Origin: a bacterium
Lineage (GTDB): Bacteria; Patescibacteriota; Saccharimonadia; Saccharimonadales; SZUA-47
Direction: 5' to 3'
NCBI GenBank assembly: GCA_030428125.1
Contig: JAUIBF010000002.1
Coordinates: 143,910 to 207,909 of the forward strand
Length of the DNA: 64,000 nt
Shown: piece after piece, positions 1-64,000 of the stretch
Position numbering within the stretch: the stretch's first letter is position 1
Layout of the letters: each line of letters starts with the position of its first letter
Translations under genes and position numbers: made by a program
Notes under the pieces: model-generated
The model's database searches: none
Seen by the model: only the letters and a program-made list of their open reading frames with translations
What the model was told of the DNA's origin: nothing

Positions 1-1
1 T

Positions 2-310
2 AATCGGGACCCGGAACCAGATGAAAAGGCTGCTTTCTGGCCTTATTTACTGAAACAAATAGCGATAATCAAACCAAAAATAATTGCGACTCTTGGTCGT
101 CATAGTGGGCAAGTTTTTTTACCTGACTTGCGCATCAGTGCCGATCACGGACAACCAAAACGAATACACGTGACCATGGACGGAAAAGAAGAATCAATTA
201 TCATTCTGCCTCTTTACCATCCAGCAGCTGCACTATATAACGGAGGTTTACGGCAAACATTACTAGAAGATTTTCAATCAGTGCCTAAACTTCTAGGAGT
301 ATCAAATTAA
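2..310 (+). CDS. Uracil-DNA glycosylase, family 4 (C-terminal part; 5' end outside window)
   Basis: Frame is open from the window start. ...IIATLGRHS...LPLYHPAAALYN resembles the C-terminal HPAA motif of family-4 UDGs. Confidence 0.6.
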   Translation, partial: NRDPEPDEKAAFWPYLLKQIAIIKPKIIATLGRHSGQVFLPDLRISADHGQPKRIHVTMDGKEESIIILPLYHPAAALYNGGLRQTLLEDFQSVPKLLGVSN

Positions 311-330
311 ATGAGTAAGTTAAAAATTAT

Positions 331-412
331 GAAAGGAAAAAGAGCAGACCGAGCGTCAAACTTGTTTTGCGCACGGCTCGATGAGAAAAAACCATCTGGT
401 TTTGTCTCATAG
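331..412 (+). promoter_or_regulatory. Copy A of a three-copy two-hairpin RNA element; 5' leader of rnj
   Basis: GGAAAAAGAGCAGAC..P1..CGATGAGAAAAAACC-ATCT-GGTTTTGTCTCA. Aligns with 12754-12828 and 53667-53739. P2 stem shows compensatory changes between copies. Confidence 0.5.
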
Positions 413-430
413 CTCAATAAGGAGAAATTA

Positions 431-2518
431 ATGGAAAAAAATAACAAAGGGAAAGGCAAGAACCAAAACTCTGGTTCAAAAAAGCCTAATTCCCAAAATA
501 AGAAAAAACAAGGTATTGAATCTAAGCCAAGACCTAAAACTACTGCACAAGCTCGCAGTGTTAGTCGAGGTGAAGCGATTCGTGCCCAAAAGCGAAGCGT
601 TGAAGACGCAACAAGATTGGTTAGTCAGTACCTAACTCCAACAGGGGATGACAATCCTAAGCGCGCTAACTTCATCGACAACAGCCCACGTCTAAAAATC
701 ATCGGTTTAGGTGGTATGGATGGTGGTGGCTCCAAGAACATGATGCTTTTGGAGTACATGAATGATGCTGTGATTGTGGACTGCGGGAACGACCTAGGTG
801 TTGATTTGCCGGGTATCAACTACGGTATTTGCGACACAACTTATCTAGAAAGCATAAAGCACAAGATTAAAGGTTACGTAATCACTCATGGTCACTTAGA
901 CCACATCGGTGGTTTGCCGCATATCGTGCCTAAATTCCCGGCACCAATTTATGGTAGCCGATTCACGATCGGGCGTGTTGAGGAGATCTTCCAGAACTTT
1001 GGGCTGCCAATGCCGCAAGGTTTCAAACTTGATACGGTGATAATGAACGAACACACTCACGAGCGACTTAAGCTCGGTGAATTTTTCGTCGAACTCGTTG
1101 CAGTTACGCACTCTATTCCTGGTTCGACAGTAGTTATTGTCGATACACCAGTTGGTAGAGTTGTGAACACGGGTGACTTCAGGCTAGACCCAAACCCTCT
1201 AGACCATGAAAAGACTGACACAGACAGATTGAAAGAGCTTGGAAAAGAAGGTGTTTTAGCGCTTCTTTCTGAGAGTACAACTACCGAGCGACCAGGTCGT
1301 ACTCCAAGCGAGAGCACAATCGAACAAAGTTTCATCGATATCATGGAACGTGCTCCAGGACGTATGTTCGTTGCGCTGTTCTCGACAAACGTTAACCGTG
1401 TACAGATGATAGTTAATGCAGCAGTTAAGCATAACCGTAAGATTGCTCTTGATGGGCGAAGCATGATGAGTACTCTCGAAATGGCAGTGCGAAACGGTTT
1501 TATGAAGATTCCTAAAGGAACCTTCATTCCTATTAATGCAGTGCCTAACATCAAAGACCAAGATGTCGTTGTTATGTGTACTGGTTCACAGGGTGAGCCG
1601 AATTCTGCATTGCAGAGAATGGCAGCAGGTCAGCACAAGCACATCAAACTTAAGGCTCAGGACACAGTTGTGCTATCAAGTACACCAATTCCTGAGTCAG
1701 GTAATGATTCACTTATCGGTTCTATGGTTGATAACTTGATGCGTATGGGTGTGCATGTTTATCGTCACGAAACCCGTGAACTAGACAACTGTGGTCCACT
1801 GCACGTATCTGGTCATGCCAGCGTTGATGAGTACAAAGACATGATTAACTACTTGCAGCCAAAGTTCTTTGTGCCAATTTACGGAAGTTATCGCTCAAAG
1901 CAGCGACATATTGAAATTGCCGTTGAAGAAGGGATTGCACGCAGAGATACATTGAACGCTGAAAACGGTCATGTGATTGCATTTACAAAAGACAAGATGG
2001 AAGTTATCGGTGAGGTGCCTGTTGGTACAGTTTTGGTAGACCAAACTGGCGCCATCGTGAACAACGTAGTTGTCAAAGATCGATTGATGCTTGCAGAAGA
2101 AGGTCTGGTTACAGTAATCCTGACAATCGATAAGAAGTCAGGTCAACTGATGACTAGCCCAGATATTATTTCTCGAGGATTCATTTACATGCGTGACTCT
2201 GAAGAACTTATGAATCTGTTTAGGACAGAGCTTAGACGTGCAGTAATGCAGCGCTACAAACGAGTGGACCTTGATAGGTTTAAAGCGGAACTTAAAGATT
2301 ACGTAACTCATTTCTTGTACGAGCAAACTCAGAGAAGCCCAATTGTGATTCCGGTTGTGAACATCATTAACGGTAAACCCTCTACAACTAAGCAGGGCGG
2401 TAAAGATGGTAAGAAGCAAGAGCCTGAGAAAACAGCTGATCAGATTGCTAAAGAACAGCAAGATAGATTTGCTGCGTTGCGTCAGCAGCTTCTAGGCCAA
2501 GACGCTCGCGTTGACTAA
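431..2518 (+). CDS. rnj: Ribonuclease J
   Basis: 695-aa ORF with metallo-beta-lactamase motif THGHLDHIGG, a beta-CASP-like middle and an RNase J C-terminal domain. AAGGAG lies upstream. N- and C-terminal extensions are Lys-rich. Confidence 0.9.
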   Translation: MEKNNKGKGKNQNSGSKKPNSQNKKKQGIESKPRPKTTAQARSVSRGEAIRAQKRSVEDATRLVSQYLTPTGDDNPKRANFIDNSPRLKIIGLGGMDGGGSKNMMLLEYMNDAVIVDCGNDLGVDLPGINYGICDTTYLESIKHKIKGYVITHGHLDHIGGLPHIVPKFPAPIYGSRFTIGRVEEIFQNFGLPMPQGFKLDTVIMNEHTHERLKLGEFFVELVAVTHSIPGSTVVIVDTPVGRVVNTGDFRLDPNPLDHEKTDTDRLKELGKEGVLALLSESTTTERPGRTPSESTIEQSFIDIMERAPGRMFVALFSTNVNRVQMIVNAAVKHNRKIALDGRSMMSTLEMAVRNGFMKIPKGTFIPINAVPNIKDQDVVVMCTGSQGEPNSALQRMAAGQHKHIKLKAQDTVVLSSTPIPESGNDSLIGSMVDNLMRMGVHVYRHETRELDNCGPLHVSGHASVDEYKDMINYLQPKFFVPIYGSYRSKQRHIEIAVEEGIARRDTLNAENGHVIAFTKDKMEVIGEVPVGTVLVDQTGAIVNNVVVKDRLMLAEEGLVTVILTIDKKSGQLMTSPDIISRGFIYMRDSEELMNLFRTELRRAVMQRYKRVDLDRFKAELKDYVTHFLYEQTQRSPIVIPVVNIINGKPSTTKQGGKDGKKQEPEKTADQIAKEQQDRFAALRQQLLGQDARVD

Positions 2519-2587
2519 CTTCTTTAAATTGCTCAAGCTTGCAGATTAGAATCAGAAGCAATATAGTACCCCAAATAACCGGAGAGT

Positions 2588-3547
2588 ATGATGAGTGATG
2601 TATTAGGTGCGAGAGAACAGTTCGAACAGAGGGTAGGTGTTTATGACGCGGCGCGATTCGGTAGAGTAATAACAGCAATGGTCTCACCATTCGATGATAG
2701 AGGTTCATTAAACCAAGACGTCGCAGCCGAACTCGCTACATACTTAGTAGACCATGGAAGTGAAGGTCTTGTTCTGGCTGGCACTACTGGAGAAAGCCCA
2801 ACACTTACTAGATGGGAAGAGATAGCGTTATTTACTAAGGTGCGAGACACCGTTGAGGTGCCAATTCTAGCAGGCACTGGGTCAAACAATACCACTGAAG
2901 CCGTTGAAATAACAGAAGAGGTTACCAGACGAGAATTAGCGGACGGCTTACTTGTGGTCAGTCCTTACTACAATAAGCCTCCTCAAGATGGAATCTACAA
3001 TTACTTCGCAGCAGTCGCTGAATCCACCGACTTGCCCATCATTATGTACAACATACCAGGCAGAACTGGAGGAGATGGAATTGCAAACGAGACAATGTTG
3101 AGGTTAGCCGAAATTGATAATATTGTTGGGCTCAAAGATGCTTCAGGAAAACCAGATAACACTGCCGAACTTGCACAAGAACTTCCAGAAGGATTTCTGA
3201 TTTACAGTGGTGATGATAGTTTAAACCTTCGTCTAGCTCGGCAAGCAGGAGCAGTTGGTGCTATTTCCGTAGCAAGTCATTGGGCTGGGGAAGAGATGCA
3301 AAGCATGTATGATTCGCTAGACGAAGGCAACGATCTTCTAGCAGAAAATATAAATAGAAGGTTAATAGACTCCTATGATTTCGAATCATTTCCGGCAGCG
3401 CCTAATCCTATACCTACAAAAACCATGATGAGAGTACTTGGGTTGCAGGTAGGCTTTGGCAGATCCCCTATGGTATTAGATAGCTACGATGAAGTAGATG
3501 CTCGTGCACGTGCTGTTTGGGCAGATCTAAAAGGTTTACCTCAATAG
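2588..3547 (+). CDS. dapA: 4-hydroxy-tetrahydrodipicolinate synthase (DapA-family class I aldolase)
   Basis: AGTTGESPTL, YYNKP and Schiff-base Lys context GLKDASG are typical of DapA/NAL aldolases. Confidence 0.8.
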   Translation: MMSDVLGAREQFEQRVGVYDAARFGRVITAMVSPFDDRGSLNQDVAAELATYLVDHGSEGLVLAGTTGESPTLTRWEEIALFTKVRDTVEVPILAGTGSNNTTEAVEITEEVTRRELADGLLVVSPYYNKPPQDGIYNYFAAVAESTDLPIIMYNIPGRTGGDGIANETMLRLAEIDNIVGLKDASGKPDNTAELAQELPEGFLIYSGDDSLNLRLARQAGAVGAISVASHWAGEEMQSMYDSLDEGNDLLAENINRRLIDSYDFESFPAAPNPIPTKTMMRVLGLQVGFGRSPMVLDSYDEVDARARAVWADLKGLPQ

Positions 3548-3568
3548 TTTAGATAAACATAATCACTA

Positions 3569-3598
3569 TTGACAAAATGCGAACAAATGTGTTAAAAT
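3569..3598 (+). promoter_or_regulatory. Sigma70-like promoter upstream of ftsK
   Basis: TTGACA (3569-3574), 18-nt spacer, TGtTAAAAT extended -10 (hexamer 3593-3598). Confidence 0.45.
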
Positions 3599-3650
3599 AA
3601 CAACACTGTTCACTAGTTCGTCGGACTAGAGTAAAATAAAGGTAGTCCTT

Positions 3651-5840
3651 ATGCCTAAAAAGAAAAAAAGAAGCACCAAACGAAAGTCATCCAAGAAAGC
3701 CCCGGTTAAGAATATACCGAAGGAGCCCAATCTATTCCTGCGGCAAGCAGGGGCAGTGTCATTGATTGTTTTGGCGATATTTCTGTTCTTAGGTGGGTTT
3801 GGCACCGGTGGTAGCTTCCCGGTTGGAATGTTCGAGGTTGTATACAGTGTTTTTGGTTGGGCTGCATATCTAACTCCTGTAGCGCTTGGTTATTGGGGTG
3901 TTCACAAGATTAGAGCCGAAGAGCACAGCCTACCCTTTAATAGAATCTTAAGCATGGCTAGTTTGCTGGTGGTTACATCATCATGGTTAGACGTAGTATT
4001 TGCCAGTAAGAATAATGCTGGAGAGTGGGAAGGTGGACATGGTGGTGGCTTAGGCGAAGTCATCGGTGGTGCGACTCTTTCTGCGTTAGATAAAATCCCA
4101 GCTGGAATACTCTTTTTTGTTCTGTTAGTTGTAGTTGCTTGCTGGACATTCGGAATACCGTTCAAGATATTTTTAAAACCATTTGAGAAGCGTGAGAAAG
4201 CTAACCCCGATACAGACATTAGTGAGCTAAAAGCTAAAAGTGAGCCTAGCGAGTTCCAGCTAAACGAAGGTGTCCCTGTAGAACGCAACGCTTCACGAAG
4301 TACACTTAAAAATACCGTTGCCGCCAAACTATCAGCCGATGAAAATCACGAAGCACTAACAGAGGCACGTGACCCTAACTGGTTATTCCCAACCACAGAC
4401 TTACTGATTAAGAAACAAGATAAAGCTGATGCCGGTGACGTGAATACAAACGCCGACATCATTAAAGACACGTTTTCCAATTTCAACATCAATGTGGAGA
4501 TGGAAGGTGCCAACATTGGGCCCAGAGTTACTCAGTTTACACTTAAGCCACCAGCTGGAACCAAATTGAGTAAAATTGCGGCACTCGACAAGGAATTATC
4601 ACTTAACTTGGCCGCACAAAGCATCCGTGTAGAAGCACCAATTCCTGGAAAAAGAGCTGTAGGAATAGAGGTGCCAAACGTTAAATCAGCTACGGTGAGA
4701 ACATCAGGTATTTTGGATGACAAGTCGTGGAAAAACAGTAGCGAGCCCTTAAGCTTTGCAATCGGTAGAGATATCGCAGGCAACCCTATCGTTGGTGCCT
4801 TAAATAAGATGCCCCACTTGCTTATTGCTGGTCAGACTGGTTCTGGTAAGTCAGTGATGATTAACACCTTGCTAACCAGCTTGTTGTATAAGAATAGTCC
4901 TGCTGATATGAAGCTAATCCTAGTTGACCCGAAGCAAGTAGAACTTACACCGTATAACGATATACCTCACCTACTAACACCAGTTATAACTGAGCCGGAA
5001 AAGTGCATCAGTGCACTTAAGTGGGCAGTATCAGAAATGGAAAGACGCTTGCGCACATTTGCTGAGCATAACAAGCGGGATATCGCTGGCTATAACAACC
5101 TTAAAGATCAAGACGCTATGCCGTACATCGTAATCGTTATCGATGAGCTAGCTGACTTGATGATGATGGCTGCTCGTGACGTTGAAGCACTAATTGTGCG
5201 TGTTGCACAGAAAGCTCGTGCTGCGGGTATTCACCTAGTTCTTGCTACACAGCGACCAAGTGTGGACGTAATCACAGGTCTGATTAAAGCGAACGTGCCT
5301 GCTAGAATTGCCTTTACGGTAGCTAGCCAGGTAGACAGCCGAACAATCATAGACGGCATTGGCGCCGAGAAGTTACTTGGTCAAGGTGACATGTTGTTTA
5401 AGACTGCCGACATGCCAAAAGTTTTGCGTATCCAGGGTGCATTTATCACAGATGGTGAGACCGTTAAAGTTAACGATTTCTTGCGTGATCAACGACCTCC
5501 ACAGTACGATGATGAAGTAGTCAGCCAGCCAGTGCAACTTAACGGTAAGGGTGGTGTGGTTGTAGAAAGTGATGCATCGGATTCGGATGACGATATGTGG
5601 GAAGATGCAGTGCGAGTAGTTGTCGATAACCGCAAGGCTAGCACTAGTTTACTGCAACGGAAGCTTAGAATTGGCTACGGACGCGCTTCCAGAATCATGG
5701 ATATGATGGAAGACCAGGGGATAATTAGTCCAGCTGATGGCTCCAAGCCTCGTGATGTTTTGGTTACATCTATGGCTGACGTATTCGGCACTCCTAGCGC
5801 AGTAGCTGACGACGAAGAAGCGGCACTAGACGAAGTCTAA
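3651..5840 (+). CDS. ftsK: DNA translocase FtsK/SpoIIIE
   Basis: N-terminal TM segments, Walker A GQTGSGKS, Walker B VIDELADLMM, C-terminal gamma wHTH (LLQRKLRIGYGRASRIMD). Confidence 0.9.
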   Translation: MPKKKKRSTKRKSSKKAPVKNIPKEPNLFLRQAGAVSLIVLAIFLFLGGFGTGGSFPVGMFEVVYSVFGWAAYLTPVALGYWGVHKIRAEEHSLPFNRILSMASLLVVTSSWLDVVFASKNNAGEWEGGHGGGLGEVIGGATLSALDKIPAGILFFVLLVVVACWTFGIPFKIFLKPFEKREKANPDTDISELKAKSEPSEFQLNEGVPVERNASRSTLKNTVAAKLSADENHEALTEARDPNWLFPTTDLLIKKQDKADAGDVNTNADIIKDTFSNFNINVEMEGANIGPRVTQFTLKPPAGTKLSKIAALDKELSLNLAAQSIRVEAPIPGKRAVGIEVPNVKSATVRTSGILDDKSWKNSSEPLSFAIGRDIAGNPIVGALNKMPHLLIAGQTGSGKSVMINTLLTSLLYKNSPADMKLILVDPKQVELTPYNDIPHLLTPVITEPEKCISALKWAVSEMERRLRTFAEHNKRDIAGYNNLKDQDAMPYIVIVIDELADLMMMAARDVEALIVRVAQKARAAGIHLVLATQRPSVDVITGLIKANVPARIAFTVASQVDSRTIIDGIGAEKLLGQGDMLFKTADMPKVLRIQGAFITDGETVKVNDFLRDQRPPQYDDEVVSQPVQLNGKGGVVVESDASDSDDDMWEDAVRVVVDNRKASTSLLQRKLRIGYGRASRIMDMMEDQGIISPADGSKPRDVLVTSMADVFGTPSAVADDEEAALDEV

Positions 5841-5877
5841 GAAATTTAGTATAATTACATCTGTTACAAACTAATTC

Positions 5878-5906
5878 AGCTTACAGCAACTTTAGGCGTG
5901 TAAGCT
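5878..5906 (+). promoter_or_regulatory. 8-bp hairpin in the rpsF 5' leader (TATAAT at 5850-5855 upstream)
   Basis: AGCTTACA...TGTAAGCT stem between a TATAAT box and the AAGGAAGGAG SD. This is the position where S6:S18-binding leaders occur. Confidence 0.3.
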
Positions 5907-5933
5907 AAACCCAAAGGAAGGAGTTCAATTCAT

Positions 5934-6323
5934 ATGGACAGTTACGAACTAGCTGTGCTTTTTCACCCAGATTTAGAAATCGATTTAGAAAAAGCTGAAG
6001 CACAAGTAGCAAAACTAGTTAAAGACGTTGACGGTAAAATTACTGCAACTGATAACTGGGGTAAGCGCAAGCTTGCTTATAAGATTGCTGGTCATGAACA
6101 TGCTGTATACGTTTTCTATACAGTTGAGATGCCAGGTGCTGGTGTTAAGACGCTTAATGACGCGCTAAACATCACTGATGAAGTAATCAGATTCTTGATT
6201 ACAAAGCCAGATCTTAAAGCTATCGCAAAAGCAGAAGCCATGAAAGTGAATCGCGACAAGCGACTTGCTAACGCTGATGATGCTGATGACGATGATGAAG
6301 AAGATTCAGACGACGAAGATTAG
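5934..6323 (+). CDS. rpsF: 30S ribosomal protein S6
   Basis: YELAVLFHPDLE... S6 signature with an acidic C-terminal tail. First gene of rpsF-ssb-rpsR. Confidence 0.9.
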   Translation: MDSYELAVLFHPDLEIDLEKAEAQVAKLVKDVDGKITATDNWGKRKLAYKIAGHEHAVYVFYTVEMPGAGVKTLNDALNITDEVIRFLITKPDLKAIAKAEAMKVNRDKRLANADDADDDDEEDSDDED

Positions 6324-6446
6324 TGTAGAATGAAAATGTGGGAACGACACGAGAACTTTAAATAACGAGGAAAGGAGGGTCTCAAGGGTACTTTTCTTAA
6401 AAGAAAAACCGTAGGTTTGTCTTTTGAAGCCCTTGGGCGTCGACAT

Positions 6447-6920
6447 ATGGCAAAAGGTTTTAACAAAGTAGTTTTGATGGGAAATTTAACACGCGATCCG
6501 GAGTTGCGAAGCACTCCAAGTGGACAAAGCGTGGCAGGGTTTTCGCTAGCAGTAAACAGAAGCTGGAAGAATGCTAGTGGAGAAACTCAAGAAGCTGTAG
6601 ATTATATCGACTGCAATGCCTGGGGCAAAGCAGGAGAAATCATTTCGCAGTACATGACCAAAGGAAGTGCAATTCTAGTCTCAGGACGATTGCAACAACG
6701 TTCTTGGGAACAAGATGGTCAAAAGCGAAGCAAAGTAGAAGTAGTCGTAGAAGACTTTAACTTTGTCGGTGGAGGCAGTGGTGATGGAGGCGGAAACCGT
6801 TCTTCAGGACCAAGTCAAAGCAACTCAAGTAGCTCATCAAGCTCAAATGCTAAGAAAGATAAGTCAGAGGTTGAGGACGTTGATAACGAGCCTATTAACC
6901 TCGACGACATACCATTTTAG
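6447..6920 (+). CDS. ssb: Single-stranded DNA-binding protein
   Basis: MAKGFNKVVLMGNLTRDPELR OB-fold N-terminus, Gly/Ser-rich linker and acidic DDIPF tip. The ATG at 6447 is preferred over the ORF-track start at 6417. Confidence 0.9.
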   Translation: MAKGFNKVVLMGNLTRDPELRSTPSGQSVAGFSLAVNRSWKNASGETQEAVDYIDCNAWGKAGEIISQYMTKGSAILVSGRLQQRSWEQDGQKRSKVEVVVEDFNFVGGGSGDGGGNRSSGPSQSNSSSSSSSNAKKDKSEVEDVDNEPINLDDIPF

Positions 6921-7132
6921 ATAAATGGATATAGAAAGCCAACATCAACCAGGTCAAACAGTGGAAGGCATTACTAGCCCGGACGCAGTGTGGATGCCGA
7001 GCTTAATTGGCAAAGGCCCGGAGGTTGTGAGGGAATTAATAATCTTAAATGAAGACGTCTACCGTTTAAGCAACGGGTTAGGATTTCCTTTAAGTTGGTT
7101 GGACCTAGATTAATATTAGAAAGGATATAATT

Positions 7133-7336
7133 GTGGCGAAGATATTTAAGCACAAACATGATATTCCTTATTTTGACTATAAGGATTTCAAAACTTTGCA
7201 GCGATACGTTAACCAGTACGGTCAGATTGAGACTCGTAAGAAAACTGGTCTAACTGAAAGCAAGCAACGTCAGCTAGCAAAAGCTATCAAGCGAGCTAGA
7301 CACCTTGCATTGCTTCCATTTGTAAGCAGTAATTAG
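7133..7336 (+). CDS. rpsR: 30S ribosomal protein S18 (GTG start)
   Basis: [50 protein letters not shown] is the S18 signature. Confidence 0.9.
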
Positions 7337-7341
7337 TTCAG

Positions 7342-7611
7342 ATGACCCAGAAAAGATTAATATCAGGATATGTATCAGGAATAGTCAAGGACTGTGATAC
7401 TGTATATGTTTCTGCGAACTTTGATGCACTCAGAATTAAACCAGTATCAATAGATGCGAGAACCGTACTAGATGCTGGTTACTCTGTTGATCACGGGTCT
7501 GCCATCATTGCTATTGCTAATGTTGGTGCTGGCCAAGAGCATGATATTAATCTTAGATTAGTTCCACAGATTAGAGGGAACACGGCAGTAACCAACGTAG
7601 GAGTCGAATAG
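7342..7611 (+). CDS. Hypothetical protein (89 aa)
   Basis: ORF starts 5 nt after rpsR. Its stop TAG abuts the next ATG. No recognisable motif. Confidence 0.5.
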   Translation: MTQKRLISGYVSGIVKDCDTVYVSANFDALRIKPVSIDARTVLDAGYSVDHGSAIIAIANVGAGQEHDINLRLVPQIRGNTAVTNVGVE

Positions 7612-7887
7612 ATGGACCATAAAAGATATCACAATGAAGTGATAAATATGCAGAGGAGAATGCGTGACTGGTTGGATAATCCATCGCATTCACAGGCAAG
7701 AGAATTAGATTCTCTGTTTCAGCGTCTAGAAGATGATGTCCAGGTTGGTAAGAGCTCCCACACAATCATTGATCATCTCAAACGGATTGAATCAATTTGT
7801 AAATCAATGGACAGTGAAGCAATGAGTCATGGGCACTCATCACAACTCGAACAATGGGCTCGTAGCTCGATACAGAGGATTAGATAA
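7612..7887 (+). CDS. Hypothetical protein (91 aa; composition suggests helical)
   Basis: ORF is tightly coupled on both sides (TAGATG upstream, TAATG overlap downstream). No recognisable motif. Confidence 0.5.
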   Translation: MDHKRYHNEVINMQRRMRDWLDNPSHSQARELDSLFQRLEDDVQVGKSSHTIIDHLKRIESICKSMDSEAMSHGHSSQLEQWARSSIQRIR

Positions 7888-8297
7888 TGGGGTATTTTAT
7901 TGCATATCGACACACAGGTGTTGATCCTAAGTACTTGAGCGAGTTACTTCCTACAGTTAGGGATTCATTTAATGAAAATGGGGAAAATGTTTATTGTACT
8001 TTCTTCGACGAAGAAGAATTCCAGAATAAAAACTTCGGGCCCGAGAGAATTATGCAACATGCGTTCCTGAAAATTGAAGAAATGGGAGGATTGTTTGTTG
8101 TGATTGATGGTCCAGAAAAAAGCGAAGGTCAACTAATCGAGGTTGGCTATTGTATCGCCAAGAACATACCCATCATCGTGGCCAAAAGAAGGTCAGTCAG
8201 TAATACTTATGTAGATAGAATGACCAACAAAGTTCTAGAATATGAAAATATTGACGAACTTAGTCAAAAAATTAAAGAATTTTGCAAGGAATCATAG
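7887..8297 (+). CDS. Nucleoside 2-deoxyribosyltransferase-like protein
   Basis: KSEGQLIEVGYCIAKNIPIIV matches the D/S-x-G-x3-E-x-G-y-A core of the NDT / Rcl family. Length is 136 aa. Confidence 0.55.
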   Translation: MGYFIAYRHTGVDPKYLSELLPTVRDSFNENGENVYCTFFDEEEFQNKNFGPERIMQHAFLKIEEMGGLFVVIDGPEKSEGQLIEVGYCIAKNIPIIVAKRRSVSNTYVDRMTNKVLEYENIDELSQKIKEFCKES

Positions 8298-8864
8298 ATG
8301 GCATTAGGAGTAACAGATTTAAAAAAAGGCGCAGTGTTTTCGTTTGAAGGCACGCCTTATCGGGTGGTTGAGTATTCACAAAAAGTTGTTGGGCGTGGCG
8401 GAAGTATTGTTAACGTAACTATTAAAAGTTTGCTAGACGGCAAACAGCTACAGAAAACTTTTAAAGGGAACGAACAACTAGACAGTGTAGATTTAACTTA
8501 TTCAAACGTTCAATTTTTATACTCAGACAACTCCGGTTTTCATTTCATGGATAACGAAAACTACGAGCAGATTGATTTATCTGAAGAAGTTCTCGGAGAT
8601 CAAGCAGGTTATTTGAAAGAAGGTGACGTTGTAAAGGCCATGAAACTAGACGGCAATACCGTGAGCGTTGAATTGCCAAAAAACGTGTATCTAAAAGTTA
8701 CTTACGCAGAAAACGTAGTCAAGGGTGACACTACCAGTAACGTCCTAAAAGATGCCAAGGTTGAGACAGGGATTACAGTAAAAGTACCGGCGTTTATCAA
8801 AGTAGGTGACGAGATTTCTGTAGATACCGAAACCGGTGCTTACCGAGAGCGTAAGAAAGACTGA
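8298..8864 (+). CDS. efp: Elongation factor P (Arg at the modification-loop tip)
   Basis: 188 aa with three-domain EF-P layout (…FMDNENYEQI…, …VKVPAFIKVGD…). Loop is VVGRGGS. Confidence 0.9.
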   Translation: MALGVTDLKKGAVFSFEGTPYRVVEYSQKVVGRGGSIVNVTIKSLLDGKQLQKTFKGNEQLDSVDLTYSNVQFLYSDNSGFHFMDNENYEQIDLSEEVLGDQAGYLKEGDVVKAMKLDGNTVSVELPKNVYLKVTYAENVVKGDTTSNVLKDAKVETGITVKVPAFIKVGDEISVDTETGAYRERKKD

Positions 8865-8868
8865 TGTC

Positions 8869-9273
8869 ATGGAAGTGGCTGGAGTATTATTAATACAGGG
8901 TGACGAATATGTACTCCAACTGCGTGACAATATACCCACAATTTCAGAACCTGGACTAGTGGCTATTTGGGGTGGCAAAGTAGAAGAAAACGACAGTTCA
9001 CCACAAGAAGCCGCAGCTAGAGAATTGCTGGAGGAAACTGGTGTAGAAATCGATTCTAGTGAGCTAGTGCACCTAGAATCGTACGTTACTAGGGGTAAAA
9101 GTTCTAAAAACATCGGAAAGCCCGTTAAAGCACACATATATTACGTAGAGATTCCTGAGAATGTTACAGTTGAATGCCTAGAGGGCTTGGAATTAGTCAG
9201 GGTAAAAGACCTAAATGAAATACCCGAATCTTTGCGCTCTGAGTTCCTGCAAAAAAGCATAGAGATAGTATGA
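8869..9273 (+). CDS. NUDIX hydrolase
   Basis: Nudix box GGKVEENDSSPQEAAARELLEETG. ATG 8869 follows the efp stop, so it is preferred over 8836. Confidence 0.8.
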   Translation: MEVAGVLLIQGDEYVLQLRDNIPTISEPGLVAIWGGKVEENDSSPQEAAARELLEETGVEIDSSELVHLESYVTRGKSSKNIGKPVKAHIYYVEIPENVTVECLEGLELVRVKDLNEIPESLRSEFLQKSIEIV

Positions 9274-10025
9274 ATCGGCTAGACAAGGAGATATATAATC
9301 GTAAGCTTGTAACCAGTCGTTCACAAGCAGAGAATTATATTAAACTAGGCGTTGTTACGGTAAACGGAAAGACTGTAACTAAGCCCGGGTTTTTGGTTTC
9401 TGAAGATGACAACATCAAACTTGCTAGTGAACAGTACGTCTCGCGGGCGGCTCTAAAGCTAGCATCTATAGCAAAGCAGTTCAGATTAGATTTCAAAGAT
9501 AAAGTAGTTCTTGACGTTGGCAGTAGTACCGGTGGGTTCACCGATTATGCGCTACAGCACGGAGCAAAAAAAGTTATCGCTGTAGATGTCGGTAAAGATC
9601 AGCTACATCCAACTTTGCACGGTGATAAAAGGATAGAGTTGCACGAAAAAACTGATATTCGTGATTTCAAAACATCAGAGCAAATAGACATAATGGTAGC
9701 TGATGTTTCCTTCATATCACTTACAAACATCCTGCCAAGTCTTCAAGCACTTTCCAATAAAAATACAGAGCTAATAATGATGTGCAAGCCACAGTTCGAG
9801 GCTGGGAAAGACCAGGTTAACAAAGGCGTGATCAAGAATAGTGCTACCAGACGCAAAGTGCTTAAAGGTTTTGAAAACTGGCTTAATCAGAATGGTTTTG
9901 TTACCAAAGATAAAGCTGACTCGCAAGTTGCCGGGGCTAAAGGAAACGTCGAACGCTTCTACAAATTATCGACTTCGTCTCATGAGGGGAGAGTATCTCC
10001 CTTCATCGTGCGGCGCATAAAATAA
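9270..10025 (+). CDS. tlyA: TlyA-family rRNA 2'-O-methyltransferase
   Basis: N-terminal S4 domain (RLDKEIYNRKLVTSRSQAENYIKLG) and SAM motif VLDVGSSTGGFTD. Confidence 0.8.
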   Translation: MNRLDKEIYNRKLVTSRSQAENYIKLGVVTVNGKTVTKPGFLVSEDDNIKLASEQYVSRAALKLASIAKQFRLDFKDKVVLDVGSSTGGFTDYALQHGAKKVIAVDVGKDQLHPTLHGDKRIELHEKTDIRDFKTSEQIDIMVADVSFISLTNILPSLQALSNKNTELIMMCKPQFEAGKDQVNKGVIKNSATRRKVLKGFENWLNQNGFVTKDKADSQVAGAKGNVERFYKLSTSSHEGRVSPFIVRRIK

Positions 10026-10093
10026 ATTTGATGCTACGTCTACTCCCCTCAGATACAAAGGCAGATGTGAAATTTTGCAAACTGAGCGAAGCG

Positions 10094-10741
10094 TTAAAGA
10101 ATTGCTTCTAGAGCTGGGATATTACAAAGTGCTATTTTCCCATCCACGTTTTTAATAAGCCCTTTTTTGCGTAAAGTATTTAGCTCTCGAGAAGTAGTCT
10201 CTCTTGTAGCATTAACGGAGCTTGCAATATCAGTTTGTCTGAATGGAGCCATAATTATTTGATTACCGTCTCGCTCAGTTCCAAACCGGTTTGCAGTTAC
10301 TAGCAAGAAAGATACAATTCTTTCCCTGGCAGTTCGATAGCTTAGGGTGATTACTCGCTCTGAATGTAGCCGGTAGGCCTCAATAGCCATATCCAGAATT
10401 ATCGGGTTTACGTCAGGGTTTTTTTCCAAAAAGTCTAGATAATCACTCTTAGACACTCGCCACATTGAAGTTTCTTCCATTGCTTCATAGCTAGCTTGTC
10501 GATGCTCACCCGTGAACGCCCAAATGAGTGGAAACACGCTTCCTGACCCTCGGACTAACATTAGATTTTCTTCTCCATATTTAGTAATCGTATATGCTTT
10601 TACAAAACCCCATTCAATTAGAAAAACGCCACTAGGTTCGTCTTCGGATCTGATAATTACTTCGCCTTTTTTGTACTGCATTCTGGTGTGCGAGTAGAAA
10701 AACGCTCGGATTTTATCTCGTTGTTGGTTATGTGTTTTCAT
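10094..10741 (-). CDS. Crp/Fnr-family transcriptional regulator
   Basis: N-terminal cNMP-binding-like beta-roll and C-terminal HTH (RQTDIASSVNATRETTSRELNTLRKKGLI). Confidence 0.8.
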   Translation of the reverse strand: MKTHNQQRDKIRAFFYSHTRMQYKKGEVIIRSEDEPSGVFLIEWGFVKAYTITKYGEENLMLVRGSGSVFPLIWAFTGEHRQASYEAMEETSMWRVSKSDYLDFLEKNPDVNPIILDMAIEAYRLHSERVITLSYRTARERIVSFLLVTANRFGTERDGNQIIMAPFRQTDIASSVNATRETTSRELNTLRKKGLIKNVDGKIALCNIPALEAIL

Positions 10742-10824
10742 AATAACTATATTGTTTCAATATCACACAAAAAAAGCAACTATGTAATTAACATCACAGA
10801 GGCGAGGTGCGCTTATTTACAGTT

Positions 10825-10853
10825 TTGCATAGTGATTTGCTATTAAATATAGT
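10825..10853 (+). promoter_or_regulatory. Sigma70-like promoter for the 10884 gene
   Basis: TTGCAT (10825-10830), 17-nt spacer, TATAGT (10848-10853). Confidence 0.4.
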
Positions 10854-10883
10854 CGTAACGATGTCACGATAGGGAGGTGTATC

Positions 10884-11423
10884 ATGGTTGCTCAGAGGTC
10901 AATTAAAAGTCAGCTGTCTCGTCTAAAACTCCATTTTTGGTTTTTCGGAAGAGCAGAAATCAAGGAACTAAGGAAAATATTAGAACCCAGTGAAGTTATT
11001 CGTCATTGTGCACACGGATATTACCATGGGGGATCTGGACTTTTGGTCGCAACAAACAAACGCCTCATGCTAATCGATAAACGTCCCTTATACTTAAACT
11101 TTGAAGAGATGAAGTACGAATTAATTAGAAATGTTAGTTTTGATCAGAAATTCTTACAAGCTTCATTGATAATTCAGTCAGGGGCTAAGAAACTCCTCTT
11201 TAAAAGCGTAAGCGATGCGCACCTGAAGCAAATTCAACAGTATGTTAGTGATGAGATTAGCCTTGCCAAAAAGCACTTTGCCAAAGAATTAACCGAAAGC
11301 AAGCTAGCAAATCTTGGTAAAGCAAGTCTGCATCCAGCCTGGACGCCACATAATCCTATGCTAATGAAGCGGCGTAGACCTACTAAGTTTTATGCACCAT
11401 CACGGCTTGCACCACTCAGCTAA
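10884..11423 (+). CDS. Bacterial PH-domain (YokE-like) protein
   Basis: GLLVATNKRLMLIDKRP...SFDQKFLQASLIIQSG resembles bPH-type domains. Confidence 0.45.
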   Translation: MVAQRSIKSQLSRLKLHFWFFGRAEIKELRKILEPSEVIRHCAHGYYHGGSGLLVATNKRLMLIDKRPLYLNFEEMKYELIRNVSFDQKFLQASLIIQSGAKKLLFKSVSDAHLKQIQQYVSDEISLAKKHFAKELTESKLANLGKASLHPAWTPHNPMLMKRRRPTKFYAPSRLAPLS

Positions 11424-11456
11424 ATCATAGTCAACTATGCTACTCTTTAGTGGTAT

Positions 11457-12341
11457 ATGGCGTGGAAAAGACAAGATCCTACTAAATACAAAAAATCTCA
11501 GGTAGTCCTGACGGTCGTGTTGTTGATTCTGTTGATTGTGGCTTCTGTCGTTGCTTGGGTGCTGGTAAAAAACGACAAAACTGAAGTGGTAACAACTCCT
11601 ATAGAAGAACCGGTTGTCGAAGTAGAGGCACCAACTACAGAGCCGGAGCCCGATTTTGATGCAGTCGCACTTCAGTCGGCTGTGGATGAATGGGTTAACT
11701 CGACTTCGGGGACATCAAGTGTAGTAGTCGCCGATGAAAGTGGAGAGGTCTTGGCTGCTCACAATTCCGATCAGGTTTATTTTGCAGCTAGCTTGTATAA
11801 GCTTTTTGTTGCGTACGAAGGCTACCAGAGTTTGGATGAAATCGGTGAGGTGCCAGACACAAATTATTTGAACGGACAGACTAGGCAGGAATGTCTGGAT
11901 TTAATGATTCGTGATTCAGACAGCCCATGTGGCGAGAAGATGCTAGCAGAACTTGGAGGATTAGAGCTCACAAACAAATTACGTGAATACGGTATAACTA
12001 ACACTTCTATGACGAATATCTCTACCACTGCATACGACTCCATGAAAGTTCTATCACTGGTGTTGCTGGGAAGGGGATTGTCGGAAGATCATCAGGCCAA
12101 ATACTTGGAATCTATGCTGGTTCAAGATGATCTGTATCGTCGAGGTTTGCCAAGTGGCTTTTCTGACCAAGTATCGGTTTACAACAAAGTCGGTTGGAAT
12201 GAACAAAAAGAATGGCATGATGCTGCGATTGTCGAGAATCAAAATGGCGAAAGACTAATCGTAGTAGTCTTGACTGAAAATGTGGGCACCACAAAAATTA
12301 AAGAGTTAGCTGCTAGCGTAGAATCAGTGATTACTGAGTAG
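11457..12341 (+). CDS. Membrane-anchored serine hydrolase, class A beta-lactamase-like
   Basis: N-terminal TM, S-x-x-K (ASLYK), SDS (SDN-like) and KVG (KTG-like) motifs in the expected order. Confidence 0.6.
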   Translation: MAWKRQDPTKYKKSQVVLTVVLLILLIVASVVAWVLVKNDKTEVVTTPIEEPVVEVEAPTTEPEPDFDAVALQSAVDEWVNSTSGTSSVVVADESGEVLAAHNSDQVYFAASLYKLFVAYEGYQSLDEIGEVPDTNYLNGQTRQECLDLMIRDSDSPCGEKMLAELGGLELTNKLREYGITNTSMTNISTTAYDSMKVLSLVLLGRGLSEDHQAKYLESMLVQDDLYRRGLPSGFSDQVSVYNKVGWNEQKEWHDAAIVENQNGERLIVVVLTENVGTTKIKELAASVESVITE

Positions 12342-12345
12342 GGTG

Positions 12346-12720
12346 TTACTTTTTGCCAATCTTACCCATGTGAGTTTCATGGAATGAGTGTTTGTGCTTC
12401 AAACCAAATCCGAGAGCTCTATCTATGGAAATATGAAAGGTCCAGCAGTAGCCAATAAGGGCTGTCAAGTCATGACTGAAAACAATTCCGAACACGATTA
12501 ACAAAGTAGGCACAGTATAGTTGTGCATGAAATTGTAGGTGTAGGCGCCGATTTTAGTGTTATATAGATAGCCAATAGCCCCAACATCAAATGCCAAAAA
12601 GGTTATTAGTAGCCACCACAAACTGTATGGAGATTCGTACGTTAGAACTATCATCAGCGTTGCAAGTGCGATAGCTTCTAGCTTTAATTGGGCTATAAAA
12701 TTCCTAAAATCCTTAGACAT
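12346..12720 (-). CDS. Small integral membrane protein (DUF4260-like)
   Basis: 124 aa with 4 predicted TM segments. C-terminal HISIDRALGFGLK resembles DUF4260. Confidence 0.45.
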   Translation of the reverse strand: MSKDFRNFIAQLKLEAIALATLMIVLTYESPYSLWWLLITFLAFDVGAIGYLYNTKIGAYTYNFMHNYTVPTLLIVFGIVFSHDLTALIGYCWTFHISIDRALGFGLKHKHSFHETHMGKIGKK

Positions 12721-12753
12721 AAAATTATGTTATCAGATTTGGTTTGTAGCGAT

Positions 12754-12828
12754 AAGGAAAAAGAGTAGCCAGCAGAGACGATTTATTCGGCTCTCCTGCG
12801 CGTTGAGAAAAAACGTAGTTTTGTCTCA
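12754..12828 (+). other. Copy B (orphan) of the three-copy two-hairpin element
   Basis: GGAAAAAGAGTAGCC..P1..CGTTGAGAAAAAAC-GTA-GTTTTGTCTCA. Reads on the + strand between two minus-strand genes. Confidence 0.45.
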
Positions 12829-12840
12829 AAAGCGTCAGCG

Positions 12841-13926
12841 TCAAACATTAAACTTAAACTCCACCACATCACCTTCTTTCATGATGTAGGTTTTGCCCTC
12901 AGTTCGGACTTTGCCTGCAGCTTTTGCAGACGATTCAGATCCTGCTTCAACTAAGTCTTCATAGTTCACGATTTGCGCAGCGATGAACCCACGCTCGAAG
13001 TCGCCATGAATAACCCCTGCTGCTTGTGGTGCAGTTGAGCCTTGTTTGATAGTCCAGGCTCTTACCTCTTTCTCTCCAGCTGTTAGATAACTTTGCAAGC
13101 CAAGTAGGTCGTATGCAGAATGAATAACCTTGTGTAGTCCTGGCTCAGATTGTCCATAGCTTTCGAGCATTTCTAGTCGGTCACGTTCGTCTAATCCACG
13201 CAACTCGTCTTCTAGTTTTGCGCTTACAAACACTACTTTGGCAGGAGCCACAAGCTCGGTGAGTTCCTTTTGTTTTTCTGTATCGGAAAGTTGTTCATCA
13301 TCCAGATTAAACAGATATAAAACCGGCTTAGCGCTCATTAATTGGAGGTCTGATAAATGCTCTTTGTATTCATCCAGTAGTTCAGGATTCTTCCACAATG
13401 GCTTGCCGTTCTCTAGTTGAGATTTAATTTTGTTCAGCAAGTCCGCAACAACTTTAAGCTTTGGGTTCGCTCTAGATTCTTTTTCTAATTTTGGCAATCG
13501 CTTATCGACGGTCTGTATATCAGCTAAAACTAGCTCTGTCAGGATAATATCAATGTCGTGAGCAGGATCTTTAGAGCTATCACTGCGGAGAACATCCGGA
13601 TTATCGAATGCTCGCACTACCTGGCAGATCGCGTTACAACTTCGAATATGACTCAAGAACTGATTACCCAAACCTTCGCCTTGAGATGCGCCTTCAACTA
13701 GTCCTGCAATATCTACAAAAGTCACAGTAGCCGGGATTGCTTTTTGAGAGTTATACATCACGGAAAGTTTAGCTAGTCGTTCGTCAGGGACCGGAACAAT
13801 TCCGGTATTGGGTTCTATCGTGGCAAAAGGGTAATTAGCAGCTAAAATACTGCTGTCTGTTAAGGCGTTGAACAGAGTAGACTTACCAACATTAGGTAGT
13901 CCCACAATTCCTATAGATAAACTCAT
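12841..13926 (-). CDS. ychF: Ribosome-binding ATPase YchF
   Basis: GIVGLPNVGKSTLFNALT P-loop and TGS-like C-terminus (...KEGDVVEFKFNV). Confidence 0.9.
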   Translation of the reverse strand: MSLSIGIVGLPNVGKSTLFNALTDSSILAANYPFATIEPNTGIVPVPDERLAKLSVMYNSQKAIPATVTFVDIAGLVEGASQGEGLGNQFLSHIRSCNAICQVVRAFDNPDVLRSDSSKDPAHDIDIILTELVLADIQTVDKRLPKLEKESRANPKLKVVADLLNKIKSQLENGKPLWKNPELLDEYKEHLSDLQLMSAKPVLYLFNLDDEQLSDTEKQKELTELVAPAKVVFVSAKLEDELRGLDERDRLEMLESYGQSEPGLHKVIHSAYDLLGLQSYLTAGEKEVRAWTIKQGSTAPQAAGVIHGDFERGFIAAQIVNYEDLVEAGSESSAKAAGKVRTEGKTYIMKEGDVVEFKFNV

Positions 13927-13966
13927 ATGTGAATTTATTATAATTTACAGATACAGTTTCCTAAAA

Positions 13967-16018
13967 TTAGATTTTGAGCATTGCCCACATGGCTGAGCGC
14001 TGTGAGTACAATTCGTTGCTGCTCATTGTTGCGAGTTCAACCAGCAGAGTAGATATACCTTTTTTGTCTGCTAGCCAAGTTTCGAATTCGCCGGTGGTAG
14101 GATAGTCAAAAACACCATCTTCGTGTGCGTGGGTGTAGTGGTTAAAGCCACTATGACCAGAGTAAGTGGTTGCGAGATTATATGAATCACCGGCTCCGTT
14201 TGAAATTACTGTACGGGCTACTGCATGGTAGGTTAGTACTAACCGAGGCCCTAAGCTATCTATATAGCTAGCAAGGCTGGCTGATTCTGGCTGATCAAGT
14301 GGGGTTTTTCCACCCCCTTTTTCTAAGAAAATACCACCAGGCATATGCACACCAGTTACCCAGTCATTACTAGGAAAGTTACGATTTAAATCTATGTTGT
14401 TAGCATTTGTTCTAGACTGAACCTCATATCCATCCGGGTTTATATCAGGAATAATTACGACTGTCTTATCGCTAGGAATCTCATTAAATCTTCGTTCTAG
14501 TTCGTCAACGAATGCGATTAAAGTTCTGTATGAACTGCGTTCGTTGCCATGCATGCCACCAACGAACAAAATTTTTGTAGAACCAGAACCAAATCGGTAT
14601 GCAGTCAAGTCCCTGCCTTGAACACTTTTACCTACAGAAAAAACCTGTTTGCATGTAGTACGAGAGTTCATCTTCCATGCAGAACCACCCGTTATGCCAT
14701 ATTTATTCGCTAAGCCGTCCTTTAGGTTTACGGTAATAGGAGTGCAGGCCGGCAAGTTATTAGCTGGGTTAATCGAAACACTGCTTCCATGTGCAGATAT
14801 GCGCGCCTCAACCGGTCCATTTAAGCTTTGCAGAGTAATAAATTGTTGCAAGTCCTGCTTATCAGAAATCTCACTATCAAAACTGAGCACAATTGTGTGA
14901 CTAGGTGAGACGTTATATGAGCTAATACTAGCTTTGATAACTTGTGGACCCCCAGAAGTAGTGAATTCCAAAACGAAAGTTTCGGGCAGGTATGCTCCGT
15001 TTTCGGCGACTGACTCTGATACGGATACTTTAATTTCTCTCTGTCTAGGCAGCTCGTTAGAGAACTGAATGTTCAACCCTTGATCTGTGATAGTGGTTTC
15101 AGCTTCTAGTAACTCTTCACCGGCTCTAACTTCTACTTTTCCAGCCCGGGACAGTTTTTTATTTGCTATCAGATTTAATTGGGTTGGTTTGCTGTATATG
15201 ATCTGACCATTTTCTATACTGGAATCAGCGAACACCACGGGATCACGAAGAGTAATCGCTTCACTTAGTAAATCAGTAGAAGTACCCTTAAAGTTACGGG
15301 CTATAGTCATATGATACTTTTCACCCTGTTCAAGCTTAAATTCACTAAGTGGACAACTTACTTCCATGTCGTTAACGTTGCAGTCAACTACGGAGTCATT
15401 CACAGTAATCTTGTATAAAAAAGTTTTGTCTGGGGTATTAAGACGAAGAGTTATTCCGTCAACTGGAGATACAGGTTCTGATAAGTCCGAGGCTATTTCA
15501 AGTACCGGCAGTTCAGGGGTAGAAACCTCAATATTGCTCCCTAGTAATCCTGCAGCTTTCAGAGTAATATTCTGAGAATCATTACTCACAGGCATTTCGT
15601 TAATTGATATACAGCTGGTCGTTGAAAGCAGAGGATAGCCGTTAACTGTTAGTTTTGGATTTATATCAACCGAATAGCTGGTACTCGGTTGCTGGTTTAT
15701 TGCGTTAGGCAGCAGTACCGGGTTTATGAAACAGCTCTGTGATGCGTAGGAAATCATGGCTTGTTTTGGTAGTAGGAACAAGATTAAAAATGCAAGTAGT
15801 GGAAGGAGCACAACAGAGCAAGCAAAGGCCAGTTTTTTCCAGATGCTAATCGACTGCCAAGTGAGTCTAAGCCAAATCGCTTTAGAGTACCCACTTATCA
15901 GTAGTGTCCCCCCATGGTGTGCTCCTGCTAGGTGCAGATTACCGTCGGAATGAGACAACAGAACAGATAAACTATGAGGTAAGTGGAAAAGGGCAGTGTG
16001 CAGAATTGGTTTTGGCAT
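13967..16018 (-). CDS. Secreted/membrane-anchored M14 zinc carboxypeptidase with N-terminal Ig-like repeats
   Basis: GGMHGNERSS (HxxE zinc motif) and downstream NPDG/NRNF motifs in the C-terminal ~230 aa. TM segment near the N-terminus; start codon uncertain. Confidence 0.7.
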   Translation of the reverse strand: MPKPILHTALFHLPHSLSVLLSHSDGNLHLAGAHHGGTLLISGYSKAIWLRLTWQSISIWKKLAFACSVVLLPLLAFLILFLLPKQAMISYASQSCFINPVLLPNAINQQPSTSYSVDINPKLTVNGYPLLSTTSCISINEMPVSNDSQNITLKAAGLLGSNIEVSTPELPVLEIASDLSEPVSPVDGITLRLNTPDKTFLYKITVNDSVVDCNVNDMEVSCPLSEFKLEQGEKYHMTIARNFKGTSTDLLSEAITLRDPVVFADSSIENGQIIYSKPTQLNLIANKKLSRAGKVEVRAGEELLEAETTITDQGLNIQFSNELPRQREIKVSVSESVAENGAYLPETFVLEFTTSGGPQVIKASISSYNVSPSHTIVLSFDSEISDKQDLQQFITLQSLNGPVEARISAHGSSVSINPANNLPACTPITVNLKDGLANKYGITGGSAWKMNSRTTCKQVFSVGKSVQGRDLTAYRFGSGSTKILFVGGMHGNERSSYRTLIAFVDELERRFNEIPSDKTVVIIPDINPDGYEVQSRTNANNIDLNRNFPSNDWVTGVHMPGGIFLEKGGGKTPLDQPESASLASYIDSLGPRLVLTYHAVARTVISNGAGDSYNLATTYSGHSGFNHYTHAHEDGVFDYPTTGEFETWLADKKGISTLLVELATMSSNELYSQRSAMWAMLKI

Positions 16019-16193
16019 TTTTTATTTTTGATTATTTACACCTTAAAATATAGCATAAAAATGCAGAAAAGTCAATATTATCCCACAGTCTACGAAAACC
16101 CCACGTATTAATTAGTTGGTTAGTTAAGAACAACCAGATGCCAGAGGTTACGTAGTTGAATAATACAATAAAATATGGTATATTATATGTATT

Positions 16194-17156
16194 ATGGATT
16201 TGAGAGAAGTGGGACCACGCATAGCTCTTGTAGCTGGTTTAAGTGCTGCTACGGCTGGTTGTGCTGCACAACTTGAGTCAGAAGCACCTAAGCCCAACGA
16301 AGAAGCTACGCTTTTAGTGGAGCAGACGATAGCAGAAACTGCTGTACCGACAACTGTCGAGGTTACTGCCGTGCCAACCACAACCATTCCGGAAACTACA
16401 ACTAGCTTAGAATCTACAACAACCACCTCTACAACAACTAGCTCTACCACAAGTACTTCTACGACTACCTCCACCACAACCATTCCGGAAACTACAACTA
16501 CAACAGAGTACATTCCGACCTGGGAAGACGAACATTTGATATCTAAAGAAGCGTTAGTGCAGGGTAACAAAATTGCAGATCTTGTAGCTGTTAATCCTGA
16601 CGGTGAAGTTTTGGTAAACATACCAATGTTTGCGGTAATGGATTTGAACAACAGAGAGGTAACGATACCACAACTGGAAAGAGGCGCGATACTTGAAGTA
16701 GCGGACCCAGATATCAATCCAGATATGATAGGACTAGATAACGGTACTCCAGAAATGAGTTTGCCAGGTGATCCTGGTGTATCAATTAGTTTTGGGCATA
16801 GGATGACTAGGATTACTCCAGATTTCGACGGTGATCAATCCAACGGTAACGAAGGTGCTATACAAAGGGTCTATGAACGAATTGATGAGCTACTCCCTGG
16901 TGCTGTCTTGACTTTACATCTTACAGAAGAAGCTGGCGGCAAGACCTTGACATACGAACTGCACAGCCTTAGGGAGCTAAAAAATTTTGAACTGGATGGT
17001 GGTGGCACTCTTGCTCAAACTGCATATGATTTAAGAGCAGGGGTGGGTATAGAAAATATAGATGAGTCTAGCTCGGTTTTAAGCTTAGTTGCTTGTAGCC
17101 CAAAGCGAAGCACAAGAGATAGAATCGTCGCTGATTTCATTCTAGTACAAAATTAG
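16194..17156 (+). CDS. Sortase-family transpeptidase (class E/F-like) with lipoprotein-type signal and Thr/Ser-rich stalk
   Basis: The three sortase motifs occur in order: FGHR, ...ELLPGAVLTLHL...TYELHSL, and LSLVACSPKRSTRDRIVADF (TLxTC-like Cys, then Arg). N-terminus is LSAATAGC. Confidence 0.55.
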   Translation: MDLREVGPRIALVAGLSAATAGCAAQLESEAPKPNEEATLLVEQTIAETAVPTTVEVTAVPTTTIPETTTSLESTTTTSTTTSSTTSTSTTTSTTTIPETTTTTEYIPTWEDEHLISKEALVQGNKIADLVAVNPDGEVLVNIPMFAVMDLNNREVTIPQLERGAILEVADPDINPDMIGLDNGTPEMSLPGDPGVSISFGHRMTRITPDFDGDQSNGNEGAIQRVYERIDELLPGAVLTLHLTEEAGGKTLTYELHSLRELKNFELDGGGTLAQTAYDLRAGVGIENIDESSSVLSLVACSPKRSTRDRIVADFILVQN

Positions 17157-17272
17157 ATGAGATTTATCACATTCATCTAAGTATGCTTATGGTTGACACT
17201 TGATGTCTTAATAGTCACAATAGCCATCAAACGGTGGTTAAAAGTTTATCATTAAGAAGTTAGGAGAATATT

Positions 17273-18049
17273 GTGGCAGATCCAATGGAAGCATCAGTAA
17301 CTCCGGTAAGCCAAACACCGGAACATAGAGGTCATTTTTATACAAGAGTAGTTGGGACACTCGCAGCAGCAACTTTAGGTATTGCCGGTGTTGCAGCCGT
17401 CAACGGTCAAAGAGGAGGTGCTGAAGAAGCAGCTTCACAGGAGACTGCTGATTTTTTCGCAGATATCGAAGCAATATGTGTTGACGGTAGCCCTATATTG
17501 TCCATAGACGTGACTCCAGATTCTATGAACTACCAAGTCGATATCAATGGCCAATTAGTCTATGTGTCTGACTTCTTTGAAAATGACCATGAGCTTCCGA
17601 TTGAGGAAGGTGATTTATGGCGCTTTTACAATGGTTCAATCGATAAATCAGGTGTGGTATCTGAAGATACTTGTCCAGATCCTACCACCACAACCATGGA
17701 ACCAACGACTACGACAACCGAAGCAGCTACCACAACTACTGAAGCAGCCACTACGACTACCGAAGCTTCTACTACAACTACCGAACCAACGACTACGACA
17801 ACAGAAGCTGTTACCACAACCACTGAAGCAGCCACTACGACTACCGAAGCTTCTACTACAACTACCGAACCAACGACTACGACAACAGAAGCTGTTACCA
17901 CAACCACTGAAGCAGCCACCACCACAACTACTGAAGCAGCCACTACGACTACCGAAGCTACCACAACAACCACAGCTGCCCCGACAACTACGGTAGCTCC
18001 TACTACAACTGCAACACCTAACACAGTTACACCACCACAAACGCCGTAA
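17273..18049 (+). CDS. Membrane-anchored surface protein with Thr-rich tandem repeats
   Basis: N-terminal TM (VVGTLAAATLGIAGVAAV), a globular ~90 aa, then (TTTTEAx)n repeats to the C-terminus. Confidence 0.6.
   Translation: MADPMEASVTPVSQTPEHRGHFYTRVVGTLAAATLGIAGVAAVNGQRGGAEEAASQETADFFADIEAICVDGSPILSIDVTPDSMNYQVDINGQLVYVSDFFENDHELPIEEGDLWRFYNGSIDKSGVVSEDTCPDPTTTTMEPTTTTTEAATTTTEAATTTTEASTTTTEPTTTTTEAVTTTTEAATTTTEASTTTTEPTTTTTEAVTTTTEAATTTTTEAATTTTEATTTTTAAPTTTVAPTTTATPNTVTPPQTP
17699..17960. repeat. Intragenic tandem repeat, 84-bp unit (about 3 copies; 21-bp sub-period)
   Basis: GAACCAACGACTACGACAAC... recurs at 17699, 17783 and 17867. Units 2 and 3 are identical over about 53 nt. Confidence 0.85.
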
Positions 18050-18217
18050 TCGCGTGTGATAATAATCAAAATAATAGCTTTGTCCAAGGTGTTAGCTTTG
18101 TTTTGGTGCTTTAACAGAGGTGCTTATGCTTGTAACTTTTGCAATATTGTTGTAATATGATGTTAATCAAGACTGATTAACAATTAAGCAAGTGGCGCAA
18201 AGGAAGGTATATTTGCT

Positions 18218-19399
18218 ATGGCAAATCCTATTGAAGTCTCGCAAGTGATGAACTTAACCCCAGTAGAGGGTAATATTGATATTGAACAAACTACACGTAG
18301 GTATAGTTTCCGTAGAGCAGCAGGGCTGACAAGTTTTGCGCTAGCTACGGGCTTAGGCGTAGGTGTTGCTACGGAAGCATTCGATGGCGATGCACCAGAA
18401 GTATATGCTGAAGGATGTTTTGTTAAAGACCCAGTAAACGGGACAGAATCCTGGTACGATCCATGTCCAGGCAGTGAACCTGCACCCACAACTGTTCCTG
18501 TACCGGTTACTACGACTCCACCTAGTAGTGGTGGAGGAGGAAATAATGGTGGTGGTAATTCTGGTGGTGGCAGCTCTTCTGGTGGGGGAGGCAGTCAACC
18601 AGTTGTAACTAGTGCTCCTAAACCATCCTACGAAGATAAACTAGCTTTTATTGGTTGTGAAGACGATAAGGGAAACCCAAATCTTGCTGCGGAGTTAGAA
18701 GAATTGAAGGCAGAAGACGGAAGTGGCAGAATAATTACATTGATTGACTGGTGTGAGCTCGAGTTCATTGAAGAAGACGGCATCATGGAAGGTTACGGCC
18801 GTCCAAATACTAACTGGGAAGATTTAATAGCAAATCCTGACTTTGACATAACACCGAACGAAGCTCAGACTAATGCTTTGAACATCTATCTATTGAATCG
18901 TTGGAATGAGTTGAACCCACCTGAGACTACTTCAACTACAACCTCTACAACATCGTCGACAACTTCAACGACTACGACCACTACTACAGTTGCACCAACA
19001 TCTACTACATCAGCTGCGCCTGCAACCACAGAAAATATTTTAGTGGACACAACAAGTACTCCAGAAACTACAGAAAACGAGCTACTTATAACTATTCCAG
19101 AAACCACTACAGCAGTAGATCTTGGATTAGAACCAGAGGCACCAGATACTACAGTTGTAGTGGCAGAAACTGAAGTACAAGAAGCAGTAGAAGAAAGTGT
19201 CCAAACTACGGATGCAGACATTGCTATTATTGCATCAGATAATGATTCTGAAAAAGGCAGTGGAACTAACTGGTTGATTCCTGCTGCAGGTGTAGCTGCA
19301 GCAGCAGCGAGTGGCTTAATATTAGTAGCTGCTGTAAGGCGCCGTCGAGACGAGGAAGATAGACACACTCTTCCACACGGTTCTTCCCCGATTGCTTGA
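18218..19399 (+). CDS. Surface protein with Gly-rich and Thr/Ser-rich linkers and a C-terminal hydrophobic anchor plus RRRRD tail
   Basis: N-terminal RR-containing leader plus TM. GGGGNNGGGNSGGGSSSGGGG and TSTTTSTTSSTTSTTTTTT tracts. C-terminus is WLIPAAG-VAAAAASGLILVAAV-RRRRD. Confidence 0.6.
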   Translation: MANPIEVSQVMNLTPVEGNIDIEQTTRRYSFRRAAGLTSFALATGLGVGVATEAFDGDAPEVYAEGCFVKDPVNGTESWYDPCPGSEPAPTTVPVPVTTTPPSSGGGGNNGGGNSGGGSSSGGGGSQPVVTSAPKPSYEDKLAFIGCEDDKGNPNLAAELEELKAEDGSGRIITLIDWCELEFIEEDGIMEGYGRPNTNWEDLIANPDFDITPNEAQTNALNIYLLNRWNELNPPETTSTTTSTTSSTTSTTTTTTTVAPTSTTSAAPATTENILVDTTSTPETTENELLITIPETTTAVDLGLEPEAPDTTVVVAETEVQEAVEESVQTTDADIAIIASDNDSEKGSGTNWLIPAAGVAAAAASGLILVAAVRRRRDEEDRHTLPHGSSPIA

Positions 19400-19459
19400 T
19401 AGCTGAAAGTTCAGGGGTTTTCAATAAGCCTTTATTTTTAGCATAAGCTTGTCTACAAT

Positions 19460-19927
19460 GTGCTTATGGTATTGAGTAGCAGTAAGAGATTGCTCGCGAT
19501 AAGTCTGATAACTTTAGCACTTATGTTAGTTTTGGCAGCTGGCGTCTATTTTTCCGTATTCAAAAACAATGGTGATGAACTGCCAGATGTAGAAAACGAT
19601 GTTTTGACTTCTAACGCCAGAGATGTGCTTCGTCAAGGTGAGTGTAGCGAGGAAGTTATTTCTGAAATTGACGTAAAATCAAACGACAACATTACCAATG
19701 AAGAACACGCCCAGTTACTAGAAGATAGTGCTAATTGTAACGTTCAGTTAAGTAATTATTCTGAAGCTTCAGAAAATATGAAGTCAGCAGCAATCTTGTA
19801 CCAAGAGCTTGGTGATACCATAAAGGCCGACAGCTTAAATGAAACTGCCGAAAGGATAAAAGATTATCCTTCCGAGCCAGAGATTATCGAGAAAGACATC
19901 GAAGACGATGGGGTGTACTCAAACTGA
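19460..19927 (+). CDS. Membrane-anchored hypothetical protein (155 aa)
   Basis: N-terminal TM with an acidic extracytoplasmic part. Its stop overlaps the next start (TGATG). Start is GTG 19460 or ATG 19466. Confidence 0.5.
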   Translation: MLMVLSSSKRLLAISLITLALMLVLAAGVYFSVFKNNGDELPDVENDVLTSNARDVLRQGECSEEVISEIDVKSNDNITNEEHAQLLEDSANCNVQLSNYSEASENMKSAAILYQELGDTIKADSLNETAERIKDYPSEPEIIEKDIEDDGVYSN

Positions 19928-22900
19928 TGGTAATTTCAAAAGAAAAAACTTTAACTTTGGCATTGGTATCATTCCTCTTAGTATTAGGGGTTTTAATTTT
20001 CAGAAGTGAAGGAGCAGGCGCACTGCCTGTTTGCTTTAACGATGCAACAAGACGTGCTTCAGCTGCTACTGTAAGTGGTGAGTACCCTAGATCTAATGTC
20101 TCGCGTAATGAATCAGGCTGCGGGGCAGTCAGTAACACTAATCAGTGGGTCCTACTGTCTTCCTATTATGAGGCAGGTTCAGGAACTTATCCTGATGGGC
20201 CTGGTAGCACATTACATACACCTAACGCTGAGTTCAGGGTATTCTATTCCGGATCGACCCCCAGCAGTGCAGTTACCATAACTATTGAGCGCTCGGCCAC
20301 AGGAAGGTGTGATTATACTGGTGGTGATGATGTGGTTATTCATACCATTGGCCCAGGAGGAGGTTTTATTGGGTCGTTAGACTCGGTAGCTTCAGATACG
20401 ATTACCGCACCGGCAGGGGAGTTTTCACAAAATCCTAAGTATGGTAACAATGTTTGGGTATGGAATAAATCAATCAGAGTTAGTGCAAATGTTGCAACAT
20501 CTATACATTGTCGTATTCGGGCGTCCACTGCTACTGCTAGCACGTACTTAACCTTATACGAAGACGTTGATCCTGTAAGTGCTCATAATGAAACTCGTCA
20601 AAGGTATAATCAAACAAACGCAGGTACTGGTGGTGGTTCTAAGGCAATATTAGGACCTGCAGCAAACACTTCAGGTTCAATAGCACTGTATTCAGACTTG
20701 GCATCTAGTACTCTCGAGTACGCAATACCTATTCAACTAGCATGCGATGCACCTGACGGCAGGTATTATCTGAGATATTATGACCCAGATACTCCAAATG
20801 CAGGCAATGCAGGGGGTACGTCTCAGCCTGCCGGGACAGTGGGGTTGGCAATATACAGGGAAAGTGATGGTGCCAACATACTCGATACAAACATCAATGA
20901 AGGAAATGACGAATACGGTGAGGTGTTGATGCCTAATATGGTTCAGGACGAAAGATACACCATGGTATGGTACAACGTAACAGCTAGAAACGGAATTCAG
21001 TTCTGGATGCCATTTAGCGAAGCGACCTCTATACCAGGAAATGATTGTGAGACCGAGGAAGGTGAAATTACCTGTGGTGATATAACCAGAACTTCCATTG
21101 AGATTAACTGGGATACTACTGACACGACAAATGCCAGAATTCGTCGCGAAGATCCTACGACTGCAACAGTAGGCAACAATCTAGCGGGTACAGGCACAGG
21201 GACTCGGGATGACACCGGTCTTACACCGGGTACTACTTATACATATAGATTAAGAAACAATAGCAATTCTGGAACTATTTTGGATGAAATAACCTGTGAT
21301 ACTACAGCAAATGCACCTCCATCCGTTACGGTAACAGTGACTTGTACACCGATTCTCGGAACCGCGACTTCTACTCTGAGAGCACGTTATGTTGCAACAG
21401 ATCCTGATGGGGACTCGGTAGATGCTACGGCCAGCGGGGGACTGACAGGTACACGTAACAACGACAACGATCACACCTTCTCAGCAACGGTTGTCAGAAA
21501 CGGTAGCTCTTATTCAGTGACAGTGTTAGTCGACGATGGAAATGGTGGGACTGATTCCGACAGTGATTCCGACACCTGTGATTTACCTAACGGTCCTAGT
21601 TTCACGACGGATGATTTGAATTGCAGAAGATTTAGTATTGAACTCCAAGACGATGAAGGTTTCGAATACGACATAGAACTGCAGCACTTCGAAGGTGGCT
21701 CCTGGGTAAATACCGGGTACAGACGCAATAACCAGGCGCTTACTGGTGGACCTCCTTCATATTCGTACTCAACAGACTTTACAGCCGTAGCTAGATGGCG
21801 AGATTTTGATGTGCATAACTTTAGGGTATTGGCGACAAACCAATCATTCCCATCCTTAACTGCTCATACTGATGATCCGGGTGATGCAACCGATCAAAGA
21901 GTAGGTCCTTGTCTGGAAACTGTTTGTGGTGGCATAACTACCAGCCCAACGTCTGTAAGCGTGAATCAATTCTATACGGTTAGTGTTCAATTTTCTACAC
22001 GCAGAGTGGATGGCGCCAATGAACTTTCTAATATAGGTCCTGAAGGAAACGGGGGTACTGCAGGATCACCATTTACCTATAACATCGAATTATCGATGTC
22101 ACCAGCACCTCCTGCAGGACCGAACTTAGCCAACCCCATGCCCATTAGTCCAGCAGGGTCTATACATAACGGTGTGCCGTCACCGATTGCCGGAGTGGTT
22201 GCACACGATATAACGAGCCAATTCCAAGCGCCATCTACGCCAGAAGATATAGACATAACATTCAGCTTGGATTCGGGGGATGCTAACTTTGACAGAACAT
22301 GTCCAGGAGGTACGGGTTCATATACGGTAGAGGTTGCGGCACAACCGTACATTCAGTCGTTTAGAGGAGATGTGATTGCTGGCTACGGTATTTTAAACAA
22401 TACGGGCGTTTGCTCTACTGGCTCGGGTAATGTAGTAGGTTCCACAGTAAATCATCCCTTGTTAGCGACGACTCCATCACTTAGCAACCCGGTTGTCGGA
22501 TCGGGGACTCAGATGTCAGTGCTAGCGTTAGGAGAAGTAATCGGTTTCCGATCGGGTACAACACATACCGGATATAACGATAAACCGTGGTCCAGGATAT
22601 TTGCCAACTCCACGAGCACAGCGCCTCCTAATACATCACCCCCTGCTAGGGAAGCAACTAGCATCAATGATGTGCTGATATCTCAGCGCATGGGAGGATA
22701 TTATGATTCGGCCTTATGTGCAGAAAACTGGTCCGATGACATGCCAGCAGGCTCTACACCAGCATCTGATGTTAACTGGAGTGATGTGAACGGAATAGAA
22801 AGATATACAAGTAATGGAGCTCCTGGGGATCCAGTTAGGCTCACTGCTGATTCAACTACTGACGGAACAAGAAAAATATTCATCGATGGAAACGCCATAA

Positions 22901-23433
22901 TTGGAGATCCTGGCCTGGGTGCCAATCAAGAATACGAGTATACCGACAGCTGGACTTCGGTGTTTGATATTCCATCGGTAATAATTGTTGCCTCTGGAAA
23001 CATATATATTGATCCGAACGTTACATATCTGGATGGCATATTTGTGGCAGGAGGAACAATATTTACCTGTACTCCTACAGCTGGAGCACTGCCTAGTGAT
23101 ACAGATGAAATAAGTGCTGCGCCGAGCCCAAGCGCTTATCGTACCGGTGGCGATTGTTATGACAATTCTTTAACAATCCAAGGTGCATTGGTCTCAAACA
23201 ATATCAGATTGTGGAGAACAGGTGGTTCAGTTGATAAAAGGTGGAATAGCTCTACCAGTAGCGTTGTGGATTCTACTGGAACCCAAGGGTACGATAAAGG
23301 ATTAACGCAAGCAGAGACGGTTAGGCTAACTCCAGAGTTATTTATCTCTCCAAGATTTGGGGAGTCACCGACTAATGGAGATGAGGGTCAGAAACAGTTA
23401 GATTCACTAATTAGTTTGCCTCCGATATTTTAA
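19927..23433 (+). CDS. Large secreted multidomain protein (1168 aa) with FN3 and Ig/cadherin-like modules
   Basis: N-terminal signal/TM. FN3-like ITCGDITRTSIEINW...GLTPGTTYTYRLRN. ATDPDGDS...VDDGNGGTDSDSDSD module. Ends 55 nt before pilM. Confidence 0.7.
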   Translation: MVISKEKTLTLALVSFLLVLGVLIFRSEGAGALPVCFNDATRRASAATVSGEYPRSNVSRNESGCGAVSNTNQWVLLSSYYEAGSGTYPDGPGSTLHTPNAEFRVFYSGSTPSSAVTITIERSATGRCDYTGGDDVVIHTIGPGGGFIGSLDSVASDTITAPAGEFSQNPKYGNNVWVWNKSIRVSANVATSIHCRIRASTATASTYLTLYEDVDPVSAHNETRQRYNQTNAGTGGGSKAILGPAANTSGSIALYSDLASSTLEYAIPIQLACDAPDGRYYLRYYDPDTPNAGNAGGTSQPAGTVGLAIYRESDGANILDTNINEGNDEYGEVLMPNMVQDERYTMVWYNVTARNGIQFWMPFSEATSIPGNDCETEEGEITCGDITRTSIEINWDTTDTTNARIRREDPTTATVGNNLAGTGTGTRDDTGLTPGTTYTYRLRNNSNSGTILDEITCDTTANAPPSVTVTVTCTPILGTATSTLRARYVATDPDGDSVDATASGGLTGTRNNDNDHTFSATVVRNGSSYSVTVLVDDGNGGTDSDSDSDTCDLPNGPSFTTDDLNCRRFSIELQDDEGFEYDIELQHFEGGSWVNTGYRRNNQALTGGPPSYSYSTDFTAVARWRDFDVHNFRVLATNQSFPSLTAHTDDPGDATDQRVGPCLETVCGGITTSPTSVSVNQFYTVSVQFSTRRVDGANELSNIGPEGNGGTAGSPFTYNIELSMSPAPPAGPNLANPMPISPAGSIHNGVPSPIAGVVAHDITSQFQAPSTPEDIDITFSLDSGDANFDRTCPGGTGSYTVEVAAQPYIQSFRGDVIAGYGILNNTGVCSTGSGNVVGSTVNHPLLATTPSLSNPVVGSGTQMSVLALGEVIGFRSGTTHTGYNDKPWSRIFANSTSTAPPNTSPPAREATSINDVLISQRMGGYYDSALCAENWSDDMPAGSTPASDVNWSDVNGIERYTSNGAPGDPVRLTADSTTDGTRKIFIDGNAIIGDPGLGANQEYEYTDSWTSVFDIPSVIIVASGNIYIDPNVTYLDGIFVAGGTIFTCTPTAGALPSDTDEISAAPSPSAYRTGGDCYDNSLTIQGALVSNNIRLWRTGGSVDKRWNSSTSSVVDSTGTQGYDKGLTQAETVRLTPELFISPRFGESPTNGDEGQKQLDSLISLPPIF

Positions 23434-23487
23434 AGAGTAATAAAGGGTGGAAAAAATAAACATATGCATTATAATGAGATTTAAGCC

Positions 23488-24525
23488 ATGGGCATTCTGA
23501 CAAACACAACAGATTTTTTTGGCCTGGATATTGGCACATCAGCAATTAGGGTGGTCCAAATGAAGGGTGGTAGAACCAAAGCTCTTGCTCGATATGGGTC
23601 TCTTGATATTGATCCCAAGATAGCCAAGAGTGATTCTAATGCAGATCTGCAAAAACTAGGACAAGCCATTAAGCAAGTAATGTCTCAAGCTGGCATATCT
23701 TCTAAAAATGTTGCTGTTGGTATTCCTTCACAGAGAGTATTTATGACCGTTGTCGATATCGACAGACTATCAGAAAAGGAACTAGATAGTACAATTCGCT
23801 TGCAAGCTGACTCGCTGATCCCAACACCGTTAGAGGAGTCCAAGATTGACTGGGCGTTGCTAGGCGACTCTCCGAAAGACCAGAAAAAAGTAGAAATTTT
23901 ACTTGGAAGCGTTCCTAATACATTTGTGGAACGTCAACTTGATTTGTTAGAGTCAATGGGCTTGAATGTTATCGCGTTTGAACCAGACTCTATCTCGATT
24001 TCTCGATCGCTTCTGACACCCGACACAGCAGCACCACATCTTCTATTGGATATGGGTAATGAGGCGACAGATTTAGTAATGACTCTGAACGGTGCTCCTA
24101 GGCTAATTCGTTCGATTCCGATTGGTACATCATCGATTATTAAAGCAGCTATACAAAATCTAGGTATCGATGAAAAGCAGGCCACGCAATTTGTATTCAA
24201 GTTTGGAATGAGCAAGGACAAGCTAGAAGGACAGATATACAACGCAATAGTCGGGACCGTTGATACATTAATGAGTGAGATTGAGAAGTCAATCAAGTTT
24301 TTCCAAACACGGTATCAAGGGGCAAACATCGAGAGAATTATTGTTACTGGGGGTACGTCGGTATTACCAGAATTACCACTGACAATTGCCAATAAGTTTG
24401 GCATTAATGTAGAAATCGGTAACTCCTGGAGGAACGTCGCATTCCCGACCTCGCAACAAAATGAATTGCTGACGGTTTCAAATAAATATGCAGTCGCAGC
24501 TGGACTCGCTGAGAGGGTAGAGTAA
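23488..24525 (+). CDS. pilM: Type IV pilus assembly protein PilM
   Basis: Actin-like ATPase fold with FFGLDIGTSAIRVV and ...IIVTGGTSVLPEL. First gene of pilMNO. Confidence 0.85.
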   Translation: MGILTNTTDFFGLDIGTSAIRVVQMKGGRTKALARYGSLDIDPKIAKSDSNADLQKLGQAIKQVMSQAGISSKNVAVGIPSQRVFMTVVDIDRLSEKELDSTIRLQADSLIPTPLEESKIDWALLGDSPKDQKKVEILLGSVPNTFVERQLDLLESMGLNVIAFEPDSISISRSLLTPDTAAPHLLLDMGNEATDLVMTLNGAPRLIRSIPIGTSSIIKAAIQNLGIDEKQATQFVFKFGMSKDKLEGQIYNAIVGTVDTLMSEIEKSIKFFQTRYQGANIERIIVTGGTSVLPELPLTIANKFGINVEIGNSWRNVAFPTSQQNELLTVSNKYAVAAGLAERVE

Positions 24526-24528
24526 GCA

Positions 24529-25263
24529 ATGCTACAGTTTAATCTCCTACCAGATGTAAAAAAGCAGTACATAAAGGCTAAAAAACAGCAACGCTTGATT
24601 CTTTCTATTTCGTCGTTTGCGGCAGGCGGCGCCATTGTTATAGTGCTACTACTATTCTTTTTCGTTCAGTTTGGACAAAAAGAAAACATTAAAGATTTGA
24701 CAGAAGATATCAATACTAAAATTAACGACATCAAGTCAATCGAAGACTTCAATAAAATCCTAACAATACAGAGCCAGCTAGAGACTCTGCCAGAACTACA
24801 TGCGGGGAAGCCCGAAATAACAAGATTGTATGACTACCTGATTCAGTTGACTCCTGCTAATGTGAAGATTTCATCAGTTCAGGTTAATTTTACGGATAGC
24901 ATAATGACACTAGAAGGGTCTGCGCCTGATTTGGCGACCATAAACAGGTTCTCAGACACAGTAAAATTCACAAAATTCAAAGCTGTACCAATAGTAGATC
25001 CTGACAGTGACGAGGGTGTAGAGCAGCAAAATATCGAAGATGCAGAAGAACTAGTACCTTTTACAGACGTAAAAACCGAACTAGGTAGATCTGAAGATTC
25101 AGCAGGCTATACACTACGGTTTACATTCGATCCATTATTATTCGAAAACCAAATAGAAGCACAGCTAATAATCCCAAATATTGTGACTACCCGATCAACA
25201 CTTGGTAAACCTGATATTACAGACCAAGGCGACAACCCATTATTTGAAGAGGAAGAGGAGTAG
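24529..25263 (+). CDS. pilN: PilN-like pilus assembly protein
   Basis: N-terminal FNLLP motif followed by a single TM. Position is after pilM. Confidence 0.7.
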   Translation: MLQFNLLPDVKKQYIKAKKQQRLILSISSFAAGGAIVIVLLLFFFVQFGQKENIKDLTEDINTKINDIKSIEDFNKILTIQSQLETLPELHAGKPEITRLYDYLIQLTPANVKISSVQVNFTDSIMTLEGSAPDLATINRFSDTVKFTKFKAVPIVDPDSDEGVEQQNIEDAEELVPFTDVKTELGRSEDSAGYTLRFTFDPLLFENQIEAQLIIPNIVTTRSTLGKPDITDQGDNPLFEEEEE

Positions 25264-25268
25264 TAGGT

Positions 25269-25970
25269 ATGCAAGCGAAATCTTCTGCAGGCGGCAAATC
25301 TATAAAACACGCAATAATCGATAAAGCAAACGCCAGAATGTTTGCTGCCATCGCAATAGCTGTTTTTGTAGTTGTTTTTTGTATATTTGCAGCCAAAGCT
25401 CTCATTGATCAGAGTATTTATAATAACCGGGTAATTTCCGCTAAAAGTGACACGCTAAAAGTATTAGAAAGCAACAAAAAAGAAGCCGACAAGCTCCACC
25501 AGTCATATCTAGCATTTGCAACTGAACCAATAAACGTATTGGGTGGTAGTCCAACTGGTGATGGGCCGCAAGACGGCGATAACGCAACCTTAGTTTTGGA
25601 CGCTCTTCCGTCAGAGTTAGATGTGCCAGCACAGACGACAAGCCTCGAAAAAGTCTTGATTAACGGTGGTTATGGAGTTAAAGCTCTCGGTGGAGACGAT
25701 GCGGCCTATGATACAGACGTCAACAAAGACGAAGCAGCGTTCGCGCAAGGTCAGACCGAACCTATAGAATACGAAGTGCCGTTTGCTGCAACGGCATCAC
25801 TTGAATCGTCTATTAATCTTTTTGAAACCTTACAGTCGTCAATTAGGCCATACAAAATTACCTCGCTTAGCATAAATGGAGGCGCTAGCCAGCTGGAATT
25901 ATCAATAGGAATGGTTACTTACTATAAACCAGCAGTGGGGTTGCAAGTGTCATCGGAGGTTATCCAATAA
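25269..25970 (+). CDS. pilO: PilO-like pilus assembly protein
   Basis: Single N-terminal TM plus a segment that may be coiled-coil. Assignment is mainly by gene order. Confidence 0.45.
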   Translation: MQAKSSAGGKSIKHAIIDKANARMFAAIAIAVFVVVFCIFAAKALIDQSIYNNRVISAKSDTLKVLESNKKEADKLHQSYLAFATEPINVLGGSPTGDGPQDGDNATLVLDALPSELDVPAQTTSLEKVLINGGYGVKALGGDDAAYDTDVNKDEAAFAQGQTEPIEYEVPFAATASLESSINLFETLQSSIRPYKITSLSINGGASQLELSIGMVTYYKPAVGLQVSSEVIQ

Positions 25971-26212
25971 TGAAATCCAAAGACTATGTAATAGTTTTCA
26001 TAATTGCCGTAGTTAGCGCCTGTCTATCATTCTTTCTTTCCAGCTACTTGATTCCGAGTGGTGATAAACAGCAGAGCGCAGAAGTTGTCGAGAAACTAGA
26101 TTCGACGTTCAATAGGCCTCCGGAGTTGTATTTCAATGACAATTCCGTAAATCCATCACAAGAAATACTTATCGAAGAAGATCCTGGCAGTAATCCATTC
26201 AGTCGTAACTAA
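25970..26212 (+). CDS. Small single-TM protein (80 aa) inside the pilus operon
   Basis: ATG overlaps the pilO stop. One TM (VIVFIIAVVSACLSFFLSSYL). No recognisable family. Confidence 0.4.
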   Translation: MKSKDYVIVFIIAVVSACLSFFLSSYLIPSGDKQQSAEVVEKLDSTFNRPPELYFNDNSVNPSQEILIEEDPGSNPFSRN

Positions 26213-26223
26213 GGGGCTCGTAA

Positions 26224-28032
26224 ATGAGCGTATTGTCTGAAGAAACCCAAAAACTGGTAGAGCGAGCCGTAGTTGACGAAGGTTTGCTTACCCCTGAGAA
26301 AATAAACTCTCTTCGTGAAATGTCGGAGAAAAAATCCGCACCTCTGTTCACGTTATTGGTATCAGAAGGTTACATAACTAATGAGCAGCTAACCAAAACA
26401 ATCGCCCACGTCACTAAAGTTCCGTATGTTAATTTATCTAACGCTAACATCGATCCTAAAATTCTGACACTTGTACCCAAAGATATAGCTGAGCGTTATA
26501 TGGCAGTTCCACTAGGCGAAATGAATAACAGACTAGTTGTAGCTATGCTCGATGCAGATAACGTACAGGCAGTGGACTTTCTGAGTAACAAGATTGGTCG
26601 CGCCCTCAAGGTTTATACAGCAAGCGAGGATGGAATCAGACGCGTCCTAAAGCAGTATAAGCAAGAATTAGGCAAAGAGGTAACGTCGGCCCTGGATACA
26701 CAGATAGAAGAACAAGACAAAGAAGAAAAAGAAAAAGGAAAAGAAAAAAAAGGCGATAAGCCAAATGATAAAAAAATCATAACGATGTCTCAAGACTCTC
26801 CGATTTCTAAAGCGCTGTCTTCAATACTAGAGTATGCTGCCAAAAATGGAGCTAGTGACATCCACATTGAGTCCTTAGAAGAAGGCTTAAAAATTCGTGC
26901 TCGAATAGACGGTGTGTTGAAGGAAATAATGCAGCTCCCCAAGTCTACAGAGGCTCCTTTGATTTCTAGAATAAAAATCTTATCTAATCTAAAAATCGAC
27001 GAGCATCGCATTCCACAAGACGGTCAGTTTTCTATAAACGCCAATAATAAAATAATTGACTTACGTATTGCGATTTCTCCCGTAGTCTGGGGCGAGCAGG
27101 TCGTTATTCGTTTGCTGGATAAGAGTGGCACAACCCTAAAACTAGAAGACATGGGCTATCACGGTAGGGCATTACGGACTATCAGGAAAGGATTAGAACA
27201 ACCTAACGGTATGATTCTGACTTCTGGACCGACCGGTTCAGGTAAGTCAACCTCCCTATATGCGTTGTTGCAGGAAATTAAGAGCGATGAAATCAACATC
27301 GTAACCCTAGAAGACCCAGTCGAGTACAAAATGTCCGGAATTAACCAGATTCAGGTTAACTCTGAGGTTGGATTAACTTTCGCGTCAGGTTTGCGATCTA
27401 TCTTGCGTCAGGATCCTGATGTTGTGATGGTTGGAGAAATCCGTGACAAAGAAACAGCTCAACTAGCAGTGCAAGCAGCTTTAACAGGACACTTAGTGTT
27501 TTCAACATTGCACACCAACTCAGCAGCAGGTATCTTGCCTCGTCTTTTGGACATGGGTATCGAGCCATTCCTAATCGCTAGTACCGTACACACAGTTATC
27601 GGTCAGCGTTTAGTCAGGCGTTTAATACCGGGTGGCGAAAGTTATCAAACCGATAAGGCACAAACAGAGGCGATTCACTCTGTTCTGGGGAATCTTTTAC
27701 CAAAGAAAAAAGAAGAAATGCCAATGGTTGCTAAAGATTTAGGCTATACAAGCTTGCCTCTGGACGGTGAAAACGCTTATACTTTGTTTAAGGGTAAAGT
27801 AACCCAGGATCAACCATCTGGTCTAAAAGGTAGAATGGGACTGTACGAAGTCTTTGAAGTAACCGAAGAAATCCAGGAGTTAATTATCAAAAGAGCTACC
27901 AGTGCAGAGATTCAGAAATTAGCACAGGCGCAGGGAATGGTAAAAATGCGTCAGGATGGATATCTGAAAGCACTTGCTGGAATGACAAGCATAGAAGAAG
28001 TAAATAGGGTAGCAGCTGAAGAATCAGCTTAA
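26224..28032 (+). CDS. pilB: Type IV pilus extension ATPase PilB (GspE family)
   Basis: N-terminal GSPII-E N-domains, Walker A GPTGSGKST, RQDPDVVMVGEIRD, His box TGHLVFSTLHTN. Confidence 0.9.
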   Translation: MSVLSEETQKLVERAVVDEGLLTPEKINSLREMSEKKSAPLFTLLVSEGYITNEQLTKTIAHVTKVPYVNLSNANIDPKILTLVPKDIAERYMAVPLGEMNNRLVVAMLDADNVQAVDFLSNKIGRALKVYTASEDGIRRVLKQYKQELGKEVTSALDTQIEEQDKEEKEKGKEKKGDKPNDKKIITMSQDSPISKALSSILEYAAKNGASDIHIESLEEGLKIRARIDGVLKEIMQLPKSTEAPLISRIKILSNLKIDEHRIPQDGQFSINANNKIIDLRIAISPVVWGEQVVIRLLDKSGTTLKLEDMGYHGRALRTIRKGLEQPNGMILTSGPTGSGKSTSLYALLQEIKSDEINIVTLEDPVEYKMSGINQIQVNSEVGLTFASGLRSILRQDPDVVMVGEIRDKETAQLAVQAALTGHLVFSTLHTNSAAGILPRLLDMGIEPFLIASTVHTVIGQRLVRRLIPGGESYQTDKAQTEAIHSVLGNLLPKKKEEMPMVAKDLGYTSLPLDGENAYTLFKGKVTQDQPSGLKGRMGLYEVFEVTEEIQELIIKRATSAEIQKLAQAQGMVKMRQDGYLKALAGMTSIEEVNRVAAEESA

Positions 28033-28048
28033 AAGAAATAGGAGTTTA

Positions 28049-29125
28049 GTGGTGGCAGCAAGTAATCAACCAAGAATCGAAATCTTACTAGAGGAAGTTA
28101 TCAAGAAAAAAGCTTCCGACCTTCACCTGCAGGTGGGTTTGCAGCCTATGCTGCGTGTCGATGGTTCACTTGTGGCTGTATCAGGATCCGAAGTCTTAAC
28201 CGAAGAGATGGTAGAGAACTTAGTGTTTGCGATTCTTGATGACGATCAAAAGCAAATATTACTCAAAGATAAAGAGTTCGACTTCAGCTTTGCCTTTGGT
28301 GACCTAGGTCGGTTTCGTGTAAATGCTTTTCACGAACGGGGTAATTTAGCGGCCGCTCTACGTTTAATCCCTAGCGAAATTTTGACGATTGAACAGCTTG
28401 GATTGCCGCCAGTAGTAAATAAGTTCGCAGACTATCCAAGAGGCTTGGTACTAGTTACCGGCCCTACGGGTTCTGGTAAGTCGACAACTCTTGCAGCTCT
28501 TGTGGATAAGATTAATAGTGAAAAACCAGTACATATTATTACAATTGAAGATCCGGTTGAATTTACTCACAAGTCTAAAAAATCAGTGCTAGTACAACGT
28601 GAAGTTCACTATGATACATTTAGTTTCTCCGCAGCTCTTAGAAGCTCATTGCGTCAAGACCCTGACGTAGTGTTGATTGGTGAGATGCGTGACCTTGAGA
28701 CTATTGCTAGCGCTATTACTATTGCTGAGACAGGTCACTTGGTTTTCGCGACGCTACACACCAACTCTGCAGCTCAATCTATCGATCGTATGATCGATGT
28801 TTTTCCGCCTCATCAGCAACCACAGATTCGTTCACAGCTCAGCAACATTTTGATGGGCATTTGCTCACAAAGACTCATCCCGGCAATTGGTGGAGGAAGG
28901 TTACCGGCAGCAGAAATATTAGTAGCCACACCCGCTGTAAGGAACATTATCCGCGAAGGTAAAACTCACCAACTAGACGCTGTAATCCAAACCGGAGCAG
29001 AGTTTGGTATGCAGTCAATGGATAAGACCCTGGTCGGAATGATTCATGCTGGAACAATTAGTTATGACGAAGCACGTCAATATGCAGTTGATATTGAAGA
29101 GCTAGACAGGTTGATGAGGGGATAG
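28049..29125 (+). CDS. pilT: Twitching-motility retraction ATPase PilT
   Basis: 358 aa with ASDLHL, Walker A GPTGSGKST, RQDPDVVLIGEMRD and TGHLVFATLHTNSA. Size and layout match PilT. Confidence 0.9.
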   Translation: MVAASNQPRIEILLEEVIKKKASDLHLQVGLQPMLRVDGSLVAVSGSEVLTEEMVENLVFAILDDDQKQILLKDKEFDFSFAFGDLGRFRVNAFHERGNLAAALRLIPSEILTIEQLGLPPVVNKFADYPRGLVLVTGPTGSGKSTTLAALVDKINSEKPVHIITIEDPVEFTHKSKKSVLVQREVHYDTFSFSAALRSSLRQDPDVVLIGEMRDLETIASAITIAETGHLVFATLHTNSAAQSIDRMIDVFPPHQQPQIRSQLSNILMGICSQRLIPAIGGGRLPAAEILVATPAVRNIIREGKTHQLDAVIQTGAEFGMQSMDKTLVGMIHAGTISYDEARQYAVDIEELDRLMRG

Positions 29126-29133
29126 TTAAGTAA

Positions 29134-30351
29134 ATGATTAGCTACAAGTACGAAGCTCGAGATCCAGCAACTGGTAAAAAAATTACCGGTGAAATTCAAG
29201 CTGATAGCGAAAAGTCTGTAGCCAAAGCCGTCAAGGACCAGGGTTATGCACTATTGTCGGTTAAGACCAAAGAAGGTACAAACCCCATAGAGAAGTTTTT
29301 AAAAGGTAGGATAAAGACAAAAGACAAAGTTATCTTTGCCCGTCAGTTATCAACTTTGATAAACGCGGGTTTGCCGTTGGTCCAGAGTTTGAGATCGGTG
29401 CAAGCACAAACCAAGAACGAAAAGATGAAAATAGTACTCGCTGACATCATAACTCGAATCGAAGGTGGTGTTGCATTTTCACAGGCTCTGGGGGCATATC
29501 CGGAGGTGTTTAATCAAGTGTTCGTTAGCTTGGTTGCCGCAGGTGAAACTTCGGGTACACTTGATAAGTCTCTAGAAAGAATCGCCAATCAGCAAGAAAA
29601 AGACGCTGAATTAATCAGTAAGGTTCGTGGAGCGATGATTTACCCGCTGATTGTATTGTTAGTTATGGCTGGCGTGGTTGGCTTTATGATTGTTGCAGTG
29701 TTGCCTCAAGTCAAAGAATTATATGAAGGTTTCGATGGCGCTCAACTACCATTTGTCACAATAGCGCTACTAGCTGTTTCAGATTTTGTAGTCAATTTCT
29801 GGTGGCTGATGCTGATAGTACTTGCTTTTATGGGTTTTGCAACTACTAGGTGGGCAAGAACAGCAGGAGGTAAATCAGCTATCGACAGTTTTAAGATAAG
29901 CGCTCCGTTAATAGGCCCACTTTTCAAGAAGTTGTATATGGCCAGGTTTGCTCGTACAGGTACAACGTTAGTTGCAAGTGGCGTTCCTTTAATTCAGACA
30001 TTAAATATAACAGGGAAGGCCATAGATAATGTGCTGGTGGAGAAATCTTTAGCAAAAGCTACAGAAAAAGTAAAAGGTGGTAAGGCTCTATCTACTGCGC
30101 TTGATGGAGACCCATATTTCCTAGAGCTAGTGCCACAGATGTTAAAAATCGGTGAAGACTCCGGATCAATCGAGCAAATGATGGAGCGGGTAGCTATATA
30201 TTTCGAAAAAGAAGTAGACGACGCCGTCAAGTCAATCTCAACTATTATCGAGCCAATCATGATGATCATCCTTGGTATAGTTGCCTTAGTTATCGTAGGG
30301 GCAATCCTTTTGCCAATCTACGGTCTGGTAGGTCAGGGGGTGTTTGGTTAA
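29134..30351 (+). CDS. pilC: Type IV pilus platform protein PilC (GspF family)
   Basis: 405 aa with duplicated T2SF domains and TM segments. FARQLSTLINAGLPL motif. Confidence 0.9.
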   Translation: MISYKYEARDPATGKKITGEIQADSEKSVAKAVKDQGYALLSVKTKEGTNPIEKFLKGRIKTKDKVIFARQLSTLINAGLPLVQSLRSVQAQTKNEKMKIVLADIITRIEGGVAFSQALGAYPEVFNQVFVSLVAAGETSGTLDKSLERIANQQEKDAELISKVRGAMIYPLIVLLVMAGVVGFMIVAVLPQVKELYEGFDGAQLPFVTIALLAVSDFVVNFWWLMLIVLAFMGFATTRWARTAGGKSAIDSFKISAPLIGPLFKKLYMARFARTGTTLVASGVPLIQTLNITGKAIDNVLVEKSLAKATEKVKGGKALSTALDGDPYFLELVPQMLKIGEDSGSIEQMMERVAIYFEKEVDDAVKSISTIIEPIMMIILGIVALVIVGAILLPIYGLVGQGVFG

Positions 30352-30430
30352 AAAAACTATTGCATCAAAAACGTAAGCGTATTAACATAATGTTATTAAC
30401 AAGTAATTTAAGCTAAAGAGGGCACCAAAA

Positions 30431-30985
30431 ATGTTAAACAGAATAGGTAAAAAATTAGGATACAAAGACGATGGTTTCACCATCATCGAAGTATTGATCG
30501 TTCTAGCAGTAGCTGGACTTATCATGGCTATTGTATTGATCGCAATTCCACAATTGCAGAGAAACCAACGTAACACAGCACGTCGTGAAATCATCGGTAG
30601 AATCAAGACAGAACTAGATTCTTATACTGGAAATAACAACGGTAGAATTCCTACTACCACAGGTGATTTAGACGCGGTATACAACAGATACTTAGGTTGT
30701 GCAGGTACTGCAGCAGCGCCAACACTGCCATGTGATGTAAACGTAGAAGATCCTTCAGAAGGAACTCCTGTCTTAATGGATCTTAGGTCTGGAATGACTG
30801 CACCATCAGCAGGATTAGCACCTTACCCACAAGCGGGTACTCCAGCGGCAGACGCACTTGGAGTTTCCTATTACGCTCCAGGGTTTACTTGTGACGGCGA
30901 AAGCTTAGTCGGAGGAGATGCTCGTAACTACGCAATGTGGATTGGTTTAGAGGGTGGAGCAATCTACTGTCTAGACAACGCTTAA
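30431..30985 (+). CDS. Major type IV pilin (prepilin)
   Basis: Class III signal ...KDDG|FTIIEVLIVLAVAGLIMAIV (Gly-1, Phe+1, Glu+5). C-terminal Cys pair. Followed by a strong terminator. Confidence 0.85.
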   Translation: MLNRIGKKLGYKDDGFTIIEVLIVLAVAGLIMAIVLIAIPQLQRNQRNTARREIIGRIKTELDSYTGNNNGRIPTTTGDLDAVYNRYLGCAGTAAAPTLPCDVNVEDPSEGTPVLMDLRSGMTAPSAGLAPYPQAGTPAADALGVSYYAPGFTCDGESLVGGDARNYAMWIGLEGGAIYCLDNA

Positions 30986-31005
30986 AAGTAAGTAGCTTAA
31001 AGCTA

Positions 31006-31045
31006 AAACGGACACCATTAAATTACGGTGTCCGTTTGTCTTTTG
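31006..31045 (+). terminator. Rho-independent terminator after the major pilin gene
   Basis: AAACGGACACC-N10-GGTGTCCGTTT stem followed by a GTCTTTTG T-tract. Confidence 0.7.
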
Positions 31046-31063
31046 TGCAATAATTAGTAACAG

Positions 31064-31873
31064 ATGATTTATAGTTTATTCTTTTTTATAATCGGTGCAG
31101 CTTTTGGTAGTTTTTCACTAGTGTTAGCTTGGCGTACCTACGCCAAGAAAGACTGGGTAAAAGATAGGTCTAAGTGTGACCACTGCTTCCATGAACTGCA
31201 GCCGGTTGATTTGGTCCCTGTTGTTTCATGGTTAGCGTTAAGAGGTAGGTGTCGCTACTGTAACAAAAGACTGCCCAAAACCTTGATTTTATCCGAACTT
31301 TTGATGGCCTTAGTGTTTTTACTGTCCTGGCACCAATTTAGTAGTAGCTATCAAGGAGAATCACTGCCAGTATTAGCTGGTTTATTGTCGGCTTGGTTGA
31401 TAGCAGCTGTAATCTTAAACGCGCTTTTCTGGTACGACTTGCGCTGGCAAAAACTCCCCACAAAGCTGATTATTCCGGTACTAGCGCTGGCAATCGTTTA
31501 TTGTGCATTCCTTATGCCTGTGGATGGTTTTAGCACATACCAAGACGTTCTATTGCCAATAGCTAGTGCCGCTTTGTTGTCTGGGTTGTTCGCAGGCTTG
31601 TTTTTTATTAGCAACGGCAAATGGATAGGTTTTGGAGATGTAAGGCTGGCACTGCCACTGGGCTTATTCCTGGGTAATCCATTAAATACGTGGCTAATGC
31701 TGTTTATGGCGTCTGTCCTTGGAATTCTTGTAGCCCTACCAGGAGTTGTAGGTAAAAATCGTAAACTAAGCTCTAAAATACCCTTTGGACCACTGTTAAT
31801 CTTTGCAACCTGGGCAGTAGTTTTATATGGAGATGTTTTAATCGAAAAATACACTTCGATATTAGGTCTGTAA
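31064..31873 (+). CDS. pilD: Prepilin peptidase (A24 family) PilD
   Basis: CDHC...CRYC zinc-ribbon-like N-domain, multi-TM body, catalytic Asp motifs GFGDV and IPFGP. Confidence 0.85.
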   Translation: MIYSLFFFIIGAAFGSFSLVLAWRTYAKKDWVKDRSKCDHCFHELQPVDLVPVVSWLALRGRCRYCNKRLPKTLILSELLMALVFLLSWHQFSSSYQGESLPVLAGLLSAWLIAAVILNALFWYDLRWQKLPTKLIIPVLALAIVYCAFLMPVDGFSTYQDVLLPIASAALLSGLFAGLFFISNGKWIGFGDVRLALPLGLFLGNPLNTWLMLFMASVLGILVALPGVVGKNRKLSSKIPFGPLLIFATWAVVLYGDVLIEKYTSILGL

Positions 31874-31902
31874 CAGATAAAGCTTATGCTATAATTAGCC
31901 CT

Positions 31903-32766
31903 ATGAAGCGCTTGCCGGAGTATGGCTATACAATTCTCGAGGTTTTAATTTTCTTGATGATTACTGGGTTTATGTTTGCGACCGCAGTAGTGGCTATTAG
32001 CGGCACCCAGGAAAATGCTCAGTATTCTCAAGCAGTTCGAGATTTCGAAATACAAGTCAAAGATACCATAAATGACGTAGCTCACGGTTACTATCCAACA
32101 GGTACCCGGGGTAGATGCGTTGTGACGGCTGGAGGAGACGTAGACTTTGACGTTAATACCCCAGTAGAAGCGTCCCAAAACTCAGAATGTATAAACATAG
32201 GCAAAATACTAATGTTCAATCTGTCAAATATTAACGACGGATTTGGTTTAGGTACCATAGTCGGTAAAAACCCCGTGTTTAATGAGCCGCTTGATCTAGG
32301 TGTAGGAGATTTGCGTCCCATTCTGGCATACAAAGAAGATCCTGGTGGCCTAGGGACACCTGTTGATTTAACTGTACGTAAACCGCTGCGATATGGGGTG
32401 CAGGTAACAAAGATTGGCTCCGATTCAGTGCCTGCAGAAGAGTTTAGTTCACTCAGTTTTATTTCTGGGTTTAGTAATACTGCTCAAAACGCAGAGACTA
32501 GGGCTAGTGGTACACTGACAACAAGTGTTTATGGGGTGAAAGGCGCGCTTACTACTAGCGATACGCTTCTTGACTATAATGCTGAAATAGAAAGCCTAGA
32601 TAGTAGTGGAAACTATGAAGTAAATCCAGCTGATGGATTTTATTTATGCTTATTGACAGCAGACGACAGGAGAGCGAGAATAGTTATAGGAGTGGATGGA
32701 GTAGCTACTGCAACTAGAGCAGAGTTCGATATCGATAGCGTTGCCGATGGGGGAGTGTGCCCATGA
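31903..32766 (+). CDS. Pilin-like protein (minor pilin)
   Basis: Class III signal ...PEYG|YTILEVLIFLMITGF with Glu+5. Confidence 0.7.
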   Translation: MKRLPEYGYTILEVLIFLMITGFMFATAVVAISGTQENAQYSQAVRDFEIQVKDTINDVAHGYYPTGTRGRCVVTAGGDVDFDVNTPVEASQNSECINIGKILMFNLSNINDGFGLGTIVGKNPVFNEPLDLGVGDLRPILAYKEDPGGLGTPVDLTVRKPLRYGVQVTKIGSDSVPAEEFSSLSFISGFSNTAQNAETRASGTLTTSVYGVKGALTTSDTLLDYNAEIESLDSSGNYEVNPADGFYLCLLTADDRRARIVIGVDGVATATRAEFDIDSVADGGVCP

Positions 32767-34667
32767 TAAAGCATAATCAACGTGGTGATACTATTATCGA
32801 AGTTTTGTTTGCCATGACAATTATTGCGCTTGTTCTTGCCGCAGCATATTCAGTTGCATCAAAAAACCTACAAGTTAGTCAATTATCAAAAGAACGAGTA
32901 CAGGCAACAGAACTTGCCGTAGGGCAACTTGATCAAATAAAAGCTCTGGATAACAAGCCTGCTAACGGAAGATTCTGCATAGATATAGAACAGAACCCCG
33001 GCATAATTTTAGAATCTGACACAGCAAACTACGACACGTATTGTGTCGATGAAAGATACACGAAACTAATAGAAAAGACTGACGAAAATAAATATAGGGT
33101 TGAAGTAAGCTGGACACCTCCTGATGGTAATGAGGATGCAGATACAAAAGTTGAGTTTTTCTATGATGATTATAACTTCAGCATAGTCGGTAGTTCAGAC
33201 GTATTGCTAGCCCTAGTATCGTCAACAGGTACCAGTGCTCAATTGGGCGTAACCGTACTTAACGACGACGATCCAGCTGCTTTACGTGGAATTGTTTACG
33301 GAACAAATCCTGATCCTGAGATTGGCGGGTCAGGTGTTATAAACAGTTCAGGCACTGGTTCGCCGTTTACTGTGACGATTTCATCACTCGACCCTGATAC
33401 AACCTATTATGTTCGTGCATATCTATATATTTCAGGTACACCAGTCTACAGTACTCCAGTGGCAATTAACGGGCAGGGGTTAGTCGGCATCGCACCTACA
33501 CTGGACCCAACCTCATACGCAGCTGCCACACTAACAGAAGATAGCGTTGAAGTAACAGGAACCGTAGTAGCCGACGGGGGCAGTAGTGTGATAAGTCAAG
33601 GAATTGCATATGGAACTAGTCCTAACCCATATATCTCAGATGGCTTTAAAAATGGAGGTACTCCAGGTACACCTTCATATTCATTCACGGCAACTCTAAA
33701 TGGTCTTCTGTCAAACACCACGTACTATGCCAGGGCTTATGCAGCTAACGAGAACGGAACAAGTTATGGTCAGCAAGTTACGTTTACTACGGACCCACTG
33801 TCTGCACCAGGTTATAGTCCGACAGGGACGTTGGATGGAAGCGTGTACTACCTATTCAACACACGACTTACTTGGGAGCAGGCTAATTCACAGGCGCAAT
33901 CATTGGGTGGTCACCTGGTGTCAATAACATCGCAGGAAGAAAACGATTTTGTGTCAAATATGGCAGGTGGAGAACGAATTTGGATTGGCTTTAATGATAT
34001 CGCCAACGAGGGTAACTGGCAATGGACCACCGGGGAATCTGCGAGTTACCAGAATTGGCGTACAACTCCGGTGGCTGAGCCAAACAATTCCGGAAGTGGT
34101 GAGCATGCAGCTGTAATGAACTGGAATGGAATAAGTTCCGGTGACTGGAACGACTGGGGACACAATAGCTCATCAGACACAGCTTGGTTTATCGTAGAAT
34201 TTGACTCATATTACTCGGGAGCGCCGTCGCCGTCCAAGAATATTAAAGGTAGCGACAACTATGAATGTATCACAGACCTCGGTGGTCCTTGTACCGAAGT
34301 AGGTAATAGTGTTTACGCGTGTAGAAATTATAAAGCAGACTTTATAATGGAGCCTCCAACAGGCAACGATTATACCGAACTGAAGCTCATATATGGTGAT
34401 TCTCCATTGTGTGGGGGGGCTCCTACTCCACCTGAAGGATCTTACGACTACGATGTCGATATTTACATTAATAACGTGCTTAACTCTACTCACACGCTAG
34501 CAAATAACGGCACGACCAATAACCTAGAAGCAATCTTGCCGTTGTCTGGATTGCCAGATGTCATAACAAGTGTTTCTGTTGAGTGGACAAACAACACACT
34601 AGTAAATGTTAGTGGAGTCAATTATAAACCCGATTTAAGAATTACTAACCTAACACTGCAGAAGTAA
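32757..34667 (+). CDS. Pilin-like protein with two FN3-like repeats and a C-type lectin domain (candidate pilus-tip adhesin)
   Basis: Class III signal ...NQRG|DTIIEVLFAM. Duplicated ...YGTNPDP...TTYYVRAY modules. The CTLD carries EPN and WND motifs (LTWEQANSQAQSLGGHLVSITSQEENDFV...WIGFND...EPNNSGSGEHAAVM...GDWNDW...FIVEF). Confidence 0.75.
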   Translation: MPMIKHNQRGDTIIEVLFAMTIIALVLAAAYSVASKNLQVSQLSKERVQATELAVGQLDQIKALDNKPANGRFCIDIEQNPGIILESDTANYDTYCVDERYTKLIEKTDENKYRVEVSWTPPDGNEDADTKVEFFYDDYNFSIVGSSDVLLALVSSTGTSAQLGVTVLNDDDPAALRGIVYGTNPDPEIGGSGVINSSGTGSPFTVTISSLDPDTTYYVRAYLYISGTPVYSTPVAINGQGLVGIAPTLDPTSYAAATLTEDSVEVTGTVVADGGSSVISQGIAYGTSPNPYISDGFKNGGTPGTPSYSFTATLNGLLSNTTYYARAYAANENGTSYGQQVTFTTDPLSAPGYSPTGTLDGSVYYLFNTRLTWEQANSQAQSLGGHLVSITSQEENDFVSNMAGGERIWIGFNDIANEGNWQWTTGESASYQNWRTTPVAEPNNSGSGEHAAVMNWNGISSGDWNDWGHNSSSDTAWFIVEFDSYYSGAPSPSKNIKGSDNYECITDLGGPCTEVGNSVYACRNYKADFIMEPPTGNDYTELKLIYGDSPLCGGAPTPPEGSYDYDVDIYINNVLNSTHTLANNGTTNNLEAILPLSGLPDVITSVSVEWTNNTLVNVSGVNYKPDLRITNLTLQK

Positions 34668-34668
34668 A

Positions 34669-35439
34669 ATGAAGATATTTAGTAAAAAGACCAGACTACA
34701 AAAACATCAACAAGGCTTCACTATTATTGAATTAATGATTTCAACAGTGATATTTTCACTGGTACTGTTGATATGCCTGCAGGGAATTGTACAGGTGACG
34801 AGGGCTTATTATAAAGGGGTGACGCAGTCGCGCACCCAAGAAGTCGCACGTAATTTACTGGATGAAATTACGCAAACCATCCAACTTTCAGGTTCAGTAA
34901 TAACCTTTGATGACCCTGCTGATTTCGGTCCGACAATAAACGTTACTCAAGTGTCACAAGGAATAGGTATTTTCTGCGCTGGAAATAAAAAGTATACCTA
35001 CGCGCTGGATAGGAAGGTCTCAGAGTCCACTAACGAGAATCTAAAAGAAATCAGAAATGCTATGATTGTCGAAGAGGAAGCCTGTACGAACACGCCAGAG
35101 CTAACATCCCCAGACATCCTGGACAGAGATGTGGGAACCAATTCAGTACCAACCAGGAGCCTGCTAGCAGAAAACATGCGCTTAACGGAGTTTAGGGTGG
35201 AAAAAACGACTCCTGGAGATGTAGACAGCGTCAAGGACGGTGCAGACTTATGGGAGATAAGTATAGGAATAGCCTATGGGGATCAGGACTTATTTTCGAC
35301 AGACAACCCCACAGATCCGTTTACGGGTACATACGAAGATGATTTTGGTGTAGAACGGGTAATATGCAAATCGGGTACAGGAGATGAGTTTTGTTCTATT
35401 ATTACTTTAAGTACAATAGTATCTAGGCGGATAGCATAA
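34669..35439 (+). CDS. Pilin-like protein (minor pilin)
   Basis: Class III signal ...HQQG|FTIIELMISTVIFSLVLL with Glu+5. Confidence 0.7.
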   Translation: MKIFSKKTRLQKHQQGFTIIELMISTVIFSLVLLICLQGIVQVTRAYYKGVTQSRTQEVARNLLDEITQTIQLSGSVITFDDPADFGPTINVTQVSQGIGIFCAGNKKYTYALDRKVSESTNENLKEIRNAMIVEEEACTNTPELTSPDILDRDVGTNSVPTRSLLAENMRLTEFRVEKTTPGDVDSVKDGADLWEISIGIAYGDQDLFSTDNPTDPFTGTYEDDFGVERVICKSGTGDEFCSIITLSTIVSRRIA

Positions 35440-35441
35440 GC

Positions 35442-36482
35442 ATGAAAATTAACCTAAAAGACCTTCGTAAAAATGAAAATGGACTAGTATCAATAATGGT
35501 CGCTAGCCTTTTGATGGTAGTAATGGCGCTCATCACATTAGGGTTCACAAGAATAGTCCAAAATGAACAAAGGCAGGCGATAGATAATCAACTCAGTAAA
35601 CAGGCGTTCTATGCCGCTGAATCAGGTATTAATATTGCTGCCAGTGCTCCAGGATTTCCTGGCAATGTTGTAGTTGATGAATGCGATGTCTCACAGTATG
35701 GCAACGGGGAAGTTTCAAATAACGGGGATGTAGCATTCACGTGTATATTAATAAACCCTGAACCAGATGATTTAGTGTTCAGTAATGACTCTATAACTTC
35801 AAATAGATCTAAAGTCGTGCCAATAATACCTAGTGGCACAATCGACGAAATTATATTTGAGTGGGGCGATATTAATAGCGATAACGTCGCTAGTAACTGT
35901 GGTAACACAGACAATCTAGTTTTCGATAAAAAAGCAGAAGAATGGGATAAAATTTCCCCACTACGGCTAGATTTATACGCGATAACAGAGGGCTCTATAG
36001 ATAGAACTGAATTGATAAACTCGCAATTCAGTGCAATTTTTTATCCATGCAACAACACGGGCAGTACTACCATTAGTTACGCTGCTGGAAGGGGCTCCCC
36101 TGATGTAGGTAGAATTTATCCCGTAAATTGTCAAACAACCGGGCAGGAATACGAGTGCAGCATAACAATCAATAATGTTCCAGACACGATATCAGGGAGT
36201 AATGTCTCTAGATTTTATTCAAGATTCAACTCGGTCTATCGAGATATAAATGTGAGAATTAAGATGGAGGACTCTACAGGGGACCAGTTGCTATTTTCGA
36301 ACGCACAAGCCGTAGTTGACTCGACAGGCAGGGCAGTTGATGTGTTTAGGCGTTTGCAAGCCAGAGTGCCACTATATGATACCTACGTCACTCCTAATGC
36401 AACAATACAGACGGTTAATGATATATGTAAGCTTTACGATGTTAAAGAATCCTCGATAGACGACAATTGTTTAGGCCCATAA
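35442..36482 (+). CDS. PilX-like pilus-associated protein
   Basis: N-terminal ...NENG|LVSIMVASLLMVVMALITLGF hydrophobic segment without Glu+5. Last gene of the pilin block. Confidence 0.5.
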   Translation: MKINLKDLRKNENGLVSIMVASLLMVVMALITLGFTRIVQNEQRQAIDNQLSKQAFYAAESGINIAASAPGFPGNVVVDECDVSQYGNGEVSNNGDVAFTCILINPEPDDLVFSNDSITSNRSKVVPIIPSGTIDEIIFEWGDINSDNVASNCGNTDNLVFDKKAEEWDKISPLRLDLYAITEGSIDRTELINSQFSAIFYPCNNTGSTTISYAAGRGSPDVGRIYPVNCQTTGQEYECSITINNVPDTISGSNVSRFYSRFNSVYRDINVRIKMEDSTGDQLLFSNAQAVVDSTGRAVDVFRRLQARVPLYDTYVTPNATIQTVNDICKLYDVKESSIDDNCLGP

Positions 36483-36497
36483 AAGCTTAGTTCAGTT

Positions 36498-37418
36498 CTA
36501 GTTTTTTCTATGAAACTTTTCATGCACTGCTTTAAGGTGTGGGTCTGTAACATGCGTATATATTTGGGTTGTACTTATATTGCTATGTCCAAGCATAGCC
36601 TGGACTGATCTTAAATCAGCACCATTCATAAGTAAGTCTGTAGCGAAAGAATGGCGTAGGGTATGAGGAGTTACTTTTTTGGTTATTCCTGCCAGAAGGG
36701 CATGACGCGCAACCAAACGCTGAACACTGCGAGTAGTTAATCTATAGTAGTTACCACTTAAATTAACTTTTTTTGTGCCACTATATCTAATGAACATCGG
36801 TTTAGAGTTATCTTGACGCTTATCTAGGTATAGTTTTAGCCAATGTACAGCATCATCGCTAATGAATATCGGACGATCTTTCTCGCCCTTACCACGAACC
36901 ATAAATTCCTTGCGTTTAAGGTTCACGTCCTCAACGTTCAGGTTTACTAGTTCCGAGACACGAAGCCCACTACTGAATAAAAGCTCCAAAATTGCCCTGT
37001 CCCTTAATCCGTTTTCTGTGTCAGTCTTTGGCGTAGCAAACAATCTATCTAGCTCCTCAGGATTTAAGAAAGTCACTTGCTTTCTCTTGGATTTAGCAAG
37101 CTCGATTTTATCTGCTGGCAGTGATTTTATGTCGCGCTTAGCACAAAACTTCAGGAAGCTTCTCAGGGCAATTAAATGGTAATTTAAAGTGTTCTTCTTT
37201 AACTCGTCTGATGTGTTGGTGCCAAGTCTGTTTAGCCATAGCCGCCACTTACGGACTAATTCAGCGTCTATTTCAGACACCTTGATATCTCCAGCATAGT
37301 CAACCAAACGGGTTAGGTAGTGGTCGTAATTCTGTATAGTTTTCTGGGATCGACCCTGTTCAATTTCTAGGTATTCCAGGAAATCGGTTTTTGTTTTTTG
37401 AAAGTTTGGACTAGCCAT
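36498..37418 (-). CDS. Tyrosine recombinase (XerC/XerD family)
   Basis: N-terminal SAM-like core-binding domain. Catalytic R...HxxR...Y context: GLRVSE, HTLRHSFAT, LGHSNISTTQIYTH. Confidence 0.8.
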   Translation of the reverse strand: MASPNFQKTKTDFLEYLEIEQGRSQKTIQNYDHYLTRLVDYAGDIKVSEIDAELVRKWRLWLNRLGTNTSDELKKNTLNYHLIALRSFLKFCAKRDIKSLPADKIELAKSKRKQVTFLNPEELDRLFATPKTDTENGLRDRAILELLFSSGLRVSELVNLNVEDVNLKRKEFMVRGKGEKDRPIFISDDAVHWLKLYLDKRQDNSKPMFIRYSGTKKVNLSGNYYRLTTRSVQRLVARHALLAGITKKVTPHTLRHSFATDLLMNGADLRSVQAMLGHSNISTTQIYTHVTDPHLKAVHEKFHRKN

Positions 37419-37506
37419 AAGCTTAATTGTAACATTATTGTGCGACGTGTGGGCAGGGGAGTCCCATATCTGTTACAATATGTCTAAATAACGGAGAAAA
37501 ATTTAT

Positions 37507-37971
37507 ATGGAACGAACACTGATTATACTCAAACCAGATGCCATCCAGAGGGGATTGAGTGGGGAAATCATAACTAGATTCGAGAAAAAAGGACTGAAGA
37601 TTATCGGTATGAAGATGATGCGCTTAGATAGCGCTTTGCTCAAAGCTCATTACTCACACCTAACAGATAAGCCGTTCTATAAAGGTTTGGAAGAGTTTAT
37701 GAAAAGCTCACCGGTTATAGCTTTTGCGCTAGAAGGTTATGAGTGTGTAAATTCGGTGAGAATAATTCTGGGCGCTACCAATCCCAGAGAAGCCGAAGCA
37801 GGAACTATTAGGGGTGATATGTCTATAGGAACGGGCAGAAACCTAGTGCATGCATCTGACAGCACAGAAAATGGCGAAAAAGAAGTTGGACGGTTCTTTG
37901 ATGACAATGAGCTATTCAGCTACGACAAATCAGAGTACATACACATCTACGAAGATTTTGAGCGAAAATAA
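37507..37971 (+). CDS. ndk: Nucleoside diphosphate kinase
   Basis: ERTLIILKPDA...NLVHASDS (active-site His). Confidence 0.9.
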   Translation: MERTLIILKPDAIQRGLSGEIITRFEKKGLKIIGMKMMRLDSALLKAHYSHLTDKPFYKGLEEFMKSSPVIAFALEGYECVNSVRIILGATNPREAEAGTIRGDMSIGTGRNLVHASDSTENGEKEVGRFFDDNELFSYDKSEYIHIYEDFERK

Positions 37972-37976
37972 TTTTT

Positions 37977-38052
37977 TGGTGACCCGGGTAAGAGTCGAAC
38001 CTACAACCTTCTCCTTAGGACGGAGCTGCTCTATCCATTGAGCTACCGGGCC
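37977..38052 (-). tRNA. tRNA-Arg (anticodon CCT), CCA encoded
   Basis: Manual cloverleaf: acceptor GGCCCGG/CCGGGTC, anticodon loop GTCCTAA, T-arm GTAGG-TTCGACT-CTTAC, 76 nt. Confidence 0.9.
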
Positions 38053-38123
38053 AAATCTATCTTATTCTAGACCGTTTGCCCTCAGTAGTAAAATTATAGA
38101 GCGTAATGAGTTAAACTAAGCAT

Positions 38124-38654
38124 ATGCCAGATAAACTGTTTCGCGATCAATATGATGACGAAGAAGTGCTCTATGTATTCCGAAAACATCCCGTGGTTAT
38201 GCGTAGAGGATTGATATTCTTCATGTTAGCAATACTAGCTGGAACAATTCCGTCCTTTATTAAGCCTGAACTGAGCTATTTTTATGGAGGTATTGGAGCA
38301 GGTTTTTTGTTAGGATGCCTGTTGATGACGCCATCCTGGATCTATTGGTATTTTAGTTTATTCATCCTGACCGACAAACGATTCGTCCAGATGACCCAAA
38401 AAGGATTTTTCAAGAGGAGCTTTTCAGATATCGGATTGAAACACATCCAATCAGTTAATTATCAAGTCGTAGGATTGCAAGAGACCCTGCTAGGATTTGG
38501 TACAATGGTAGTGCAAACTTACCTTGGTGATATTGTCATCCACGACATTCATCACCCGGAAAAAACATCGAAAGAAGTTTCAAAAATCTTGAGGGAATAC
38601 GGAAACATTCATGACGATATGGATGAACCACAAAAAATAAGTCATGAACGGTAA
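38124..38654 (+). CDS. Membrane protein with bacterial PH (YdbS/YdbT-like) domain
   Basis: Two TM segments followed by LTDKRFVQMTQKGFFKRSFSDIGLKHIQSV... Confidence 0.5.
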   Translation: MPDKLFRDQYDDEEVLYVFRKHPVVMRRGLIFFMLAILAGTIPSFIKPELSYFYGGIGAGFLLGCLLMTPSWIYWYFSLFILTDKRFVQMTQKGFFKRSFSDIGLKHIQSVNYQVVGLQETLLGFGTMVVQTYLGDIVIHDIHHPEKTSKEVSKILREYGNIHDDMDEPQKISHER

Positions 38655-38657
38655 TTT

Positions 38658-39737
38658 ATGAAGAAGAAAATACAAGCAATAAAGGCAAAACGTCAGTCGA
38701 AGCGAGAAGCAGAAGCCGCTAAAGAACAGGGCAGATCACCTGTAAAGATAACCAGCGAAAACGTGGCTGAACACCGTGAGGATGTGCTTAGTGGCGCACG
38801 GAAATATATTTATCCCTTGCAGCACTCAAAGCATCGAATCGTAATTCTAAGCACCACGTTATTTTTAGTAGCATTATTAACGTTTTCTATTGTTTCAGTT
38901 CTTTTGCTCTACAGGTTCCAGACAACATCTGGATTTATGTATCAAGTAACGAAGGTCATACCGTTCCCAATAGCTAGAACGGGTGGGACGCTGGTAGCGT
39001 ATGAAAACTATCTGTTCGAGCTGGGGCACTACATACATTATTACGAAAATCAGCAGCAGTTAAGTTTTGACACTGAAGCAGGTAAAGCTCAGCTGGAAAG
39101 CTACAAACAAAGAGCAATAGATAAAGTAGTTAATGATGCCTACGTAAAGATAATTGCCGAAGAAGAAGGAATCAGCGTAAGCGATGAAGAAATTGATGAA
39201 CAAATCAGAATAGCCAGAGAGCAGAATAGACTGGGCAGTAGTGATGAAGTATTCGAGGATGTGCTAAAAGAGTTCTGGAACTGGTCCGTTGACGATTTCA
39301 GGAGAAGCTTGAAGACAGAGATACTAGAACAAAAAGTATTGCGTTTTCTAGATCCTGAAACAGAGCAACGAGCGACTGAGGCTCTTGCTAGGATTGAAGC
39401 CGGCGAGGAATTTTCTACTGTTGCAGCAGAAGCATCAGACGATATTGGAACCAAAGAAAATGGCGGAGAGTTTGGTTTTGTTAATAGATCTAATCGTAAC
39501 GTTTCACAACAAACAGTCGACACACTATATAACCTACCGGTAGGTCAAAATTCTGGGGTAGTAGTGGTCCCGTACGGAACAGGTTACGCCCTAGCAATAA
39601 TTAAAAGTCTAGATCAAAAGGATGGCGAAGTAAGTGGTGCACACATAATATTCCAGCTTAAGGATATAAACGAAATATTGAACGATCGTAAGGAACAAGA
39701 ACCGTATCGTCTGTACATGAACCCAGTCGAGAACTAA
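38658..39737 (+). CDS. Membrane-anchored SurA/PrsA-like protein with parvulin-type PPIase domain
   Basis: N-terminal TM, SurA-like helical region, C-terminal GGEFGFVNRS...GYALAIIK resembling PpiC rotamase. Confidence 0.5.
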   Translation: MKKKIQAIKAKRQSKREAEAAKEQGRSPVKITSENVAEHREDVLSGARKYIYPLQHSKHRIVILSTTLFLVALLTFSIVSVLLLYRFQTTSGFMYQVTKVIPFPIARTGGTLVAYENYLFELGHYIHYYENQQQLSFDTEAGKAQLESYKQRAIDKVVNDAYVKIIAEEEGISVSDEEIDEQIRIAREQNRLGSSDEVFEDVLKEFWNWSVDDFRRSLKTEILEQKVLRFLDPETEQRATEALARIEAGEEFSTVAAEASDDIGTKENGGEFGFVNRSNRNVSQQTVDTLYNLPVGQNSGVVVVPYGTGYALAIIKSLDQKDGEVSGAHIIFQLKDINEILNDRKEQEPYRLYMNPVEN

Positions 39738-39764
39738 TAGCTCGCTTGCTATAATATTTGCATA

Positions 39765-40229
39765 GTGAAGTCAGTAAAATTTATAAAAGAGAATCAAGAA
39801 TGGCAGGTGCCAGATGCTTTTTATCGCATTAGCATTAAAGCAATAATAAAAAATGAAAAAAATGAGTTGCTTGTGCTTCGTGATGTGACCGAAGATAAAG
39901 AAGAGGGCGGAGGGTACGAGCTTCCGGGTGGTGGTTTAGACTGGGGTGAAAATGAACACGAAGCACTTAGGCGAGAACTCATAGAAGAGCTAGCTCTAGA
40001 TAGTGTAGATATTGCCGAAAAACCACTAGTGTTAATTTACGGAAAGCACCCAAAAGACTATAAAACACTAAAAATATACTACAAGGTAGTTATTGACGGA
40101 GAACCAGTAGATTCTGAATCTGATGTGTTAGTGCATAGTTGGGTTACAAAAGATAAGTTTGCAGATCTGGAAATGCCAGGAGACGAATCGGGTATTCAAG
40201 ACTATATTGACCAAATTTTCAAAAGATAA
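39765..40229 (+). CDS. NUDIX hydrolase
   Basis: Nudix box GGGLDWGENEHEALRRELIEELAL. Confidence 0.75.
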   Translation: MKSVKFIKENQEWQVPDAFYRISIKAIIKNEKNELLVLRDVTEDKEEGGGYELPGGGLDWGENEHEALRRELIEELALDSVDIAEKPLVLIYGKHPKDYKTLKIYYKVVIDGEPVDSESDVLVHSWVTKDKFADLEMPGDESGIQDYIDQIFKR

Positions 40230-40303
40230 AGTTCGTAAAAATTGAAAAACCACCCCTGTTAGAGTGGAAGTTAATGGTGGACCTTGGTTGACGATGCATA
40301 GAA

Positions 40304-40855
40304 CTATTTTGTCTCGTCGGAAAGATACCAGCTGATTGCACCTCTTGCTAAGTAATGCCAGCTGGGCTGCTGATCTTCTTCAGTCAAAGTAAGAGCAGCC
40401 TCAGCATCAAATATGTCCAAACGGCTATTCATTGCCGCAAAAGCTCCTCCTAATTCGGTGATAATAGAATGCGCAGCATTTCTCAGGTGCAAGGAAGCCG
40501 CAAGTTCATTATCTGCTACTTGGAATAGGGCAGCTCCGCGAGGAGAAGGTTGTAGTGTTCTTTGTAGTGAAGCCTGATGCTCTATCACTCCTCTGCTACG
40601 ACTAGCTTCAACCAAGGCGAGATGACGCTCTCTAACTGCGTTTAAGCGGGGTACGCTATTTGTGAACTCTGCTCGAGTCCTGAGCGCACGACCAACTAGA
40701 GGCCCTAATTCCTCGGCGAGCCCTAATCTAGAATGTACGGAAGTATCAAATGCTGGGAGTAAATCTGGGTCTACAATAAGCTCAAGTTCACCAGTCAGTG
40801 AAGTAGAAGCAACAAATTTATCAAGCAGCTCAGACATAATAAAAACACCATACAA
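40304..40855 (-). CDS. Hypothetical protein (Ala/Leu/Arg-rich)
   Basis: 183-aa ORF (alternative ATG at 40837). No recognisable motif. Composition differs from neighbours. Confidence 0.5.
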   Translation of the reverse strand: MYGVFIMSELLDKFVASTSLTGELELIVDPDLLPAFDTSVHSRLGLAEELGPLVGRALRTRAEFTNSVPRLNAVRERHLALVEASRSRGVIEHQASLQRTLQPSPRGAALFQVADNELAASLHLRNAAHSIITELGGAFAAMNSRLDIFDAEAALTLTEEDQQPSWHYLARGAISWYLSDETK

Positions 40856-40879
40856 CTTTTACTATATGGTGTCAATATC

Positions 40880-40956
40880 TGGCGGGCCCGACCGGATTTG
40901 AACCGGCGATCTCCTCCGTGACAGGGAGGCATGTTAGGCCACTACACCACGAGCCC
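40880..40956 (-). tRNA. tRNA-Asp (anticodon GTC), CCA encoded
   Basis: Acceptor GGGCTCG/CGGGCCC, anticodon arm CCTCC-CTGTCAC-GGAGG, T-arm GCCGG-TTCAAAT-CCGGT, 77 nt. Confidence 0.9.
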
Positions 40957-41069
40957 GCGCTCAGACGATTTTATCAATTTTCACTCTTATTTACAAGTGT
41001 TATAAGAAGTTATTTATCAATAATAATTCTTTCATTTAGCCTAAGATAGTAAAATTATTAGAGAATTAC

Positions 41070-41145
41070 GCCATCTTAGCTCAGTCGGTAGAGCATCTCA
41101 TTCGTAACGAGAAGGTCAGCAGTTCGATCCTGCTAGATGGCTCCA
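41070..41145 (+). tRNA. tRNA-Thr (anticodon CGT), CCA encoded
   Basis: Acceptor GCCATCT/AGATGGC, anticodon loop TTCGTAA, T-arm AGCAG-TTCGATC-CTGCT, discriminator T, 76 nt. Confidence 0.9.
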
Positions 41146-41146
41146 C

Positions 41147-41220
41147 GCGAGATTAGTATAGTGTTAGTACGTATGCTTCCCAAGCATAAAGTACGGGTTA
41201 GATTCCCGTATCTCGCACCA
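41147..41220 (+). tRNA. tRNA-Gly (anticodon CCC), CCA encoded; atypical T- and D-loops
   Basis: Acceptor GCGAGAT/ATCTCGC, anticodon loop TTCCCAA, T-arm ACGGG-TTAGATT-CCCGT, 74 nt. Starts 1 nt after tRNA-Thr. Confidence 0.8.
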
Positions 41221-41265
41221 CTTTATACTTTGACTTTTCTCCTATATAATGGAGGTTAACTTCAG

Positions 41266-41616
41266 ATGCATATTCCAAAAAAATATTTTCATGATAAGTC
41301 CATTCTGGGCTTGCTAGGACTTAATGCCGCGCTTTTTGTATTGTCGGTGGCCAATGTATTATTGAATGTAGATACAGAGCTCAATAGCGTCAGTATCATT
41401 AGTTACCGTTCTAGTCGTGCTATCCAAACTAGTGGCCCCACAAACAGCCTCTATGAATTCGCACTGTTTGCAGTGGTTGTAACAGTGGTTAGTATGCTTC
41501 TAAGTATCAAGTTATATTCGCATCGCAAACACCTAGCAATTGGAGTTCTCGGTTTAAATGTAGTTAGTCTAACTCTATGCCTGGTAGTATTCAACGCCCT
41601 AACGAGGACTATTTAG
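41266..41616 (+). CDS. Small integral membrane protein (116 aa)
   Basis: Three predicted TM segments. Immediately precedes the GT2 gene. Confidence 0.4.
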   Translation: MHIPKKYFHDKSILGLLGLNAALFVLSVANVLLNVDTELNSVSIISYRSSRAIQTSGPTNSLYEFALFAVVVTVVSMLLSIKLYSHRKHLAIGVLGLNVVSLTLCLVVFNALTRTI

Positions 41617-41624
41617 AAACACCC

Positions 41625-43244
41625 ATGAAGTTCAAATACGAGATTCCGTTTCAAAAGAACAAGGGTAAACTATACCGATTTTTTGAAATTTTACCCGGAG
41701 CATTAACATGGACAGTGTTAATTCTTCCTTTCGTACTAGCGTTTACCAATGTAGGATTAGCAGCAATTTTAATGATCGCCTACTTACTAATCTGGTTTGT
41801 GAAGGCTGTTGCTCTTGCACTGCGATCACTACAAGGCTTTGCAATAGTTGAAAAGCACAAAAAACTCGACTGGCAAGAGTTAATTGTTGACCTTGACCAA
41901 GAAGATGTTGACCACAGAAGATTCCCAAAGTGGCACTACGAGAACAAAAAACGCCAAGCTGATAACCCCAATGGAATTTATAGTAAAGATATTGTTCACG
42001 CGGTCATCGTTGCAACTTGGAACGAGGCTAGGGAAATCTTGAAGCCAACACTGGACTGTGTTGCCGAAAGTGCATATGACGATAAAGACAAAAATTTTAT
42101 TGTGTTGCTGGCTTACGAAGACAGGGGTGGTCCAGAGGTAGAGAAACAAGCGAAGCAGTTAATGAGTGAGTACAAAAATGTATTTTTGATTTCTGAAGCG
42201 ACAAAACATATAGATCAGCCAGGTGAGGTTATCGGTAAGGGAGGAAACATTACCGCCGCCGGACGAAGACTGCAGGAGATAGTAGAAAAGAAGGGTATTG
42301 ACCCTAAAAACGTCCTAGTAACAACCCTGGATGCCGACAACAGGCCACATAAGTCTTATTTTGCGGGTTTGTCATACGTATACGCAGTCTGTCACGATCC
42401 TAAATATATGTCTTTCCAGCCTATACCAATGTTCACAAACAACATTTGGGATGCTCCGGCACCTATGCGTGTTATCGCTACCGGTAACAGCTACTGGATG
42501 ATGGTACAGGGCTTGCGTCAGCACATGTTGCGTAACTTTTCTGCTCACGCGCAGCCACTTCATGCGCTGATCGAAACAGATTTCTGGAGTGTCAGAACTA
42601 TCGTTGAAGACGGTCATCAATTCTGGAGGAGTTATTTTACGTTCCACGGTCAGCACGAGGTTATTCCTATATTCTTGCCGATTTATCAGGACGCAGTGCT
42701 GGCAGACGGATATAAGAGGACTCTGAAAGCTCAGTTTGTTCAGATTCGTCGTTGGGCTTGGGGTGCATCAGATATCGCATACGTTGCTAAGTACGGTTAT
42801 TTTACGAAGAACAACATCTCTAAAATCGATGTAACATTCAAATTCATGAGACTGCTTGAAGGACATTTGAGTTGGGCTACAGCGCCACTAATTCTTTTGT
42901 TCGGAGCGATTATCCCTTGGATATTCAATCAGTCGGATTTCTTGGCAAACCAATTGCCACAGATTTCCAGTCAGCTACAGACAATCGCTATGATGGGTAT
43001 CTTGGTAACAATGTTTATCGCTTTCAAGATTTTGCCACCAAAACCCGAGAGATACAAAAAACATCGAACTATCTGGATGGTTCTTCAGTGGATACTACTG
43101 CCACTGACCACGCTTGGCTATAACGCGTCAGCAGCTATCTACTCACAGACCAGACTGATGTTTGGTAGATACCTAGGTAAATTCGACGTAACAGAAAAAG
43201 CTGTCAAAAAAGACACCGGCGAAACCGTAACTTCCCATAGCTAA
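41625..43244 (+). CDS. Membrane-embedded family-2 glycosyltransferase (processive, cellulose/chitin-synthase-like)
   Basis: TLDADN and the Q-x-x-R-W motif (QIRRWAWG), flanked by N- and C-terminal TM segments. ATG 41625 is preferred over 41577. Confidence 0.75.
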   Translation: MKFKYEIPFQKNKGKLYRFFEILPGALTWTVLILPFVLAFTNVGLAAILMIAYLLIWFVKAVALALRSLQGFAIVEKHKKLDWQELIVDLDQEDVDHRRFPKWHYENKKRQADNPNGIYSKDIVHAVIVATWNEAREILKPTLDCVAESAYDDKDKNFIVLLAYEDRGGPEVEKQAKQLMSEYKNVFLISEATKHIDQPGEVIGKGGNITAAGRRLQEIVEKKGIDPKNVLVTTLDADNRPHKSYFAGLSYVYAVCHDPKYMSFQPIPMFTNNIWDAPAPMRVIATGNSYWMMVQGLRQHMLRNFSAHAQPLHALIETDFWSVRTIVEDGHQFWRSYFTFHGQHEVIPIFLPIYQDAVLADGYKRTLKAQFVQIRRWAWGASDIAYVAKYGYFTKNNISKIDVTFKFMRLLEGHLSWATAPLILLFGAIIPWIFNQSDFLANQLPQISSQLQTIAMMGILVTMFIAFKILPPKPERYKKHRTIWMVLQWILLPLTTLGYNASAAIYSQTRLMFGRYLGKFDVTEKAVKKDTGETVTSHS

Positions 43245-43278
43245 ACGGATTAAAGTTAGCTACTTAAAAACATCCTAT

Positions 43279-43349
43279 CTGCAAGGTCCGACCTTGTAGA
43301 TTAAAAAATTACTCCTATGAAATATGCTTTACAAGGTCGGACCTTGCAG
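43279..43349. repeat. Perfect 20-bp inverted repeat with 31-nt spacer between convergent genes (possible bidirectional terminator)
   Basis: CTGCAAGGTCCGACCTTGTA (43279-43298) is the reverse complement of TACAAGGTCGGACCTTGCAG (43330-43349). Confidence 0.7.
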
Positions 43350-43367
43350 AAGTAAACTTTTAGGTTA

Positions 43368-43775
43368 TTAATTATTCAATGAGTATTTGGCTTTGTAGAC
43401 TGATGCTGCGACTTTATCAAATCGATTTAAAGTTTCTCCAACTAGTACGACTAGTTTAGAGATTGGAACTTCTGCCGACTTAAGAGACAGAACCTGGTCG
43501 ATAACAGTGTTTATGAGCGCTGTAGAGGCTGTAAGACGGTCATTTCGGTGTGCCAATGATTCAAATATCGAAATGAACAGTACATCTCTAGAGAACGGCT
43601 CTAAATGGTTATCAGACCTTACGACTTTATGTGATGTGTCGAGTGTAATTTGTTCATCTGTCGACCAGATTGCGTTGCAGCTTTTGCATTGTCGTCTACG
43701 CCAAACAGAATAATCATTATTGTGCGACCTTGAATTCGTAACCTTGGTACGTGCATTACAGTATGGACATTTCAT
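43368..43775 (-). CDS. nrdR: Transcriptional repressor NrdR
   Basis: MKCPYCNARTKVTNSR...CKSCNAIW zinc ribbon plus an ATP-cone-like C-terminus. Confidence 0.85.
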   Translation of the reverse strand: MKCPYCNARTKVTNSRSHNNDYSVWRRRQCKSCNAIWSTDEQITLDTSHKVVRSDNHLEPFSRDVLFISIFESLAHRNDRLTASTALINTVIDQVLSLKSAEVPISKLVVLVGETLNRFDKVAASVYKAKYSLNN

Positions 43776-43939
43776 AAGTAAACATTAACGTTTATGCTAT
43801 ACCCATGTCAATATGTTGACATCGCGCAATAAAAATTTACGTGGAAAAGTAGAAGTGTTTTTGTGGGAAAACAAGCAGATTACACTTATGCTTGCCTAAA
43901 CTCACGTTACTATCTAAGCTTGGATATAAGGAGAAAAAT

Positions 43940-44530
43940 ATGGCAAGTAGAGCAGAAATATCTAGCGAGGTGTTGTGGGACTTGAGTCGTAGCGATTCGG
44001 TAGATGAGCGAACAGGGATAGTTACTAGTGGAGTCTCAGTTACTTTTAGTATGGAGCCCGGTGCAGGTATAGGTGATAATGAGTTTGTTTTTAAAGACGA
44101 ACTCAAGGCAGTTGGAGGTGAAATAGACAGAACTTTTAATACTACGTATCCTAGAGATTTTGATGAACTCCTGCCCAGAACCCTGCCTACTATTGTGGAC
44201 GATGAAAGGAGTGAATACGAGAATGAACAGGGGGCTATTTCAGGAATCGGAAGAATCATTATGCGTAACACAAAGGTTGGGTCAGCAGGAAGCTTAGTTG
44301 CTGGAGGTAGTGGAGTTGCAGCAGCGGATGCCTTTTTAGAAGGAAGAAATCTAGCAGGAATTGCATTTACTGTTGTCGCTCTTGGAGGCTTAGTTTTTGG
44401 TGCAGGAAGATCTTTTACTTATCAAGAAAGAGATGTTAGAGAACAAGTTTTGAGCTATCGAGATCAGATTCGCAGGAATACTATACTTGGTGTGCTACGA
44501 AACTCTATCCAAAAAAAGCAAGCTAAGTAA
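43940..44530 (+). CDS. Hypothetical protein with C-terminal Gly/Ala-rich TM segments
   Basis: ATG 43940 is preceded by AAGGAG (preferred over 43892). No recognisable family. Confidence 0.5.
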   Translation: MASRAEISSEVLWDLSRSDSVDERTGIVTSGVSVTFSMEPGAGIGDNEFVFKDELKAVGGEIDRTFNTTYPRDFDELLPRTLPTIVDDERSEYENEQGAISGIGRIIMRNTKVGSAGSLVAGGSGVAAADAFLEGRNLAGIAFTVVALGGLVFGAGRSFTYQERDVREQVLSYRDQIRRNTILGVLRNSIQKKQAK

Positions 44531-44727
44531 ATAAACAAAATACCCCTGATTAATCTCAGGGGTATCCGGTCGTCCACTCTAACCGTTAAGTTTGCTTTAC
44601 GGCTTTTGCTCTAGGTCGTCTAACTCTATTCCGTTGTGGAATTGTAGACGTCAGCTCTTCATAAAAGAGCCTGAAGCCGGAAAGCGTTTTTGAAGAACTC
44701 TTCAAAACGCAATTCACCTCACTTAAC
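44530..44727 (-). ncRNA. Candidate small RNA (about 195 nt) with its own promoter and terminator
   Basis: On the minus strand: TTGACA (44762-44757), 17 nt, TAACAT (44739-44734). At the far end, an ACCCCTGA-N6-TCAGGGGT stem (44563-44542) followed by ATTTTGTTTATTT. Confidence 0.35.
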
Positions 44728-44769
44728 CTGCTTATGTTAACATAAACACAAAGAAATGTCAATACCATG

Positions 44770-44778
44770 TGATATAAT
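44770..44778 (+). promoter_or_regulatory. Extended -10 promoter (TGaTATAAT) for tgt
   Basis: TGATATAAT ends 11 nt before the tgt ATG (44790). No SD is visible, so the leader is very short or absent. Confidence 0.4.
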
Positions 44779-44789
44779 TAACCTCTGTT

Positions 44790-45872
44790 ATGAAGACCTT
44801 TACTGAAAATAAAAAGCTATCAAATTTTGCTAGGACTGGTGTGCTACATACGCGTGTTGGAGACGTTAAAACTCCAACCTTCATGCCTGATGGAACAAGA
44901 GGGGCAGTTAAGAGTTTGACGCCTGAGCAAGTAACAAATACCGGTGTAGAAGTTGTGCTGGCGAACACTTATCATTTGCACTTAAATCCCGGAGAAGAAG
45001 TAATAAAAAATTTAGGTGGGCTACATAATTTTGCTAACAGAAAAGGACCAATGCTTACTGACTCCGGAGGATTCCAGGTATTTTCTCTCGGCAAACATGT
45101 CAAAGTGACTGAAGAAGGTGTGTATTTTAAAGATCCGGTAACTGGCGAAAAAAGGTTGATAACTCCTGAAACCTCAATTCAGATTCAGTTAGACCTCGGT
45201 GCCGATATGGTTGTGGCTTTTGATCATCTGGTAGGTTTAGACGAATCTGTTAGTGATGAAGACGTGAAAGAAGCCTTCGACAGGACTCACAGGTGGCTGG
45301 AGCGCTGTATCATCGAGTTTAAGAGACTAACCAAGGGGGTTAAAAATGATGAGCGACCGATGCTGTTTGGGGTTGTTCAAGGCGGCTTAGATTTAGAGCT
45401 AAGGAAGAAAAGCCTGCAAATCATACAAGATAGCGATGCAGACGGGATCGCAATTGGTGGATTGTCTGTGGGTGAGACTAGAGAAGAAATGGAAATAGTG
45501 CTGAAAGAGTTGGCTCCACTATACAGGGATGACAAGCCGAGGTTTTTGCTAGGTGTTGGAACACCTGAAGATCTACGAATTGCTGTAGAAAACGGAATAG
45601 ATATGCTGGATTGTGTACTACCTACCAGGAATGCGCGTCACGCAACAGTATGGGCTGAAAACAGCCAAAAGATTCATCTAACCAATGAGCGTTTCAAGGA
45701 AGATTCCTCAGTAATTGAAAAAGGTTGTGATTGCTATGCTTGCGCAAATGGTTTTTCCAAAGCATTCTTGAGGCATCAATTTAAATCTGGAGAACCGTTA
45801 GCTGGTACTCTAGCATCAATACACAACTTGAGACATATGATGCGAATTTGTGAAGAGTATCAGAACAGATGA
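44790..45872 (+). CDS. tgt: Queuine tRNA-ribosyltransferase (tRNA-guanine transglycosylase)
   Basis: LTDSGGFQVFSL, GIAIGGLSVGE and the zinc site CDCYAC...H. Confidence 0.9.
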   Translation: MKTFTENKKLSNFARTGVLHTRVGDVKTPTFMPDGTRGAVKSLTPEQVTNTGVEVVLANTYHLHLNPGEEVIKNLGGLHNFANRKGPMLTDSGGFQVFSLGKHVKVTEEGVYFKDPVTGEKRLITPETSIQIQLDLGADMVVAFDHLVGLDESVSDEDVKEAFDRTHRWLERCIIEFKRLTKGVKNDERPMLFGVVQGGLDLELRKKSLQIIQDSDADGIAIGGLSVGETREEMEIVLKELAPLYRDDKPRFLLGVGTPEDLRIAVENGIDMLDCVLPTRNARHATVWAENSQKIHLTNERFKEDSSVIEKGCDCYACANGFSKAFLRHQFKSGEPLAGTLASIHNLRHMMRICEEYQNR

Positions 45873-45885
45873 TAGTATATAACTC

Positions 45886-46812
45886 ATGAAAGTAGTCGTT
45901 GCGGAGCCGGTTAACAACAAGCTGAAAAATTTAATTCGCGAGTCTAACCCTGAGTGGGTGATGTACGATGATTCTCCAAAAGACAAAGAAGAACTTATTA
46001 GCCGCTTGAAGGGCGCAGATGTAGCGACATCGTATTCAATAAAGTACGATGCAGAAATATTCGAAGCATGCCCTGATCTAAAATACCTAGCAATTCCTGC
46101 AGTGGGCGCTAACTATTTTGTAGACATGGACGCAGCGTCAGAATTCGGAGTAACTGTCATGAACTGCCCAGGATATAACTCTCGAGCAGTCGCGGAACTA
46201 GCTCTCTCGATGGCGATAGCTGTAGCTCGCAAAGTACCATCTCAGCAGCATGAATTAAGTAGTGGTCTATGGCACGGAGATTCACATGGTTTTCAGATTT
46301 CGGGTAAAAAGGTAGGTATCATCGGTAACGGTAATGTCAGTAAGGCGGTGCAGGAATTACTGGAAGGCTGGTCAGTCGAAATATCAGTAATTAACAGTAA
46401 GTCGACTGCTGAAGAGGTCGACAATCTTTTTGATGTTAACCAAGTATTTTTCGTTTGTTGTCCATTGAACGACTCAACTAGAGGACTAGTAAGTGCTGAG
46501 AGAATTTCAAGAATGGAAAAAAACTCAATCGTGATAAATGTTGGTCGTGGAGCCGTAATTGATGAAAAAGCTTTATATAAAGCACTTTCCGAAAATAAGA
46601 TATACGGAGCAGCTCTAGATGTGTTTTCTAAAGAGCCAGAATATGGTAGCAAGCTTTCGCAAGAAGTTAAGGATTTTTACGAGTTAAAAAATGTACTGGT
46701 GACGCCTCATGTTGCTGGAAATTCCTTCGAATCCAGTGAGAGATTAGCTGAAATGATATACGAAAATCTAGTAAGCGCTACAAAAAAGCAACCTGTAAAC
46801 GTTTATAAGTAA
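45886..46812 (+). CDS. D-isomer-specific 2-hydroxyacid dehydrogenase family protein
   Basis: NAD motif VGIIGNGNVSKAV, INVGRGAVID, catalytic-His context TPHVAGNS. Confidence 0.8.
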   Translation: MKVVVAEPVNNKLKNLIRESNPEWVMYDDSPKDKEELISRLKGADVATSYSIKYDAEIFEACPDLKYLAIPAVGANYFVDMDAASEFGVTVMNCPGYNSRAVAELALSMAIAVARKVPSQQHELSSGLWHGDSHGFQISGKKVGIIGNGNVSKAVQELLEGWSVEISVINSKSTAEEVDNLFDVNQVFFVCCPLNDSTRGLVSAERISRMEKNSIVINVGRGAVIDEKALYKALSENKIYGAALDVFSKEPEYGSKLSQEVKDFYELKNVLVTPHVAGNSFESSERLAEMIYENLVSATKKQPVNVYK

Positions 46813-46960
46813 CATCGTTGAAAGTCAGGATTCGATTTAATGTACTCACTCGGCAACATTTGCTTGAAAGCAAATGCTCGTTCGACCGAGTAAGGATTCC
46901 TCGATATGCCACAGGCATATCTCGCCTTCGGTTCGAATCACTTCAATAATCCATCCAACT

Positions 46961-46985
46961 AAAAAATCCACCGATCGGTGGATTT
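46961..46985 (-). terminator. Rho-independent terminator downstream of tRNA-Val
   Basis: AAATCCACCGATCGGTGGATTT palindrome followed, on the minus strand, by TTTTTT. Confidence 0.6.
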
Positions 46986-46991
46986 CATAGT

Positions 46992-47068
46992 TGGTGGGCG
47001 ATAGAGGATTCGAACCTCTCACCTCCACAACGTCAATGTGGCGCTCTAGCCAAATGAGCTAATCGCCC
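46992..47068 (-). tRNA. tRNA-Val (anticodon GAC), CCA encoded
   Basis: Acceptor GGGCGAT/ATCGCCC, anticodon arm CCACA-TTGACGT-TGTGG, T-arm AGAGG-TTCGAAT-CCTCT, 77 nt. Confidence 0.9.
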
Positions 47069-47346
47069 CGATTTGTCTTGGCTAACAGAGGAGTATTATA
47101 TATTTTCTGAGAGATAAACACAATATTATATCGTGAAATGCATAAGTATTTTACGGTCTACATCACCAGACGATATAATTTTTGTTCAATCCACACCATG
47201 TGGAAAAGCAAGCAAAAATCTACTAGCACGATAGTACTAATTACTGTAGTATGGTCTCAGTGAGAGAGTTTTGGGAGAGGTTTTTAACCAATCCAAACAA
47301 GTAAGTTTGTGCTTATTTGCGAGAGAGCACAAACCAATTCTAGTTA

Positions 47347-47380
47347 GAAAGAGCCCAGAGTGGCTCTTTCTTTGATTTTT
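47347..47380 (+). terminator. Rho-independent terminator in the tRNA-Val/thrS intergenic region
   Basis: GAAAGAGCC-CAGAGT-GGCTCTTTC 9-bp stem followed by TTTGATTTTT. Confidence 0.7.
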
Positions 47381-47683
47381 AGGGTATAATCTATGGTATT
47401 GAGTAGTGAAGTGGAATTCACCAGCCACAGAGCTCCGTTGTTTAGTCAGTAGGTTACGTTAAACAAACTGATAAGAGAGAAAGATTTCGGTGGAACAGCC
47501 TGTTTGGCATAACCACAACGAAATTAATCGACCCATGAACATTTACAAGAAATCAAAATAAATTTTTCTTTCGTAGGTGTATGTATTAATACGACTACTC
47601 AAGATAAAATTCATTTATGTTTTTCTTGTAGAAAATTCATAATCTCGATAATTTCATAGTGATTAAGCCAGTTGGGCCCGGAA

Positions 47684-47734
47684 CGCACAACTTAAACTAA
47701 AGAGCATTTCTTTAAGAGTAGGTGTGCGATTTTT
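47684..47734 (+). terminator. Terminator-like hairpin (candidate attenuator) just upstream of the thrS SD
   Basis: CGCACA/TGTGCG outer stem and CTTAAA/TTTAAG inner stem, followed by ATTTTTA. AAGGAG lies at 47753 and the thrS ATG at 47769. Confidence 0.5.
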
Positions 47735-47768
47735 AATTTATAAGGATAAAACAAGGAGTAAATAACTA

Positions 47769-49616
47769 ATGGCAGAACAAGACAAGCTACATGCTATGAG
47801 ACACAGCTTAGCGCATATTATGGCGACAGCAATTACTACCTTGTGGCCAGAAGCTAAACTAGGAGTGGGTCCAGTTGTCGAAAACGGCTTTTACTACGAT
47901 GTAGATATACCTAATGTGACTATTTCTGAAGATGATTTTAAGAAGATAGAGCTTGCAATGAAGCAAGTGATAAACAAAAAACAACCTTTTGAGCAGAGCA
48001 GTAAGCCAATCGACGAAGCAATTACTTGGGCCAAAGCAGCAAACCAACCATACAAAGAGGAACTTCTAAACGATTTAAAACGTGCAGGCACTACTGTCGC
48101 AAAAGATTTAAGTCCAGAGGAAATGGGTACGTTTGCAGGCGAAGATTCCAAGTCTGACACTGTAGGATTTTATACCAATGGCGACTTTACAGATTTGTGT
48201 CGAGGTCCACACGTCGAAGACACCGGTAAGGTTGGCGCGTTTAAGCTGATGCGTGTAGCAGGCGCCTACTGGCGAGGAAATGAGAAGAATCCTCAGATGC
48301 AGAGGGTATATGGAGTGGCATTCGAGACTAAAGAGCAACTAAACGAGCATTTGCACATGCTAGAAGAAGCTAAGAAGCGTGATCATCGTAAAATCGGTAA
48401 AGAGATGGACTTGTTCGTTTTCAGCGACCTGGTAGGCCAAGGATTGCCTCTATGGACCCCTAGAGGGACTATCCTGCGAACGGAAATAGACAGATTTGTA
48501 CAAGAGTTAAGGAGTGAATATGGCTATCAACCCGTAGAGATACCTCACATAACCAAAAAAGATTTGTATGAGACAAGTGGTCACTGGGACAAATTTGGTG
48601 ATGAGTTATTCCAAATAAAAACTAGAGAAGGACATGAATTTGTCATGAAGCCTATGAACTGTCCTCACCATACCCAAATCTATACCTCCCAGCCTCGTAG
48701 TTACAGAGATTTACCAGTTCGCTATAGCAATACGACTATGGTATATCGTGATGAACAGTCTGGAGAGTTAGGTGGTCTATCTAGGGTTCGCTCAATTACA
48801 CAGGACGATGCACATGTATTTTGTCGAAGTAGCCAAATTAAGCAAGAAGCGCTAAAGATTTGGGCCATAGTCGAGAGGTTTTACGGAGTATTTGGCATGG
48901 AAGTTCGAGCAGAGCTATCATTCATGGACCCAGATGAGCCTGAAAAGTATCTCGGAGAGCCTCAGTTATGGGAAGATGCACAAAATACTCTTAAAGAATT
49001 AGTTATCGAGAAAACAGGCGAGGAAACAACAATTGGGGTAGGCGAAGCTGCGTTTTATGGTCCAAAGATTGATTTTATGGCCAAGGATGCTCTAGGTAGA
49101 GAACACCAAGTAGCCACTATTCAGCTGGACTTTAATCAGCCTGAGCGATTTGATTTAACTTGTACAAACGAGGAAGGTAATCCAGAAAGAATCATAATGA
49201 TTCACGCAGCAATTGCTGGATCGCTTGAACGATTTCTATCGGTGCTAATTGAACATACTGCTGGAAAATTTCCGATTTGGTTGTCTCCAGAGCAGGTCAG
49301 GATAATAACCGTTAACCAAGAAGAAATGATAGTTAGAATGGCAGATGACATTAGACAGCTAGCTGAAAATTCCGGCTTGAGAGTCCATGTTGATAATACC
49401 CACGAATCAGTTGGAAAAAAGATTAGAGCAAGCGAGGTGGCCAAGGTTCCTTACACATTAGTTATCGGTGAAAAAGAGCTTTCCGACGGCGTGCTGTCTC
49501 CGAGATTGCGCAAAGATATTTCTGTAATTGATGCTCAATCTGAGTTACACTATGAGCAGTTTGTAAATACTGTTCTGAATGAAACTAAATCTAGGGTAAA
49601 TAAATCTAGCTTATGA
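47769..49616 (+). CDS. thrS: Threonine--tRNA ligase (no N-terminal TGS domain)
   Basis: Starts in the editing/SAD region (HSLAHIMATA). Class II core (FVMKPMNCPHH, YRDEQSGELGGLSRVRSITQDDAHVF) and anticodon-binding domain. Confidence 0.9.
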   Translation: MAEQDKLHAMRHSLAHIMATAITTLWPEAKLGVGPVVENGFYYDVDIPNVTISEDDFKKIELAMKQVINKKQPFEQSSKPIDEAITWAKAANQPYKEELLNDLKRAGTTVAKDLSPEEMGTFAGEDSKSDTVGFYTNGDFTDLCRGPHVEDTGKVGAFKLMRVAGAYWRGNEKNPQMQRVYGVAFETKEQLNEHLHMLEEAKKRDHRKIGKEMDLFVFSDLVGQGLPLWTPRGTILRTEIDRFVQELRSEYGYQPVEIPHITKKDLYETSGHWDKFGDELFQIKTREGHEFVMKPMNCPHHTQIYTSQPRSYRDLPVRYSNTTMVYRDEQSGELGGLSRVRSITQDDAHVFCRSSQIKQEALKIWAIVERFYGVFGMEVRAELSFMDPDEPEKYLGEPQLWEDAQNTLKELVIEKTGEETTIGVGEAAFYGPKIDFMAKDALGREHQVATIQLDFNQPERFDLTCTNEEGNPERIIMIHAAIAGSLERFLSVLIEHTAGKFPIWLSPEQVRIITVNQEEMIVRMADDIRQLAENSGLRVHVDNTHESVGKKIRASEVAKVPYTLVIGEKELSDGVLSPRLRKDISVIDAQSELHYEQFVNTVLNETKSRVNKSSL

Positions 49617-49996
49617 CCAAGTCAACCAGTAAAAAATCAGCGAAGGCAAGAACTTCTAAAAAAACAGAAGTCGAAAAGCCTAAATTAGTAGATAAAAAGA
49701 CTCTTAAGAACGCTAGGGCTAATCTGGAGTTGAAATTGAGTGTTGTCTTTGCTGGAATAGCAATGTTTGCAAACGTGTTAATTTATTTCTTTGCGATTTT
49801 ACCTGCTTACGAAATAATTGACGGCGAGTCACAAGGTAGTTTGAGTGAAACATTAGATAGTAGTGAGAGAGTTACAGATATATTAACACCGGTAGTTTTT
49901 GTGGCTCTAGCAGCCGCTTTGGTATTGCTTGCTGTCGGGACTTTTAAGTATGTCAAAAACAAACCTAAGGCCAAAAGTTCAATCACTGGTAGCTAG
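49613..49996 (+). CDS. Lys-rich membrane protein (127 aa)
   Basis: Start overlaps the thrS stop (ATGA). Two TM segments. Confidence 0.4.
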   Translation: MTKSTSKKSAKARTSKKTEVEKPKLVDKKTLKNARANLELKLSVVFAGIAMFANVLIYFFAILPAYEIIDGESQGSLSETLDSSERVTDILTPVVFVALAAALVLLAVGTFKYVKNKPKAKSSITGS

Positions 49997-50261
49997 GATT
50001 CCTGAAGGTAGGTTAATGACCTATGGTCAGCTAGCTGCGCTAGTAGGAAGTCCGAGAGCAGCCAGAATTGTTGGTGGAATTGCTCACTTCGGCGATCCAG
50101 AACTACCCTGGCATCGTGTTGTAAATAAGCAAGGTGGGTTAGCTAGTGGATACCCAGGTGGTCGGATGGCACACATGGAACACCTACTTGCCGAAGGCGT
50201 AAAATTCAGCAACGATAAAGCAAACATTAACGAATTAATCTGGTGGCCGGATGAGCTGTAG
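49950..50261 (+). CDS. Alkyltransferase-like protein (ATL; MGMT DNA-binding domain without catalytic Cys)
   Basis: RLMTYGQLAALVGSPRAARIVGG...LPWHRVVNKQG. PWHRV replaces the MGMT PCHRV active site. Confidence 0.75.
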   Translation: MSKTNLRPKVQSLVARIPEGRLMTYGQLAALVGSPRAARIVGGIAHFGDPELPWHRVVNKQGGLASGYPGGRMAHMEHLLAEGVKFSNDKANINELIWWPDEL

Positions 50262-51111
50262 GCCCGTAATTTTCATAGTCGGCGTAACTGCTAGTGGCAA
50301 GACAGCTTGCGCATTGGAGGTGGCAAAAAGGCTTAACGGAGAGATTATTTGTGCTGACTCGCAAACCCTCAGAAAAGACCTGAACATTGGTACTGCAAAG
50401 CCTGCTAAAGAAGAACAAAGTTCGGCTAAACACCACATGCTGGACTTGATTGAACCATACGATAGATTCAGTGTTGCGGAGTTTAAAAAACAAGCAGAGG
50501 TAGCAATTCAAGAAATACAATCTCGCGGGAAAATACCGATAGTAGTTGGTGGCACTGGGCTATACATTGATTCACTGTTTTATGATTACGATTTAACTAT
50601 CAATAAGATTGATAGAGATGAATACGATAACCTTTCAGTTAATGAACTTCAGCAAATAATAGTAGATAGAGGCTATGAGTTGCCTGCAAACAAAAATAAT
50701 CCCAGACATTTAATTGGAGTAATAGCACGTGCCGGAGAAACATCGATAGATATAATACCTGCCAAAGACAGTCTAATCTACGGTATTCGGAGGCCTGACA
50801 CAGAAATCAAAGACCGTATAAATAAGCGCGTAGAAATCATGTTTGATAATGGATTAATTGATGAGGTGAAGTCCGTAAGCAAAAAATACGGAAAGCCCCC
50901 AGCAAAACTGGATGCCATTTGCTACCCGATTATTCAAAGATACTTAGATGGAAATATAAATCTAGACGAGGCAAAGCAGTTGTTCAAAACGGCTGACTGG
51001 CAGTATGCGAGGCGCCAAAAAGCATGGTTCAAACGTAATCAATTTATTCAGTGGTTTGAGGATGAGAAACAGGCTGCAGATGCAATAATTAAAGATGTAG
51101 CGCACTACTGA
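50251..51111 (+). CDS. miaA: tRNA dimethylallyltransferase
   Basis: P-loop GVTASGKTA, IICADSQTL...LNIGTAKP, VGGTGLYIDSL. Confidence 0.85.
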   Translation: MSCRPVIFIVGVTASGKTACALEVAKRLNGEIICADSQTLRKDLNIGTAKPAKEEQSSAKHHMLDLIEPYDRFSVAEFKKQAEVAIQEIQSRGKIPIVVGGTGLYIDSLFYDYDLTINKIDRDEYDNLSVNELQQIIVDRGYELPANKNNPRHLIGVIARAGETSIDIIPAKDSLIYGIRRPDTEIKDRINKRVEIMFDNGLIDEVKSVSKKYGKPPAKLDAICYPIIQRYLDGNINLDEAKQLFKTADWQYARRQKAWFKRNQFIQWFEDEKQAADAIIKDVAHY

Positions 51112-51147
51112 ACAAATCTGTTACAATTAAACCAAGAGGTTGAAGAA

Positions 51148-51804
51148 GTGATAGAACAGCTATTTGGTTCAAAGACGAGGGTAAAGCTACTAAAGCTGTT
51201 TTTTAGTAACCCCAATCGCTCGTTTTATGTAAGAGAAATAACAAGAAAAGTAGAAGAGCAAATTAACTCGGTCCGACGTGAGTTGGCAAATTTATTGGCT
51301 TTAGGACTAATAACGTCTGACAGCACAAATAACAAACTTTATTACGAGGTTAATCAGAAATACGAGCATTATGAAGCGCTGAAAAGCATGTTCTCTGAAG
51401 CCAAAAAATCAAAACCAGCTGACAAAAAGGTTACCTCTAAATCTAAGAAGGCTGACGAAGCAGAGGATACTAAAGAAGAGGTTAAAGACAATACCGTGGA
51501 GCTACCAGAAGCAAAACACTGGGAGGGCGCAGGCAACATCGTAGGTATAGCATACTCGGGAGTTTACACGCGAGATGAAAGTGCCGGAGTCGATGTGTTG
51601 GTTGTCGGAGATGCATTAATCTCAAAAGTAGAATCAGTAATCTCTGAGCTTGAAAAAGAGAAGAACAAAGAGCTGAGATACGCATTAATCGAACCTGATG
51701 AGTGGCGTTATAGGCAACAGGTAAGAGACAAATTCTGGCTACAGTTCGATGGTGCAAAAAAGCAAATCGTATTAGACAAACAACAAATATTCGAAGATAA
51801 ATAG
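51148..51804 (+). CDS. Winged-helix DNA-binding protein (putative regulator)
   Basis: N-terminal KTRVKLLKLFFSNPNRSFYVREITRKVEEQINSVRRELANL wHTH-like. GTG start. Confidence 0.4.
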   Translation: MIEQLFGSKTRVKLLKLFFSNPNRSFYVREITRKVEEQINSVRRELANLLALGLITSDSTNNKLYYEVNQKYEHYEALKSMFSEAKKSKPADKKVTSKSKKADEAEDTKEEVKDNTVELPEAKHWEGAGNIVGIAYSGVYTRDESAGVDVLVVGDALISKVESVISELEKEKNKELRYALIEPDEWRYRQQVRDKFWLQFDGAKKQIVLDKQQIFEDK

Positions 51805-51813
51805 GAGATAGAT

Positions 51814-52458
51814 ATGGAAATCGAATTTTATGGGGCAAATTGCTTCAAGATTAAATCTAAACAAGCAAGTATCGTTATTGATGACGACTTAGATACACGT
51901 GGATCAAAAAATGTGACCAAGGATAAAGATGTACTTGTAGTCACAAATAAATCTATAAAGCACGATAAGTCTTCTGGATTGGCAAGATTAACTCTAGAAA
52001 GCGCCGGCGAGTTTGAAGTTGGCGACATATCTGTTCAGGGAGTGCAGACTAGAGGCCATCTGGATACTGACGAAGAGCAGACGGCTACAGTATTCCAATG
52101 TACATATGGTGGCGCTTCAGTGACAATTTTAGGTCATATTCACCCTGATCTATCTGATGAAGTTCAGGAGCTAGCTGGGGGTACTGACGTACTAATCGTT
52201 CCGGTTGGAGGAAACGGTTATACACTCGATGCAACAGGTGCTACAAAAGCAATAAAAGCAATAGAGCCAGATGTGGTAATCCCAGCGTATTACGATGAAT
52301 CAGGACTTACATTCGAAGTTCCGACTGCACCTTTAGACGACTTCGTAAAGACAAGCGGTCTAAACTTTGAAGAAAAATCAGACTCTCACAAGGTTGGTAA
52401 AACTAGTTCAGAATCTGGTCAAACACAGTTAGTTGTATTAGAAACTAAAAAAGCCTAA
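51814..52458 (+). CDS. MBL-fold hydrolase-like protein (UPF0173-like)
   Basis: MEIEFYGANCFKIK N-terminus and overall beta-lactamase-fold pattern. The metal motif is degenerate. Confidence 0.45.
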   Translation: MEIEFYGANCFKIKSKQASIVIDDDLDTRGSKNVTKDKDVLVVTNKSIKHDKSSGLARLTLESAGEFEVGDISVQGVQTRGHLDTDEEQTATVFQCTYGGASVTILGHIHPDLSDEVQELAGGTDVLIVPVGGNGYTLDATGATKAIKAIEPDVVIPAYYDESGLTFEVPTAPLDDFVKTSGLNFEEKSDSHKVGKTSSESGQTQLVVLETKKA

Positions 52459-52496
52459 GTATTTCCCAGGCTTTAGAAAGCAAAAATTAGCTGGTC

Positions 52497-52691
52497 TTAT
52501 TTAGCGATAAGGCCTTTTTTGCGTAGCGTACGTAGGGCACTTGTGCTGATTTTCATCTTCACTTTTTTGCCGTCTACGATAATAGTCTTCTTCTGAAGAT
52601 TTGGTTGCCAAACTTTCTTGGTGTGGCGTTGCGAAAAGCTCACGTTGTTGCCGTGTTGCTTGGCTTTTCCGGTAATGTCGCATGATTTCAT
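52497..52691 (-). CDS. rpmB: 50S ribosomal protein L28
   Basis: CDITGKAKQHGNNVSFSQRHTKKVWQPNLQKK is the L28 signature. Confidence 0.9.
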   Translation of the reverse strand: MKSCDITGKAKQHGNNVSFSQRHTKKVWQPNLQKKTIIVDGKKVKMKISTSALRTLRKKGLIAK

Positions 52692-52788
52692 GGGTTATCT
52701 CTTAGATTAATTACTCGAATCATTTTACTATTTTTACACCTTACAGTCAAGGGTAAATAGCTTAGTGCTCGATGCTATACTATGATTA

Positions 52789-53457
52789 ATGAATTTGTTT
52801 TTGTTTGCTCAGACGAGCATAGGAACTGGAGGTTTTCAAAACTTCGGGATAAGCCTGTATGCAATAGGCCTATTTTTGATAGTATTACTGATTTCTGCAA
52901 CTCTGCATGAAATGATGCATGCCTACGTCGCATTGAAACTTGGTGATGATTTGGCTCATAGCCACGGTCGGATTAGCTTAAACCCACTTGTGCACATTGA
53001 CCCCATTCTTACGATTGGCTTACCTGCTGTACTGTTGCTGCTCGGCCAGCCACCAATTTTGGCTGCCAAGCCAGTCCCGATAAATACTTCTAGGATAGAA
53101 GGAGGAGACAACGGATTAGCAATTGTAGGAATCTCCGGCCCTCTGACAAATCTTGCGCTTGCGTTCATCTTTGGGGCTATCCTAAAACTAACTAGTTTCA
53201 CTGGAGTTACATATGACATCTTATGGCTATTCGTGTTCGTTAACGTGAGTTTGTTTGTGTTTAACATGCTGCCTATACCTCCTCTTGATGGCTCCAGAGT
53301 TCTATATGCTGTAGCTCCAGAACCCGTACAAAGATTTATGAGACAAATCGAAGCTTTTGGGATATTTGGTCTTGTGCTGATTCTAATGGTCGCCTATCCT
53401 ATAATTTATCCGATGCTCGATAGAGCAAACGAAATTATCTTTGACCTAGTAACGTAG
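52789..53457 (+). CDS. Site-2 protease family (M50) membrane metalloprotease
   Basis: HEMMHA zinc motif and NMLPIPPLDGSRV motif in a multi-TM protein. Confidence 0.75.
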   Translation: MNLFLFAQTSIGTGGFQNFGISLYAIGLFLIVLLISATLHEMMHAYVALKLGDDLAHSHGRISLNPLVHIDPILTIGLPAVLLLLGQPPILAAKPVPINTSRIEGGDNGLAIVGISGPLTNLALAFIFGAILKLTSFTGVTYDILWLFVFVNVSLFVFNMLPIPPLDGSRVLYAVAPEPVQRFMRQIEAFGIFGLVLILMVAYPIIYPMLDRANEIIFDLVT

Positions 53458-53666
53458 AGGGCATAGCAGTTATACTTATATCTGCAGACTAGAGCTATCA
53501 TTATGATTTTTCTGAATAACTAATCATAGGGTTCGATCTCCGCATATAATCCGTGGATTACATGCTTATCTTACCCACCTAGCTTTTGCGCAGGTAAATC
53601 CAAGGTAGCTCTTTCCAGTCTGCATACAAAGTAATTATAATAATGAATGAAATTGAATATTGTTTT

Positions 53667-53739
53667 CGGAAAGAGCAGACAGAACAGACGATCTATTCGG
53701 CTGTCCTGCTCGATGAGAAAACCCGAAGGGTTGTCTCAT
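53667..53739 (+). promoter_or_regulatory. Copy C of the three-copy two-hairpin RNA element; 5' leader of the ASCH-RNase H gene
   Basis: CGGAAAGAGCAGACAG..P1..CTGTCCTGCTCGATGAGAAAACCC-GAA-GGGTTGTCTCA. Ends 2 nt before the GTG start. Confidence 0.5.
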
Positions 53740-53741
53740 AA

Positions 53742-54557
53742 GTGAAACAATTAAAATTTGAACATCAATTCGCTTCAGATATAAAACAAGGTGAAAAAAC
53801 TGCCACATTTCGTGTCAATGACGACAAAGACATTAAGCCAGGGGATATTGTTGAGCTTGTAGATAAAGTTTCACACGATTATCCGTCAACTTGGGAAATA
53901 CCAGGTGAGCTTGAAATAACAGAGGTAAGTCAAGTATCAATTGGCAACTTAAATAAGGAACATATGCTGCGAGCAGAGTCATTTGATGACGTCGATCAAA
54001 TGGTGCAGACATTCCGACGCTTTTATGGCGAACACGTCAGCAATGAAACTTTGGTTAACGTTTTAAACTTTACATATCGACCATTTGAAGTACCCAAGAA
54101 GTTCTTAGAGCAGGTAACAACAGACGATCAAATTCCACAAAAAGTTCAGCTGTTTGCAGATGGTGGATCAAGAGGAAATCCTGGTCCTTCAGCTTTGGGT
54201 TTTGTAGTTTTGGACGAGGACAATAACTTACTACATCAGGATAACAAGTACCTGGGGTTAACAACTAACAACCAGGCAGAATACCACGCAGTTCTAGCAG
54301 GAATGGAGTGGTGCCTGTCTAAAAATGTGCGAGAGATAAAAATATTTCTTGATAGCATGCTGGTTGTAAATCAGATGAACGGTAAGTTTAAAGTCAAAAA
54401 CCGAGACCTTTGGACCTTATACGAATCGGCCAAAGATCTAAGTAAAAAGTTTCGCAAAGCAACAGTTACTCATGTGCCTAGAGAAATGAATAAACTAGCC
54501 GACAAAGAAGTTAACAAAGCCCTGGATGCCATAAAGGGGGCCGATATTGTACAATAG
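53742..54557 (+). CDS. ASCH domain - ribonuclease HI fusion protein (GTG start)
   Basis: N-terminal ASCH-like segment (FASDIKQGEKTATFR). C-terminal RNase H DEDD residues in LFADGGSRGNPGP, NNQAEYHAV, FLDSMLVVNQ, MNKLADKE. Confidence 0.75.
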   Translation: MKQLKFEHQFASDIKQGEKTATFRVNDDKDIKPGDIVELVDKVSHDYPSTWEIPGELEITEVSQVSIGNLNKEHMLRAESFDDVDQMVQTFRRFYGEHVSNETLVNVLNFTYRPFEVPKKFLEQVTTDDQIPQKVQLFADGGSRGNPGPSALGFVVLDEDNNLLHQDNKYLGLTTNNQAEYHAVLAGMEWCLSKNVREIKIFLDSMLVVNQMNGKFKVKNRDLWTLYESAKDLSKKFRKATVTHVPREMNKLADKEVNKALDAIKGADIVQ

Positions 54558-54565
54558 AGTTGTCC

Positions 54566-54906
54566 TAGTCATACACGGTCAATCGCCAAGTTTACTTGGA
54601 GGAAAGTCCGGGCAGCATCGGTCAAGACAGTTGCTAACGGCAACCGAGAGTAATCTCAGGGAAAGTGCCACAGAAACGAAACACCCAATTTTCGGGGATA
54701 GATGAAAAGAGTGGGGTAAGAGCCCACAACTTCTCACGGTGACGTGGGAGGGTAGGTAAACCCTGTCTGCTGCAAGGAGGTAATTTATCGCTTACTAGCG
54801 ATCCGCTGACCACTGTTTGCCGCTTAAATCCGCTCGAACTGCTGAGCAATCAGTAGTCTAGATAGATGATTGACGATAACAGAACCCGGCTTATAGTGCA
54901 TGATTT
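54566..54906 (+). ncRNA. rnpB: RNase P RNA, bacterial type A
   Basis: Universally conserved GGAGGAAAGTCCGGGC (P4 5' strand) and ACAGAACCCGGCTTA (P4 3' strand). P1 pairing is TCATACAC/GTGCATGA. Ends are approximate. Confidence 0.85.
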
Positions 54907-54913
54907 GGGCAAT

Positions 54914-54945
54914 TAAAAACACCTCTGATTTAAGAGGTGTTTTTT
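54914..54945. terminator. Bidirectional rho-independent terminator between rnpB and rplT
   Basis: AAAAACACCTCT-GATTTA-AGAGGTGTTTTTT, with A/T runs on both sides. Confidence 0.7.
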
Positions 54946-54960
54946 GTATCGTTTAGAATA

Positions 54961-55302
54961 TTATTTAGCTGCCGATACTACTGCTTTGAAAGCTTCTGGT
55001 TCGTTAACAGCTAGCTCGCTTAAGATTTTTCTATCAACCTTAATGTCTTTTTGCTTCATGCCATTAATCAACTTGCTGTAAGTTGTACCGTTTTCACGAG
55101 CCGCAGCGTTGATACGAGTATTCCATAGTTGTCGGAATGTTCGTTTGCGATTTCGTCGATCGTTGTAGCTGTTCTCTAGTGAACGAACAACAGCTTGCTT
55201 ACCACGACGTACACTTGAACGGTTCGCCAAAGACATGCCTTTAGTTTGTTTTCGAATCTTATTGTGTCGTGCGCGTGCAGTTACGCCTCTTTTTACTCTC
55301 AT
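54961..55302 (-). CDS. rplT: 50S ribosomal protein L20
   Basis: MRVKRGVTARARHNKIRKQTKG... is the L20 signature. Confidence 0.9.
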   Translation of the reverse strand: MRVKRGVTARARHNKIRKQTKGMSLANRSSVRRGKQAVVRSLENSYNDRRNRKRTFRQLWNTRINAAARENGTTYSKLINGMKQKDIKVDRKILSELAVNEPEAFKAVVSAAK

Positions 55303-55499
55303 TATTTAGCTCCTAAGTTTAACTTGGCGTTTTTGGCTTGCTTGCCGGTCAGCTCTTGAACGCCAGCATGTGTTCGCTTACGACTTTTGCTTTTTTTCTC
55401 CAAGAAATGCTTTCCGGTAGCTTTTCTTCTTAAAACTTTACCGTTCTTATTTACTTTGATGCGATCTTTGGTTCCACTATGAGTCTTTAGTTTTGGCAT
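55302..55499 (-). CDS. rpmI: 50S ribosomal protein L35
   Basis: MPKLKTHSGTKDRIKV... is the L35 signature. Overlaps rplT by 1 nt. Confidence 0.9.
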   Translation of the reverse strand: MPKLKTHSGTKDRIKVNKNGKVLRRKATGKHFLEKKSKSRKRTHAGVQELTGKQAKNAKLNLGAK

Positions 55500-56007
55500 T
55501 GTTAGCTCTCCTTATTGTGAAGCTCAGTTGGCGTCCGGCAAATTGTGGTGCTTGGTCGACAGTTGCTTCTTCGTTAAATGATTCGATTATCTTTTCGGCA
55601 AGTTTAAATCCTAAGTCTTTGTGAGCTAGTTCTCGTCCTCTATAACGTAGAACGTATTTCACTTTGTGTCCGTCTTCCAGAAACTCTCGGGCTTTTTTGG
55701 CTTTGACACCTAGGTCGTGATCGCTGATTTTCAGCCCCACTCTTAGCTGCTTAACCTCTTGTGCCTTAGTGTTCTTCTGGTTCCGCTTTGCTTGCTTGGT
55801 CTTCTGGTAGTTGTATTTGCCCCAGTCGATTATTTTTACTACCGGTGGGTCTGCATCAGGAGAAATCTCCACTAAATCCAGCTCGGCATTTTGTGCTGCA
55901 GAAAGCGCTTCGGTTCGACTCATGACCCCTAATTGGTCGCCATGTTCATCGATAACACGTAGCTTCGGCGCCCGAATTTGGTCATTCAGGCGAGTAAATT
56001 TACCTAT
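55477..56007 (-). CDS. infC: Translation initiation factor IF-3 (non-AUG start, ATA or ATT)
   Basis: The conserved N-terminal sequence ...RLNDQIRAPKLRVIDEHGDQLGV lies upstream of the first ATG (55923). The frame is open back to ATA 56007 and ATT 56013, behind AAGGAGAG. Confidence 0.85.
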   Translation of the reverse strand: MGKFTRLNDQIRAPKLRVIDEHGDQLGVMSRTEALSAAQNAELDLVEISPDADPPVVKIIDWGKYNYQKTKQAKRNQKNTKAQEVKQLRVGLKISDHDLGVKAKKAREFLEDGHKVKYVLRYRGRELAHKDLGFKLAEKIIESFNEEATVDQAPQFAGRQLSFTIRRANNAKTKDS

Positions 56008-56089
56008 GGTAATCTCTCCTTATTTTATGAAATTGTTTTATTAATGATAACAGATGTGGACCTCAAATACAAGAGGTAGAGGGCAGATT

Positions 56090-57598
56090 TTACACTGTTG
56101 ATAGTGGCCTGTATTGCAGGGCTTCAGCTACGTGTTCTTTGTTGATAGTATCGCTGTTCTCTAAATCAGCAATGGTCTGAGCTATCTTAATCATTTTCAT
56201 ATAAACACGGGCAGAAATATCCAGTTTCTCAGCAGCGATGTCTAAAAATTCTTTTGCTTCAGGTGAAAGTTTAGTTTTGGTCTTTATGTCTCTGTTGTTG
56301 AGCTGACCATTAAGCTTCTTGCCTTGGCGAGCTGCCTGTTTTTCTTGAGCAGAGATTACACGTTTTTGAATTTCAGAACTTGTCTCTTCGCCCGAATTTT
56401 TCTTTAGCAGATTCTTGTGATTTACGTTGTCGACAGTTACATGTATATCGATCCTGTCGAGTATTGGTCCAGAAAGCTTCTTTTGGTATCTCTGTAGCTC
56501 TATTGGAGCACATGTGCAAGCTTTGGTGCTACCGTAGTATCCACACGGGCAGGGGTTCTTGGTCGCTACAAGCATAAAGCGAGCAGGGTAAGTAATCGTA
56601 TCTTTTGCCCTTGATACTGTTACCTGACCGTCTTCCAGGGGTTGGCGAAGGCTTTCGATAGTATTGCGCCTAAATTCAGGGAACTCGTCCAAGAAAAGAA
56701 CTCCGTTATGAGCGAGCGAAACCTCACCCGGGCGAGGTCGCTGACCTCCGCCAATAACTGAGACATCGCTTGAGCTATGATGTGGTGATCTAAATGGTCG
56801 CGTTTCGATCAAATCTACGACAGAGTCACCCGTTAGGCTATGAAGGTGGGTTATAGAGATAATTTCCTCATTTGAAGGTGGAGTCATTATTCCAGGCAGT
56901 GCTTTAGCCAGCATGCTTTTACCAACTCCTGGCGGACCGTTAAGGAGTAAATTGTGTCCTCCGGCTGCTGCTATCTCCAAGGCACGTTTGGCTCTTGCTT
57001 GTCCAACTACCTCTGAGAAATCCGTTATTTCGCTTACCGAATCAGCTTTCGATCCACTATTTCTACCTACAGACTTAATAAAATATTCGGATGGGTCGCT
57101 TTGAAGTTTCTCGAAAACATCTTTCAAATTGTCACTTGCAAATACTTCTATATCTTCAAGCAAGTTAGCTTGTTTCAGGTTAGATCTAGGGATGATGAAC
57201 TTCTTGTGCCCATTTGCTATCGCACACAGAAGCTTACCGATTATCCCCCTTACTGGTTTAATATTTCCATCTAAGCCTAACTCTCCCATCACCACAACAC
57301 CCCCATCTAGCTTATTCGAGATTAGTTTAGCCTTCTGCAGGATTGATACCGCTACAGGTAGATCATAGTGAGCGCCATCTTTAGGAACGTCCGAAGGAGA
57401 GATGTTGACCGTAATGCGTTTCTTAGGAAGAGGTATAGAGCTGCTGGAGAAGGCAGAGCGTATACGCTCCTTAGATTCATCCAGGCTCTTACCAGCGAAG
57501 CCTACCAGGATAATTGTGGGCAGGCCATTAGACAGGTTTGTTTCTGCGGAAACCATTACACCTTTTCCGCCGTTCTCGTGTACGGAATAAATAGCCAT
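56090..57598 (-). CDS. comM: Mg-chelatase-like ATPase YifB/ComM
   Basis: N-terminal Lon-protease-like domain, Walker A GPPGVGKSM, Walker B LFLDEFPEF, C-terminal ChlI domain. ATG 57598 is preferred over TTG 57643. Confidence 0.85.
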   Translation of the reverse strand: MAIYSVHENGGKGVMVSAETNLSNGLPTIILVGFAGKSLDESKERIRSAFSSSSIPLPKKRITVNISPSDVPKDGAHYDLPVAVSILQKAKLISNKLDGGVVVMGELGLDGNIKPVRGIIGKLLCAIANGHKKFIIPRSNLKQANLLEDIEVFASDNLKDVFEKLQSDPSEYFIKSVGRNSGSKADSVSEITDFSEVVGQARAKRALEIAAAGGHNLLLNGPPGVGKSMLAKALPGIMTPPSNEEIISITHLHSLTGDSVVDLIETRPFRSPHHSSSDVSVIGGGQRPRPGEVSLAHNGVLFLDEFPEFRRNTIESLRQPLEDGQVTVSRAKDTITYPARFMLVATKNPCPCGYYGSTKACTCAPIELQRYQKKLSGPILDRIDIHVTVDNVNHKNLLKKNSGEETSSEIQKRVISAQEKQAARQGKKLNGQLNNRDIKTKTKLSPEAKEFLDIAAEKLDISARVYMKMIKIAQTIADLENSDTINKEHVAEALQYRPLSTV

Positions 57599-58350
57599 AG
57601 ATACTTTAACTGTAAAGTCGAATTGCCATAAAAGCAATAACAATAATTTTCTTTGCTAAATAAAGAACAACGACCTGCGAGAAGTCGTTGTTACAGATAC
57701 GTTTTTGTTTTTGAGCACTTTTTTTATTCAAAAGTACTGACTTAAAGATACTGGGATATTACGCTTATGTCAACACTTTTTTGGTAGTTTTTCTAAGTAT
57801 TTTTTACCCACGCAATAACTTAGCGTGATACTAAAAAAGTAAACACTAAATACAGCGTAGAAAATAAGTAATTCAAATAATAAAAAGGGAATAGGGTGAT
57901 GTTAGTAGTAATTATATCAACTTTGATTTTAGGCTAAGTTTAAATTGTGCAACACAACATCGTCGAAGTGTTTTTGTGCTTCTAAGATCACACGAAAGCT
58001 TAAAGTTCTCCCCAGGTCATCGTTTAGCAATCCCTAATACCCCAACACTTTAGTTACCGAGTGGTTTGCCATCCAAGCCAACCGTTAGTTTAGGTATTTA
58101 ATTTATGCATGTTTTTAGGGTCGATTAAGGGAAAAGTGCAAAATATTTATCGATATAGTCGTTGTAGATTTGTATTTTTTGTCAACCTAAAAAGCATTAC
58201 GTAATATGCCCAAGGTAAGTTATAGTTACATAGATTATTTAGAAAGCATGTTGTAAATATAAAGTAGTATGCTTTTTATATTTCTACCATATTTAGTTAA
58301 TCTAACCTATTAGAGTTATTTCTACATCAATTTTATAAACATAAAAACTA

Positions 58351-58379
58351 TTGACTTTTTATAACGGTTGTGCTAAATT
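58351..58379 (+). promoter_or_regulatory. Strong sigma70-like promoter in the ORF-free region
   Basis: TTGACT (58351-58356), 17-nt spacer, TGcTAAATT extended -10 (hexamer 58374-58379). Confidence 0.5.
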
Positions 58380-58385
58380 TTACTC

Positions 58386-58582
58386 ATGGTTAACAAAAAA
58401 CAAAAACAGCCATAACAAAAAATACGCGTCGCTCATGTAAGCCTAAAGCTTGCGTTGAGCGGTCAGTCATAAAGTCTAAGGACGATAAGCGCTTTACAGT
58501 AATTTATAACGAGCGGATTTGTCGTCCTGGACTTCTCTTTATATTTTTAACTGCACTATTTCTCTTGGTGCAGTTTTTTTAT
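58386..58582 (+). ncRNA. Candidate structured RNA or leader (about 195 nt) ending in a rho-independent terminator
   Basis: Nested hairpins CGCTCA...TGAGCG and AGGACGA...TCGTCCT. Terminator is AACTGCAC-N11-GTGCAGTT + TTTTTTATT (58549-58582). Confidence 0.4.
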
Positions 58583-58666
58583 TCATGAGCAGCTAGGTTC
58601 ATAAAAGATGAGTAAAATAGTTTCAACCGAGTGAATTTATAAGAGTAATGATGTAATCTATTACCT

Positions 58667-59005
58667 ATGAGACAAAAAATTAAACTGTTAATGATGTTTA
58701 TTGCTAGCCTAACGGTATTGGTTTTGTTGTTTATCTTGGTTAACCCAGAAAATAAACCACTCATTCTAATATTTCTACCAGTTCTATTAGTCTGGATTAC
58801 TCTTTACAGCCTTACAAAATTAGCAGTTTTAACTTTTATTAGTAAACCTACCAAGCTCCACACGGTAATCTCGTTCATGTTGACTAGTTTAGTGGTGTTG
58901 ATTTTTTTGCTATCAGGTATAGGGCAGCTGACCCTTACGGATATTGTTTTAGTTGTCCTGCTTGGTTCTGTAAGTGGGTTTTATTTTTATAGGACATGGG
59001 TCTAA
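58667..59005 (+). CDS. Small integral membrane protein (112 aa, 4 TM)
   Basis: ORF with four hydrophobic segments. First gene downstream of the ORF-free region. Confidence 0.45.
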   Translation: MRQKIKLLMMFIASLTVLVLLFILVNPENKPLILIFLPVLLVWITLYSLTKLAVLTFISKPTKLHTVISFMLTSLVVLIFLLSGIGQLTLTDIVLVVLLGSVSGFYFYRTWV

Positions 59006-59042
59006 CAATAAAAGGGTAAAATTGATATAATTAACTCTATAA

Positions 59043-59462
59043 ATGAATCCACAAGAGATACTACCGTCACCAGAGATAGATAGCGTACCAAAATCAGCAG
59101 AATCTGAGAGTGTTAACGCTGAGAACGAAACTGAACAAGCAAAACAAGCAGAGAGAAAAGCTGGTCCATCAACTGGTTTCGGTGCCGTTAGCGCTGTTGC
59201 AGTTGATGATGCTCAATCTCAAGTCCAAGGCGCAGTAGGAGCTAGTTCGGGAGGTGCGGGCACAGGCTCAACAATGCAACTTGGGACTCCAGCTACTGCA
59301 GATGACTTGGACTTGATAGAGAAAGAGTGGGTCAAGAAGGCCAAACATATCGTTGCTACAACGATGGGCGATCCATATACGCAAAATAAACAGATCAATG
59401 AGATGAAGGTGGACTACATTAAAAAGCGTTACAATAAAGACATTAAGTTAAGAAAAGAATAA
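59043..59462 (+). CDS. Hypothetical protein (139 aa; low-complexity acidic N-terminal half, possibly disordered)
   Basis: ORF ends 3 nt before the next gene. No recognisable family. Confidence 0.45.
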   Translation: MNPQEILPSPEIDSVPKSAESESVNAENETEQAKQAERKAGPSTGFGAVSAVAVDDAQSQVQGAVGASSGGAGTGSTMQLGTPATADDLDLIEKEWVKKAKHIVATTMGDPYTQNKQINEMKVDYIKKRYNKDIKLRKE

Positions 59463-59465
59463 ATT

Positions 59466-62400
59466 ATGCCCATATTCTTGGTCGTCGTCGTAATCCTGTT
59501 AATAATCACGCTGTGTATTGGTTTTATTGCCTATTCGCACACCAAGAAAGTTTTTAGAGAGCAAAAGAATTTCGAAAGGGGACTAAAGATGGTCCCGTTG
59601 CTTATTCACTTGCCCCCACAAAGCTCGGATACGGATATTGGTGCTAGAGACGAACGTGATGTTACTGACGAAACTATCTCAAAAGCTCAGACCATGTACA
59701 ATATTATTTCTAGCACAGTTCAAAAGGGTTTTAAGAGTAAGTTCTACGGTCAGCGTCACTTTTCATTTGAAATCGTCGGAGTAAAAGGTTTTGTTTACTT
59801 CTATGCTGCTGTGCCAGTAGCGATGGTAGAAGTTGTTCAGCAAGCCGTGACTAGCGCCTATCCAACCGCAAGATTAGAAGAAGTTGCCGAACACAATATA
59901 TTTAGTCCCGTAGGTAAATCAACAGGAACTATGGGCGGTGAAATGACACTCAAAGAGGATGCCTCTTATCCAATCGCGACATTTCAGGAACTAAAAAGAT
60001 CAACGATGCGCTCGGTCTTAAATGCACTTTCTACTCTAGAAAAGGAAGATGGAGCAGGAATACAAATCTTGCTTAGGCCTGCGGATGCAGTATGGCGAAA
60101 AAACGCGTTAGCCAAAGCTGACAAAAAACGCAAAGGTGAAGACAGCAAGAAAAACAAATCTGCTGTAGCAGGAGGATGGTTTAAAGATTTAGTTTGGGCA
60201 TTAGTGAAGCCTCCTGAGGAAAGGGAGAAGAAATCTGAAGATAAGCAAATCTCTGGTGCAAATTCTCAAATCGTTGATGCCATGGAGGAAAAAGCCAAAC
60301 ATGCAGCATACGAGGTGCAAATTCGTTTAATAGCCTCATCTAATGTTTCGCAGAGAGCACAATCTATATTAAATAGCCTGAAAGCAACCTTTGCGCTTTA
60401 TGATTCCCCAGGCCGAAACGGGTTTAAGTTTACTCCTGCAAAGGATATCGATAGTTTCATTACAGCATATATATTGAGGTTCTTCCCGCCAGAGAATAAC
60501 AAAATGGTTCTAAATGCTGTCGAGATGTCGACCTTGTTCCATTTTCCGTCTCAAGACAGTATCCCGACCACACAGCTCGAGCGTCAGGCATCTAAGCAGG
60601 TAGATGGTCCTAGGAACATTCCTGATGACGGCTTATTGTTAGGATATAACGTATTTCGTGGCTCCAAAAAGAAAATTAATCTCGACATTAATGATCGCAG
60701 AAGACATCTATATCTTGTCGGTCAAACTGGTACAGGTAAGTCTACATTCTTAGAAAATATGGCACTTCAAGACATGATAAATGGAGACGGTTTCGCTTTT
60801 ATTGATCCTCACGGTGACGTGGCTGAAAAACTGCTTTCAATGGTGCCTAAAGAGCGTACTGAAGATGTAGTGTATTTCTGTCCAGCAGACATGGAATACC
60901 CACTAGGTTTAAACCTGTTCGAGTTTGATGATGCAGATCAACAAGACTTTTTGATTCAGGAAGCGATCAACATGCTGTACAAGCTTTACGATCCACAGCA
61001 CCAGGGAATAATTGGCCCTCGTTACGAGCATTGGTTTCGTATGGCGTCCAGGACAATCATGGCCGATCCTGCCGGGGCAACCTTCATTGATATACCGAAA
61101 GTATTCACCGACGATGTTTACGCAAAAGACAAACTGAAACACGTTAAAGACCAGGTAGTTTTGGATTTCTGGAACAAAGAAATGGCTAGCACGAGCGATT
61201 ATCACAAGAGTGAAGTATTGGGCTGGTTTGTATCCAAATTTGGTGCCTTCATGGCTAACGAAATGATGCGAAATATCATTGGTCAGACCAAGAGTTCGTT
61301 TAATCTGCGAGAAATTATGGATAACAAAAAAATCTTGCTAGTTAACCTGAGTAAAGGTAGGACAGGCGAACTAAACTCTAAGTTATTGGGTATGATTTTC
61401 GTCATGAAGTTTCAGGCTGCAGCTATGAGCAGAGCAAATATACCCGAGGACGAAAGAACGGACTTTGCATTGTACGTTGATGAGTTCCAGAACTTCTCAA
61501 CTGATTCGTTTGCGACGATTTTGAGTGAGGCCAGGAAGTACCGCCTAAATCTAATTGTCGCCAACCAGTTTACGACACAGCTGACTGACGAAATTCGTGA
61601 TGCTGTATTTGGTAACGTCGGTACTATCGTTAGCTATCGTGTCGGTACGGCAGATGCAGAATTTCTAGCCAAGCAATTTGCACCAGTGTTCGACATTGAT
61701 GACTTGCAGAGAATTCCGAACTACAACACTATCGTTAGGACGTTGATTGACGGTATACCGACACAGCCATTTAGCATGGCTATCTTGCCACCATTGGGTA
61801 ACCCCAATAAGGAACTAGGGGACGCCCTGAAACAGTTGTCCGCGGCAAAACACGGTAAACCACGCGCCGTAGTTGAGAAGGAGATTTTCGAACGAATTAG
61901 TACACCGGGTGGAAACACTTCGGAGCCCAACAAGCCTAACTTTGGACGTAACTTTAGCGCAGGCGCTCAAACCTCGCCCCAACAACCTCAGAAGCCTTCC
62001 ACAGGGTCTTCGTTCCTTGATGATTGGCTAACAAAGAAACAGACTAATAGTTTTAAAGCTCCGAGTTCACCATTCAAAAACCAGCCACAAACTCCTCCTG
62101 CTACTCAATCACTGTCACCACCACCACAAGTAGCAAGCCCTACACAACAGCCAACCACACCCCAAACGCAAACGCAAATAGCTAGCACTCAAACGCCACC
62201 TCATACTATTACGCAGGCACAAAACCAACCTACGCCACAACCACAACAACCACAAAGCCAAGAAACAGACACTGCTCAGAGCCCCCCACAGCCCCTACAG
62301 CCTGCACAACAACCACAAGCAGTATCAGAAGCCGAAACTCCACAAAGTGCTGCCATAGAGGCTCCTAGTACACCGGTTGATAATTCTACCGAACCTATAC

Positions 62401-62510
62401 CTGCTAACGCACCAGAGCCATCACAAGAATCAATTCCTAAACCTCAGCTAGCCGAAGACACACATATATCAACATCAGAACCACAAGATCACACAGTAGA
62501 CTTAAGATAA
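59466..62510 (+). CDS. VirD4/TraD/TraG-like (type IV coupling protein-like) P-loop ATPase with Pro/Gln/Thr-rich tail
   Basis: N-terminal TM, Walker A VGQTGTGKST, FIDPHGD, Walker B ALYVDEFQNF, LIVANQFTTQL. The last ~190 aa are low-complexity and P/Q/T-rich. Confidence 0.65.
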   Translation: MPIFLVVVVILLIITLCIGFIAYSHTKKVFREQKNFERGLKMVPLLIHLPPQSSDTDIGARDERDVTDETISKAQTMYNIISSTVQKGFKSKFYGQRHFSFEIVGVKGFVYFYAAVPVAMVEVVQQAVTSAYPTARLEEVAEHNIFSPVGKSTGTMGGEMTLKEDASYPIATFQELKRSTMRSVLNALSTLEKEDGAGIQILLRPADAVWRKNALAKADKKRKGEDSKKNKSAVAGGWFKDLVWALVKPPEEREKKSEDKQISGANSQIVDAMEEKAKHAAYEVQIRLIASSNVSQRAQSILNSLKATFALYDSPGRNGFKFTPAKDIDSFITAYILRFFPPENNKMVLNAVEMSTLFHFPSQDSIPTTQLERQASKQVDGPRNIPDDGLLLGYNVFRGSKKKINLDINDRRRHLYLVGQTGTGKSTFLENMALQDMINGDGFAFIDPHGDVAEKLLSMVPKERTEDVVYFCPADMEYPLGLNLFEFDDADQQDFLIQEAINMLYKLYDPQHQGIIGPRYEHWFRMASRTIMADPAGATFIDIPKVFTDDVYAKDKLKHVKDQVVLDFWNKEMASTSDYHKSEVLGWFVSKFGAFMANEMMRNIIGQTKSSFNLREIMDNKKILLVNLSKGRTGELNSKLLGMIFVMKFQAAAMSRANIPEDERTDFALYVDEFQNFSTDSFATILSEARKYRLNLIVANQFTTQLTDEIRDAVFGNVGTIVSYRVGTADAEFLAKQFAPVFDIDDLQRIPNYNTIVRTLIDGIPTQPFSMAILPPLGNPNKELGDALKQLSAAKHGKPRAVVEKEIFERISTPGGNTSEPNKPNFGRNFSAGAQTSPQQPQKPSTGSSFLDDWLTKKQTNSFKAPSSPFKNQPQTPPATQSLSPPPQVASPTQQPTTPQTQTQIASTQTPPHTITQAQNQPTPQPQQPQSQETDTAQSPPQPLQPAQQPQAVSEAETPQSAAIEAPSTPVDNSTEPIPANAPEPSQESIPKPQLAEDTHISTSEPQDHTVDLR

Positions 62511-62515
62511 ACTGA

Positions 62516-63076
62516 CTATTTTCGAGATTTAAAGAGATATACGAGGCCTTCAATCGTTGTTCCAACGACTGCACCTATTACAAAAAGCAGTATCGCAAGC
62601 AAATAGTTGTATTCGTAACCGTAGTGTTTTGTAATCCACAGTAGTCCTGAAGTACCGAGAAACGCAAAGAACGCACCCCATAACATACCCTGAGGTCTAG
62701 CGACAGTTTTTCCAATAAATTCACTCGGCTTATCAACTACAGATGAATGAATAACCTTACTAAATGTTCTAGACACCGGAGAAAGTCTCTTTCTAGTTCT
62801 CGTCATAGTTCTAGAGAATGCCATATTTTTTAGCTGTGAATTCACTAAAACAGGGTGGCGTTTTGGTTGCTGATGCTCACCGGCTGAGCGTTCTTTGCCA
62901 CTTACTGCATGCTTTTCTGCTGCTTTATGCAGCTGTGCCAGATGTTCTTTGCTACCATGCTGTTTTTCGGCATCAGTCAACTCACGTTCATGGTGATTTT
63001 TTTGATGCTCTTTAGAGTTCTCAATAGGCTTTAGGTGCTCTCCGGTGTTTTCATGATGAGATAATCGTTCACTCAT
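62516..63076 (-). CDS. His/Lys/Glu-rich protein with two C-terminal TM segments
   Basis: 186-aa ORF. Start overlaps the upstream gene's stop by 1 nt. No recognisable family. Confidence 0.45.
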   Translation of the reverse strand: MSERLSHHENTGEHLKPIENSKEHQKNHHERELTDAEKQHGSKEHLAQLHKAAEKHAVSGKERSAGEHQQPKRHPVLVNSQLKNMAFSRTMTRTRKRLSPVSRTFSKVIHSSVVDKPSEFIGKTVARPQGMLWGAFFAFLGTSGLLWITKHYGYEYNYLLAILLFVIGAVVGTTIEGLVYLFKSRK

Positions 63077-64000
63077 TACATACCTCCTGTTGTTGCGTAG
63101 TCAGTTCTAATTATGTCTAGCTCTTTGCTGATGAGCCTCGATCTCGCAAAGAAATAACCGACTACAAAAGTTATGCCTCCACCGATAAGTAAGCTTGTGC
63201 CTGGCCCCGTGTTCGGGATAGTCTCAATGCCTTTAACCACAGGACAGGCTACCTCCATAGAAATAGTATTGCCGTATATATTAGTTATTTCACAATCGAA
63301 ATCGGAGCCTTGGCCACTCGGTCGGTTTGTGGCTGGAATAGGGTCTAGCATCTTAATCTTAAATCGCGTTTCCAGTTTGCTGTTAGCAGGAATTGTGACA
63401 TTCTCCCACAGTACTTTTTTATCCTTCTCATCGTACTTTCCGCCATCAGCTTCTAGGGCTTCAATATCTAGTGTTGCGTAGTCTAGTAAGTCACCAACAT
63501 AATCACTGATTGTTACATCGGTACGATCGTAATCATTCGTATTAATTGTCGACAGTCTATATTCGATTTCGTCACCAGCTCGGACCTTTGATTTAACAGC
63601 GTCCTCATCTTTTTTACCTTGAGTCAGATTCTCGACAGTTTTTTCTTGACTTAACGGCTCTTCTTCGTCGAACTTAACACTTTCAGAACAATCTATCGTC
63701 TGATCGGTTTGTCCCGTTTCAGTAGGGGCAGTGAAGTTAACGACTACTTTTGCATCGAATTCACCAGCTTCGTAAATATGCGTAACTTCATTAGTAAATT
63801 TGCTTGATTTAAGACTTTTAGTTTGTCCGTCACCGAAGTCGTATTCATATGAATTTATTGTGACCAACTTTTCGTTAGATGCAGTAACTAAGGTCTTGAA
63901 GGTTGCTTCTTTTTTAGCTAGATTTAGTCCCACGTCCAGTAAGTCACAACTTAATTTTGGCTTCGTGCAGTTTTCATTGTTTGTATTAATTGAGGAGTCG
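63076..64000 (-). CDS. Cell-surface protein with PKD-like domain and IPNTG sorting signal (5' end outside window)
   Basis: The frame stays open to the window edge upstream of GTG 63933. YEYDFGDGQTKS...VTHIYEAGEF is PKD-like. C-terminus is IPNTG + hydrophobic stretch + ARSR. Confidence 0.6.
   Translation of the reverse strand, partial: DSSINTNNENCTKPKLSCDLLDVGLNLAKKEATFKTLVTASNEKLVTINSYEYDFGDGQTKSLKSSKFTNEVTHIYEAGEFDAKVVVNFTAPTETGQTDQTIDCSESVKFDEEEPLSQEKTVENLTQGKKDEDAVKSKVRAGDEIEYRLSTINTNDYDRTDVTISDYVGDLLDYATLDIEALEADGGKYDEKDKKVLWENVTIPANSKLETRFKIKMLDPIPATNRPSGQGSDFDCEITNIYGNTISMEVACPVVKGIETIPNTGPGTSLLIGGGITFVVGYFFARSRLISKELDIIRTDYATTGGM

Follow-up and report, generated by a model that had tools for sequence, protein, structure and literature searches.

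A two-hairpin structured repeat in transcribed spacers of Saccharibacteria, gained and lost between close relatives

Copies of the element in the window

The window, meaning the whole 64,000-nt stretch of Saccharibacteria DNA that was analysed, holds five copies of a small structured element, three canonical (A-C) and two diverged (D and E), the latter being additional to the three plus-strand segments reported in a preliminary description (Table 1). Those three segments are present with a common layout, namely a purine-rich tail, a hairpin P1, one G and a hairpin P2, and they reach 75-78 bits (E ~1e-20) when the window is searched with a covariance model. The P2 pattern, TGAGAAAAN{6,16}TTGTCTCA, occurs three times in the window, compared to 0.00 occurrences expected from shuffles.

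Copies A and C adjoin genes encoding RNase J (rnj) and an ASCH-RNase H fusion, respectively, two nucleotides (AA, 53740-53741) separating the end of copy C from the GTG start of the latter gene (53742). Copy B is antisense to both of its neighbours, a DUF4260 gene (12346-12720, minus strand) and YchF (12841-13926, minus strand), and on its two sides the stop/start junction is duplicated in diverged form (TTAGACAT / TCAAACAT). Regarding the diverged copies, D has its P1 deleted and AAAGA/UCUUU at the base of P2, and E is located between convergent FtsJ-like (9270-10025, plus strand) and Crp-like (10094-10741, minus strand) genes, with GGAGA/UCUCC in the place of the upper P2 stem. No sigma-70 promoter was found inside or at copy A, and a scan for intrinsic terminators across this copy detected none at the element; after P2, the plus strand continues as UUAG, UAAG or UUAC, not as a U tract. 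On the reverse strand, UCUUUUCC is seen after P1 and looks borderline terminator-like on inspection.

Table 1. Positions of the element copies, their parts and the associated small reading frames in the window
Feature	Position	Strand	Remarks
Copy A, whole element	333-413	+	Covariance model 75.8 bits, E=3e-20; between a UDG-family gene (ends 310) and rnj (starts 431)
Copy A, 5' tail AAGGAAAAAGAGCA	333-346	+	Single-stranded; near-invariant family-wide
Copy A, hairpin P1	347-379	+	Pairs G347-C379 and A348-U378; bulged C377; CCG/CGG; variable apex; based on covariation
Copy A, hairpin P2	381-410	+	A381-U410 to C393-G398; A387.G404 mismatch; loop AUCU
Copy A, internal-ATG uORF	381-431	+	Translation MRKNHLVLSHSSIRRN; stop overlaps rnj ATG
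Copy A, second small ORF across the element	329-412	+	Translation MKGKRADRASNLFCARLDEKKPSGFVS; stop just past P2
Copy B	12754-12832	+	Covariance model 78.5 bits; tail 12754-12767, P1 12768-12801, P2 12803-12829
Copy C	53664-53742	+	Covariance model 74.7 bits; tail 53664-53677, P1 53678-53711, P2 53713-53739
Copy D, decayed	6358-6428	+	Covariance model 25.5 bits, E=1.4e-5; upstream of ssb
Copy E, diverged	9979-10054	-	Covariance model 27.6 bits, E=3.5e-6

Anatomy, covariation and distribution of the family

The core of the element is about 75 nt long and the inserted unit about 85-105 nt, and its parts follow the order tail (A)GGGAAAAGAGCA, P1, one G, P2 and an optional mini-hairpin, e.g., GGC-GAA-GCC. 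In the family alignment, GGGAAAAGAGCA is an almost invariant single-stranded tail, the G/A positions of which are 96-99% conserved among 114 aligned copies, the tail having lain outside the pattern used for the genome scan. The conserved nucleotides are concentrated in the tail and in the P1/P2 junction, which hardly vary among genomes of 40-64% G+C, while the apices of both hairpins are variable and accept large insertions.

Double changes are seen at 18 of the 23 pairs (349 cells), with 94% of the cells paired, in an alignment fitted to the model; in an alignment made with MAFFT only, they are seen at 13 of 23. The covariation score of 0.355 was reached by none of 500 shuffles, and slid controls gave 0.04-0.11, so that the compensatory pattern, previously read from three copies as the mark of a genuine structured RNA, stands in the larger alignment above both kinds of control. 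The apical P2 pairs (AAAACC/GGTTTT, AAAAC/GTTTT and AACCC/GGGTT) are compensatory as first described, and other details of the fold had to be revised. Thus, the GAGC/GCTC base assigned to P1 is replaced by a register in which C-to-A changes of the second pair are accompanied by G-to-T changes in five of five cases, the family-wide P1 base being G-C plus C-G or A-U, with a bulged C, as indicated by covariation. P2 gains one covarying closing pair, A-U or U-A (114 vs. 8, and 99 vs. 11 in a second alignment). In a metagenome sample unbiased for P2, its base, formerly regarded as invariant, also covaries, occurring as GAGG/CCUC, GAGAG/CUCUC and G.U forms, and the A.G mismatch, considered invariant as well, gives way to G-C or A-U in some copies.

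The plus strand is probably the folded strand of the element, with an excess of G.U over A.C on it (59 vs. 22); folding in RNA parameters instead gives the minus strand an advantage of 1.4 kcal/mol. Pairing of the 5' flank with the 3' linker into a closing helix, which would give an RNase III stem, did not exceed that of permuted pairs (p=0.55).

Further homologs are abundant in Saccharibacteria genomes, the pattern scan giving at least 129 canonical copies on at least 119 stretches of about 93 assemblies, nearly all of them from Saccharibacteria, and at least about 80 further copies were found in an independent metagenome sample. The preliminary description did not recognise any leader or riboswitch class in the element, and the Rfam check agrees, with no family matching: a scan of the whole window with Rfam 15 at the gathering threshold returned just the RNase P RNA and five tRNAs, and E-value scans on copies A and C gave a best E of at least 0.8, far under gathering scores. 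Known self-cleaving ribozymes (hammerhead, twister, pistol, hatchet and HDV-like) were rejected, having no Rfam match up to an E of 10; on inspection of the consensus, GAUGAG is like the hammerhead core CUGAUGA but unequal to it, and no GAAA follows the stem. A phage origin was rejected too, as IMG/VR holds no copies, two matches to a looser pattern being chance occurrences inside a coding region. In the literature, no specific description of such a motif, repeat or MITE from Saccharibacteria or CPR bacteria was found. The element appears to be an undescribed, Saccharibacteria-wide structured repeat of 80-100 bases.

Genomic placement, flanking duplications and turnover

The copies occupy transcribed spacers, namely pre-tRNA and pre-rRNA leaders, a 23S loop, 5'UTRs and intercistronic junctions of highly expressed genes. 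Among the matches listed, a same-strand tRNA begins 4-13 nt after the end of the element in 33 of 129 copies, a proximity replicated by 24 of 80 copies listed from the metagenome sample, and the tRNA partners comprise 14 identities. As extended -10 promoters are located upstream of the element in the tRNA loci, it lies within their leaders. Other copies are found 11 nt before 5S or 16S rRNA, and a 147-nt insert containing a copy sits in a hairpin loop of 23S rRNA in L103, at LSU model position ~283 with covarying flanks CTAGGCA/TGCCTAG, the same site being occupied in L113 and L115. Still others lie 14-33 nt before start codons, and the downstream ORFs, which in the surveyed loci were called crudely, include ribosomal-protein genes, ssb (SSB), dnaK, tuf (EF-Tu), tsf, groEL, rpoC, ftsK and similar genes.

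Among the matches listed, the downstream gene has the same orientation as the element 92 times and the opposite one 33 times (p=1.3e-7), and 16 copies lie between two antisense genes; about 25% of the intact copies are antisense to local genes, as copy B is. A locking of the orientation to replication or to the locus-wide gene strand was rejected, since the element strand is the majority coding strand in just 67 of 109 loci (61%); a positive GC skew was seen in 69 of the 109. Random genomic contexts, as for a MITE or REP element, had been named beforehand as an outcome opposed to shared regulation: the contexts are indeed many, but the placement is far from random.

Flanking direct repeats above the 99th percentile of permuted flanks are carried by 22 of 122 copies (18%). 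They vary in length between 15 and 88 nt, several being perfect at 24-50 nt, and they span either the Shine-Dalgarno (SD) sequence plus the start codon or the last codons plus the stop. At the sites of copies A and B, just ~6-9 nt of duplication is recognisable, and the tRNA-linked copies have no flanking duplication. Perfect repeats of 48-50 nt are shared by L042 and L050, at the same site in two species, which would need gene conversion or repeated targeting. Terminal inverted repeats are absent, the consensus ends AGGGAAAAGAGCAG and GGTTTGTCTCAT not being inverted copies of each other; likewise, the inserts bounded by perfect direct repeats have neither terminal inverted repeats nor a poly-A-like 3' end. 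No 5'-truncated copies were found, and the loci examined yielded no candidate partner such as a transposase or a reverse transcriptase.

Copies are gained, lost and decaying between close relatives. Copy A is lacking at rnj in L001, L002 and L003, the RNase J identity being 85-93% and the gap between the UDG-family gene and rnj 8-33 nt, which suggests that it is a lineage-specific insertion before rnj and not a conserved regulator of RNase J. Copy B is missing in L003, where the two flanking genes overlap with no insert, and copy E is an insertion relative to the same relative. At the copy D site, L003 bears an intact copy (72.7 bits), and its copies upstream of ftsK, ssb and rpsR correspond to none or decayed ones in the window. 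The ASCH-RNase H site is occupied in L125/L126 and L129 and not in L127/L128; in-place decay is seen in copy D and in L129. Some sites are common to diverged genomes, i.e., those at ASCH-RNase H, ssb, tRNA-His and the 23S insert.

Affinities, origin and possible roles of the element

The closest likeness of the 23S copies is with the intervening sequences (IVS) of Salmonella, Coxiella, Leptospira and other bacteria, as structured inserts of ~100-150 nt at the tip of a 23S hairpin, without an ORF, sporadic among lineages and supposedly either cut out of the RNA or tolerated in it; the insertion in a helix loop with an extension of the flanking helix is seen in L103, L113 and L115. Classical IVS are excised by RNase III without religation, resulting in fragmented 23S rRNA, and position ~283 is presumably not among their helices (9, 25 and 45). 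The Saccharibacteria element departs from IVS in that dozens of its copies lie outside rRNA, some in the leaders of tRNA, 5S and 16S and others in mRNA spacers. Short uncharacterised rRNA inserts have been described from Saccharibacteria (PMC11270868).

With REP/BIME, ERIC, Correia (CREE) and RUP/BOX elements and MITEs, the element shares a length of ~100 nt, the absence of coding, hairpin formation, multiple copies, intergenic or intercistronic transcribed positions in both orientations and polymorphism between relatives, including the presence/absence polymorphism of MITEs. However, it is devoid of terminal inverted repeats, its duplications are of 15-88 nt compared to 2-10 bp and are not short and of fixed length as in MITEs, its core is conserved across a class or phylum and not across a genus, and it possesses RNA-type covariation and a tight placement at the 5' ends of stable RNAs. 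It also has no GTAG head, and its architecture differs from the imperfect palindrome of 20-40 nt in REP/BIME, which are associated with a RAYT transposase. MIRU are said to be located between the genes of polycistronic operons, with a small ORF overlapping the flanking stop and start and coupling kept (Supply et al. 1997), a junction-spanning arrangement also seen in 22 of the 41 gene-proximal Saccharibacteria copies; MIRU differ in being tandem minisatellite units, with no conserved two-hairpin fold and no link to tRNA or rRNA. Long, variable direct repeats of 8-514 bp are formed on insertion of IS1549/IS1634, with no mechanistic model (PMC2266710). These are the sole precedent found for such repeats; they are autonomous elements of 1.5-2 kb with a DDE transposase and inverted ends, none of which were found for the Saccharibacteria element.

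It seems somewhat probable that the family consists of small mobile, transcribed, IVS/MITE-like structured non-coding spacers. The element would be spread by an insertion process with staggered target duplications of ~15-90 nt, and at overlapping stop and start codons the duplication would let the insert enter the junction with both genes kept whole. Once inserted, it would be carried as a largely neutral RNA spacer, lost from stable-RNA precursors either together with the leader or in the manner of an IVS. In coupled operons it would be read as a mini-ORF of 30-40 codons from the duplicated start to a stop at the true start, thus preserving translational coupling. Against a mobile spacer stand the lack of any partner enzyme, of terminal inverted repeats and of 5'-truncated copies, the tRNA-linked copies without flanking duplication, the same-site repeats of L042 and L050 and the sites common to diverged genomes; the invariant tail and junction and the 4-13 nt spacing to tRNA, 5S and 16S 5' ends would fit an RNA function in the host at least equally well.

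Such a function, in which a host-beneficial cis-acting RNA would serve as a 5' processing signal, being cut by an endonuclease or by its own ribozyme activity to release the tRNA, rRNA or cistron behind it, as a 5' stabiliser against RNase J or as a put-like two-hairpin element conferring processivity on RNA polymerase in stable-RNA and highly expressed operons, is a serious if rather unlikely candidate. It would account for the close spacing to tRNA, 5S and 16S, the translation-apparatus genes downstream, the position inside leaders behind extended -10 promoters, the sense bias, the G.U excess on the plus strand, the conserved tail and junction with variable apices, typical of a functional RNA core, and the copies syntenic across diverged genomes. 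In addition, P1 and P2 are one nucleotide apart, as in the put RNA of phage HK022, which has ~70 nt and two stem-loops joined by a single nucleotide and acts in cis on its transcript; phage T7 offers another parallel, as repeated, conserved and structured RNase III sites lie between the cistrons of its highly expressed operons. These are analogies of action and not of membership, with no sequence similarity, and a quarter of the Saccharibacteria copies are antisense. A host role is also hard to reconcile with close relatives that do without copies A and B and show no visible replacement, with the in-place decay of copy D and of L129, and with intercistronic copies arranged for a read-through translation that would melt the structure. 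Furthermore, RNase P generates the 5' ends of tRNAs in any case, its RNA being encoded in the window, and there is neither a continuous duplex of ~22 bp for RNase III nor a family-wide closing helix. An improbable alternative places the signal at the DNA level, as single-stranded hairpins for an HUH or tyrosine enzyme (IS200/IS605-PATE-like or attC-like) or as a REP-like protein-binding site (nucleoid, gyrase or replication). The occurrence in both orientations relative to genes and the asymmetric ends, each with a subterminal imperfect hairpin, would agree with it, as would the G.U bias, G.T being also the best-tolerated mismatch in DNA hairpins, and the slightly better fold of the minus strand in RNA parameters; but the orientation is not locked to the gene strand of the locus, the sense bias and the leader position point to transcription, and the GTAG motif of REP is missing. 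A PATE derived from IS200/IS605 was rejected, as elements of that type make no target duplication, insert 3' of a fixed tetra- or pentanucleotide and have similar left and right hairpins, whereas long duplications and variable flanks are seen here, and the P1 and P2 sequences differ.

Regarding the genes next to the copies, the preliminary description proposed a post-transcriptional control common to rnj and ASCH-RNase H, with the uORF coupled to rnj, which now looks very improbable. Copies A and C do precede the two RNase genes, other copies precede PNPase (L001 and L002) and one RNase III gene, and the ASCH-RNase H site is common to L125 and L129. In their position before RNase J, RNase H and PNPase genes, copies A and C and those of L001 and L002 resemble autoregulatory RNase leaders such as the rne 5'UTR and the RNase III hairpin of the pnp leader. 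Unlike these, the element is neither conserved at orthologues, being missing at rnj in the three relatives, nor tied to a single gene class: just a small minority of its partners are RNase genes, which are incidental, and copy B has no sense-strand partner. It is therefore not a dedicated RNase-gene switch, since the copies mostly precede tRNA, rRNA and highly expressed protein genes, and the control model is largely refuted by the empty rnj sites and the range of partners. The 16-codon uORF does exist, its TAA (429-431) forming TAATG with the rnj start, but an internal-ATG uORF ending at the downstream start is found in just 8 of 41 gene-proximal copies, with no SD before it, so that the one in copy A is probably incidental. 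In 22 of the 41, the downstream start is the end point of another frame, a through-ORF that opens upstream of the element, and an ORF is open across the whole element in 29, compared to 7 of 32 and 14 of 54 controls with any through-ORF; the ORF at 329-412 is the copy A counterpart, not coupled to rnj. From these counts a functional peptide of 30-40 amino acids might be supposed, which is scarcely credible, as the 5' and 3' halves lie in different frames among copies, the tRNA-linked and antisense copies mostly have no start codon and the stems covary as RNA pairs; a protein-coding origin was rejected by the frame shifts and by indels that are not multiples of three.

Beyond these readings, it is conceivable, although not likely, that the element represents a new functional RNA class, judged from its sequence features: either a self-cleaving ribozyme or dedicated endonuclease cassette that would set the 5' ends of tRNA, 5S, 16S and highly expressed cistrons and fragment 23S rRNA, or an RNA-structured non-autonomous retroposon, a bacterial 'SINE', that would enter strongly transcribed genes at their 5' edges and produce target duplications of great and variable length. 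The conserved tail and junction, the variable, expandable apices and the 4-13 nt spacing would suit both versions.

The genomes of Saccharibacteria and other CPR bacteria are very small and densely packed, and the culturing of these bacteria is just starting. For their annotation, the element is an abundant, class-wide feature that lies immediately upstream of a tRNA gene in about one quarter to one third of the sampled cases, occurs between ribosomal-protein genes as well, and for which no Rfam model or published description was found. Among the short rRNA inserts of Saccharibacteria, so far uncharacterised, it identifies one that recurs in 23S rRNA, three genomes having it at a common site. 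Concerning genome evolution, it shows how an insert may invade overlapping stop/start junctions while both genes stay intact through duplications and a mini-ORF, and in practice it could be used to trace strain-level polymorphism in metagenomes. If it truly has a role in RNA processing or in modifying the polymerase, it would be a new class of RNA that controls how stable RNAs mature in a major lineage of uncultured bacteria.

Architecture and covariation of the two-hairpin element

The three segments of the window (copies A, B and C) are present as laid out in the preliminary description, with a mean column identity of 72% in their alignment, and each folds as two adjoining hairpins with z-scores of -2.2 to -2.9. 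The P2 pattern TGAGAAAAN{6,16}TTGTCTCA occurs three times in the window, always on the + strand, compared to 0.00 in 100 shuffles, and the Rfam check for a known family gave no match at any copy. The consensus is formed by a 5' tail, (A)GGGAAAAGAGCA, followed by hairpin P1, a single G and hairpin P2, then often by a mini-hairpin (GGC-GAA-GCC or GCC-GGA-GGC), and the tail is 96-99% conserved, although it lies outside the pattern of the genome scan. At the base of P1 stand a G-C pair and a C-G (or A-U) pair; above them come a bulged C, CCG/CGG and a position that is conserved but not Watson-Crick, and the apex is free to vary. As the C-to-A change in P1 is always accompanied by G-to-T (5/5), the GAGC/GCTC register first assigned to the P1 base has been replaced. 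P2 comprises 13 bp, counting the closing pair, which covaries between A-U and U-A.

The compensatory stem changes claimed from the three copies are borne out by the larger set, as they were seen at 13/23 predicted pairs in a MAFFT alignment, and a model-guided alignment of 114 copies has 94.2% of its cells paired and 18 of the 23 pairs changed on both sides (349 cells). None of 500 shuffles reached the observed value, and slid controls gave 0.04-0.11 against 0.355, this alignment leaning towards the model. The A.G mismatch and the P2 base, previously regarded as invariant, both vary in the unbiased metagenome sample with the helix kept: the base is found as GAGG/CCUC or as GAGAG/CUCUC, where A.G becomes G-C, the mismatch is also replaced by A-U, and a G.U in UCUUA was seen seven times. 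The apices of both hairpins tolerate inserts of 15-100 nt. Regarding the strand, G.U outnumbers A.C on the + strand (59 vs 22), and by folding energy alone the reverse strand comes out slightly ahead.

Some metagenome relatives are expanded (L145, L148, L160, L170, L187, L213 and L215; also L151, L185 and L174), having the tail, P1 and GCGCGAT junction of the element with 50-100 extra nt nested inside P2, where the motifs ...CTATATGCAGAAYCRGAG... and ...GAAGCTATAT... are common; two of them precede tRNA genes, and they may represent a larger sub-class with extra helices. In L016, L064 and L095, a second hairpin in the P1 apex (GGGAAAAGAGCAGAGCCGG-hairpin-hairpin-AAGGCTCG) gives a three-way junction. 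Two post hoc resemblances concern the tail of all copies: read as its reverse complement, CUGCUCUUUUCCC, it is similar to the rrn boxA, UGCUCUUUAACAA, and as GAAAAGAG it lies one mismatch from an extended Shine-Dalgarno (SD) sequence, GAAAGGAG.

A Saccharibacteria-wide element in transcribed spacers

The genome scan, which covered one genome per species with a pattern of P2 and junction only, returned at least 119 stretches holding at least 129 copies in at least about 93 assemblies, and 128 of the 129 listed copies differ in sequence. Among the matches listed, almost all assemblies are labelled Saccharibacteria, Saccharimonadia or Saccharimonadales, while the few with other taxon labels look like mis-binned contigs. 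The metagenome scan, anchored on the opposite half of the element (tail and P1 base), recovered at least about 80 recognisable copies, and none was found in the viral contigs scanned. Both collections are pattern-biased and their counts are lower bounds, with many loci coming from MAGs and gene calls being simple ORF and ARAGORN calls. The element is thus a multi-copy structured element spread across Saccharibacteria and folding on the + strand.

The copies are located in transcribed spacers that belong to highly expressed genes, and in rRNA. A same-strand tRNA gene lies 4-13 nt (median 9) past the end of 33 of the 129 listed genome copies, with 14 tRNA identities represented, and a same-strand ORF starts 3-42 nt (median 20) past the end of 42; among the 80 metagenome copies listed, 24 are followed by a tRNA after 4-18 nt and 13 by an ORF start after 14-32 nt. 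Upstream of the element, the tRNA loci have extended -10 promoters (TGCTATAAT-like), so the element belongs to the pre-tRNA leader. Some of these copies (e.g., L010, L052, L117, L112 and L108) also have a CCTCTGTT / CCCCTGTT motif just before or after the -10 box, and L010 and L117 carry a CTGCTCTTT segment, complementary to the element tail, between promoter and element. Rfam annotation of 18 further loci revealed the rRNA placements collected in the table, where the insert within 23S rRNA occupies one site in three loci and is enclosed by a covarying helix extension. The 23S gene of L103 bears more inserts relative to the Rfam LSU model, noted at 1500-1640 and about 1580-1640 of the locus (~100 nt at model position about 312 and 54 nt at about 371).

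Positions of the element copies and of associated features (window positions unless a locus is named)
Feature	Position	Strand	Remark
Copy A	333-413	+	
Copy B	12754-12832	+	
Copy C	53664-53742	+	
Copy D (remnant)	6358-6428		P1 gone; exact site of the intact L003 copy upstream of ssb
Copy E	9979-10054	minus	insertion relative to L003
16-codon uORF	ATG 381 to TAA 429-431		stop on the rnj ATG
RNase J gene (rnj)	431-2518		neighbour of copy A
ASCH-RNase H fusion gene	53742-54557		neighbour of copy C
RNase P RNA gene	54567-54909		bacterial class A, 230 bits
Conserved block, ~125 nt	53500-53625		M50-peptidase/ASCH-RNase H spacer
62-codon ORF	6925-7113		ssb-rpsR spacer; unassigned function
rpsR	7133-7336		GTG start
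21-nt tandem repeat	17655-18032		13 copies
ORF holding the repeat	17273-18049		
Related 21-nt units	16377-16504		
Element in duplicated gene end	L042:5357-5434; L050:5488-5564		one site, two species
Element before 5S rRNA	L070, L119		11 nt
Element before 16S rRNA	L060		11 nt
Element before 23S rRNA	L103		about 150 nt
Element inside 23S rRNA	L103, L113, L115		147-nt insert; hairpin loop at LSU model position about 283

Downstream of the listed copies, the ORFs encode ribosomal proteins (S17 three times, S7, L2, L4, L14, L16, L13, S9, L22, S3 and S14), as well as SSB (three times), DnaK, EF-Tu/G, EF-Ts, GroEL, RpoC, ATP synthase gamma, AlaRS, RNase III, RecJ and FtsK. The two RNase neighbours in the window were confirmed, but the control element for RNase genes deduced from them is not sustained, since the downstream genes are so varied that RNase genes appear as incidental partners, and the rnj copy is missing in the relatives' contigs fetched via RNase J (L001-L003). 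The downstream gene is co-oriented with the element in 92 vs 33 listed copies (p=1.3e-7), and 16 listed copies lie between two antisense genes, as does copy B between the minus-strand DUF4260 and YchF genes. Coding sequence is mostly on the element strand in only 67 of 109 loci (61%), and the orientation of the element agrees better with the gene next to it than with the strand of most genes at the locus.

Other features were noted around the window copies. The RNase P RNA gene starts 10 nt past the ASCH-RNase H stop on the same strand, so that copy C, the RNase H-type gene and RNase P RNA form one compact unit. The ~125-nt block in the preceding spacer, TGATTTTTCTGAATAACTAATCATAGGGTTCGATCTCC...GCAGGTAAATCCAAGGTAGCTCT, is kept in four genomes, one of them L128, which is without the two-hairpin element; it matches no tRNA, tmRNA or Rfam family and could be an ncRNA or small gene, on either strand, that annotation has missed. 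The 21-nt unit, of the ACTAC(G/A)AC(T/A)ACCGAA... type, repeats within an ORF that looks like a Thr/Pro-rich repeat protein.

Turnover, target duplications and open frames

The element turns over between relatives. In those with RNase J identities of 93%, 90% and 85%, the order of the UDG-family gene and rnj is kept with gaps of 8, 28 and 33 nt, compared to 120 nt in the window, indicating that copy A is an insertion absent from them. In L003, DUF4260 and YchF overlap where the window has copy B, and copies stand before ftsK and rpsR, where the window has none; the ssb-rpsR spacer of the window is filled by the 62-codon ORF instead. Moreover, the copy C site is filled in L125/L126 and L129 and empty in L127/L128.

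Long target duplications often flank the element: 22 of the 122 listed copies lie between direct repeats that exceed the 99th percentile set by permuted flank pairs, with about 1 expected. These repeats span 15-88 nt, from perfect (50, 48, 44, 26 and 24 nt; L042, L051, L057 and L104 are among such loci) down to about 75% identity, the upstream one ending 0-13 nt before the tail and the downstream one beginning 4-18 nt past P2. In L057, L104, L028 and L051 they are made up of the adjacent gene's SD and first codons together with the stop/start overlap, and in L042 and L050 of the final 50 nt of the gene upstream. Insertion would make a target duplication spanning the gene junction, so both genes would stay complete, and there may be no other way for an insert to enter where genes overlap. 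At the site shared by L042 and L050, the 3' end of the upstream gene is duplicated perfectly over 48-50 nt around the element, and in L050 the next 15 nt of both repeats encode E-K-L-stop with synonymous differences, which suggests gene conversion between repeats or repeated targeting.

A same-strand ORF begins shortly after 41 of the copies, and 29 of these sit in a small ORF open across the whole element. The small ORF starts at most 45 nt upstream, usually at a start codon left over from the duplicated junction, and in 22 of the 41 its stop falls -8 to +3 nt from the real start codon. Any through-ORF was seen in only 7/32 tRNA-linked copies and 14/54 other copies. In our reading, selection has preserved translational coupling across the insert, as is reported for MIRUs. 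A peptide gene was considered and rejected, because indel lengths are not multiples of three and the reading frame varies between copies. The uORF described at rnj does exist, but coupling through an internal ATG is limited to 8 of the 41 gene-proximal copies and comes without an SD.

Nature of the element

No description of this element was found in the literature searched, and we file it among small structured interspersed elements. It has something in common with IVSs, with REP/MITE-type repeats and with MIRUs, each time in another respect, but does not pass the tests that define any of them: it has neither the inverted ends nor the short fixed duplication of a MITE, lacks the GTAG/REP head and, unlike IVSs, is not confined to rRNA. 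In a survey of CPR rRNA inserts, 64 of the 66 from Saccharibacteria were short, without intron or homing endonuclease, and left uncharacterised (PMC11270868). The long variable direct repeats are similar to those of IS1549 and IS1634, whose mechanism is not known (PMC2266710). No transposase of that kind, inverted ends or other partner was found at the element loci.

Use of the RNA by the host, as a processing signal, ribozyme or put-like polymerase modifier, would fit three features: tail and junction hardly vary, the mature 5' ends of three stable-RNA classes lie 4-13 nt away, and there are syntenic copies. This is a tentative possibility, overlapping with a mobile spacer; a closing helix for RNase III common to the family was looked for and not found. 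It seems unlikely that the element makes up a new class of functional RNA or of retroposon. Most likely, it is a mobile IVS/MITE-like spacer, which Saccharibacteria would tolerate because it is removed along with the leaders or read through by ribosomes.
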